Below, one piece after another: positions 1 to 64,000 of a stretch of DNA of 64,000 nucleotides. Under the pieces are notes generated by a model. The model had not been told where the DNA came from. It saw only the letters and a program-made list of their open reading frames with translations, and ran no database searches. Each line of letters opens with the position of its first letter. Positions within the stretch are counted from its first letter, which is position 1. The translations under genes were made by a program, and so were the position numbers. The stretch comes from Auanema rhodensis (lineage: Eukaryota > Animalia > Nematoda), in contig OZ059897.1 in assembly GCA_964057225.1 (NCBI GenBank), forward strand, positions 16,926,001 through 16,990,000, written 5' to 3'.

Positions 1-818
1 GAAATACTGTATTTAACAGAAAATTTGAATATTTATAACTTCTTCTTATCTTATACCAAAATATTTGAACATAAAATTACTTATTTGCATTATTATTGAA
101 AATTATATAATTTCAGTATAAATATTTTCTTTTATATATCATGTATTATTCTTATACTATTATATGTTATTAGAGATTCTTTGCGTCATTCGTAAGGTTA
201 ATGTTCTTCCTGTTTAGTATATGCTATCTTTAAAGGCAAATCTAATGTTTATAGAAAAACTTTTTGTCAAACAAAAAATTGAAGATGTAAAATACAATAT
301 TTGAGTATTCTAATAAAACTTGAACTTGCATGAATATTACTTTTTTTATTACAATACAAAACAATATTGAAAGCATTTTAAATTATAAAACATATATGGT
401 ATGAAAGACCAACATCATAATAATATGAATTCAAAGAATAATCAAAACCCAAACAATAATAAATTAACTTCAAGCCAAACTAAAACATTAAATATATCTT
501 TCTATTTCAAAATAAATTAAAGGATTTTTAATGTATTCAAGGTATATAAAATATAATAAAAACTATACAGTGTAGTAATCTAACGTAGGTTTTAATACAT
601 ATGTTTTTTTCTCTTATTTATATAGACCATAAATATTTACTTCCGTTAAAATAACCGTTGAATAAGTGCAACAGACCATCATTAACAAATGGCGCTCTAA
701 CTCGAACGCGCTCCAATAATAATTTGTAGATGCAAGTTTGTTCATAAACCATAAAGCTTTTTTTGTTTTGGATTTTAGCTTATATGTACATATATTGTTA
801 TTTTTTCTTTAGGTAGGA

Positions 819-2936
819 ATGGATTCCATCTTGGAAACTCAAAGAAAACTTCATGAGGAACGTGAACGTTTAATTGATACGATCGTGAAAGAGGTTTTTG
901 AAATGTTTTGAATTCTATTTTTTTGTTGGGTTATAGATCATGTCTGAAAAAAGAACACACAAGGCAAAAATTAATTCTGAGCACAGAGTCCGTGCATTAC
1001 TTAATGTACGTTAAATTAACTTTTTTTGTTTCATCATTGGTCCATTTTCAGCGTTACAACGAATCTACAGAAGAGCTTGCCAAAATATATACAGATGAAG
1101 ATCGTTCTAGGGAAAGAGAAATTGAGGCTGTTAGTGGTCCAAATGAGTTTGCCGAATATTATTCTCGTCTGAAAACCTTAAGAGAAGCTCATAGAAGAAA
1201 TCCCGATGAGGTATTTTTTTGTGCTTATTCCCTATTAAAGTTTTGTGTTTCAGTTGGCGGAGCCTCTTTCGCTTGAATTCCAAAAGATGGTGGAAGAAAT
1301 TAATGATCCAGAGAGAGAAGAACACGATATTATCGAGTTCACAGATGAAGAAGGATATGGAAGGTTCTTTAATCTTATTTATTGTTTTAATTTTTTTGTA
1401 TTAAGATTTTTGGATTTACATACCATATATGCAGATTATATCAATCTAAAAGGAATAAAGGTATATTATCAACGAAAATCAATTTAAACGTCAATTTCAT
1501 TTTAAGAGAGTTGATTATATCGCCTATCTGAGCATTATCGATAAATTCAATGATATCCAACGCACTTCAACCAAGAAAACTGGGGCATATAAAGATTACT
1601 TGATTAAACTGAAGGTATTTTAATGGTTGCGAATCTATATTTATTTCTAATTTCAGAGCTACATGGTAACTTTCATAAATCGTACTCGACCAATGTTTGA
1701 TCTTGAAGAAGAACTCACTAAAGTAAAGATCTTTGTGTAGCTTGTGTATTGTATTTTCTTTTCTAGAATTCATTAGAGGTTGAGAAAGCTCTTGCTGATG
1801 GTTCTTTGCAAGGATGGAGCACTGAAAAAGCAGCTGGGGCACAGGTACAATCAGTCGTATTTCTAATCGAATCATTTTTAATTTTTTAAGCCATCTGCTA
1901 TCGATCTTTCAAAATATAACAGTGCTCAAGAATTGGAAGGCTTAGGTTTAGAACGTTTGAAAAGTGCTCTTTTGGCTTTGCAGTTGAAATGTGGAGGGTA
2001 ATTAGTATATTCTTTTTTACTTGTATTGATCTATGTTTATTTAGTACACTGAAAGAACGTGCAGAGAGATTGTACGCGACTAAGGGACATAAGTTGAGCG
2101 ACTTGGAAATGGGGATACATGCTAAGAAAGGAGACGAAGAAAGAAAAGAACAAGAGAGGACCAAGTTTTTAGCGAAATTGGAAGGAAATATAAAATGGTT
2201 TAGTTTTATTTAAATTTTCATTCTTCATTAATGTGTATATTTTAAGTATGTGTAACTTATTGTCTACTGAGTTAGAAGACACAAGAGAAAATGTAGAGCG
2301 TAAGCAAACACGTGCAGCAGGAGAAGTTGAAGAAGAAGAAGAAGAAGTTGAGGTATGGGTTTATAGTAAATCATATCTATAGTTTATTCCACCCAGGTTG
2401 TTAGTGAAGAGGAAGACACTGATGGAATTCCATATAATCCCAAAAACTTGCCACTTGGGTATGTTAATTATAAAATTACAAACTGACAATATTTTTTTAG
2501 TTGGGACGGTAGGCCAATTCCATATTGGTTATATAAACTTCATGGGCTCAATTTGTCATATGCATGTGAAATTTGTGGTAATCAGACATACAAAGGACCT
2601 AAAGCTTTCCAGAAACATTTTAACGTAATCTGATTAATCTTCGTTTTTATTGTTTTATGTTATTATTCAGGAATGGCGTCATTCTCATGGCATGCGTTGT
2701 TTGGGAATACCGAATACAGCACACTTTGCAAATATAACTAAGATTGAAGATGCTTTGGATTTATGGGCTAAAATTAAGACTGAAAGAGTATGTATAGTTT
2801 AATATCAGTGAATATGATTGGAATTTAGGAATTAATGAAATGGAACCCAGAAATGGACGAGGAGTTCGAGGATTCTGCTGGTAATGTCGTAAACAAAAAA
2901 ATGTATGAAGACTTGAAAAGGCAAGGACTTCTTTGA
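819..2936 (+). CDS. SF3A3: Splicing factor 3A subunit 3 (SF3a60/PRP9), multi-exon
   Basis: Spliced translation starts [18 protein letters not shown] and contains [53 protein letters not shown] and the zinc finger [34 protein letters not shown]. It ends [10 protein letters not shown] at 2934-2936. Confidence 0.97.
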
Positions 2937-3394
2937 TTGTTTCATCTCTATACTCTACTGTTAATTTTTATTGTTCTAAATTGGTCTCACGATTATTTCA
3001 CACTTCAACTGAATAAATTAATTCCTTTGTTACACTTGTTGACTACAATGAAATAATTACTCCTAATCTACTATGTATGTTACTGTTAAGAAATATTTAT
3101 TGAATTTAAGAAAAAAAACTTTATATAGAACCTGTAAGCTCTCAGGACCGATATTCAAAAATAAATGAAGCAAGTGCCCTAGTACACAATAGAAAGTAAG
3201 AGGATTATGCAACTAATTTGTTAGCAATATCATAGTAAATACCTAGGTTATATTGAGAGAGTATAAGATGAATAATTCAAAATTAAACAAATGTATATTA
3301 TTATGACTAATACAATAGCACCCAAAAACAAAAAAAAAGATTTGTAAATAAAATGAAAAATATAAACTATACAGCTATGCTAAATTATTACTTC

Positions 3395-5543
3395 TCATAA
3401 TATAAATAATAAAAACATGTACATTAATGAAACATTAATTCCGAATGATGACCCCAAAATACTACTCTTTTGAAGATTATTTCGTTGAGTTCCGGATTCC
3501 ATGTCTGATACTGAATATTCCGAATATGTTAACTTATCGTTTCTTTCATCATCTGTGTAATCATTATCTTCCATATCATTTTCAGTATCATCAATTTCTG
3601 CACCGTCATATGCTACGGGATCATTGTATCCTGAAAACCCACAACTTAAGAAGAAAATGAAAACCGATCTTACCAGCACCCTCAGCTTCCTCGGAAAACC
3701 CACCAACAGGATCTGGAGATAAATTATATATGGTCTTTGAAGGATATTCGCGAGGTAGCTCCTTGTCAATTTCAGCTTTGGACAGTATTGGTCGTTTATG
3801 AACCTAAAAGAATTAAAAGCTATGTCTTTTTTTCCATCCTAAACCTCAGAAATATCGTTTACTAAAGGCTGTCCATCTATTAGGTCGGTAGAAGATGATG
3901 ATGGTAAAATTCCTGAACTGTAAAATTAGAAACGATTGGCATTGAAGCGAACCGGTTGGCATTCTCTTGAGTAGTCTATTTCGAGTCTCTACGAACGTTT
4001 TACTAGTAAGATAGATAGCTTCGATATCATCGATAGCTGGACCCAAGTGTAATTTGTAAAGAGAACCTAAACACAATGTTCAAATTAATAAATCAGCATA
4101 GAGATCTAACCCATTTCATTTTCCATGATTTCTTTAGCATGAGTAATTCGATGTACATGAGATTGATCCGGATAAACAACATGGCAAGCTGTGGTTAATC
4201 GTTCACCAGCCCAATTGACAATTCCCCCAAGCATAACTTCACAGTAAAATGTTTGAGCTGTCTAAATAATATGTTCAGAAAGAGCAATCAATAAAACAGC
4301 ACCTTCTTATCCCAATTACGCTTAATTTCTTCATTGACAAAATTCTGGAAAGCTGAATTACTGACACTGAACCCTTGTGATCTCAGGCGATAAAATCTAA
4401 GATTATTGCTAAAGAAATAACATGCAAAATATTATTTACTCATAAAGTTTAGCAGTGCCATTATGCGCCCAACTATCCCAGTGTTCTTCATCACCAGGAC
4501 TTATTCTTCTTTCACAAATATCTGTATAACCTCGTCCAGTCATATCAATTAGTTTCTATAAGATAATCCAGAAAACGTTATTTAGAGAAAAAAGTTAATG
4601 AAGTTTAATACAAACGTACAATTTTGCCTGCTTGGTTATCATAAATTGCCATTGATTCTACACTATATGTAAAATACTCAGGAGGTTGACCAAGTGAAGA
4701 ACCCCATTCAAATAAATATAAAGGCTCTGCTCGAACAACATCAATTGAACTAGAAGAAATACGCTTAGTTATGGAAATACTGGACGACATGTTATCACTT
4801 AAGCAACAACGCTACTTTATATGAATAATAAACCTGTTAGCTGATGCGTCTCCAATTTCCAGACGATATGCTGATTTGCTTCCATGTTCAAGGGGAAACA
4901 GCGCACACGATTTCGCTTGGAACTTCTCAATGCAGGCCGAGTAAAGCTATACTGTGTAAAATAAGAGAAAGATATATAAAAAATCTGAACCTTTTCTAAT
5001 GGACAACTTGTTTCAGCTGAAATACTGACAGGCCTGCCCCTCTGAACTGTTCGCCAGATTGCTTGTCCTGTAGCTAAGAAAGAGCAATTATGTGAGTCCA
5101 TCCATCGAATAACGTCATCTATCTTAAATCAAAATATAAACCATAAGTACTAACAATATGACACAAACTGTTATAGTTGGTGATTGAGCACTTAGTCCGC
5201 GTACTGGCAAACTCTTCAACCAAGACCATTGATACTCAAGTCCTTTTGAAGAAAAAATCTAAATATTTTTTTTCTGGTGACTTTATTTGAATAAAACAAA
5301 CCTTTGGACTAAAATCTTCCCTCATCCATGGCCTTTTTAAATGTGAATATTTTCTGGCAAATTTTATACTATCCAAATCTGACACCTGAAAATTAATAAC
5401 AATGTAAGAACAATTAAGAATATGATAACCTGTTGAGCATCTAAACATGGATCTTCATCTAACATAGAGCGTGCTTGCCTTTTCGAACATGTTGCAACAA
5501 TAATAGTGTATAGTATGGATATTGATACGAGTAATCTACCCAT
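3395..5543 (-). CDS. Secreted, probably GPI-anchored protein with a degenerate class II nucleotidyltransferase (PolyA_pol/CCA-like) domain, multi-exon
   Basis: The spliced frame is open from the signal-like MGRLLVSISILYTIIVATCS to the hydrophobic tail SSFGINVSLMYMFLLFIL*. Internal FLATGQAIWRTVQRGRPVSISAET, EYFTYSVESMAIYD..KLIDMTGRGYTDICERRI and KLYEFYRLRSQGF line up with class II NTase motifs. The gene structure is solid; the fold call is by eye. Confidence 0.7.
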
Positions 5544-7492
5544 ATTCTTAAAGTGAAATAAAAAATTTGCATAAATTAATTTTAACGCTAGAGCATGTTT
5601 ATCAAATTATCATGAAGGAAGTAAATTAATTTCAGAAACTTAAATAATAATAGTTATTTTTATAATTTTAGTATGAAATTTAGTTTGATTGTGAAATAAA
5701 AATTCAATGGAATTTTACGTTATTTTTTCAAATATTTAAAAATGAATTGAGAGCAAGGTGTAAATAGAACACGTTAGTTAGCACAAGATATTTTGAACTT
5801 TCTTGTAGAAAGCAAAACTCTATTTGACACTTGTCAAAAAGCGATAAGTTGAAGAAAATAAGAAACATAAGAAACCAAAGTTTTGAAAATGATTTTCCAA
5901 ACTTGAACTCTGAAAAATATAAATTGAATTTGTTAATATAAAAAAAAACATCGTTTCTAGATTGAACAAGTTTGGTTTCTATACAAAAAATGGCGTTGTT
6001 TAGCTTGCCAGCTGTTAGTCCTTCCGTTTATTAGGTAGTAGGCTTTCTTTAAAAGGATTTATTCGAAACTGGGCTCATAGGCTGTGGAATGATGCTTTTT
6101 GGATTCCGTAGAGAAGTAGAAGGACTGGAAGATTGATATCCTAACAAGTAAACAGCATGTCAAATTGCATTTTTATTTCGAAAACAGGGAAAAGTTTGTA
6201 TGTTCGTCTCTTTTTAGTCAAAAGGAATATTTAAAAATTCATTAGAACTTTGATACTTCAAAAAATCTGGTTTCAATAAGAAGTCGAATGGTTGCAAATA
6301 ACATAATTTTTTTTTATTCGAAATTCTAAAGCAAAAATTTAAGAAAATATCAAATAGTTCAAAAAAATTGAATAATGATTGCTCATGATGACATAAAGAG
6401 CAAATGTTCAAATGACTAATTCATAAATTTGATTGGTGTTCTCTATATGTCAGATTAAAAGGCGATCAGTAGCTGTGAGTATCTAACTTTAATAAAATAA
6501 AAGATAAAATATTAAAAAAAATTGAACTGAAAAGAAAACATATATGAATGTCAAAGATATTTCCAATACATCTTCCTTTATATTATCTTCTCATATGCTT
6601 TTTTTTGTTGTTAATTGTTCAAAGGCAGCAAGTTTGAAAAGGAAATAGCTGTTAGAATGAACAATAACTACGCTCTTCTTGAAAACTCAATGTTTTCTAT
6701 TAATGGACACTAATTTTAAAGGATAGATCTAGAGACCACCAAAATAGCATAACGACAACGAAAATTTATGTGAAAATTAGTCGCCTATAGCTTAAATGAA
6801 ATTTTCTGACCAGTTATATAAATTTAATGGTGAAAATATCCGAAAAAAGCTTATGTAATATAAGTAAAATAGTATAGAGGGTAGAATAAAAGGTAAAATA
6901 ATAAAAAAATATTGAAAGTCAACCGATTAACGTTTGTAGAAAAATAAAATGACGATCAAGATTTATTTCAGATTTTGATACGTGAGCAACACGTGAAGTC
7001 ATATTTGAAAATTTGGCTATGACTGATTGACGATGCCAGATATTCCACTAAAATATTCTTTGAATGTCTATGACATAAAGTCGGAATGAGATGAGACAAG
7101 TGACCCTCCCAATATCCCAACTAGCCTATGCGGAAAAAGGCATCTGAAATGGGCTATGAACAAGTAATCAGTTGGCATCTTCATCTAAAAGATGAAACGA
7201 CCAAATAAGAAAAGAACGATGGCTGAAGACGAAAAGAAGGAACACGAAGAATAAGAAGTATACTACTCACAAAATATTATTGAGAGAAAATTAAGAATAA
7301 CTATAACATAATGTTGAGAAGATATAGTACATATAAGTTAATTAGTTAGGTTTTTAATGTCTGCGATAGTCTTATCCTTCCCTGTTCTCTCTTAGTCAAT
7401 GCTCGATGAACTAGCAACTAGTAAGCTTGAGACATGCATGTTTCATTCTAACATACATGTATGTGCTTCTTTGTCGTTTTATCTTATGGTCA

Positions 7493-7514
7493 TATATATA
7501 TATATATATATATA
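7493..7514. repeat. (TA)n microsatellite
   Basis: Uninterrupted TA run. Confidence 0.9.
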
Positions 7515-10500
7515 TGGACATCTTGTTTCTCTTTTGCTCATCATCAATGACGAAGAGGAAAACGAGAAGAGAACGACGATGAGAACGACAACGAAGTCTA
7601 AAATGATGATCAGAAAATGAAAGAAGACAAAGAATTTGAAGATGCTTATTTCTCATTTTCATACATAACATACATTAGATTCTCAGAAATGTATAAGAAT
7701 GTTCATAATATATTTAAATAAATTTCGAATTAAATCATTTTATATTTTTGGATCATGGAAAAAAAAGATAAATTATTCGTTATTGTAAACATGAATAATA
7801 TTATTTTTAGTTAACTTCAGTAATTTTTCAACTTTTTTTAAATTTGACACACATTTATTACAAAATTATCTTCCGATTCTAGCTTGATATATACGTTTTC
7901 TTATGCTTTTTGATAGTTATTTACGCCAAGATCTAGTTTTTTTCAGAAATGTTACTAATATGATCAGAATAAATTCATTAAATTCTATTTTTAAAATTAA
8001 ATTAAATTTTAATGATATAAATAGAATGGTGGATGTGATTTGCATGATGAGTTGACATGTATAATCTAATGGATGATGTTATGACAAAATTACTATCTTA
8101 TAGTACAATTTGATATTTATGCATATATACATACATATAGATAGATAGACAGATGTATATAAATGGATCTGTTTAAAGTTCTTTATATATCGTAAAATAT
8201 AGAGAAAATAAGAAAACAAAAAGGCGAAAAAGACTCAAAAAACTCATTTTTCTTATCACTTTTTGTGGCTTTATAGCTGGCTTAGAGTTTAGTTGAAGAA
8301 TGTTTTTGTTTCTTTTCTTGGAGCCATCGATTGAAAATAGTTATAAGTTGACTCATTGTCGAAATATTCAGTAAAATAATTATTTATTTTGTAAAAAAAA
8401 ATGAAATTAATTATAAGAAATGTGAAAGAAAAATAAATTTGTATGTTTGAAAAGATGAAATAAATTAATTTTACATATAAGTAAAGCAAGTAGTTTAAAT
8501 GGTTTTCAAGAAAAAAAGAAAAAAGGAACAGAGGAAAAGATAAGAATAGAATGCAACTTAAACTCATCTTGAAATGATTCAAACATATATGAAAAAAAAA
8601 GAAACTGAATCTATGCATTAGTATGTTTTTCTCTTGATAGGTCTTCCGGGACAATCGTTTTTGAAAAGCTTAGACGACGAGACTTCTATTTGAACTAAGA
8701 AAAAGGAAGAGCAGAGCTGAAAGAAAGAAGGGAATGACAAGAAAGCAGATAATGTGCTTTTCCAAAAAAAATATGTCCGGAAATTCGTTTTCTATTTTTT
8801 TTGAATTGAACATCAGATAATGCCGACAACTACGGTCACTGCGTCAAAGATGCTACCGAGGGATATGGAGATGCATGATGTCAGAAAGTTGACGACTACA
8901 AATTGAAGCATACAAGTAGTGAAATACGTTTGAAACAGCAAAAAAAGCAATGTTTGGATAATTTTCTGTAAATAGTAAATATTTTAAAGCTAATAAATAC
9001 ATAGATAATATATAAAATAACATTACGTCACAACTGACGCATACTCCGGATGAGTGAGCTTACAAAGTCTAAAAATGAACTCCGAATGGAAAGTCAGGAG
9101 TTTTCCGGTGCTAAATATCTGAGCTCAGTCAAGCCGAAAACAAAAAGCGGAATTGAGTAGGTTGAAAAATCTCGATGCTTGTCATGTAAAGTGAATGATG
9201 AATGAATTATAAAAAAAAACATAATAACAATGAAAGAGGTTAATATTTAAAAACCATTTAATCGTAAAAATATTTCAAACTGCCTAATATGGTCAACAAT
9301 ATTGGAAATATTCCTAAGGATATCAAAAAATCGGCGTACGGAATTTTTCTCCCGGAATTTCGATTCCTAATTTGAATTGACCGGATATTTTGGCTTCCGT
9401 TAGAACCAAGAAAACTTGAAAACTTAAAGCTTTATAGAGCATTTTGCAGCTCGTATGCAAAAAAAAGTAAAAATAGTTTAAAAGATCAAAATAGTTCAAT
9501 ATATATAGAATATACTACATAATATATTTATTTAATTGAATCTTTAGTGTTGTAATATAAGAAAAATACTTGGTTTTGAATATTAAAATCACATTTTGAA
9601 GTTATTGAGAAGCATTAAATGATTGTTTTTTCATTCTTTTAAACTAAAAGTTTAACGTTATGAAAATGTATTATTTGAAAGCAAATTTTCATATGTTATG
9701 TTACTAATCTTTTTCTTTTTAATCTATTCATGCTTTATGTCTCAAAACTTTGATGAGTGAAGTTGGAAAAGTAACTTTGAAAAATTTGACAGCTAGTTCA
9801 ACACTAATAACTTGCAAAATGTTGAAAGAAAAAAAAACAATTAATTTATTAAAAATTTTAAAAAATTTAAAAATTGACTGAAAATTCTTACCTAAATCCA
9901 TTCAATGGTGTATGGAACTGACAACTTTAATTCTAAACAACTCTTCTTTTTTGTTTTTTTGTTTTGTTTTAAAAACAAATTAAATATACAGAAGAGTAGC
10001 CATTCTGTCTAAAGTTGAAATTCCAAAATTCGCAGATATCCTGCTGCTATTACCTCTTCCTCTTTCGTTCTGTCTATTCTCACCCATAATTTCTCTTTTA
10101 CTCTCTTTACTACATTTCATTCTTTTCTCTTATTCACTCTATTTCTATAATTCTCTCTCTCTCTCTCTCCTTTTCACACACACTCCCTCTATCTCTTCTA
10201 AATAGCTAACTGGAAACTATAAAGCTTTCAACCTGCCAATAATACCGAGTCAAGACATAATGTATATTCATAATGATTCAGAATATATATATATAACCTT
10301 AATATCTAGTTTGTTTTCATAATGTCAGAATATGGATTTTTCAAATGAAATTTATATTCTTATTAAATATTTTTAAAATGTATTTTAATATTTGGATGCT
10401 CAATAATATTATAAAATATTTTTAGTTCATTTTTAATGTTTAAGTAAGATTAATTTTTCTTTTTTTTAGAATCTGAATAGATTGAAGAAATTCTTCTATG

Positions 10501-11089
10501 AATTAACTAGGTGAATTTGAAATTGAATTCTCTTTAGAAACCGTGAGAAAAATTGTTTTGAAGTAAAAGTCTCTTTCGGGATTTTGATTGAAGTTAAGGA
10601 AATAAAGTTTTCAGTGATTGTGGACTGCTTATCATCTAGATGCCAACTGTTCTGATATTTTTTTATTCAATTTTTGCACTTTCTGCAACAAAAGCTAATT
10701 TTATCTGAAATAGATAGAAAAGAAAGATGATTGTACAATTAAAAACAGCAAATTCTTAAAACTTACAAATTTTTCTAAAAAAAGAAAAAATAATTTAATT
10801 ATAAAATTTATTATTAATGTTTATATTTGAAAATTATATATTTCATAAAAGTTAAAATAAAATTTATAATAATTAACTATCAATCATGATATCATTACTA
10901 GATTTATTGTTTATTTTAGATGAAATATCAAAGATTATTTATTATTATTTGGTTCAATGTTGCAACATTTTCATTTTTATGATTCAATTTCAAACAAATG
11001 TCCTAAAGATTATAAATATTTTAAATTAAGAGATATAAAAACTGAATAAACTTCATGAATTTTTATTAAATTAATATAATAATTAATTT

Positions 11090-13190
11090 TTATAATCTGC
11101 TTATCTTATATGGCATAGTTGTTCGATTACTTAATTCTTTCCGAGCACATTCCTTTTGTAAATTAACTGGCATGAAAGGCTGACTTCTCTTGATGAATGT
11201 CTGAAAAGAAAGAAAAAAAACGATCAAAAAAAGTTATTTTTGGTAAAAAAGAAAAAAAGAAAATTTAGCTGAAGATTGAATACAAACTTTCAAAGTGCAG
11301 AATTCGTTATTATCTGGACAACCTTTGGTTAAATGAGTAATTACATGATAATTATGATGGAAAGCGCCATGGAATAAAATCTGAAATTCAAAAAAAAACT
11401 TTAATAAGTTGTTCTAGTAAATAGAAAAACTAAAAATCAAATATATTACTCGAATAGCTGGTCCTTCATGACGTCCTAAATGCCAAAGTTCTATGGCAAC
11501 AGAAGCAGTGTACTTAGGAAGTCCGCCACGAATTACTCTAGTTTCATCTCCTAATGTGGACAACAAGGCTGCGATAGTTGTATCATGCTTAAATAAATAT
11601 TATTATTATTGAATACTTAACTCATATCAGTTTAATACTCTTCGGGAATCAAGCTTAGGCTTATCTAGTTCCTAGAATTCTTGGGGACTTTGGAGAAGAG
11701 TACTTTTTTGGAGGCTTAGGGTAAGCATTTGTTAAAAATTATTGGGCTTTTTCAAAATAATAAATATTTTATAGATAATATAAGTTCAAAAATATTATCA
11801 TTAGAGAATCTTTTACGATAAAATCGATAAGAGCCAATTTTAAAAATATAACTTACAGCAGAATAAGCATGATACTTGAGTGATCCAATCCATTCACATT
11901 CTTCTCCTCGATTATTTTTACGGAAACAATTATATTTATCCAACATTTGATTAATTAAAAACTTAAGCATTGGTCCTTAATATATATTTTTTTATATAAA
12001 TTAAAAGTAAAATCATTATTAACCTCCACGCAATTTAATCATTTCAGGTACATATGGTTCAGAAATACCGTAGGTATAAGCATTAGCAACTTGAGTCAAA
12101 TTACGAAGTTTTGAAACTACAGCTGGAGTTGCCCATTCAGGAAGAGATAAGTTATATATATTCTGGATAATCATTCATTTTTTGATAATTTAAAGAAAAA
12201 AAAAAGTTATACCTCAATATGAATTACATCATTAACAAGATAAACGATTGGTAAATCAATTTTCATTCCAGTTTTATTAGATAAGAAATCCAGGAAATCC
12301 TATTTGATTCAAAAATATTTTTTTTCAAAAATTGATTTCAACCTGATTTTCCTCAACCAATTCATTATATTCTTCACTACTTCTGATAATTTCATCTAAT
12401 TGAACAGCCCGAGGACATGGAGCAAATATATTTCCTTCCTAAAAACCAACATAAACTTAAAGTTAAAACTTTAGACCCAAACATGATCAGTATCAAGATT
12501 GATAGTATGAACTGGAATAGGAGTCCAATTACTTGGCCAGCTATAATTTTATTTTTGAGAATTCTTAGAACAGTTTTGATCTATACCTATCATCTTTTGG
12601 ATAATCAACACCTTGTTGCCCCTGAGGAAACATTCCAGCAATATTAGAATAAGCTGATAACAAAGTTCTATTAACATCAGTTGATCGGATATAAACCTGC
12701 AAAAATAGTTTTTTCTTCATTTTGTGGGCAAAAACTATATAAATTCATTATTAACCTCTTTAGGATTGTATCTTGGATTCAAAAAATTATATTTCCCTCC
12801 CATGTATCGCTTACGAAGAACCTGGCCCAAAGCATATTGTTGCCTCATTCCAAGCTAAAAAATGGATATGAATATAATGTGATTTACAAGAAATCAAGAA
12901 AATCAAAACTTGCAGGTGTAAGTTCACCCCATCCGTTTGGCCAAGTGCCTTCCTGATGAGGATCCAAAGGAAAAGTCATAACGGGAGCACGATCACCATG
13001 CCTCCAAACCTTGAAGAAAATGCTCCAACAGTGGTTTACATTCACAACATACCGTTTGAACAAAGAGAAGTTTCTCTTCTCCTGTCATAACTCTTTCTTT
13101 GAATGGAAAATACGATTTTTCAGGAACAGGTTCATCGGCTATACCGCAGATGACAGCCGGAATGAGAAAAGATAACGCTATGACAATCAT
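11090..13190 (-). CDS. Histidine acid phosphatase (lysosomal/prostatic type, nematode pho family), secreted, multi-exon
   Basis: Signal peptide [16 protein letters not shown] after a TTTCAG acceptor. Catalytic [26 protein letters not shown]-like segment, LRGG and the YSAHDTT proton-donor motif across the intron at ~11590-11855. Ends [20 protein letters not shown]. Confidence 0.93.
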
Positions 13191-13893
13191 CTGAAACAAG
13201 TTATCAGAATAATATGTATAAAGAGTATTATGAAAAGAGAATAAATGAAAGTTTAACTGTGGGAAGATGAGGGGTATCTCAGACTGACCACAAGATGAAA
13301 ATGTTAAAGATGGGATGTACCAGATTCAAGCTGTCTGATGACGATTTGTGTGAAGGATAATTGGCTCATTGGTGTTTTTACAACGACAGCATTAGAAAAA
13401 AAGAAAAATATCGTTTTAATCTTTTCCCTGTGTCTCTTTAATCGTGTTAAGACTAATTAATCAAACAACAATACTCTCCTGGTCAGTTAGCATCTGTCTC
13501 ACACCTGAGGGCCAATATATTAGAAGATTTTCCTATCTCAAAAAAAAAATCTGGTGGACATTAGATGAATAAAGACCTCATCTTGAACCTTAGAGAGACA
13601 GTGGAAATATTAAATTTTTTTTTAATATTTTAAAGTTATTATATTGAATAGAAACTGTATAATACTAAATGTTTTCTGAAAGCAGCCGGAAAAGTTTGAA
13701 AATTTTGTGATCGCAGAAACTTTCTTAAAACCATCAATCGTTACAGCGTTAATGAATCCTATGAGAAAATATAAACTTTTGCTTTTGAGGATGTAAAAAC
13801 ATTACAAATGTTTTTTGAATTTTTCTTCTTTGAAATTGTAAAATATATAATTCAAACTTTTTATTGAAACACAAAAATAACTTTAAATTAAAA

Positions 13894-15718
13894 TTAATTT
13901 GGGCAGTTATAGATGATTCCTCCTTTAGGAATTTGAATGAATTCGTGTATGAAGTTCTAGAAAATATATTTTTTATTATAAAAATTATTTCGATAATACC
14001 ATATTCATTGGACAAAACCGGAATAAAGCATTTGATCCAGTTGTAAATGAATTCAATGTAGGAGTAGCCTATAATAATATTTTTATTATTTAATTACAAA
14101 ATATAAAAATACCGTAATTCCATTATCTGCTTTATCATTTTTATTCAATGCAGTCCAAGAGCATTTAGATGAGAATTTATGATTAAAACCAGGTCCTTTA
14201 ATACAATACTATAATTTGAAAATTAATAATTAAAATAAAATATAATTATAACAAACATTTACAACTAGTTGATCAGGTCGACAAAATGGAAAACCTATTG
14301 GACTTAAATAAAAAATTAAATACTTTTGTATTTTTTGGTTTGAAAACCTTGTTTTAACATATTCAAAACAACTTTTTTGAATAAAAGAACATCCCCAGTT
14401 TCTTCCATACCAATATAAATTATGTTCTTCTTCAATAGATGTATAATTTACTTTATACCATTGTCTAAAATTTTTTTTTTAATTTAAAAATTTAATGAAT
14501 GAAAACCTTGAACCAAGATATGTTTCTTCAAGGATAGATGCTGATATTTTTGTAAAATAATTTGGACCATTAGATAATTTTGGTGTCATTAATTCATTCT
14601 ATAATATATATATTATATTATTTTAAAATAATTATATTCTTTTACTCCAAAAATATATTCATTCAAATGAATTGAACTTTTTGAATCAGCTTCTATTCCT
14701 TCGATAGTATTACATCCAAAATGATGTTTAGCAATTGCCTGAAAAGAAATAACTTAACTGTCAATTTCATTTATTTTCAAAATCAATATCATACGTGAGT
14801 TCTATATAAATTTTACGTGAAAAAATATTTCAAGCAGATAATGCATGTTAAGCGGTTGTTTTTAAATATTTTCTTACAAGTGTTTTTCCAGTGAAATCCA
14901 AATAGTGCCTATTGGCTGTTTGTGATCCTGAACTCAAGTTCCACAAATAAGTATCAGTATGATGACCTTTTTGAGTATTCTCTACAGGAATAAGTGTACC
15001 AAAACCCTAAATATATTTAAATAAAACAAATATTTAAACTTGAATTAACCAAGGAGTGGAGAATTTCATGTCGAAGTAAATCTTTAATAGCTTTAAATCC
15101 TTCCCAATGTTGACCAGTACAAATATTTAAAATTCCTAACAAAGGACGTTGTACAGTTGAAACATCACATGGTCTAGCAGTAGCCAATAATTTAGGATTC
15201 TTATGACAAGCTTCTCCATTTATCTTCAAAGTTTAATAATAAATAATAATAAAATGAATAGTTTATACTTCCAAGTATAAAGCAAAGTTAAATCTCCCTA
15301 AAGGAATTCCATTTTTTCCATTTAGATTAATATCTCTACCATTTATCTAAAATTGTTTTGAATATTAAACTGAACAAACAACGATCTAGGGTATTCACCA
15401 AATCCAATGCAGATAAAACTGAAACAGCTTGTGGTGTACATTTCCTCAACTCATCATACTCTATCACATTCTTGTTAAGAGAAAGATTTAATACAGATAT
15501 TTTTCCCTGTAAATCTTTCAAAGCTTCTATAACACCATTCTAAAAACAAAAAAAGTTTATACATATATAGAACATCAAACCTTAATTATTGGAGTAAGTT
15601 GTGTTAATGTTTGAGGTTTTAAGAACAATGTATCTAAGCTTGAATAAGCATTATCAGCATGTGTGGATCCAATAATGATAGAGAATACAAAGATATATCC
15701 AAATGTAGAGAGTACCAT
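13894..15718 (-). CDS. Leishmanolysin/invadolysin-like metallopeptidase (family M8), short secreted form, multi-exon
   Basis: Signal peptide MVLSTFGYIFVFSIIIGSTHA; ARPC..QRPLLGILNIC; zinc motif LLRHEILHSLGF; HFGC..IEGIE; third ligand in SIHLNEYIF; Met-turn NELMT; YGRNWGCSF. The 3' end is approximate. Confidence 0.85.
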
Positions 15719-16898
15719 GATACTCAATATATCAAAAGATATTTTAATCTTTGAGGCTTTATTCGGAATTTTTTGCTTTTCCTACGGTGTTTGTAACTGC
15801 CACGTAATTTTAAATTTTGAGAAAAATCATTTTTGTATAAACAAAACATCTTTGACGGAAGACAAATTCATCGTTTATTTGGAAGATTATATTTCTCATA
15901 TGTTTCAGATTGTTTTTAACAAAATATTTCAAATCATGACACCTTTTATATTAAAAACAACAAGAAAAATGATTTTTTTTTGTTATATATTATAATAATA
16001 ATTAGTATATCTATTATAAATAAAAAAATATATGTATATAATGCATTAAATAAATTTATATTGACCCTTAGTTAAGTTAAGCTAGTTATCACAATTGACA
16101 TCTCAACAATTTTTTATCAATTTTTTTACACGATCCACGATTTATTCTATTACTAGTTGATTATATTGTATAAAATATGTCTTATATAATTAATCTCTTC
16201 TAATTAAATTATATGATATAGTTTAATTGAATTATATAATTTGATAACTTGCATTTTACCTAATATTTAGTCATGTTTCTTGACAATTCGTCATAGTTAG
16301 ATTATCTTATGACACACAAACCCTCTTCTTCTATTGGTGTCTAGTCAAGTTTATATAAACCAGCCTACCCGTCTAAGAATCAACATTATCTGATTCGATT
16401 CATTCGCACTATGTACGATAGGAACCGCTTCATGAACTGATTCAGTATTGTTTTTCACAAAACTATTTGTATATAGTTAGTTATGTCATAGTCCTATGAT
16501 TAAGACAAGAAAACTGGATAGTTTGTGGGATGTTACAGTTTGGTTATTGACTGACTTGCTGGACAACAGGACTATTCATGTATGTATAACGGATAGTTAG
16601 CTAACTAGTGATTTGAACGATTAACGAAGTGGTTAAGAAAGCAGATTAGATGAATTACTGGGTGTAAAGATTTGTTTATTTGATTCAGGTTTTTTCTTTT
16701 AATTGTTATTGTTGTAAATTATTGTAATTGAGCATGTATATGTATGTATGTATACATATAAACATACTGTTTTACATTCTTTTCTTTTCTTTTGATTATC
16801 ATTTCAATATATTTTTTATCCATTGTAATTGTGTTTTGATTGTGCTATAGATGAATAAAATTTTTGAAAAGGATGGTTTATTACAAGAAAAAGTACAC

Positions 16899-18075
16899 CT
16901 AGTATCCTGGGGCGGTTCTTGGTGGTGGACAATGGTCGCACCCTCCTCCGCTTCCGGATTCTCCGGCGTCTCCTGGAGATCCTGGAGCTCCTGGGTTTCC
17001 TGGAGGTCCATCTGGTCCAGGTGGTCCTGGTGGTCCTGGTGGTCCTGGTTCGGAACTGCCAGCAGATCCTGCATTTCCTGGTGGTCCTGCTGGTCCTGGT
17101 GGTCCTGGTGGTCCTAAAAAGCATATACATTAGAAAAAATTCAATATTGTGTAAAATAATGGAAAAGCTAGTAAAAATAAATGAATTTACCAGCTGGTCC
17201 TGGAGTTCCTGGAACCTCGGTGACTTGTCCTGGGGCTCCTGGGTTTCCTGGGGCTCCGGGTTGTCCGTCTCCTCCTGGTGGTCCTGGTGGTCCTGGTGGT
17301 CCTGGAGGTCCTGGTTGACTTGGTGGTGGGCTTTGTCCTGGAGCTCCAGCGTTTCCGTCTGGTCCTGGTGGTCCAGCATTTCCTGGTGGTCCTGGAGGTC
17401 CTGGTGGGCAATCGAAGCAGAAATCAGCAGCTTGTGGAGCGGCTCCAGCTGGGGCATCAGATCCTGGGTTTCCTGGAGCTCCAGCAGTTCCATCAGTTCC
17501 TGGGTTTCCGTCAGATCCTGGTGGTCCTGGTGGTCCAGCAGCTCCGATTCCGCAAGAGCAGCAAGATCCTCCTCCTCCTGCTCCTCCTCCTCCACCAGAT
17601 GGGGCATCAACGCCTGAATCGTATCCTCCGGATGGAGCTCCTCCTCCTTGAGCATAAGTTCCAGCACCGTGAGCACGAGCTGGCTGAGCAACACGGCGGC
17701 CTTGGTCGCTCCATCTCTGCCATGAGGCCTGTCTCTTGACACGAGAGTCTACCCCCTTGATGGCTTCGAAACGATGGAACTCATCCCAAAGTCCGTCAGT
17801 GCGGTGACGGCAAAAATCCACCTCATTTTGAAGGGAGGATTGGACATGTTGCATGTAGTTGTACAACATGGGGACGGCTACAATAGCGGTCAAAGTAGCC
17901 ACCTAAAAAAGTTAAATAAGAAATGAACTAGGAATAATCAGTTGATTTTATTTGAAATATAAGCAGATTTCAAATCACTTAAGAAAATTGTATAACTAAC
18001 CGTTGAGATAGAGATCCCAAAGAAAGCTAGCCGCTTAAGGTTTTCGGCCTCCTGCAGCTTTGCTTTTTCTTCCAT
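16899..18075 (-). CDS. Nematode cuticle collagen, 3 coding exons
   Basis: [25 protein letters not shown]|[18 protein letters not shown] (Col_cuticle_N domain), RVKR cleavage site, SCCSCG, Gly-X-Y blocks, CFDC interruption and the end [13 protein letters not shown]. Confidence 0.98.
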
Positions 18076-18310
18076 TCCCTAGAAATATTAAAGTAGAATA
18101 GAAAAAAAATATAAAAGAAAGAAAGAAATTGATTAAGAATAGAAATATAGAAGGAATATATTCATTTACTTTTTGATTTAAAATAAATTGAAAGTGTAGG
18201 CAAAATCATTCAAAATATTTTAAGTTTATATAAGCTTTTGAATTGGTTTAGAAAAGAGAAAGATATGAATGTTAAATGACGAATGTGATTGTGTTACGCA
18301 GCTTCTCGTC

Positions 18311-18800
18311 CATATATAGTCCATCCTCAGATGACATTAAACTGGTTCGAGTGACTGTGACTCCGCCCTGCAGTTGGTTGTAGCTCCAAAGAAGCCGATA
18401 TAGTCACCTAATAGACCCGATTTGATTTGAATCATTGTCGTTGCTTCCTATTGGCATGTTGTTAAGAAAAACATCAGCAGAGATAATAGTGAGGTAGATG
18501 TTGAGTTCAACGAAAAAAGATTGAAGAGAGAGATAGATAAAACAAAGGAGATAGAAGATGATGAGGTAGAACGGATTGATAAAATCGCATTAAAAAAGGG
18601 TGTAAACACTATGAAAAAGGTAGTAATTTCCTTAATACTAATATTTCATTTGTTGCTTTTCCTATATTAATTCTGCAAACTAGTCATAGAATATGATAAT
18701 AAACTTGATTACTGATTATAGTTAAGCTATCTATACTTGTTTTTTAAATAATTTTTTTAAATAATTGCTTCTTTTTATCAATGTCTGATAACTATTATCC
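18311..18800 (-). promoter_or_regulatory. Putative collagen promoter: TATA-like element plus upstream GATA sites
   Basis: TATATA at ~18313-18318. WGATAA sites near 18481, 18535, 18577, 18695 and 18786. Hypodermal GATA control of collagens is established knowledge; function of these sites is inference. Confidence 0.4.
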
Positions 18801-20540
18801 CATATCTATTCTCATATCTTATTCTTTTTCATTACATCTTTTCTTAGATTATGCTCGTTTTAGAGAGAAAGAGATAGTTTAAATATCAATGAAAAATCAG
18901 TAATACATTAATCTTTTTCACAAACTAGGAATTATTTACAAGTATTGTCATCGGAAACTTGTAGTTCTCATCTATATTATGCTGTGACCACTGATCTATT
19001 ACCATATCTTCTAGAAGAAAATTCGATAAACAAAGAGAAAAGATTGGTAGTCATCATATTCATAACTGGCAGTTCAGATATCGTTTCAATTTTTCTCAAT
19101 TTTGTTCTAACAATATCATATTTATTTGAAATCAATAAGCAACTTTTGAATTTCTAATTGTAAATGTTTCAAATAATTTGATAAGATATATCAATCTGCG
19201 TGATGAACTTGTTTATATACAGACAATAGAAATAATAATTTTCAAGTCTTTTTCTATCCATGTAATAGAATTTATATTGAATATTATCATTTATATATTT
19301 ATATAATTTCAGTTTCTTTTTTAATATTAGGTCACACAGATTATATATTCTTATCAATTTTTAAAGTTATAAAATAGTTTTTTTTTTCTTTAAATTAATA
19401 TAACAATTTTATAAGTTTGTATTCAATGATATAAACTTATTTTCTTTTACCATTTATCTTTCCATTCCTTTTCTCACTCCTCTTAGAGTTATACATATAC
19501 TTGTTCTGGGGTTTACTATCTTCATTTCTCAAGTTGTCTACATCTGTATTTTAAGTTAAGATAGATATCTTAAAAACATGTAAATAAGGTAATAATTTGT
19601 CAAATCTCGAATATAAGAGGGCAATGTTTTGCTATAAGAAAATTCTATTTGTCGTCACACTATTACTCTAACTATTTCATAAATCTGAATCTAATTAGGC
19701 TCATTTTCTACTAACATCTTTGTTTGTTTTCTATTCCCGTAACAGAATTTGTCTTTAATCAAAGACATACAATTATATTGAAATAACAAACAAGCAATTT
19801 AGAAATTATTTCTATTTTTCAGATTTGTGAAATACTCATCAAAAAAGGAAGAAGAAGATGCATCACTTAAAAATTGTTTCATTCTTCTTTTTCTTTCTTG
19901 TTTGGTATTCACTTTACTATTTTACCGATACCCAAATGTTGTACTGATAATGCCGTATATCTGATTATTATCCGCTTGATCCACGCATAAATTCCCAAGC
20001 TTCCAGAACACGGACCTGTAAAGTTATATTAAGAGCTACACAAACTAAACTAGTAATAATAGGAACGTCATGATAATCCTGTCCAACACTAGAGAAATAC
20101 TAACATGAAGATTGTATCAGTCAAATATGGTTAAAGATAGGGTAAGAGAGAAGCATCGTTCATCAGAATGTCGAATCACAGTCAACGACGTCTTCTTCCC
20201 ATTTCCCTTCTTCGTTATGATCATAGCAAACGTTGTCTCATTAATTCAAAGCAGTTAGTCACACTATTCAAGTCTATAATACGGCTAGTAGCCAGATCTA
20301 GTATACAGACAACCCGCTAATTCCAATCGTTTTTGACACTTATCTTCGTCTTTGTACACTACAAATCATGCTGATCTTTATGGAAAATCTGTTGTTTACA
20401 TACTTAGGAGTACACGAACTGTTTGATCTTTCTCACATGCCTTTATGAGTAGATTACCAGTTTAATATATTTTTAATATGTGTGAAAAAGCTTTTATTCT
20501 TTCTGATCAGTAGTAAGATAGATTGTATAAACTTTTTCAA

Positions 20541-22109
20541 CTAGCTGAAGGTACTAATTCGTTGAAGATAAAGACATTCAAACCCAATGGATACTGTATT
20601 TGGAAGCAAATTACGAGCAAATAGTTCACAACATCTAAATATATCAATCATAATTAACAATCATCTAAGATCACCATACCTTTCGAAATATAAATCAAAT
20701 ATTGATAACATTAACGATATCGGAGGTTTATGTGAATGAATAGCCATTGGTACGCTAAAAATTAACAAAACTATAATGAAAATTATCGAAAATGAAATTC
20801 ATTAACCTGGCACATAGAAAATTATTTGGTAGCTTTGATTTCCAATTTTCAAGTTGTTCAGGAAAGCAACCGAATACTACCCGTTCGAAAGGGACTTTAT
20901 GATCAGTTTGAAAATCATATACAGGCTCACCTTCTGTCGTTACCTTTAATACAAGAAAATAAAATCATATATTCACACATGAATACTTTTAACCAATACC
21001 AAATTGAGCATACAGATAAGCCCCACTTTTTAAAAATATCAGTAGCCTCTTCTACAATTCCTAGAAAACCATTTTCATTGTATTGTTAAACAGACTTTTT
21101 TACCTTTTCTATTGGTTATCCACATAGCGCATAATCCATTTTCAGAAAGGTTGGGTAGAGAGTCTAAGTTTCGATCCCAGGTGTCGTTTAGTTCATATCT
21201 GAATGAAACAGTTTCAAGAGAATTTCACGAAAAAGTATAATCGTCGATTACTTGACTGTTCGTTTAACTGAATGGTTAACCCATGGTGGATCTATGATTA
21301 ACAGGTTAAACTTCTCATCTAAACTTTCTTTTATTACTTTAACACCTGAAGAATTAATACCATGTTCAACAGCATACCTCTTTACATTGGATATATTTCC
21401 CGAACAAAACGTAGATTGAGCTGGTATAATACAATCAGTAACTTCGTTTTCATCTAAAAAAATATATAAAACAAAGAGAGAGTAAAGTAGTAATACTTCC
21501 AACATGAACGATGATAGGACCATCACTATCATTTTTATAAAAAGATCCAGCAGAATTCAAAATTATAAAATCATTCTCTCTAAATTCATATTAGTTTTTC
21601 AATTTTAATACAGTATATTACGTTATCATTTGATCTTGATATACATTACTAGGAGATAACTGGAAATATTTGTTAATTTCTTTAGCCTTAGCACGAGCGT
21701 CTTTATTATTATCAAGATGATTGTTTTTAAGAAAATACTTTTCCTTGTTACCAGCTTGCAAAATTTCTTCATAAAGTTTTTTAACAAGTTGACAATCCTA
21801 AAATAAAATAATGTATTTATGTTTTTCTATAAATTTTACATCTTCTAACTCAATATTTGTGATTATACGTTTCTTCCTTTTCCTAACTCTTCTATCACTT
21901 TTCTTATTTGCCTCAAATTGGCTATCTGGTAAGAATGGTCCATGTATATCATAGAATTGTTTACTGTAGTTCATTCTAAATAATTTAATAATATAGATAC
22001 TTGACTTAGGATACTCATCATACCCCTTAGTATTATATATTTTTTCATAATAATTTAACTCATCGATAATGGCAAACTTGCTATTCTTATATATTATACC
22101 CACCGTCAT
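20541..22109 (-). CDS. damt-1: MT-A70 family N6-adenine methyltransferase, METTL4/DAMT-1 type, multi-exon
   Basis: IPAQSTF, catalytic IIDPPWVNHSVKR, WITN, TTEGEPVYDF..HKVPFE, SVPMAIHSHKPP and ELFARNL..SIGFE. Ends QRISTFS*. Confidence 0.92.
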
Positions 22110-22418
22110 TTTCTTAAGTTTCAAGGTTAACATTAAATTATAAACTTATACGATATGCTACTTAAGATTTCAAAGACTTATAAAATATATTATAAGCACG
22201 ATAATTTATTTTTTATACTCTTGCAAACTAGAAATATAGAAAATTAGAAAGGTTATCACAAATGAATAGTTAAAATGAAAATAATTAGAACATAATGACT
22301 TGGAGATCAATAGAAAGACAGCTCTATGCTTTAGTAATTATTACACTGGCACGGGATAAAAAAAACCACGTTAAAAAGTGAAATACTATAAATATATATA
22401 CAAAAAAAAGTTTGAAAC

Positions 22419-23931
22419 TTATTCATGATGACGCCCTACTAGTAATTGTAGCATCCAAAAGATTACAACTCCAAAGCAAACTGCTAAAGCTTTTCCGAGA
22501 CTAGCACAGCGCTTCGGCTGACTGAAATAAGAAATAGGTAGGAACTTGAAGAGATAGGCTAACCTATGACTATGTCCTATTTCGTGACTCTGATCACGAT
22601 GGCTATGACTATGTCCATGGCTGTGTCCATGACTATTCAATTCCATACTTAGCATTTCCACACATGCGACATAAATAAAAGTACCAGCGGCTACTCCTTC
22701 CAGTACAAATCTAAGCATAACAGAGTTGGTTGAATCAACTTGATCGACCTAAATACAAACAATAAGGTAATTTTTGCTTATATTCAATGACCATCAGTGC
22801 AATTATCATTCCAAATGGTATAGTTGCTGAAAGAATCAAGCTAGTTAATAAAGCTGATCGAATAGGTGTTCTTTGTTGTGCCATAGAGACTCCATATGCA
22901 AAACAGCATAAAACCTTAAATGAATAATTTTTTCAAGAATTCACAAATTGAGTAGAAACCTCATGAAACATTATCGCAATTAAAACATTGAAAAAATCAC
23001 TTTTTTCATTCTGCAAAAACGAATCTATTTTCATTATAAAAGTAGCACTTTTACTTGAACTCCTAAGGCGACGCCTTCAAATATGGAATGAATTGAAAGA
23101 CCCATAAGCAAAAACAGCGTTCGTGCTGATAAGCCATCTTCTATCGGAATCATATGTGAATGACCTATGGACTCATCGTGATCATTAACAGGTGAGCTCT
23201 GGAAAAAAACATCAGGTAAACAATAAAAAATAACAAATGCAGCCTATTTATGCATTTTCTTGAGAACTCACCGATCTGAATATAATGTCTTGCATACCGT
23301 CGTCATCATCTAACGTTGTATCAACCAAAGGCTGGACGAATATAATTTTTTTTAACTTTAAAATAAAATTAACTTACTTGGCCGTCTTCATCCTCTTGGG
23401 CAAGTAGTGTTCTTAACGTAGGTGCTCTTTTAGGTGAACCATAATGATGAGTAAATGGTGTAGAGCATGCCATTAGCGCCTTAAACTTGAAAATAAGTAA
23501 TAATAACGCTAAAAAATGTACCTGCTCAATTATTAAAATCAACAAAAATCCAATAAGAATAACCGTTTCCGTGTTAGGTAATACCGCTGGATCCAAGCTT
23601 TGATTTGTGTCATTACTAGCTATTGCTTTTCTGGAAAAGGGAGAGTCAAGGGAAATGCTAAGCTTTACAAACCTCATCATCATTTCCTGATGCCTTACAT
23701 GGGGAACTAATCCAATAAAGCAAGTAGAGAGAAAAATTCCACAAGCAATGCAATTACAAATTGAAAGAGTGAAACTAGACCTTCAAGAAGATGAATTGTA
23801 CAATGAAAAAATTAGCTAACTAACTTATTTTCTTTGGTATTTCCACGTAACAGATAACAATAAGGTACGATTGTGCACAGAACCAGAAGTGTGAAGATAC
23901 CAAGAGCGGATATTAACTCCAGCACTAACAT
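22419..23931 (-). CDS. ZIP (SLC39) zinc transporter, ZIP1-3 type, multi-exon
   Basis: CNCIACGIFLSTCFIGLVPH, TM4 GLSIHSIFEGVALG, TM5 AIMFHE, SATIPFG and LEGVAAGTFIYVACVEML. His-rich loop near the C-terminus. Confidence 0.95.
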
Positions 23932-24110
23932 GCTTACTGTGAAAAAAGACGTAATAAATTGATTATCAAAAACTATGCTGATAACTAACGTTGGGATAGG
24001 AAACCCCAAGAAACTAAAGAACAAAGAAATTGATCGTAGTTCTTGAAAACAACAATAACAAACTAACAATTAACAACAAGGTATAATCAAAAAAAACAAT
24101 AACAAGTAAA

Positions 24111-25471
24111 TCAACGTCTTCCTCGCATACCACCTCTACTACCGCCTCTACTACCGCCACGACTAAAGCCTCGACCACCTCCTCGACTAAATCCACGACC
24201 ACCTCCCCGTCCGAAACCTCCTCTACCTCCTTTGAAGCCATCAATATTTTCGAAACTAAAAGAACTTCATTACTCAAAAAATGAGAAATTCGCAAACCTT
24301 TCTTTGTTATTTCTCTTAGTTCCTTTTTTCTTTCCACCATATCCGAACTTCTCACTTTTGAACTCACGCTTGAAGTCGCGTGAACGTCCGCCTCTTCCCC
24401 CACTTTCACCTACTGGAGCAGAATCTTCCTAAAGATAATTTATAATATTATTTATTTTATAACTTTTTGAGGATAAATTACATCGGCCAATCCAAATCGC
24501 TTAACATTATTAAGCATGTCCTCTAATTGTTGCTTCATACCCTTCTTATGCTTCTTAACAGCTTCCATCAATTTTTTCTTCTCAGTATTTTTGTTATCAA
24601 TAACTTGCTGAAAGTTTAAAAGTATGATGACCTTAATGATGGGAACAAACCTTTTGAACTTTAGTTGCATATTTCTTTTCTTCACGCATTCTACGAATAG
24701 CTTCTTGTTTTTCCTTTCCTTCTTGAATCTTTAACAGACGCTTTCTAACTTTTTGCATATGTCCATCTGATTTCGACATTTGGGCAAAATAGTCTTCAGG
24801 TCGCAACACTTTGATATTCATAGAGAGCAGTTTAGGCACAGCGATTTGCACTGCCTTCTCTGCTTGTTTGTAGCTAGAACAAAAACATAAATTAATCAGC
24901 TAGAAAAAAAATCACTGACAATTGTAATTCACGCTCAAAATCATTATCGACCATTTCTTTAGTAATAGTGCATTTTGTAGTTACATCTAACGTTTCAACC
25001 CATGGAAGCTTCTTAGAAAATTCACCTATTTTATCAACGATTTCTTCCTGAAAGACAAAGTTATTCCAAGTAAAAGAAGAAAGAACACCTTCTTATTAAT
25101 TATGGCTCTTTTTTTCTGGACGACATAGTTAAGTCTATCAGATTTTAATAAACCGTCTCTGAGTGCAATTTGGAGCTGCAAAAAATCAATTTGTATGAAC
25201 AATTGAAGATGAAAAACTAACTTCTTTATCGCTATCATTTCCATCGTCTTCTTCATCCTCATCATCTTGAGCAATTATTACAGGTAGAGCTTTCTTTTCT
25301 TCATCAATATCATTCTCATCATTTTCGCTATCATCAATAACTTCTTCAATGATCTGAATAATAGAAAACAGTACTTATAAAGAAAAAATAAAATACTTCT
25401 TCTACTGGTTCTGGTTCCTTGACAGGAGTTTTCACTTTAGCTACTGCAGATTTTTTAGAAAATCGAGCCAT
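24111..25471 (-). CDS. EBNA1BP2: rRNA-processing protein EBP2 (EBNA1BP2), multi-exon
   Basis: LPWVETLDV, DNDFERELQFYKQAEKAV, RPEDYFAQMSKSDGHMQKVR, REFKSEKFGYGGKKK and a C-terminal RGG tail ending GMRGRR*. Confidence 0.96.
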
Positions 25472-25707
25472 TATTATCTAAAGTAATAATAAAAGGAATC
25501 AGAAAAAAAAATGTATGAAATTCGTATTTAGTAAAAATATTCGCAACATTGAATACATAATGAAATAAATTTGCAACTTCCTAGAACGCAAAAGCCTCAC
25601 TAAATATTGTAAACAGCATGCAACGGTTCCCAACGCAAAAAACTAATGTTTCAATCATGTTTTCAAATTACTTTCTATTATTGAATTAAAAATCCTATTT
25701 TTAGTAG
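25472..25707. promoter_or_regulatory. Short bidirectional promoter region between EBP2 and mrps-18C
   Basis: Head-to-head start codons 236 bp apart. AACGCAAAA occurs twice; TTGTAAACAGCA at 25607. Confidence 0.6.
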
Positions 25708-26286
25708 ATGTTTGCTATTAAACAATTACCACGAATTTTGGTTAGATATTCTACGAATACTACTATAACCTCTCAATCGATTCAATATAGGTTATTATGT
25801 GCTAAAGTTTCTGATGCTGGAAACGGTACGATTCAAATATCTCCGCTAGATCACGTCAATTCATGCAAATATTTTTTTTCAGAAGATGAACCTATTGTTT
25901 TGGAAAAGAATCCATATGAGAAGGAGAAAAGAAAATGCTTGTTGTGCCGTACAGGTGTAGATCTTGATTATAAAAATTCACGCTTACTACAGGTATTGTG
26001 ATTAACTGAGACTGTTTTAAATTTACTCTTACAGCAATTTGTTTCTACTTTCTCTGGAAGAGTTTATGATCAACATATCACAGGTATCACTTTATTTAAT
26101 AACGTTAAGAGATATTTTTGTGCATTTGTAGGCCTATGTGATGACCAGCAAAAAAGGTTGATTGAAACTATTGCTCTTTCAAGAAAAGCTGGATATATGC
26201 CAGTATTTGTAAAAGATCCCAAATATGTTCGTGATCCTAAACTGTTTGATCCTCTCCGGCCAGTAAGACCTCATTCGTTCGCATAG
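25708..26286 (+). CDS. mrps-18C: Mitochondrial ribosomal protein S18C, 4 exons
   Basis: Presequence-like N-terminus, then [50 protein letters not shown]. Ends RPHSFA*. Confidence 0.95.
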
Positions 26287-26459
26287 AAGTTTTCTTTTTT
26301 GTTTAGTTTATTAGTTTTTGTTATTGTAAATACAAATTTCACGAGAAATAAATTGTTATTATGTATAAACTGTTTTTTTGATAACTATGTTTGTATGGTG
26401 CTTCATATACCTAAATCAACTTATTGATTCTTGATATTCTATACAAAGGGTTTAAAAGC

Positions 26460-29400
26460 ATGTTGGAAGGTTCAGAAGATTTTTTTTCGGGAACTGATGA
26501 CATTGTCACAAGAAAATATATTCATAGCTTAGTTGAGAATGCTTCAAAACTTGAAGATAAATCTAGAGTTATTACGTGAGTAATTTTTGCTTCAAAAATT
26601 TAACTTTAGAAATGTATTTAGATATATTTCCACGTTAGAAAATGAAGCTTTGGAAGCAGCGCTTCCTTCATTATGTCTTTTAACTGAGAATATAACGGGA
26701 TTAGACAAAATGATATTATTAGATATATGTCATATGGTATTAATTGGTTAGTACTTCAGAAAACTTTCAGATACCAAATAATTTTCTTCATAGATCCACT
26801 TTCCAACAGAGGTTCAAGAAAGGCTTGCATTTCATGTTTAAAGTTACTAACAGGAATTGGAAACTGTTATAACGACTTTTACATATTTTTAGAGAGTCTT
26901 GAAGAACCCCAGGTTATTATTCTGATTAAATAAGCTCTAATGATTGCATTATAGTTTCATCTGATTAGACCAATTTTATCTCGTTGGGAACTTATTCTAG
27001 ACTCTGTTCGTAATGAAACTTTGACTTGGAAGTTAGCTTCCGTTATTCTAGTAAAATATTTTTCAAAACTGAACTTGTGTGTACAGGTCTATTCAGATTC
27101 GAAGTCTGAATCACACAAATGGATGGGTAAGAATTTGGGGTCTCGAAAAAGCTGTTGAGATTGAGAGTGCTGTTGTGGCGACCGATTTCAAGGTAAGTAA
27201 ATTCTTCATAATCATTTCATTGGTGTTTAGTTTATATTCGGCATTGTTTTCCAACATTTGAATGCAGTAGATTCATTATGGAGATTGTTGGAAAGAAACA
27301 AATTAGCAAGATTTATGAAGTCTTTGAAAACATTACTCTCTGGGATTTATAATGCTCAAATTGAAAAATGTGATTTGTAGGATTTAAGGAATGGCTATTT
27401 TATTATTTTGTTTCAGATGCTTTCATTAAAGAATTAACTATGGCTTTGAATAATTTGAGCTGTCCCCAGACTTTTTACTATATTGCACAGATGTTAGCAG
27501 AAACTGATTTCAAACCTATTTTAAAAGGTGATGACTTCTATTTAATAAGGTACTGTTTTGAGTATTATGCGATTTAAGAATTATATATTTTTAGATCTGT
27601 TTTAAGTAAAGCTCACTATATTGGTATGCTATCGCTTAGAATTAGTACTGAATACTTACTTCTAAAATTTTTTTCCAACATAATTGAATGGGTATTTGAA
27701 AATTATATTGTTAATTCGTTCACTAGTTACTATTTGGGATTTAGAATGCTGAGACTAAATTAGATTTCGGAATTATTACTAGTGTTCTTACACAAGATAG
27801 CCCAAAAGCATTTGAAGAGTTTTCTAAGATTCTTCTTAATGCCTGGAAAAGCTCCGATTACGATCCCAATATTGCAATCAAGTCTGTTTGTCCGGAAAAT
27901 ATATCAATGGTAATCGATTTCGAATGACTTCAGCTTATTTAGAATACTTCTTATTTAGCTGGATGATTGCTATCGGCTTATTTGGATTGATGCTATGGCA
28001 AATCAAAAGGTATCTCATCTCACATCCTTAATTTCACTTGATGTTTGTGAACGACTTGCTACTCTGCCAACAACAAGAATTGATTCTATGGTCTATCTTC
28101 TAACGACTATGCCTGAAGGTACTGTTCGGCAAAAGTATTATGAATGCTGATATATTTTTTAAGAATCAAAGCTCGACGAAGGCATAATTTCCTCAATAAA
28201 TGGATATATTTTGATGAAGTTAGCAATATCTGAAGCAAAAGTAATGATTTATTAAATTTTCTCTCGTAACAATCGTACTTTTCAGTGTTCAGACTTTATT
28301 ATTTTACGTAAAGTCTATATTCCTTTCTTGAAGAAATATTATAACTGGTCATTAAGTATATTGACGAATGCTGTGGATTGCTTTAGTGGTGATAGCGAGG
28401 TTTAAATCATTTGAGGAATCTTAATTACTTTTGTAGTATAGAAGAGCATAACCCCAGAAAAAACTGCTATGCTAATTATTCTTTTTGATGAACTCGTGGA
28501 TCAAATTGGTTCAGTGAATGAAGAAAATTTCTTATTAATTGAGAAATATGTTGGATCAAATTTTATTGCTGGACTTCGATTGAAAAAACATGCATCGGAA
28601 AGTACTAAAGAGTTTAGCATGATATCAGCTTGGGCGCACTCTGCGTCTTTGAAGCTTTTCCAAAGGTAAAAAACTGTGAAGAATCTTCATATGAAACTTG
28701 GTTTCAGATTTTTTAAATTTGTTAAGATCGCTCCTAAAGAAATTGTAGAAGAAGCAATAGAAGTACTAGATTCAACAGCTTCGTATGAAGTTAAGCAATG
28801 CTTATTGGAGATTATTGCTTCAAATATACAATATGTAATTGCTTAATACATCTTCGTGTTTGTATTCAAACATTTAGATATCCGATTCTGACCTTTTAAT
28901 TAAAGCAGTGAAGTGTGCTGACTTGGTTGTTAGTGAAGAGAAAAAATCTCAAAACTATTTTCCAGCCATATCAATGGTTTTTGCAATTGGAATAAATCAA
29001 CAAGTTATGAATGATGATGATGCCAAGAAAGTTCTTTTGGTTAGTTTTTCCGTTGTCTTAAAATTGTTTTATTTTTCTCTGAGGTTCTAGTTGAGATATT
29101 TAGGAGATTTGCATTAAATATATTGAACTAGCTAGTCTGAGTCCTACCGTAGCCTTGGTATTAGCTAATGCTTTGACAACTTATAAATTACCACTTACAC
29201 CTGACTGGGCACCAATTGTAAGATTTGGACTTTTATTTCCTTATTGAAATACAATTTGTTTCAGATTGTAAAGTTAGCTATGTTTGGTCCTGTTCCACGA
29301 AAAGATACCAAAATAATCAATGATTCGTATTCACAAATTTATAATATGGATTGTGATTTATCTTGCTTCCTGCCACCTTCCAGCCAAGAACGGTAGAATG

Positions 29401-31426
29401 ACTTTTAGTACAAAATCTCATTCTTTGTATTTCTTTCAGTCTTCATGAAATTACTCAACGTGTTCGTATGCAAGCTCTATTGGTAGCAATAAAGTGTTCA
29501 AAAAATAATGAAACTTTCGCTACAACTATATATGATACAATTGTTACAGAATTTAACATTTTAGATGCCAGTTCCTCTCGGTTAGAAAGTTTTAGTATTA
29601 TAATCATTATGTTTCTGCAGCTCGTTCGGTCTTTCTCTTCCTCATCGTCAAAAAACACGTGCTTCTGCTCTTCTTTTGTTCTGTGCTGAGTATATTAATG
29701 ACAAAGTTTTTTTCAGCCAGATTTCTAGCCGGAATCTAATAATTTTAGGAGACCCTTATGAAAATATTCAACTTTGGGATTAGTGGTATTGCGGATCCGT
29801 GTCAACAATTTTCTATTAAATTATTAATTGAATGGACACTATCTCGCATGTCACTTAAGCACAGCAACATAGAAGTTGAACTAATAAACGTTAATAAGAA
29901 AGTAAATTGCTTACTATTTCTATGTATATTCTAGCCGGTTTAAGATTGCTAAAGAAAGAATTGGAAGCGTATCGTCTTGGTTGAATATATTAGTTCATAT
30001 ATTCCGAGTTAAAAATAATAAGGTATGCGTTAGTTAGCATTGATATTAAGGCATACATTTTATTCAGGAATATTTTGAACGTTTTATTACCTTAATCTTA
30101 CCATGGACAACAGCTCAGAATTTCGGAGTGCGATGTACCGCTATCGCTGCAGCTACGGTTTCATTTTCATCGAGAACAAATGTCACAAACCATTTATAGA
30201 TTCTCTATCGTTCACTTTCCGAACAAGAGCAAAAGAATTGGCCAACCGTTAAATCTATCATTGATTTTGACTTAGAACCTGCTGGGTAGTTTTGTTTGAA
30301 ATTTTAAATAATTAGATTTTTTTTTCAGTAATTCAAAAAGAATTATTGATAATCTCTTGGAAGACTTTTATTTTGCTTACTTGAATGTTGAGAAGCATTT
30401 CGACTTTCATACGGCTTTAGTTGATATTCCTTCAAAAACCGGCTTACCTGCTGATGATACAATTTCCGAATATTTGATACTGGTTCGAAATACTGTAGTT
30501 CTTAATCACATATCTTGTTAAGGAACTAAATGATTCTGAAGTCTCTTCCAAGAATGACGATGAAGCGCTCTCAAAGGCTTCTTCAATTGTTTATAACGGT
30601 ATTATAATAATGCTACTAATTACAGTCAAGTTCTTTCTGTTTCAGCTTTGAGTAAAAATAGTAGTTGTGCTCCTGACATGGAATTCGAAGAAGCAGAGGA
30701 AGATAGTTATCGTCTATCATGCATTTATATCATATAAACTTGTTAAACTTTAGATTCCAGTAACGCTCAGCCAGGATCCGAAAACGCTCTTCAACGTAAA
30801 ATAGATACTGCTGGGAGAGAAAAGAAGTCAGATTGCTCTATGATTGTAGTAGCTAGTTTGATAGATAAGCCAACCAATTTAGGAGGTATATAAATCTCAG
30901 TTTAGTCTTTCTGAGTCAAAACATTTTAAGGATTATGTCGTACATCTGAAATTTTTGGAGTAGATTCCCTTGTGATTGCCGACCAACTGCTTATGCAAGA
31001 TGCCAACTTTAAAGCTCTTAGCATGTCCAGTGAAAACTGGCAAAAGATCGAAGCTGTAAGCTTTAAACACAATATGCATTGCTATAGCTTGTTTACAGAA
31101 AAGACCACAAGATTTATTACCCTATCTTCAACAGTTGCGCAGTGAAGGATATACTGTTATTGCGGCTGAGCAAACTGTTGATAGTGTACCCATGCACAAA
31201 TTTCAGTTCCCTAAAAAGGTTTACTTTGTCTTCATAAATGTTAGATGTTTAATTTCAGTGTGCTTTATTAATGGGAGATGAACGTAAAGGGGTTCCAACC
31301 AATTTGCTGCAATGTGTTGATCGTACAGTTGAAATAGATCAACTTGGACAAACCAGAAGTTTGAATGTTCATGTTACAGCTGCCTTATTTATATCGAAAT
31401 ATGTTGAGCAGGTTTTACTTCAATAA
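26460..31426 (+). CDS. TARBP1: TARBP1/Trm3-like SPOUT (SpoU) tRNA Gm18 2'-O-methyltransferase, many exons
   Basis: Long helical N-terminal part. C-terminal SpoU motifs LQRKI, [41 protein letters not shown] and VEIDQLGQTRSLNVHVTAA. Stop at 31424-31426. Confidence 0.92.
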
Positions 31427-32016
31427 TCTTGAACTATTCCTGCAATGGCAGCATTTTGTTGTCAATTTTTTGTTATGAAACGGTTGCATTAACTATGCAC
31501 GTTGATTTGTTTTATCACATTTGTTTTGTTGAATAAATTTTTTTATTTTATACATATTGTGTTGATGAATCAGTTGAGTGAGTTGAATCAATAAATTCAT
31601 AAAATGATTTGAAGTGATTGAACTATGAGACATTTTATAAGGACGTTGCTCATGAAATAAAAAGTCAACAAGTGGTATTTGCTTATCGTATGATAGAATA
31701 CAAAGTGATAAGACTCGTATTTAAAACTACTTCATTAACTAGGATGGCGTTCAAATGCTCTATCAGACACAAGGTTTGCGAAACTATTTCACCGCGAAAA
31801 TTGAATTGAAATTTTTTTAGATTGCTTCGAAATGTATGCAAGTTTTCGAATCCATAATTGCAAAAATGCTTTTAATAATATCAATCTGTTCAATAATATA
31901 CTCAAACAACTGGCGTATGTTTTTTTCTAATTGAAACGAAAACTCAATTCTTCCTTTAGTATCCGTATTTATTAATTTTGCATTTCTATTTTTGGCTATA
32001 TTTTCCATGATTACCT

Positions 32017-32865
32017 ATGCGAAATGTTATCAAAAAACGCAGCCAGTGCTCGCATTACCTCTACTTATTAACCAGGTAGAGTTAAAGATACAAGAAAACA
32101 TTAATTGAGGAAACAAATCAGACAGTATTCATATTCTGGATATTCATTTGGTTGTACGCAAGTATCGTTTCCATAACATCAGGTAATTTATGGTCTTTGG
32201 AATGGCTTGGGGGACCAAAAAGTAGCAGGGAAGTTGGAAGCAGAGACGTTACAGATCCAAAATATATTGACCCTAATGAGACTCATCCAGAAACAAAAAA
32301 ATGTAAGAATACAAACGAGAATTATAAAAAAGTAATATTTAGCCATAACCTATGGATCAATTATCATGGGCGTTTCTTTGGTTGTCATGATCTTTAAAAT
32401 AATTGGATGGAGAATCGCAAAAACTACATATGATGAGCTTAAAATAAAGCGTTCACACTTAAACTTGTTAGAATCAAAACGTTTGGAAAATGCGAACAAC
32501 AGTACGCCCACAGATAACGGGCAGTTTGGTAGATATATCGGAGAGGTGGGTATGAATCAGAAAGTAATACATTATATGATAATCTTCCAGGGTGTGGTTC
32601 CAAACAACGAAAATGTACTTAATTCGAGAAGTATTATATTAATATTTTTACAAATGTCTTATAGGAAAATAACGATATAAACAAATCACACGAAGGAGTT
32701 CATCCAAGTGGAAATTCTTCAAGAGTGCGTATTATGGACCGAAAGGATGAAGCACCTCCTGCTTACAAAGACAGAGATGCCATAGATGAGCGTTCCCATT
32801 TTTTATCAAACAATAGGAAAGAGCGCTTATCACCATCATCGAGTTACTTAGAATCCGCTATATAA
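32017..32865 (+). CDS. Hypothetical small single-pass membrane protein with PPxY motif, 5 exons
   Basis: Five exons join in frame through canonical GT-AG sites: hydrophobic N-terminus (LYLLTSILFWIFIWLYASIVS), TM segment ITYGSIIMGVSLVVMIFKIIGW, PPAY at 32755-32766 and the end ESAI*. Confidence 0.7.
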
Positions 32866-33054
32866 AAATTTTTAAATGTTTATATATAAAAAATTAATAT
32901 AACTTTGCTTTGCCGTCAACTGTATTTAGCATATTCATAAATCATGCTCCAATGACATACCGTAGTAAGACACGCATACCCTATAACAATACCAGGACTT
33001 TTGAGCCAAAATATTTTGGCTTCTACCCAAAACTTATGTTACTTGGTGAACTTT

Positions 33055-33086
33055 TCCTTTTTATCATAATTATATGATAAAAAGGA
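33055..33086. repeat. Perfect 14-bp inverted repeat with 4-nt spacer
   Basis: TCCTTTTTATCATA-atta-TATGATAAAAAGGA. Confidence 0.85.
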
Positions 33087-33317
33087 GATATCACGCAAAA
33101 GAGTTAAAGCATAGATGAAGCTGAATATCTTTCTGTCAATGACATCTTATTATAAATTACATCGTTTTATGTACTTCGTGAAAAAACCAGTTAATGTTCT
33201 TTATAAATTAATATAATGTTTCTATCACATAAAATATTGAAATTTATAGGCCAAACAATATAATTGGTTGGAGATTGATAATGAATAATCCTTTGAAAGC
33301 CTATTTATGAGCTAGAA

Positions 33318-36828
<3,511 letters not shown>

Positions 36829-37675
36829 ATCTACTGTTCTTGATATCATGTTAAACATTTTCCGCGCAACGCTTGTATTTTAAAAATACCCAAAGGATCA
36901 AAAGTAAGGCTGATCAATAAGGCTGGTTTACTATATATATGGTTCCTTGACTTCAATTATAGTTTTTTTTATGAAGAGCTGCTTTAATAAAACTAAGTTT
37001 TCATTTTTGAGGAATTACCCTTTAACTCATTCTAGCAGATTCATCTTCACTGCTAATTTTCTCTCAGTGGTGCCGAACATTGTTTCTAATTTCCACTGTT
37101 TTTCTTAGCTAGTCAGTTGTGTTATAATAATGTTCCGCCTCATTTTTTTAATTTGAAGTTGTTCTAAAGAACTTTGAAGGAACTAACCCAGCATAAGTAA
37201 AGGTGCTCATAGTTTCCTTAATTGTGTTATGTTTTCTTGTTGAACATGTTTAGGACAGCCTCTTCGATTGTAATAATTTATTTCTTTTATATTTCATCAA
37301 GTTTGAGAAACCTGCTGTCGTATATGTATAATGCTCTCCAGCATTTATACTGCTGTACTTATTGCGTCTTGACCCACCATTACGAGTTTTTAGAGCGACT
37401 GTATTTCCTAGCTTCAGAGTATTTGTAATCAACATTAACATAGCTATATCAAAGGTGCTGTCACTTTCGTACTAATTTGTTTAGTTATATTGTTCTATTG
37501 TTTTTGTCTTCTCCAAAGTCTGAAACTTTGGTTTTTAATTTCTTCAAATACACTTTCAATTAATATCAGATATAGAATTTATACAGTATGCTTTAATGTA
37601 ACAGTTGAAAAACGAACAAATCAACAACAATCATAACAAGTATAACAAAAGTAACACAATGAAACAACAAAACAA

Positions 37676-40546
<2,871 letters not shown>

Positions 40547-40928
40547 ATTAATATATAGTTAACTACTGTAAAAAAAAAATTAACTAGTTAAATGTATCGT
40601 AGTTTTTCGAATATTAAAATGAAATTTCAGAATGAATTAAAACTTTTTTGTAAACAGCAAGCAAAGAAATTCGTAATTTGAAAATTTCCGTTGGATCGAG
40701 TATTAAAATATATTATACATGTATGTTCAATGTCATTCAGAAGATGGAATATTATGAACGAATTTTCATATTAATTTATCATAACAAAATAAAAAATGAA
40801 TAAAAACTATGATTTAAACTTTTAAAAAGTTTGGAAAAAGAAAGAAAAAAAGGCTTTCTGTAATTTTTAAAAAAGTCACAGTTAAATAAATTACTTATTT
40901 AAATTTTTTATAACTGCTCAGCGTCATG

Positions 40929-41416
40929 CTATGAATAAGGCTGTCCTGCATCGGAATAAACAAGACTTTTTGAAGAAAAACTAGATAGTTCGAGACGTCG
41001 ATAAATATCTTTCACTGTAGGCTCTCCTTCTTGATTCATCAGCACTGCAGTCTTCAAGAATAGATTCAGAAACATTAACTTTTAGAGAATATTACCAGGG
41101 GCATCGTCAGATCAGTTCTATTTGTGAATCTTCGTAATCTTGATTTTTTCTCATCTTCTAACCAAATATTTGAATCCTTTCACGAAATTCAATGGATGTA
41201 TATGGCTATAAACTAACTGTTTTAACAACGGTTGTACTTTGTTTTCTAAAGATATTTTTTTTTCTTTTTTGACATAGAGTTGAAGAGAAAAAAATAGTAA
41301 GTAAAGGAAATATTATCATTAATAATCCTAAAAAAATTATTTGAAAATAGACTTCGAATTGTTCTAACCTGAAATAGCAATGACCATATGTATGCAGAGG
41401 GGGATATCAGTTATGG
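40929..41416 (-). CDS. Hypothetical small membrane-anchored protein; 5' end uncertain
   Basis: Exons join in frame: (..MVIAISG|LL)MIIFPLLTIFFSSTLCQKRKKNIFRKQSTTVVKT|DSNIWLEDEKKSRLRRFTNRTDLTMPL|TAVLMNQEGEPTVKDIYRRLEL..QPYS*. Absent from the ORF track. Confidence 0.55.
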
Positions 41417-42355
41417 CTGATTAATACAATCTTCATTAACATATTTCTCAATCAATTGCACAGCCGCTTATCCAAAAAAAGTTTTTAAAAATGAAATAAT
41501 ATTATTTGTAAAGTCTTGACTTTTCAAATAATTTTTATACAAAGTTGTTCCAATTTAGAAATTGTTTTATTATTAGTAATGCCAAGCAATTTTATTCCTT
41601 ATTAATGGGTCACAAGTTTCTCTTTACATTCCTCTGCTGTCCATATTCCATCTATCCATTCATATTTACTCTGTGTTTTTTTTAATTCTGAAGCGTTTTT
41701 CATCCTTTGCGAAAACTATTTATTCAACACTTTTTTATATTTTCTAATTTTCTATAGATAAAATTACTGAACATCAAAACATACAAAGGCATGTACATAA
41801 ATTCGATTTCAAGCAAAATAATAATAATGAGAATTTCAAAGTTCTCGATAAACATTTTTGCTGCTTAAGTATTCGACCACAGTCATCAACGTATATAAAA
41901 GAAAGGGTATAAGACTCCGTAGATAATGATGATATATCTTCAAGTATCATTAAACTCTCTATGATGATAATTTCAATGATCTACGAGCCCTTTCTCTTGA
42001 TGATGTGTTCCTATTTGAGTGATTCGATTAGTAGCCGTTGAACTGTCAAATGAACCACGATGAGTACAAATAAAGAAAGCGTAGAGAGCTCCCACGAACT
42101 CTAAACCATCTTAATCTTCATTGTCAAGTCGTTTGTTTTGCTTCATCTTCTTGTCTTCTATTTTTTTTGGAGGAAGGCGGATTTAATTTAGACGTTTGTC
42201 TGTTTAGTTGTTCAGCGTATATTTTCTCATTGATTTGCTATCTAGAAAAGGTTTTAGCTTTTGTTTTGCAATTTCATGTTTATATCATTCCCATGTGAGT
42301 TTATCTTCTCTTAGCCTGTTATTTGAGAGAGGTTAATTTCAGATTTCAGTTCGAA

Positions 42356-42671
42356 ATGAGATTTCTTTCTATTATTTCGTTAGTTTTATGTTTCGTAGCA
42401 TTATGCTCAGGTATTCCGAATTTTTTCAGTCATAATACAACGCGTAAGTTGTTTCATCAATGAATTACTAATTAGAAATAATATCTCTTTATCTATTAAA
42501 CTCGAATTTTTAGCGAAAAGAGGACACAATTTTGCTGCACTAAACAGATTGCTATCATCACTACCTTTTCAACCGCGGATGGACTTAATTCCTATGAGTA
42601 AGTTATACTATACCAAACGTTATTATCTATGCTTGAATTAAGGTAGTCTTCGAAGTAAAGCGAGAGCCTAA
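42356..42671 (+). CDS. Small secreted neuropeptide-like precursor (~66 aa), 3 exons
   Basis: TTTCAG just upstream of the ATG. Spliced product MRFLSIISLVLCFVALCSGIPNFFSHNTTP-KR-GHNFAALNRLLSSLPFQPRMDLIPMSSLRSKARA*, with GTAAGT donors. Confidence 0.72.
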
Positions 42672-45600
42672 ATCACCACATGGAAATTCTATTAATGAAT
42701 GAACTTATCTGTACAATCATTATATGTTTGTTTTAAATATTACATGAAGAGTTTTATGAAAATTTACACATGAATTAACTCAAAGAATAGTTTATAAAGA
42801 CGAGTATACTGTATATATTGGTTATATGCAGTCATGTGCGATAAAAGTCGGATACTTATTTGAAACCGTCAGAAAAAACTAATTAATCAAGTTTCACAGT
42901 AAGATTTGGGGTGTTTTCTGGGCATGGGCTTCACGAGATTCTTCGAGACTCATAAAACGTCCAGGCTGTGCTCTAGAAGAAACGGTAATCCAGCTGTATG
43001 CTTAAAGTTATTATTTTATCAATCAATGAGCCTGTTCCTAGTCCCAAACAGTTTTTTAGCTATTCGAAATAGCCAAAAAACTTGACATTTATTTAAAAAT
43101 ATTGAGAATTCAGTTTTTATTATATTAACATGCATTTTGTTGTTGTATTTGTTTCGTAAATTGAAGAGTTTTTCTGAGCCCTTTGAAAGACCACTGTCCG
43201 ATTTTCATTGCACATGACTGTATGTACAGAATTTTGTATCACTTAGTGCCTAGTTCCCTTCGCTCTTTTACTCACTATTTCCCTCTCACAGATTTTCCAA
43301 GATGTTGAAGAAGATGACAATTTATATGGAAAAGAAGAAGAACGAGTACCAATTTATGAGGCAACCATACAGCACATGAATTGGGCAAATATTGTAGTTA
43401 GAAGAGAGAAGACATTTATGGAAAAAGAATAGTCAACGACATGATGATTCGCTTCGTCTTCTTACTGTTTGACAAGTGGCTTGAAAAAACATTGTAATCT
43501 AATCGTTTAGTAGGAAATTATTCTAGAGATCTTTGTATCTGACCCATAGTCGTTGTACTGTAACATTCCACAGTGTTCTATCTCAATGTATCCCATCGAA
43601 GTAATCTTTTTTCATATATACGATATAACATTGAGAAGTTCAACTTGTATATATGGAAGAAATAAAATCAATTAATAGAAATAAGGTGAGTGAGTTAGGA
43701 AACGTTACACAATTTTACCTGCATCGCCAATGAGAAGAAGAGAATTTGTGCCTTAAAATGTTAAATACCGTCTTTCTGAACTCGATTGTATGCTGTTTTA
43801 TTCAAATGTAAATGATATGTTCTGACTAGTCGTGTGAGTCAATTGATTGAGGACAAGAGAAATGGAAACAGAAAAGAACAGCCCGAAGCATGAAAGGTAA
43901 AACAGCGAACTTTGTCTTTCCATGCATACCATCATTCATTTCTCTCTTTACACGAAGCACTTACTGGAATGAGAGACAAAAGCGCGCTGATCTTGATTTT
44001 ATCCTGAGAATGAATGAAACGTTGTATTATACTTGCCGTTGGACTTTGTATTAACATGGCCATTTTAGAATTTAGATGTCTCTAACACTGATTTTAATTG
44101 ATGCTTTGAGATGTGTGAACATGGTTTTTCGTTATGTGATTTGTCTAGACTAGTGTATATTGTTCTCATTCTTGTCCATCAATCCCACTGTATGTCTTGA
44201 CAGAATGAGGCTTGCGTTTCTCAGCCTTCAACGTCTTTATCTAAAACTCTTGTTACCATGAAACTAATTGCCGTTTATATGCATGTCCCTTGGCTTAGCT
44301 CTTGAACTGATTTTGATCGTTAGCTAGGATAGACATTCCTAAGGCTGTCTGTATACATTTTGTATTTCTGTCATGACCTACGATGTTTCGAAGATTTAGC
44401 TTTTCAAATAATGTTGGAAGTAAAATGATCATGATGAGAGAACATCATCAGTAGAGTTTCTTTTGCCAACACCGTCTTACATCATTTGAGATGACGACAA
44501 CGTCACTGATGTCGACATCTGATTTCGGAACATTTGAAACATCACAAAAGACTGTTTGCAGGCAAGATGGTCGTCAAATTCAGTTTACGGTCTATACATT
44601 CTTACAAGTTAACAAACATCGTTTATCTTCTTTGCCTTCTTCGTTTTCAGACATTTATCTGAACTGGTGTATCAAAAATGAAAGACTTCATAGATTTTAT
44701 CATAAAATGTTTAAAATATTTTACAACATTTCGATGTGTAAGCGAGGGTGAAGCATAGAGATAGAGAGAAGTTATATAAGTTTCTACAAAAATTATTATT
44801 TACATATATATTAAGAAATACTTTCATAATTGAATTCATTAAATTTATGAATAAGCTCTATTCTTCTTCACAAATAATCAGTAATATACATGGCTAGGTT
44901 TCAACTTCAGGCTCGGGTTCAGCTTGATGAGCCATTGTTATTTATGGCTGTTTTCACGTATTATCCAACTATCAAAAATGGGCACACTCGACCATTTTTA
45001 TTGGTTTTAAGCAACTGGTTCACATTTTGACTCTCATATACCAATCTTCAACTATTATCCGTCGAACCATATCGACAACTAGCCTGCTATCAGGTTCTTT
45101 TATATTTCCATTTCTCCCCCTCGATCTCCCTCCTTTCCTTTCTATATCATATCTTAGAAATAAGTTCTTATTCATGTACCTTATGTCGAAAAACTATTTA
45201 TAGAAGGCAATTCTCTCATATATAAAATATATATTTTATCTACTTAATAATACAGCAAATTAAGAATTATATAATTATCTTACAGCTCTCTTCAAAGAAA
45301 ATAAATTAAATTACACAATTTGTCTCGGAAAAATGTACACCGTATGTGTTTTTATAATTGATTGTTTAGTTTGATATATCAACAAATGATTGTTTTTTTC
45401 CATTTTTTATAATATTTCGGTATATTGGACGATTCAATTTTGCACCTTTATTGTGAATTATTCTTATTTCCACGTGCCACGTATGCCAATGATTACAAGA
45501 ACATTTCATTTTTCAATGCAACAGAGATTAGTTGTGCTTCATCATTCACCTTTTTTCACTCATCTGTTTTCTCCTCATGGTACTATGTTGCTACGTATGC

Positions 45601-47940
45601 CTACTGTTTCTTGAAATCAAATGAAATCATGACACATTCAATGTTCAACATTCTCCTATTCTCGTCTTCGTCGTGTTCTTTCTCGATACTAAAATAACCA
45701 CCATCATCATCGAATATTTTGATTGTAATGAAGATGTTTTAAAAATATTTTCCTAGTTCTATATTTGAAAGAAAAAAAATCCCCTTATTCCTGACTCTTT
45801 ATATTATTTTTTATATTTCTATTTTTTGGAAACTCTTTTTTTTTTGCTTCATTAGTTAATGTTTTTCATATTTCTCCATTACCTAAGTGACAACTATTTT
45901 TTCAACTTTTCATGTCCAGGACATTGCAATTTTTTTAGTAAAGTTCGCCTTATCCTTCTTGAATAAATAGCTTTTCTTCCTCATAGGATTTTTCGATCTT
46001 TCCGGCCAATTCTGACTCACTTTACCGCTTTCAGACCGAGCGGTTTCTTTGATAACCAATGTTTTCAAGGCAATTTCTTCTGGATACATAACCTTTTTCC
46101 CGGACTTCTTTAGTCACATATATACGTTGTTGCCTTTCTTAGTATTCCATGTATCTTTTTCAATAACATACATTTTTTTTGAAAACTAATAATTTGGAGG
46201 TTTTCGCATACAAAAGCTGAGAGAACGATTTACCATTTTTAATTCACACTGGTTTTGTGAGCCACGAAGTGTGTTTTACAATTTTCTACAAATTCAGAAA
46301 GTTCCGAATAGCTCTTTCTCTACTAATTTTCTTTAACATACCTTCTTCCTACTTGCTTTGTCCATGAATTGGAATTGGAACTTGAGGTTTAAAGAAAAAC
46401 ATTCTGTTATCTTGGCTATTCAACATACCGTCAATGTGCCGAAACATCAGTAGAAGAAGAGAGCGACGACAGTCGACAACGTCAACGATGACCACAGTTC
46501 GCCACACACAAAGAATCCTTCAAACTATTTAAATTGTTTTTACTTTCGGCATTCTCTCATTTTTAGTATTTAGAGGAAACACGTCTTTTTTTCACAAAAC
46601 ACTCTTGTTTTTTTGTATCTTGTATTGCCTTCCGATCCAATTTACCGGATCTTCTCGATTAATTTCGGTAGCTTTCATTCATTTTTGTCTGGGTAATGGC
46701 ATCCGTGCATCTTACTATTATATTCAATAACATTCAAATGGTGAAAACGAACTTTACCATTGTTTTCAATTGCTTTAATTAACAAATATCTAAAGATTTA
46801 TTTTTTTCTTTATTATATAAGAATGAAAAATGCTATTTCTAAGTATATGAATAAGGAAGATTCTACAATAACTAGGATACCTAGTATAGTAAATGGCATC
46901 AATGAATTGACGTTGACTATCGTTAACAATTCAATGTATTGTTGTGTTCAAATGCCCTGAGAACCTCATCGGCCCAATTTGCAACTGTCTCAAACTGTTC
47001 TTCTCTCACTTCCATAGTATTTCTATTTAAATGTGACCTAACCTTGCTCTTTCATTTCTTTTTTTTTCTTGAAAAAAATTGTTCAGTAGTTCATCGTGCA
47101 GTTTTTAGAAGTTGAGAACTTAGCTAAGATGCTACTGATAGTACAGTGTTTAATGGTCCAAAAATTGTAATTTGTACATATCTAATCTATTTTATGATTC
47201 AAATACATATACATGCTGTGCAAATAGAGTATTTCAATATCAATATCAGATATCTTATATTTAAAATAATTGAATTACTAATATGAATAAATGAATGAGT
47301 AAGGATTAAGTTTTATGTTTGGATCTTAGATCTCTTATGTCTCATTCTGTTTAAAAACGACTATATTTCTTTTGATTTATTGCTTCCGCTTGTAACCATT
47401 GATAAACCGAATCTTATGAATTATTCATTATTATAATTATACTATTATCGGTTATTCTTTTTTCAAAGAATAATATGCCCACTATGAGCTTATGGCTTGC
47501 ATCATCACCATCTATCAGGTGCCGAACATCCGAATACAACATGAGTATATGAGTGCTAATCGTCTTCTAATCACGTAATCCACATCTTCATAATGAAATT
47601 GATTCACGTTTTTACTCTCTGACCTCTTCATGTACCTTAATCTCTTACCCTGCTCCTCTTATCTCTCTTGCGGAATATTTCTTACTCTTGTCGCTTATTG
47701 CTTTCTTTTTCCGATCCTCCTCCGTCTTTTAGCCAATGACACCACCTCGTTCAAGCTCCGCCTCCATAGCTAGTTAACCACAAGAGGGGCGGAGTTAACT
47801 GGAATCGAAACAGTTCATTTTAATCAGAGAGGCCAGAGAAAAATACGTATGATGAAGATAGTTGTGCTAGGTCCTCCCTCTCAGTTCATCTCACTCTCTA
47901 TACTCTATGTTTGTGATCAGAGTAGCATTCCACCAATTGA

Positions 47941-47958
47941 AGAGAGAGAGAGAGAGAG
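47941..47958. repeat. (AG)n microsatellite
   Basis: Uninterrupted AG run. Confidence 0.85.
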
Positions 47959-49107
47959 CAATAGACTGCGAGAAAATGAGAAGAGTGAGTATACGGTAGA
48001 CGGGTGAGTTTCAAGCCCGGATGTGTCAGATAGCGATTGCCACCCTCTTCGAGATCGCAATTCTGCTGGTTTCACAGTCTATTACATACATTTCATTCTC
48101 GTTTTTCAGTCATTGTTACAAAAATTCAGAAGTTGGTTTGTATTTTCTAACGTTACATTGTCTTGTTCAGCTGCAATTTTCTTATTGTATCTAAGTGTCA
48201 AGACGAACTTGTGATCATCTTTTATAATAACATTACAACTTGGTTGTTTGAGATACCTTTTTGACTTCTAATTTCCTTCTTTTTTCATCATGTATCTCTC
48301 ATTCCTTGTCATTTGTCGATTCTGAGTCTTCATTGCTTCTATTCTCTTTCTTCTTGACTATTCGGAAAGATGAAGAAGTGAAGACTCGTCAGTCAGCGGC
48401 CATCTTACTCATCATATCAAAATCATTTTCAATTTTTCCGTTTTGTTCGTTCAACCCTTTTTCAATTGTGTGTATCATCATCCTACTGTTTTCTTTATAT
48501 ATTCCTTATTTTTTCGCTTACATCTACCAAACTAGGAATCTGAAATACTCTCGATATTTACTTGACAGACTCATTTATAGTCATTCATTACTGCTACCAG
48601 CATTTATTTAAAACTTAACTGAGTTGATATTTCTGAGAACTTTTAAAGATCTTGAAACAATTTTGGTATAATTTCAAATACTGAAAATGATTTTGTTAAC
48701 TTCTTTCTATCTGGTTCATTCACCCGTTTTAGATTAGAGATCTGATTGTCAATGACATTTAGTTGAAGAGCTGATGTTGTGCTAAGTGTCTAAAACTTTA
48801 GTAAACCGTTAAAGATCACATCTTTTATAACCCCGAGATACAGTCAAAATGAAAAAATATTGAGAGACCCATGCATCTTAGTAGTTTCAGAAAGATATTG
48901 GTTGAATAAGAGAGACCGTACTGATAGAGAAAGAAAGATAGAGTTTTGAATGCCAAGCAAAGCAAAGTTGAAGCAGAATAATCTCATAACATACATCCCT
49001 CCAGTTTTCTCTGTTATGTCCTCTAACTCCATCAGTCTATCTCCGTTGTTCTTTTTACTTGGTCCCCTCCCTTTCAAAAGACGAAAATCAGTCTATCTTT
49101 CTTCTCA

Positions 49108-49142
49108 CTCCTCCTCCTCCTCCTCCTCCTTCTCCTCCTCCT
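49108..49142. repeat. (TCC)n microsatellite
   Basis: Near-perfect CTC/TCC run. Confidence 0.85.
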
Positions 49143-50293
49143 CATTCTCTTTCTCTTCATTCCTCCCACTAAAGTTTTAGTTTTATCGTCTTGTCATCAG
49201 CACCCGAAGCGAACTGTATTCTTAACAAACATTCCACTACATTCAGCATCAACCTAACTTTTTTTATTTTCTTAGTTTTCCATCACAATAATTTCTTTTC
49301 CTTTCATTGTAATTAAGTTTATTTTACTATTTCAATTCTTTTTTTTTAATCAAATTCATTAACTCTATGGTTTTATCTTCATTTTTCTAAGCAAGACAAT
49401 CATCGAAGTCAATCAATTATTAGTTATATGCATCTGGTTTGAAATTCTATTAAAGGAAAGTGAGAAGTTATTCTGTTACATGACTCATTATCCGTACCAG
49501 ACTGTCTTGAAAAAAAAAACTTTTTATTTTCAGGACACATTTCTTTTCCGTTTTCAAAAAAAAAAAATGTTCTACCGCATCTTTTTCTATTCATTTCATC
49601 GACTTCAACTTCAATTCTTTTTTTATTTCTCCTATAAAAGAAATTTAAATCACAAGTAGTTAATACACTTTTTTAATATTTCAAATTATTAAAGCAGGAG
49701 AGACAGTCACACTCAAAAAGTTACCGTATACCTTCTTAACTTGTTGACGTCATTACTATCAAGTTCTATTTCATTGTCATTCTAGTAATACTTTTTTTTC
49801 GTTTTCATAGAAGGTAACTAATCAGTTGTAAGATTTACTTCTACTCTATTTAGAAGCATAAATATTTTTTCAAAACTTCAAATAAAATAGTTGAGAGCCA
49901 TGAAATTAACTAATAATATCAATTAAGCCAATATTGATGATGAATTCTATATAATATAGATATGTGTTCATATTTGTATCTACATGAAACTGAAGAATTC
50001 ATAAAGAAGTAAGGGGGTGGTTTCAATAATGTTGGAGTTAGATGAGAGAGAGGGATGGTTGAGACGTACAGCCTCTGCAGAGGCAGAAGGGGCGGAAAGA
50101 AGAGATGGCACATAGGCATAGTCTATCATCTCATACTTTTGTGTGGGAATCGTTGATATTCTCTCTAGCAAATTAGCATCAACAACTATATTGATTTGTT
50201 TTATGTTTTTTTGGTTATCTAATCGTTTTATTATTTTATATTTTTCAATAATGTTCTTCATAAAGTTTAGTTTTCTACTTTACAGAATCGAGA

Positions 50294-53200
50294 ATGGAAG
50301 CCGATAAGGTCCAACGTATGCCAGCTGGATTTCCATTTCAAGCACTTTGTGTGCCAGCATCCTCACCATCTACACTCTTTCCTCCAATGCCTATCTTTGG
50401 TAAGATTTTTAAATATTTTTATATTAAGATTTCACATTAACGTTTTTAGGTGTTCAACAAATGTATGCTACACTTCTACAACATCAGTTACTACAACTTC
50501 AGCAACAATCTCAACCACAACAAAGCCCAAGTTGCTTAGGACAAGGTAACGATATATAGTATAGTATAGTATGTATATTAATGAATACTATTATTAAAGA
50601 TTTGTCACCTGGATTATCTGATAGAGCTTCGTCTGGTGCCGAATCGCCATCTTCAAAAAGTTAGTTAATGTTTCTGTCATTTTCATTAATATCTTTACAA
50701 ATTACTCACTCTTACTCATAAAGTATACGCATATAAGAACAATATAATCTTTAAAATCTTTTATCCAAAGTTTGGTATATTGGGTCATGAAGGATGTGTA
50801 TGTTTTGGCTGACTAATATGATCATATTGTCTTTCTATACGTATTCTTGCAATGGAATTTAAAGAGAGCGATAGAGAGAGAGACGCAAATTGAAAGTTTT
50901 GTGAAAGAGATCAAAAGAAATACAGAGAAGAGAAACTCAGAGGAATAGTTGAGGAAGAGGTATACAAGCATTGCGATACCTTCATTTTGTATCATCAATA
51001 TCATATGCATAGTCACTAACTTATTCACGAAGACAATACTAAAAGCATTTTGAGAAAAAAAAATATGAGGAGAAAATCGAAATAGATTTTCCAATATATA
51101 CTCAGTATAAAGGTTCATATCTTTTGCCAATAGTTTTGCTTTAAAGTTGTTTATTTCTTCTTGTATTCAATGTTTGTAGTGTTGAGACTAAATGAGATGT
51201 TAAATACAACCGTTCTGTACAGTAGAAATGTTTGAATGATTGATATAAAACGTGAAATTTACGTGAAATGCGATTAGCTTGATTAAGCTAATTAGAATAA
51301 CCCATTCTGATGATTGACATGTATTTTGTCGGCTTGTCTTTCATTACAATTATCTATAAAAACTATAAAAAAAGCTTTTTGCAACTAATTTGAAACATTT
51401 TCCCAAGAACTCAAAAAAGTTGGTGTCCTTTTTCTAGTCCGTTTGTCAATCTGTCAACTTGGAGCTATATAAGTGAGCGTTCCGTAGATTGTACCGTTCT
51501 TTTCGTCTTGTATCCCCTGCTGTTACCGTTCATTGCAAAACAGTAATTGTGGGTGATGAATCGTGGGAATGACAGACAAACAGACAAACAGACAGAAATA
51601 TGGCTTCTGAATGAGAGGTTAAAAGGTTGAAAACTAGATGAAAACAGTGATGACCCAATGATGCTATCACTATCAATGTGCTCTTTAAAACAACTTCGCC
51701 CTCCATGTCATTGATATTGTACCAAAAAGATTTTGAAGTGTGCTCATCTGTCTATCTATCTGTTCATACTATATCATTTTCACATATTTCTCCTTTATGA
51801 CGACATATCATCCATTTATCTCCGGCTGTTCGGCTTCTGTTACTGCTGCTCCTCAGAGAAGATCTGCCACCCTGTCCCATCAGCCTACTTTCCCATCCTC
51901 TCGTGCCACCAGCCTACCATTCTATGACTATATATGGCTTCTGTATATCCATCTGCTAATCCGTCAATTATAAAACATGACTAAAACAGCCTGAGAATAT
52001 GGTTTTACGGTTCCGGTAAACAATTCGGATGATGAAGGTTGTAATTTTTTGTCTGTCGTTTTGCCCATTAATCGCTCCGGCCATGCATCGACTCATGGCA
52101 CTCTCAGCCCTCCCACTCGTAATTCGATATAATAATATATATTTTTTATTTTTTATCTAAGATGAATGCCAAGGGAGATTGTCATTGTAAGCTTGTCGTG
52201 AAGGACAGCTTCTTGACAATCTAATGACTTTCAATTGATTCGTACTTCAACTTCAACTTGAAATAATCATTTCATATGAGGCAGACGACCCTCAGTTCTT
52301 TTCTACGTCAACCCATCAAATCAACCAATCTTACATTTTACTATTCTCATCATCATCTAGCTTGTCGCAATCAGTCCAGACATCGAAGAAGTTAGATAGG
52401 AGGGAAATAGGAAACGTTGGAGAAGTCGAAGAAACTCGGTTCAAACCCGTTTTGCCATTCGCAAGCCTCGATTAGATTACGGTAGACAGATAGTTGCCTC
52501 CAACTATTCATTTAAATAGTATTGTGAATGAAGAGAAAAAGACAAATATGGAGAAGTGAAGAAAGAAGTGCGTACGGAGGTCGTGAAAGCGATGAGCCGC
52601 AACGATACACACCGGAAATATGTGTATGCATGTATCAGACGAGCTGACGCCTGATTTAGGACAGACATACGTCAACTACAACTATAACTCATAAATTTCT
52701 TAGAGGGATCAAACAGTAGCAGAAAAAGTATTTTTCCAGCCTAGTTGTTAGAAATTAGAGATAGCAAGCAAGGTATTGCTCCAAAACATATTGGTGGTAA
52801 GTTTTTGTTTGTTGATCATGAAAAGCTTAATGAGTTCAAAAGAAACTTACAAAGTGAGAACTCTAGAATTAAAGCAGATTCATTGGTTTGTTGATTGCAT
52901 CATAAAAATTCAATTCTCAACTCTCTATCACTGAATTATCAAAGCTTAAAAAACGAAATTGTTTTTCTGCTGTGTTTTGGCATTTGTTAAGCGTTGAGAG
53001 TGAAAGAGGAAAGATTTTTGAACATTTTTCGAGGTAAAAAAGAGCAATAAACCATTTTTTTGTTTTTGAAATAAGCATTTCCTGTGTATATGAATGTCGA
53101 TAGGTTTTTTTGGGGTCAAGTAATACGCATAAAGAAAATTGGAAATTGAAGATACTTGAAGTGAAATGATGAGTTAAAAACGAGCAGGGCAAAGTAGACA

Positions 53201-56200
53201 GTAAAATGGTTCACTGCCTAATCGTGTGAAATTTGAATGGATTTTTGAATGAAATCAATATGATTGGTCATGTAATGATCTTTGAATGATGTCCTCTATC
53301 TACTTAGTGTACGTATTTCTTAATCTAACGTTTTCCATATTGAGAAATGTCATCTTCATCAGAAGACGAGTTGTCTTAATCCTTCTAATCAGTTTAAAGA
53401 AGTCAGTCAATTCGTGTGACATGAATGTTACCTTGTAATATTATTCCCAGATAAGGTCATCATACCTTTTCTATTCATAACCACTTGGCAATATTACTTG
53501 AGGTTTGCCTGTAACAGTGCTTTAATCTTATTTATGACATGTCATTATACACCTGCTTGAAACAGATGATTTGACAAGCTGTCTCAAGGCTGGAAGCCAC
53601 TCGAGAATCCAAGTTAAGAATAATCGGACACGGATATGCTTTGCAATATGTAACATAAGTGTCTTATACATTTTTTTATCTCTCTGAACGATGTACAAAA
53701 AAGGGAAGAGGATTACGTCCTATATACATACAACATGTCAGAAGTTACAAATCTGCAGATGTTTCTTTTAGCCAATACATAATGCCTTTGCACTCTCTTT
53801 CTCTTCTTTAATTCATATATATATGTTCAATCTATTACAATCCAAACAATTTCTATTGTTATTATATAAATATATTCTATATTGTATGGTATAGAAATAT
53901 ATAATAAGAGTTAAAACGTATGAAGAAAAAAAAGAAAATCGTAGTGAGTTTGGTTGTCTATTCATAACTACTGATTGAAAACAATAAGTAAAATATCCAC
54001 CTGTCATTTGATTTTCTGCATCTTCTCTTTCTATTTCATTCCTTCCTGCTTCTATTTTTTCTAAATTCTTATTATAATCATTCATAACACCAAGGAACCT
54101 TGTGACCCAGACATGTGTTTCATTCTTTCCATTTGAAGAGAATCATTTTTGACTTTTTCTATTGAAAACGTATCAAATATGAAGTTTTTCTATGAATATT
54201 GTCACGTTCTAGATATTATATATTAGTATAGAAATATACTAAAATCGTTTAATTAATTCACGTGATTGCATTTCATCATCCTTATCTCTTTTGCTGATGC
54301 TCTTTGTCTTATAAATAAAATTAGCTTTCATATGATATATGAATAGAGGCAAGATCTTTAACATCGTAATATTAACTTATCGTTTGAGCTTGCTTCTGAA
54401 GTCAGCCGAAGAGCGACTTTAAGAGTGTGACGATGAAACCGCCATACTACTCACATGTCCCTGTCTTCCCTTGGGATAATGTAGAAGGAAGGGGAGAAAA
54501 GCTGAAGACTAAGGGGGACAAGACAGCAACACAATAGCGGCGGCTCGTTTCAAATGAAAAGTTTCCTATTAAGGCAAAGCGATTCCGTCGAGTGTCAGGA
54601 GTGTTTTATTAGTGGACTGGGAGCATATATGGAATGAATTATGATTGTTGTGTCTGTCTTCATATGTTTGTTGTTAGCTTCTTCTCAAAAATTGTTTGAC
54701 AGAAGAACTTTCTCCTTTTTTGCTCAATGCACTACTCTTATTTCTCTTACTCTCACTCTCTTCTTTTGATATATTCTCGTTTTTGTTCTATTCCAATATT
54801 TCATTTGGAAAGAAAAAGCTATGGAGAAAGAGAGATGAAGTTCTATATGAAATCTAGACATTTAACCGAATGATTTCTTAGCCCCAACAGACGACGAAGT
54901 CATTGTGAAAGTAAAAAGAAGAAGTTCGTTGTTTTAAACTGCAAATTGTTTAAAACAAAGCTTTGATATCTCTTGAGATTTCCAAAATAAGAGCAAAAAG
55001 GGATTCAGAGGTTAGAAGAGAGTAAGAAATACTTCTAAGATACATGAAATTTGCTCATCTTACTTTTATTTCATCGATCTTGCTCATAGAATATTATGAG
55101 TGCCAGAAGAACTTAGATCTATCTATCTATCTATAAGAATCAACTTACTATAATAAAAGCTTTTATTCCCAAATCCTAAAAAATTGTGAAAAAGATTCCA
55201 AAATGAATGAAGCAGTAAAACCATCAAACAGATAGTCAAGGAACAAAAATAGGTTTTGAAAGTCCTAAACGAGCTTAGCTGATGGTTGTGTTGATGATTT
55301 GGCTCTTGATATTCTGAAATTTATGGCCGTACGTCCGATCATTTCGAAGCTTCATTTCGCAGCAATATATGGCTGTGAAAGGGGCAAATGTGCGAAGCTA
55401 CTAGACAAACAACCTACTGATTAAACTACCATATTAAGCCGAAACACTTCTCTCTTTATAGTCGAACGAACAGAGAAATTTTATCGTTTTAGCTTCTGAA
55501 TACTGGCAAAGGGGAGAGTGATGAATGAAATAAATGATGGTAAGAGGAACTAACGGATAAATTTTGCAAAGAGGGGGAGGTAAAAGATAGTTGCGGGACG
55601 AATTAAATATATTTCTGATTCTAACAAAATTGAAAACACTACTTGAAATAATTTTTATAACAAGATTATTCATTAATTATTACTATTTTACTAATATTGT
55701 ATATTAATTATACATATAATATTTGCCAGTAAATAATAAGTAGATTAACACTATCCTAAAATCTCTTTTAATTCTTTTTTTGGGGACCACATTTGATGAT
55801 AAATGTGTGTCGGTATAGATCAAATACAATGTTTATGGCCATAGTCATCTTGATGTGTCCATTACCAACCTGGACTGCCAACTGCCTCTGATTAGCATCT
55901 TGACTGAACATTTGTCATCCAATATAAACCTCAGACAATGTCATTAGATGATGATGATGATGATGATTTGCTTTTAATTTTTTGTTTGAAATTATCCGAC
56001 AATTGAAAATAATTTGGTTTGATAGAACATCAAATATAAACAAAAAGGATTTCTATATTTTTATTATTTTCTTAATTAGAAGTTTTTTTGAAATTTATTT
56101 CTCAAATTCTTCATGTATTTGAAGAAGTATAGTTGTTCATCCTCTACAGTTTTCACATCAGTTTTTGGGTAATGTTTGAACAAACCATGTAAAAGATAAT

Positions 56201-59200
56201 TGTGAACATCTAATATGGCTTATTCTATGAGAAAATTTAAGAAAAAAAGAGGGGGAAAAGAAGAAGAAGAACGTCAACGACGGTCATCTAAGATCAGTAG
56301 TCAAAACGAACACAAAAAGAAATTGACTGAAGAAAAAACGGAGCCGGCGGAAGAATGGACATGAAAACTATCATTTCCATTCAAGGTTACTCAGTAGTGT
56401 GGATAGTGTTGATTGATATGAAGGCTAAAGTTGGTAACGACAATTGAATGTTTTAAAATGAGAAAGAGTTGAAGATAAATTATTTCCGGAATATATATGA
56501 AACGACACAAATTGTAACTGTGATGAGGAATAATGTTTCAAACGTTTTTCTTAATAGTTGTCATTATCATTAGCATTATTGTTGTTGTTGTAACTGGTAG
56601 TTGCCACATTACCATACCATACCATACAACTACTACATAAATCTTCTTTTAGTAATTAAATTAATAATAATTTTAAAAAAAAAGAAAGATGAATTGATTA
56701 ATTTTAAAAAATTTTGATTATACTGTATGAATATTTTATTAAATAATCAATATGATAATATTATTTATTATATTTTGTGTTATGTAAATATTCTATTTAA
56801 AAATAATAAAAAAAAATGCTTATATATGATTGAAATCAATCAAAGCTAAAAAGCTAAAGAACTATAATGGTATATTGATTAATATATGTAAACTATAATC
56901 TATTCATATACTTTTAAATATCTATTATAATCATTTTTACATAAAAATATAAATTACATCGACTTTTTCTCGTCCTTGTCTATTCAATAACGAGTATAAC
57001 ACAAAAGCCGACATGACCATGTTTATCCATATTCGGCTCGTAAAGCTCAGTCAGACATGAGGCTATAAATCTCTCTTGTATCTATATATTTCTATATACT
57101 CTCTCTATATCTATATATCTCTTTTGCGTTTAATCTATTCGTCTTACAGTCACAGCGCGAGGTGTCAGGATATTGTTTCAGCGCTTCTGTCGGCTTTCCT
57201 TTTATGACTTATGTATATCTTCTTCACTCACCATTTCACATCTAAGTATGTGTAGCTAAAGGGAATAGTTATAAATAAATGAAAAGTTAAGAAAATTTGA
57301 ATATGAATTGAATGAAGAAAATAAAAAATGAAGAAGAAAAGAATATAAAAGAATAGTTCATAATGAACATGAATACTAGGTCGGATTCTCACACCATGCA
57401 TTTTCATCAAATATTCTCCCTTTCTTTCTCTTTCTCTTCTTCAATTGTTTGTTTCTCTAATTGTAAAAATTAGCATGAAAGTGTCAATTATGGGATATTT
57501 ATCTATTTATTTATCTTTCTATATATATATATATATATATATAATATCATAAATATTATAATATAGTTCTTAATGAAATATCATTTGAAATAAAGAAATT
57601 AAAGAGTAGAAGGGGTACAAGGAAGAAAACAAACCTTAATATCTTATGATTTTATATTTTCTCTTAATTAATCATATACTTATAAGATTTTTTATTCTAC
57701 TTATTTCTCAGAACTTCAACTTGATGATAACGGATGTCCTATTTGTCCAGCTTGCGGAGAAAAAATTCAAGAAAATGATTTTGCCAGTCATGTTGAGATG
57801 GAAAAAAATAATTTAAAAAGTACAATTGAAAGGTATAGTAGAAAAAAAGTAATATAATTTCAACATATCTCTCATTTTAGTGCCAAAGATAGTAAAGGTG
57901 ATGATGAGGAAATATTAAATGCTGATATTGATCCAATTCGTCGTAAACGTGAATCAGAATTCAACCGTATTCGTGGAAATCATTTAAAACGAATTTCGTG
58001 TTAGTTTAAACTTTTGTTATTATTATTTTTGATTTTTATTTAAACAAAAAGACATTTTATGCCTTGTTTTCTTTCAGTAAAACGTGGAGCAGGAGCTATC
58101 CGTGACAGTCTTACACCATTCAGTCATCAGGTTAGATGTAATTCATTAACAAATCCACTATTATTATAATAATTCTAAAACCTGTTGTTGCATTAAGCAT
58201 TATGATTATTACGTCATCTATGATTATCGTCAATAGTAACATCATAAATGAAAATAATGTCAACTAAAATTCTGATACTAAGCAGGCGACAGTATACAGA
58301 AATATATTTTATTTCACAACAGCTGTAAATCCATCTATCCATCGTTCATGTATCGTTATATGATTAACAATACCTGGATGTTTAACAAATATCATCATAA
58401 ATGAAATTTCTGACCTTAATATGCCTTGATACAGCTGTAAACTTACATATACATAGATATTCTATCTATATATATATAGAATATAATGTGAGAGGAAATA
58501 AATTAGTAGCAAACAAATAAGGGAAATGTCTTTAGATAAAACTAGAAAATCTTTAGAAAGATAAAGAAGGTTAAGATGAAGGTTACGCTTTTCTTTCTTT
58601 CTTCTTTTCATTTTCATACATTTTTCAAGAATGTTTGAGAATTTTCCTTCACAAATATTTTCAAACATTCCTCTGAATATTTTTTGTTATTTCTTTACAG
58701 TTTTCAAATCCCGAAAAATATAAAATTATTATGAATACAAAGCAAAATATTTCTTTTCAAAATTGAAAAAATTGTATAAATATAAGCAATTTTTAGTCAA
58801 ATGAAGAAAGTGGATCAGCTGGATCTCCAGAAGTTAAAAAGGAAGATGATTCTCCATCCATGACAAACACTTCAATTCCTTGTTCGGTAAGTAAAACTAT
58901 CAAAATTTTCTCAAAATTTCAAGAATAAGTTAGAAGATAGGTGTTAATTATATATATAATTATATATATCTGTATATCTTATCTATAAATCTTATATAAA
59001 CATTTTGTCTCTATCGAGAGAACATCACAAACTTTCAATCATCTTTATGGCAATAAGAAAAAGAAAAAAGAGAAGAGATTCTTCCTCATCTGACAGTCTG
59101 TGTACTCATATACATTATAAGTTTGTCGGTATCTTTGTTTGATTTTTTTGAATTTTCCATTTGGCTAATGAGGTTGCATCACCCACTCGATAACCCGAAG

Positions 59201-59721
59201 GGCCATGGTCATGTTACCGGATCCTTTCCAGCCTGCTCACACCACTACAGATCAAAAGAATATACCGTCGGTGCTTGATGAAAGCGACAGATTGGACCCA
59301 GGTGTGAAGTCTTCATTAACACCCTCATCCCCTCCTGAGACATTGTCTTCAGAGGTTGACGAGGATGAAGATGCTCATCTCATTAGTCGAATGCCCATAA
59401 ACAGAACAACAACTGTCCTTTAAGGAATGATTGACAGATTGATGTGAAGAATACAAAATAAACGAGAGAAAGCTAATAGAAGATGGAGGGGAATGAAGAT
59501 ATTTAAAGATTTTATTCATATCTCTTAGTTCTATTTAATACTAAACATTTATATTAATTATATAACAGATTATAAATATTTATAATTCAATTAGCAAAAA
59601 AAACTTCTATTTATTACAGATCTCATCTCTTTTGGATGTTCCAATGGCCTCAGCTACTAGTCCCTCATCATCCTCTTCTGTTTCTTTTTCACCTCCAGAA
59701 AAGAAAATGAAACTTAACTAA
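50294..59721 (+). CDS. Zinc-finger nuclear protein, RNF220-middle-domain/SOMI-1-like, with a ~7 kb intron
   Basis: Eight exons join in frame: MEADKVQRMPAGFPF.., a Q-rich segment, CPICPACGEKI..FASHVEMEK, RRKRESEFNRIRGNHLKR, and a last exon ending in NLS-like PPEKKMKLN*. The family assignment is from memory of motif similarity. Confidence 0.75.
51572..51595. repeat. (ACAGACAA)x3 short tandem repeat
   Basis: acagacaaacagacaaacagacag. Confidence 0.75.
57520..57543. repeat. (TA)n microsatellite
   Basis: Uninterrupted TA run. Confidence 0.9.
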
Positions 59722-60678
59722 GCGATGACAACATTGAAATATCGTTTTTTGATCTTTATTTTCTCAAGTTCTTCTGATTTTTCATAATATCAGTGTTTCT
59801 GAATGTTTTTTCCAATATATTAGCAAAAAAACATCCGAGGTATAGTGAAATTGAGTCTCAATCCACATACGGATTCAGCCTGGATTACAATCCAATATTG
59901 TTTTCCATATAATGAATAAATCTAATATCACAAAATTTATTCAAATATTGACTTCTTCTCATAGATCTATAAGCATCTTCTTTTCAATTTTCATCTGGAC
60001 CCCTTCTCCCATTTAATTAACTTCACCACTGTATGAGCTGTATGGAAATTTTATATTTTTGGCTAATTTCTAGCTTCTACCTGGGTTACTTATTCTGTTC
60101 GTAAATATTTTTTTTCTTTTTTGAAATAATTCTTTTATGATGTATGTTGTAATTTAAATAATTTTTCAACATAATTTGTCAAAGACATTGGAAGTCCTAT
60201 TTAGGCTATTAATATGTGATGTCCATATTTGTAAAGAACAGCTTAATAAGTTTAATTATTTGTTTACTAATTCAATATAATATATATTTAAACTATTGTA
60301 GTACGATTAAATCGATTGTTTCATCTTTATTTTCCTAATCAAGCTATATATAAAGGTTATACTAATATTATTATTTTTATTTTTATTATAATAAATAACA
60401 ATATTATACTAATTATAAAACAATATATATATATATAATATTGTAATATTCAATACACTAAATATCAAATTCATGACAAAATTCTTCTTTTTATTGAATT
60501 GAAGATGTAATAACTCGATTATATGACATTTTTGAGAAGACTTCAAGCACAGACGAAGGTGAACCATAAGTTCTGTTTCCACATTTACTGACTGCATGTC
60601 ATAAATCGCGGTTATCAACCAATTTCCCAAAGAAATATATATCCATATATTATATATTTCTAATGAATATTATAGAAC

Positions 60679-61424
60679 TTATATAAAATGATCAAAACGA
60701 TGAGGAATTGATGCTTTTCTCCCATTATATGGTAAAAATGGAACTGCAACTCCGTTCTCATCTACGATTGTATTCGTTTGGCGAGGCATTATAGGTTTTC
60801 CACGGAAACGAGCTACTTCAGCAGCCTGCAAATACAAAACATTCAAGAACTTTTTTTAAAATTAGAAAAGGAAAACTTTAGAAGTAAATCATTACTATTA
60901 ATTTGAAAAATATTGTTTCTTTAATATTTTATCCCATTATTTATTTTTTCTCTTCCATTAATCATATAGAAGAATCAAAAAACTTATTTTGGATTGAAAA
61001 AAATACTTATCATTGTAGAAAATTGATGAAAAATTTTAAAAGCCTACCGAATGTCTAGGAAGAGTAAGTTGTTGATCTAAAGCTTTATCGTTTATGAAAA
61101 TTCCTCTTAATTGCGAATCGTCCTCACTTGCAGCTGCATATAAGCGATCAAGTAATGATTCAGTAGAAACTGAAAAATAATTATTTTATTTTATTATATT
61201 AGGAATATTATAATTTATATTTAATATTATTATAATAATAAATTAAAAATTAAATACTCAGTTGAAATTTAGAAAATAAATTAAAAAATAAACAAAACAC
61301 AAAATATTAAAACTTGATAAATTTAAATAATTAAAGATAAATATAAAAATTTATTTATTTATTTACCTGATTGAACTGAATATAATACAAATAAATAGAA
61401 GGTAAGTGTTCTGAATATCATCAT
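60679..61424 (-). CDS. Small secreted protein (~108 aa), 3 exons, possible peptide precursor
   Basis: MMIFRTLTFYLFVLYSVQSV|STESLLDRLYAAASEDDSQLRGIFINDKALDQQLTLPRHS|AAEVARFRGKPIMPRQTNTIVDENGVAVPFLPYNGRKASIPHRFDHFI*, with canonical splice sites. Absent from the ORF track. Confidence 0.78.
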
Positions 61425-62544
61425 AAGTTATATGAGATGTGATAGCTGTGGTCACTGAAAAATTGGCTTTAAAAGGCAATATGGGCGGTGATTGTTTGAA
61501 CGAAAGACGGTTTGGTCGATCATCATCTTGGGTACTCTTCTAGCCACATGACTGATTGACATCAACGTGATAATTAAAGCAAAAAATGGGGGGAAGTTGA
61601 TGGAAGAAATTGATCATCTATAGGACGAACATTTAAAATATAAAGATCATTCGTTAAACATTATGTTTAAAAATTTTTGCATTGAAGAAAATAAATTTTG
61701 AAAGTAGACAGGTATTTCTTCTTTTTTTTCTTTAGTTTGCGTAACAACGTGACTCGCCTCAAGCACTTGTCTCCATATTTCAACATTGTCTGTCCTACAG
61801 GGTTAGTAATGATGTGCTATTCATAAGTTTTTCTATAATTAGTACATATTTAAGTGTAATTCATGATGAAAATTATTATCAAATACTATGAGGCACATAT
61901 TTGTATCTCCAATAACAGTACTAAATAATAGTTTTAAATACTATTTTTAAGTACAATGAACCGTCATTCCTTTTCACAGATATAAGAAAAACAATTATAT
62001 ATTAAATATATATGATAAATTAAGAGAAATTTGAATGATCATGATATTCTTGATTATTAATCATTTTTGATCGTTTCTTGTAGTTGTTCATATTTGATAT
62101 GTACTACAATCAATGGGTACAACGTGCTGTGATAAAACTTAATTTCTCAATACTTTAAACCCAAGTTCAGATAATTCAATGTAATTCTAATCAAGACCAA
62201 TTAATTTCGTTTGAATCGTAACTTTCTTTAAACGTTGATTAACTAATATATCATCCATCTTCTTCTTTTTTAAAGTTTTTTCTTCTTTTCTCTTTTCAAT
62301 AGAGATCAAAGAAATTTGTCATGGTCAACTGCACTGCCAATTAAAATGTGTTAGTTTCAAAACTAACGCTAGATCGAGAACGGAAGTACTCGGCTCTGTT
62401 GTAGAGAAGCAGAGTGAGCTTATAAGATGTCTCCATTGGTTAGACACGAAGCCAATGTCAGAAGCCGACTCTGCCACTCTAGTGAGCATGCTTCAGCTTC
62501 AAATAGCTTATATATGAGCCAAATCATGTGCTGCTATAAATTGT

Positions 62545-62617
62545 GGCCGCGTGGCCCAATGGATAAGGCGTCGGACTTCGGATCCGAAGATTGCAGGTTC
62601 GAGTCCTGCCGTGGTCG
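62545..62617 (+). tRNA. tRNA-Arg (anticodon TCG)
   Basis: 73-nt cloverleaf with acceptor stem GGCCGCG/CGTGGTC, A box TGGCCCAATGG, anticodon arm TCGGA-CT-TCG-GA-TCCGA, B box GGTTCGAGTCC and a T-run terminator at 62621. Confidence 0.97.
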
Positions 62618-63714
62618 AAATTTTTGCAAAACTGAAACTATAAATTGGGAACTGAATATGATTGATACGAGCATTTAATTCTTATCAATCATTGAAAATG
62701 CTAGAGTTTTTTCAAGAAATGATTTATTAATTTCCAACTACATCACAAAGAAATTTATTTATAGAATCAGAAGTTCATTTTAAAGTTTTTTGCTTCGAAC
62801 TATTTGAAATAAATTTTCTTTGTGAAAATGCTCAATATGTGTATGACATTTATAATTTATTATAGAACCACGTTGAGAAACAAAATTTGAAACAGTACTT
62901 CAGGAAAACGCATTCTAATATACAAACTTTCTAAGAAAAAAGACAATCTTCTATCATTATTTCGAAAACCACGTGAGAGATGTTAAAAATACGAGAATGA
63001 TAATATTGTTTACGGGTTTTCTTCAAGTTTTCCAAATGCAAAAATGGACTTTAGTAGGTTTTTCAGTATCATCATCATTAAAAATTATGAAGAATTACAA
63101 TTCCATCGTTATAGCTACATAAATAACAGAATTCAATAGTTCAAAACGTATAAAAAAAACTAATTTATGAAGATAGCTAATCGATATTTTGAATTAGCTA
63201 GTTTGTGAGATCTGAATCAAAAAATTATCGATTACTTAGGAGAACTTCTTGAACGCAAATTTTTTAAAAATTTTTGTTATGAACTAGACAATAATGTATT
63301 GTTTATTTTAATTATATTAAATAAGTGGTAATGAATTATGTCACTTTCTACTAATGAGTATTTTATTTTGAACGTGTTTCCTACTTAAAGTGGTGGTGTA
63401 TTTTTTTTAATATTACGTTAAAAATTCAAAAATTAATCAATTAGTAGTGTAGTTGATGACCCAGATTAAAGTATAATATACAATTAATAACTAAGAAATA
63501 CCTATATCCTTTCCCACATAATATTTTGGGAACTGTCAATTTTTTATACAAAACGTGACCCGTGGCAATTTGGAATCCCCGCGCATTAGGCTCCACCCAC
63601 TTTTTAAAATCCTTATTATATCTCTTGTGGATAAATAGGCTGCCATTCATACCTTGAGGTAGCCTGCCGCATGGTTGTATATACATCCTGCCTATTTCTT
63701 AACCCAAAAACTCT

Positions 63715-63900
63715 ATAATTTATTGTCACAACGTTTGTATTATTTTCATTTCTGCTCAATGGCATGGACTATGTGAGATCTATTGCGAATGATATCACAG
63801 TTCTTGCTGTTGGGTAGAGATGAGAGTTGGTGTTATTTTAAGTTGCCTTCAAGATACCTTTCTAATTTTTCTGTAGGTTCAAATCTGGGTGTGCTTCTTA
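63715..63900 (-). mobile_element. Possible decayed Tc1/mariner transposase C-terminal remnant
   Basis: The minus strand gives HPDLN (63877-63888), then a frameshifted EKLERYL, then DLT*SMP. This resembles the SPDLNPIEN..L and L..SMP.R motifs, with stops and frameshifts and no TIR identified. Confidence 0.3.
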
Positions 63901-64000
63901 GTCGTATTTGTTTTTATGACTAGAATCACATTCAGCATTGCATCTACTAAAGTAAAATTAGGCCTGTTCCCTCGTAGATAAAGTTATCTGTCAGCATAAT

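What the first reader, a model, noticed from the sequence alone, without database searches (positions are those of the whole stretch)
3395..5543. Cell-surface pseudo-nucleotidyltransferase: CCA/poly(A)-polymerase-like fold between a signal peptide and a GPI-type tail
Seen in sequence: an intact multi-exon gene with an N-terminal signal peptide, extra cysteines, an acidic linker and a hydrophobic C-terminus with no cytosolic tail. Its core follows the motif order of class II nucleotidyltransferases. FLATGQAIWRTVQRGRPVSISAET matches YLVGGAVRDxLLGxxPxDxDxxT. EYFTYSVESMAIYD matches RRDFTINAMAYD. KLIDMTGRGYTDICERRI matches LIDxxGGxxDLxxxxI. KLYEFYRLRSQGF matches RxLRxxRFxxxGF. The metal-binding DxD is replaced by SIS and the GG..RD and RRD motifs are lost. 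Established knowledge: these enzymes normally act on RNA inside the cell. Inference: a catalytically dead RNA-tailing fold is displayed extracellularly, perhaps as a nucleotide/RNA-binding receptor or structural surface protein. I know of no described function for this arrangement.
Basis: partly seen in the sequence, partly recalled or inferred. Interest (0 to 1): 0.85.

Follow-up and report, generated by a model that had tools for sequence, protein, structure and literature searches.

The report
Secreted CCA/poly(A)-polymerase-like protein in a nematode
An expressed, single-copy nematode gene encodes a secretory, probably GPI-anchored glycoprotein whose folded core looks like the enzymes that add CCA or poly(A) tails to RNA inside cells but lacks their catalytic residues; this uncharacterised family includes C. 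elegans Y54G11A.1.

Summary

- **Gene model:** RNA contigs from four runs join 13 exons (window 5543-3395, minus strand) into one 1572-nt CDS of 523 aa. The signal-peptide and tail exons are joined to the core.
- **Family:** the closest relative found is an unnamed Auanema protein (73% identical). Relatives were found only in clade V nematodes, including strongylid parasites and C. elegans Y54G11A.1. None has a Pfam domain, and I found no main-text paper on them.
- **Fold:** an AlphaFold model of the Auanema orthologue has a confident core (pLDDT 85-94). In an exhaustive PDB comparison, the only nine chains with Z of 8 or more are TENT5/FAM46 (Z 16) and class II CCA-adding/poly(A) polymerases (Z 13-15.6). 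Other nucleotidyltransferases score 5.8 or less.
- **Sequence homology:** profile-profile comparison with class II enzymes gives 88% probability (P 3e-6).
- **Catalytic site:** the canonical residues are not kept. GG is GQ, DxD is S-I-S, RRD is lost, and EDxxR is NGTAK.
- **Secretory features:** family-wide signal peptides, eight invariant cysteines, a conserved N-glycosylation sequon, an acidic disordered linker and a terminal hydrophobic tail.

I read it as a surface-displayed pseudo-nucleotidyltransferase. Its ligand is unknown.

The parts
3395..5543 (-). Whole CDS span of the 13-exon gene. Exons: 5543-5430, 5385-5302, 5258-5169, 5122-4991, 4946-4834, 4749-4620, 4555-4440, 4396-4303, 4261-4111, 4066-3953, 3912-3845, 3803-3674, 3630-3395. 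It encodes 523 aa, with the TGA stop at 3397-3395.
   Evidence: 12 GT..AG joints in RNA contigs of 4 runs; translation. Transcript contigs run from about 5552 to beyond 3300.
5484..5543 (-). Signal-peptide-like N-terminus, residues 1 to about 20: M-G-R followed by a 15-residue hydrophobic core.
   Evidence: Hydropathy. An N-terminal hydrophobic segment is present in 12 of 14 family members. No SignalP was run.
3953..5468 (-). Folded ectodomain, residues 26-380 (introns included in the span). It is a class II nucleotidyltransferase / TENT5-like head plus neck, with 8 invariant cysteines and the conserved sequon N177.
   Evidence: AF2 model of the orthologue P0001 (81% identical in the core), pLDDT 85-94. 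VIA-align Z 16.4 to FAM46C and 15.6 to T. maritima CCA enzyme.
5003..5080 (-). Relic of motif A, residues 111-136. G115 lies at the first G of GG. S129-I130-S131 lie at DxD in the ungapped register, followed by the invariant E133.
   Evidence: hhalign aligns G115 and the following helix with the GGxVRD helix; family alignment.
4848..4868 (-). Near-invariant strand Y-R-L-E-I-G-D, residues 167-173 (Y, E, I, G and D are invariant). E170 is the candidate equivalent of the third NTase carboxylate.
   Evidence: Family alignment. Strand 163-168 of the model. The assignment of E170 is an inference from topology and spacing.
4638..4679 (-). Relic of motif B, residues 202-215. RRD is lost; the T/S-V-x-x-M-A-I part is kept.
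   Evidence: hhalign pairs it with RRDFTINAMA.
4502..4555 (-). Motif C-like segment, residues 222-239. D225, T227 and G230 are invariant.
   Evidence: hhalign pairs it with the class II segment iiDP..G..D; invariants.
4369..4450 (-). Relic of motif D, residues 257-269, with an intron inside the span. K257 lies at the Arg of EDxxR. ED is N-G here but E-D or D-D in strongylids. R265 is invariant.
   Evidence: hhalign; family alignment.
3467..3910 (-). Disordered linker, residues 381-500, with introns inside the span. It is acid-rich and holds one conserved short motif (residues 395-409).
   Evidence: pLDDT below 50 for residues 374-507 of the orthologue model; charge counts; invariants P395, D399, R406 and P407.
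3398..3466 (-). C-terminal hydrophobic tail, residues 501-523. It is a candidate GPI-attachment signal, with the small residues G-S-S upstream and no charged residue after the hydrophobic stretch.
   Evidence: Hydropathy and small-residue check. A tail of this kind is present in 12 of 14 family members. NetGPI was not available.

Best explanation
This is the orthologue, in a rhabditid nematode, of C. elegans Y54G11A.1. It belongs to an uncharacterised family that I found only in clade V nematodes.

Shown here:
- The gene is expressed, spliced from 13 exons, and single-copy.
- It encodes a 523-aa protein. Its folded core (residues about 26-380) is a very diverged homologue of the head and neck domains of class II nucleotidyltransferases (bacterial/eukaryotic CCA-adding enzymes and bacterial poly(A) polymerase I). 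Those domains are structurally shared with TENT5/FAM46.
- The canonical catalytic and nucleotide-selecting residues are not kept.

Inferred:
- The protein enters the secretory pathway through an N-terminal signal peptide.
- It is N-glycosylated and cross-linked by four disulfides.
- A GPI anchor added at the C-terminal hydrophobic signal tethers it to the outer face of the membrane, at the end of a roughly 120-residue acidic disordered stalk.
- It no longer polymerises nucleotides. It works as a binding module whose conserved cleft residues (E133, E170, D173, D225, K257, R265) hold a ligand that is still unknown.
For: - Gene model and expression: (12 GT..AG joints in 4 runs).
- Single copy. 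The same genome has a separate canonical TRNT1 and a separate TENT5.
- Family range: (Auanema, strongylids, Heterorhabditis, Diploscapter, many Caenorhabditis including C. elegans Y54G11A.1).
- Fold: AF2 core pLDDT 85-94. Foldseek's 50 listed hits are all TENT5 or class II enzymes.
- VIA-align: Z 16.4 over 261 aa at 3.5 A to FAM46C, Z 15.6 over 227 aa to the T. maritima CCA enzyme, Z 14.6 to E. coli PAP I.
- Exhaustive search of 48,161 chains: only 9 chains reach Z of 8 or more, and all are of these two groups. The next NTase classes score 5.4 or less.
- ESM Atlas neighbours carry PF01743.
- Sequence homology: hhalign probability 73-88%, P 3e-5 to 3e-6, and z 9.7 against column shuffles for the first comparison.
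- Loss of catalytic motifs.
- Secretory features kept across the family: signal-like N-termini and hydrophobic C-termini in 12 of 14 members, 8 invariant Cys, sequon N177 in 8 of 10, acid-rich linker in all.
- Purifying selection on the core: 81% identity to Auanema against 40% in the tail.
Against: - No Pfam model matches any orthologue, neither PF01743 nor PF07984, even at E of 10 or less. A family profile finds no CCA or TENT5 chain in PDB by sequence.
- The structure is a prediction for the 73%-identical orthologue, not for this exact protein, and it comes from a shallow alignment of 14 sequences.
- Signal peptide and GPI signal were judged by simple rules, not by SignalP or NetGPI.
- Glu133 and Glu170 are invariant, and strongylids have E-x-E. 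A non-canonical metal site and residual catalysis therefore cannot be excluded.
- No ligand, location or phenotype is known.
Confidence: 0.6

Rival explanations
1. The protein is still an enzyme. A nucleotidyl- or phospho-transferase would act in the ER/Golgi lumen or outside the cell, using a non-canonical metal site built from E133, E170 and D173. In strongylids an extra Glu would give E-x-E.
For: E133 and the strand Y-R-L-E-I-G-D are invariant or nearly so across the family. Strongylid orthologues read I-E-G-E and E-D-x-x-K, which is closer to active class II enzymes. NTase-fold enzymes that work in the secretory pathway exist (fukutin and FKRP, discussed in PMC2794190).
Against: In the ungapped register, the first catalytic Asp position is never acidic in any member. 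In this protein both DxD positions are Ser. The second Gly of GG, the RRD ribose sensor and ED of EDxxR are also lost. Different lineages keep different relics, which is the pattern of relaxed constraint on catalysis.
Confidence: 0.17
2. The protein is in the secretory pathway but is not GPI-anchored at the surface. The C-terminal hydrophobic stretch would be a plain membrane anchor or a retention element, so the protein would reside in the ER/Golgi or be shed.
For: The hydrophobic tail is short (10-16 residues). Clear small-residue triplets upstream are missing in several orthologues. No GPI predictor was run.
Against: The tail ends the protein with no cytosolic residues in most members, and it follows a long polar linker. 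That is the usual layout of GPI signals.
Confidence: 0.15
3. The resemblance to nucleotidyltransferases is a modelling or chance artefact, and the core is an unrelated nematode-specific fold.
For: No Pfam or PDB sequence hit. Sequence identity to the structural matches is 9-13%.
Against: Three methods agree, though the language-model and Atlas-structure searches count as one source: AF2 with Foldseek/VIA, ESM features and the Atlas's own model, and hhalign with shuffle controls. Matches cover both domains and stand 8-10 Z units above the next fold class.
Confidence: 0.03

Closest known systems
Class II nucleotidyltransferases: bacterial and eukaryotic CCA-adding enzymes and E. coli poly(A) polymerase I (Pfam PF01743 head domain plus neck)
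   Same: The head plus neck fold matches: Z 13-15.6 over 214-235 aligned residues. Motifs A to D follow the same order and are detectable by profile-profile comparison.
   Different: There is no PF01743 match. The DxD, second Gly, RRD and ED residues are lost. There are no body or tail RNA-binding domains. Added features are a signal peptide, 8 conserved cysteines, an N-glycan sequon, an acidic stalk and a GPI-like tail. Class II enzymes work in the cytosol, mitochondria or bacterial cytoplasm (established knowledge).
TENT5/FAM46 non-canonical poly(A) polymerases (PF07984)
   Same: These are the best structural matches over the whole core: Z 15.7-16.4, 261 aligned residues, rmsd 3.5-3.9 A. TENT5 itself is described as resembling bacterial PAP/CCA enzymes (PMC7049688).
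   Different: There is no PF07984 match. TENT5 keeps the Asp-Asp-Glu triad (PMC7049688) and is cytoplasmic. This genome has its own canonical TENT5 elsewhere.
C. elegans Y54G11A.1 (NP_496972.2, UniProt Q9XVZ7)
   Same: It belongs to the same family as the C. japonica and other Caenorhabditis members. It has the same layout of signal peptide, core, acidic linker and hydrophobic tail.
   Different: It is named only 'uncharacterized' or by a misleading automatic label. No main-text paper in the library mentions it. Its motif A relic keeps V-R and I-L-G-K-K, which this protein has lost.
Fukutin / FKRP / LicD-type NTase-fold transferases of the secretory pathway
   Same: They have a nucleotidyltransferase fold and work in the lumen of the secretory pathway (PMC2794190).
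   Different: They belong to a different branch of the superfamily. They do not appear among the 50 best structural matches listed, whereas class II and TENT5 chains fill the top. They keep a DxD-type metal site (PMC2794190).

Membership tests
Class II nucleotidyltransferase head domain (PF01743 PolyA_pol) | Match to the Pfam model above its gathering score (23 bits) | tested here: not met
   hmmscan of 8 family members at E of 10 or less finds no PF01743. Single exons of this gene give none. A six-frame scan of the genome with PF01743 finds only the TRNT1 gene on another contig.
Class II nucleotidyltransferase head domain (PF01743 PolyA_pol) | Head (Pol-beta-like alpha/beta) plus helical neck fold | tested here: met
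   On the AF2 model of the orthologue: Z 15.6 (3h39), 14.6 (3aql), 13.7 (1miv), 13.2 (1ou5). Class I CCA enzyme and canonical PAP reach only Z 4.0-4.3.
Class II nucleotidyltransferase head domain (PF01743 PolyA_pol) | Motif A GGxVRD...DxD with two catalytic Asp | tested here: not met
   Only G115 is kept. The sequence reads T-G-Q-A-I-W-R ... P-V-S-I-S-A-E-T. No family member has an acidic residue at the first Asp position in the ungapped register.
Class II nucleotidyltransferase head domain (PF01743 PolyA_pol) | Motif B RRDFTINA (ribose recognition) and motif D EDxxR (base selection) | tested here: not met
   RRD is Y-F-T here and ED..R is N-G-T-A-K. The flanking hydrophobic pattern and K257/R265 are kept. 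Strongylids keep E-D/D-D..K.
Class II nucleotidyltransferase head domain (PF01743 PolyA_pol) | Statistically supported remote sequence homology (profile against profile) | tested here: met
   hhalign score 42.9, P 3.1e-5 over 166 columns; 150 shuffles give 15.2 +/- 2.8 with maximum 29.7. With 14 family members: score 49.7, P 3.3e-6, probability 88%.
TENT5/FAM46 (PF07984 NTP_transf_7) | Match to the Pfam model; Asp-Asp-Glu triad | tested here: not met
   No PF07984 hit at E of 10 or less. The triad is not kept. The genome's real TENT5 is at G000:C7:16864743-16866875.
TENT5/FAM46 (PF07984 NTP_transf_7) | Catalytic domain plus C-terminal helical domain forming a cleft | tested here: met
   Z 16.4 (7cqz) and 15.7 (6jyj), with 261 residues aligned across model residues 59-410.
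GPI-anchored surface proteins | Cleavable N-terminal signal peptide | tested here: inconclusive
   M-G-R plus a 15-residue hydrophobic core, with small residues before residue 20. The feature is kept in 12 of 14 relatives. SignalP is not available.
GPI-anchored surface proteins | C-terminal signal: small omega residues, short spacer, terminal hydrophobic stretch, no cytosolic tail | tested here: inconclusive
   G-S-S, then F-G-I-N-V-S, then a 10-residue hydrophobic end with no charge. NetGPI is not available and there is no biochemical test.

The most novel reading that the evidence does not exclude
The family would be a nematode surface receptor or enzyme for extracellular nucleotides or RNA. 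The relic NTP/RNA-3'-end cleft of a CCA/poly(A)-polymerase-like fold would be displayed outside the cell on a GPI-anchored acidic stalk. There it would bind, or in strongylid parasites that keep E-x-E and E-D-x-x-K still modify, extracellular nucleic acid or nucleotide ligands.
Probability: 0.15. Interest if true: 0.85.

Novelty: new variant of a known kind. Interest (0 to 1): 0.62.

Why it matters
As far as I know, class II nucleotidyltransferases and TENT5 enzymes are only known to act on RNA inside cells. A disulfide-bonded, glycosylated, probably GPI-anchored copy of that fold would be a new cellular setting for it, and a clear case of an RNA-tailing enzyme scaffold turned into an extracellular pseudoenzyme.

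The family has no Pfam model and no paper that I could find. It is conserved from free-living rhabditids to hookworms and Haemonchus, where a surface protein is of practical interest. It also has a C. elegans member (Y54G11A.1), so location, phenotype and ligand can be tested directly.

Tried and rejected
- My first sequence-only gene model had the wrong acceptor for exon 5 and the wrong start for exon 6. RNA contigs corrected it.
- Pfam on single exons gave nothing useful.
- phmmer of exon 7 against PDB gave only a chance hit.
- The family profile against PDB sequences gave no nucleotidyltransferase.
- hhalign of the family against single E. coli Cca or PcnB sequences gave no signal. A profile of gammaproteobacterial Cca alone gave only a weak local hit, P 0.02 to 0.004. 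The signal became clear only with a diverse profile that included phage enzymes.
- After I took the family to be absent from C. elegans and its close relatives. A search seeded with the C. japonica member disproved this.
- A Heterorhabditis model fuses the family to an RNA 3'-phosphate cyclase domain. In this genome the cyclase gene lies 4.6 Mb away, so I treat the fusion as a gene-model artefact.
- Searches for locus tags and gene names in papers found nothing relevant.
- I could not hand the spliced 523-aa protein itself to the structure and family tools, because it has no single reference. The 73%-identical orthologue P0001 served as proxy.
Full report
**Gene and transcript**

The window is AT-rich (about 31% G+C) and comes from a nematode.
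- It carries a cuticle collagen gene and a mir-44 precursor.
- The nearest protein relative of the gene under study is from Auanema.
- The assembly has 181 Mb in 112 contigs. The window is G000:C5:16926001-16990000.

On the minus strand between 5543 and 3395 I first built a gene model by eye. I then laid the contigs of four public runs on it.
- Each run has one contig that crosses the whole gene with 12 joints, all GT..AG on the minus strand.
- The contigs fixed two boundaries that I had wrong: exon 5 is 4946-4834 and exon 6 is 4749-4620.
- The 13 exons give a 1572-nt ORF of 523 aa.
- The contigs begin 5-9 nt upstream of the ATG and continue about 170-190 nt (in three of the four runs) beyond position 3300.
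- The signal-peptide exon, the core and the tail exon are therefore parts of one mRNA.
- All four runs come from one study, and their RNA nature is a guess of the index. The intron-less joints are what show that they are RNA.

**Protein features seen directly**

- Residues 1-20 are M-G-R followed by a 15-residue hydrophobic segment.
- The protein ends in G-S-S-F-G-I-N-V-S plus ten hydrophobic residues, with no charged residue after them.
- Residues 447-500 hold 17 acidic against 4 basic residues.
- There are nine cysteines and five N-x-S/T sequons.

**Relatives**

No exon matches a Pfam family. An exhaustive HMMER search with exon 9 found 13 proteins. Two full-length ones stand out: P0001 (522 aa, Auanema sp. 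JU1783, unnamed) and P0009 (Haemonchus).

Word-indexed searches were seeded with P0001, with a 14-sequence alignment (A1), and with the C. japonica member. They found the family in:
- Ancylostoma, Necator, Nippostrongylus, Heligmosomoides, Haemonchus, Oesophagostomum and Cylicocyclus;
- Heterorhabditis and Diploscapter;
- Caenorhabditis angaria, bovis, auriculariae, japonica, sp. 36, brenneri, remanei, nigoni, tropicalis and elegans.

The C. elegans protein is Y54G11A.1 (NP_496972.2, Q9XVZ7), annotated as uncharacterised. No member outside clade V nematodes turned up, but these searches have limited reach. None of the proteins has a precomputed Pfam domain. The names given by sources (PKD_channel, CxC5, Hepar_II_III_N, ULP_PROTEASE) are automatic and have no Pfam support. 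No paper in the library mentions Y54G11A.1 in its main text.

In the window's genome the gene is single-copy.

The spliced protein is 72.6% identical to P0001 overall: 81% in residues 26-380 and 40% in the acidic tail. It is 39-54% identical in the core to strongylid and early-branching Caenorhabditis members. This shows purifying selection on the core.

**Fold**

AlphaFold2 on P0001 with alignment A1 gave a confident core (residues about 30-372, pLDDT 85-94). Residues 374-507 are disordered and there is a terminal helix.
- Foldseek against PDB: all 50 listed hits are TENT5/FAM46 or class II CCA-adding enzymes and E. coli PAP I, with E down to 1e-7.
- VIA-align, second look: mouse FAM46C Z 16.4 (261 aligned, 3.5 A); T. 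maritima CCA enzyme Z 15.6 (227 aligned, 3.4 A); E. coli PAP I Z 14.6; B. stearothermophilus CCA Z 13.7; human TRNT1 Z 13.2. Cid1, TUT7, CdnD and MenT-type nucleotidyltransferases follow at Z 5.8 or less.
- Foldseek-independent comparison with 48,161 PDB representatives: only nine chains reach Z of 8 or more, and all are from these two groups. Archaeal class I CCA enzyme and canonical PAP reach only 4.0-4.3.
- ESM Atlas: its nearest clusters by language-model features are poly(A)-polymerase-head-domain proteins. All ten listed structural neighbours of its own (low-confidence) model carry PF01743.
- A shape search with my model gave PF01743 in nine rows and PF07984 in one.

TENT5 and class II enzymes matching together is expected. 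The FAM46B structure paper reports that FAM46B resembles E. coli PAP and the T. maritima CCA enzyme in both domains (PMC7049688).

**Sequence-level homology**

HMM-to-sequence methods fail, as does hhalign against single sequences. I therefore fetched reference enzymes:
- E. coli cca and pcnB;
- 80 gammaproteobacterial Cca loci;
- 80 phage class II enzymes.

From these I built a 26-sequence profile with less than 60% pairwise identity.
- hhalign of the family core (this protein plus nine orthologues) against it gave score 42.9, P 3.1e-5 and 73% probability over 166 columns.
- 150 column shuffles gave 15.2 +/- 2.8 (maximum 29.7), and the reversed alignment gave 12.7.
- With five more Caenorhabditis members added (and the partial C. 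japonica model dropped), the score rose to 49.7, with P 3.3e-6 and 88% probability.

- E-Y-F-T-Y-S-V-E-S-M-A-I with R-R-D-F-T-I-N-A-M-A;
- L-I-D-M-T-G-R-G-Y-T-D with i-i-D-P..G..D;
- A-K-L-Y-E-F-Y-R-L-R-S-Q-G-F with D-P-L-R-i-L-R-a..R-F...G-F.

**Catalytic residues**

The state of each canonical position:

| Canonical feature | This protein | Other family members |
|---|---|---|
| GG of motif A | G115 kept, second residue Q | G kept throughout |
| V-R-D helix | I-W-R | Caenorhabditis keeps V-R and I-L-G-K-K |
| DxD (ungapped alignment to D-I-D-I-A-T-S-A type enzymes) | S129 and S131 | First position never acidic; second is Glu only in strongylids |
| Two residues after DxD | Glu133 | Invariant |
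| RRD of motif B | Y-F-T | Lost |
| EDxxR of motif D | N-G-T-A-K | E-D or D-D..K in strongylids |

The DSSP strand of the model (S-A-E-T) would also allow a register in which S131 and E133 take the DxD places. hhalign instead puts DxD in a gap. Without coordinates I cannot choose between these. In every register this protein lacks at least one canonical carboxylate.

The strand Y-R-L-E-I-G-D is conserved throughout the family, with Y, E, I, G and D invariant. Its Glu170 lies 37 residues after E133. By my recollection this matches the spacing between the second Asp and the third carboxylate in class II enzymes, so this is an inference.

Different lineages keep different relics. That pattern fits descent from an active class II-type enzyme followed by relaxed constraint on catalysis. 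A separate set of residues is held invariant: E133, S135, E170, D173, D225, T227, G230, K257, R265 and E299.

**Secretory features across the family**

- Eight cysteines (33, 109, 136, 145, 154, 235, 298, 317) are invariant.
- The sequon at N177 is present in 8 of 10 aligned members.
- Hydrophobic N-termini and hydrophobic C-terminal ends occur in 12 of 14 members. The exceptions look like truncated or mis-ended gene models.
- The linker is acid-rich in all members.

None of this is expected of a cytosolic RNA enzyme. All of it is expected of a lumenal or extracellular glycoprotein. I had no SignalP or NetGPI, so the GPI anchor is an inference.

**What it is not**

- The genome has its own canonical TRNT1 at G000:C1, about 15.566 Mb.
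- It has its own TENT5 at G000:C7, about 16.866 Mb.
- The gene studied here is a third, distinct locus.
- Fukutin/FKRP-type secretory NTase-fold enzymes (PMC2794190) do not appear among the structural matches listed.

**Mechanism, with its steps marked**

- Shown: the gene is expressed and spliced, the family is conserved, the fold is class II/TENT5-like, and the canonical catalytic motifs are lost.
- Inferred: co-translational entry into the ER, disulfide formation and N-glycosylation, GPI attachment at the C-terminal signal, and display of the globular domain on a long acidic stalk.
- Speculative: the conserved cleft binds a nucleotide, a nucleic-acid end or another anionic ligand. Whether strongylid members retain activity is open.

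**Verdict**

This is a previously undescribed, nematode-restricted branch of a known enzyme superfamily in an unusual cellular setting. Its function is unknown but directly testable in C. elegans.

Noticed in passing
window 5465-5482 (minus strand; residues 21-26): Just after the signal-like segment the family has a basic site ending in Arg before S-M-L-D/E-x-D-P-C. Here it reads K-R-Q-A-R|S; many orthologues read K-R|S or R-K-R|S. It may be a proprotein-convertase cleavage site that removes a short propeptide. The Elegans-group Caenorhabditis members lack it.
   Followed up: partly
window 3783-3868 (minus strand, intron inside; residues 395-409): A short conserved motif, P-L-V-N-D-I-S-E-V-H-K-R-P-I-L, sits inside the otherwise disordered and poorly conserved linker. 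P395, D399, R406 and P407 are invariant. It may be a docking or processing site.
   Followed up: partly
window 17171-17902 (minus strand): An ORF with the nematode cuticle collagen N-terminal domain (PF01484, E 6e-15) and collagen repeats. It explains the G+C-rich stretch with long overlapping ORFs at 16.8-17.9 kb.
   Followed up: partly
window 908-1273 (plus strand): An ORF with an SF3a60-binding domain (PF12108, E 1.5e-10). It is probably an exon of a splicing-factor SF3a subunit gene and lies next to the gene studied here.
   Followed up: no
window 62544-62618 and 63874-63947 (plus strand): A tRNA-Arg(TCG) gene and a mir-44 family microRNA precursor (56.2 bits, just above the gathering score of 54).
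   Followed up: no
P0023 (Heterorhabditis bacteriophora model); G000:C5:12308161-12308724: One public gene model fuses this family to an RNA 3'-terminal phosphate cyclase domain (PF01137). In the window's genome the cyclase gene is 4.6 Mb away on the same contig, so the fusion is probably a merged gene model.
   Followed up: partly
window 5545-5552 (minus strand, 5' end of the transcript): In three of the four runs the RNA contigs reach 5552 with one mismatch; the fourth stops at 5548. The genomic sequence there reads t-t-t-a-a-g just before a-a-t-A-T-G, like a 3' splice acceptor. Trans-splicing to a leader is possible but not shown, because the contigs carry no leader sequence.
   Followed up: no
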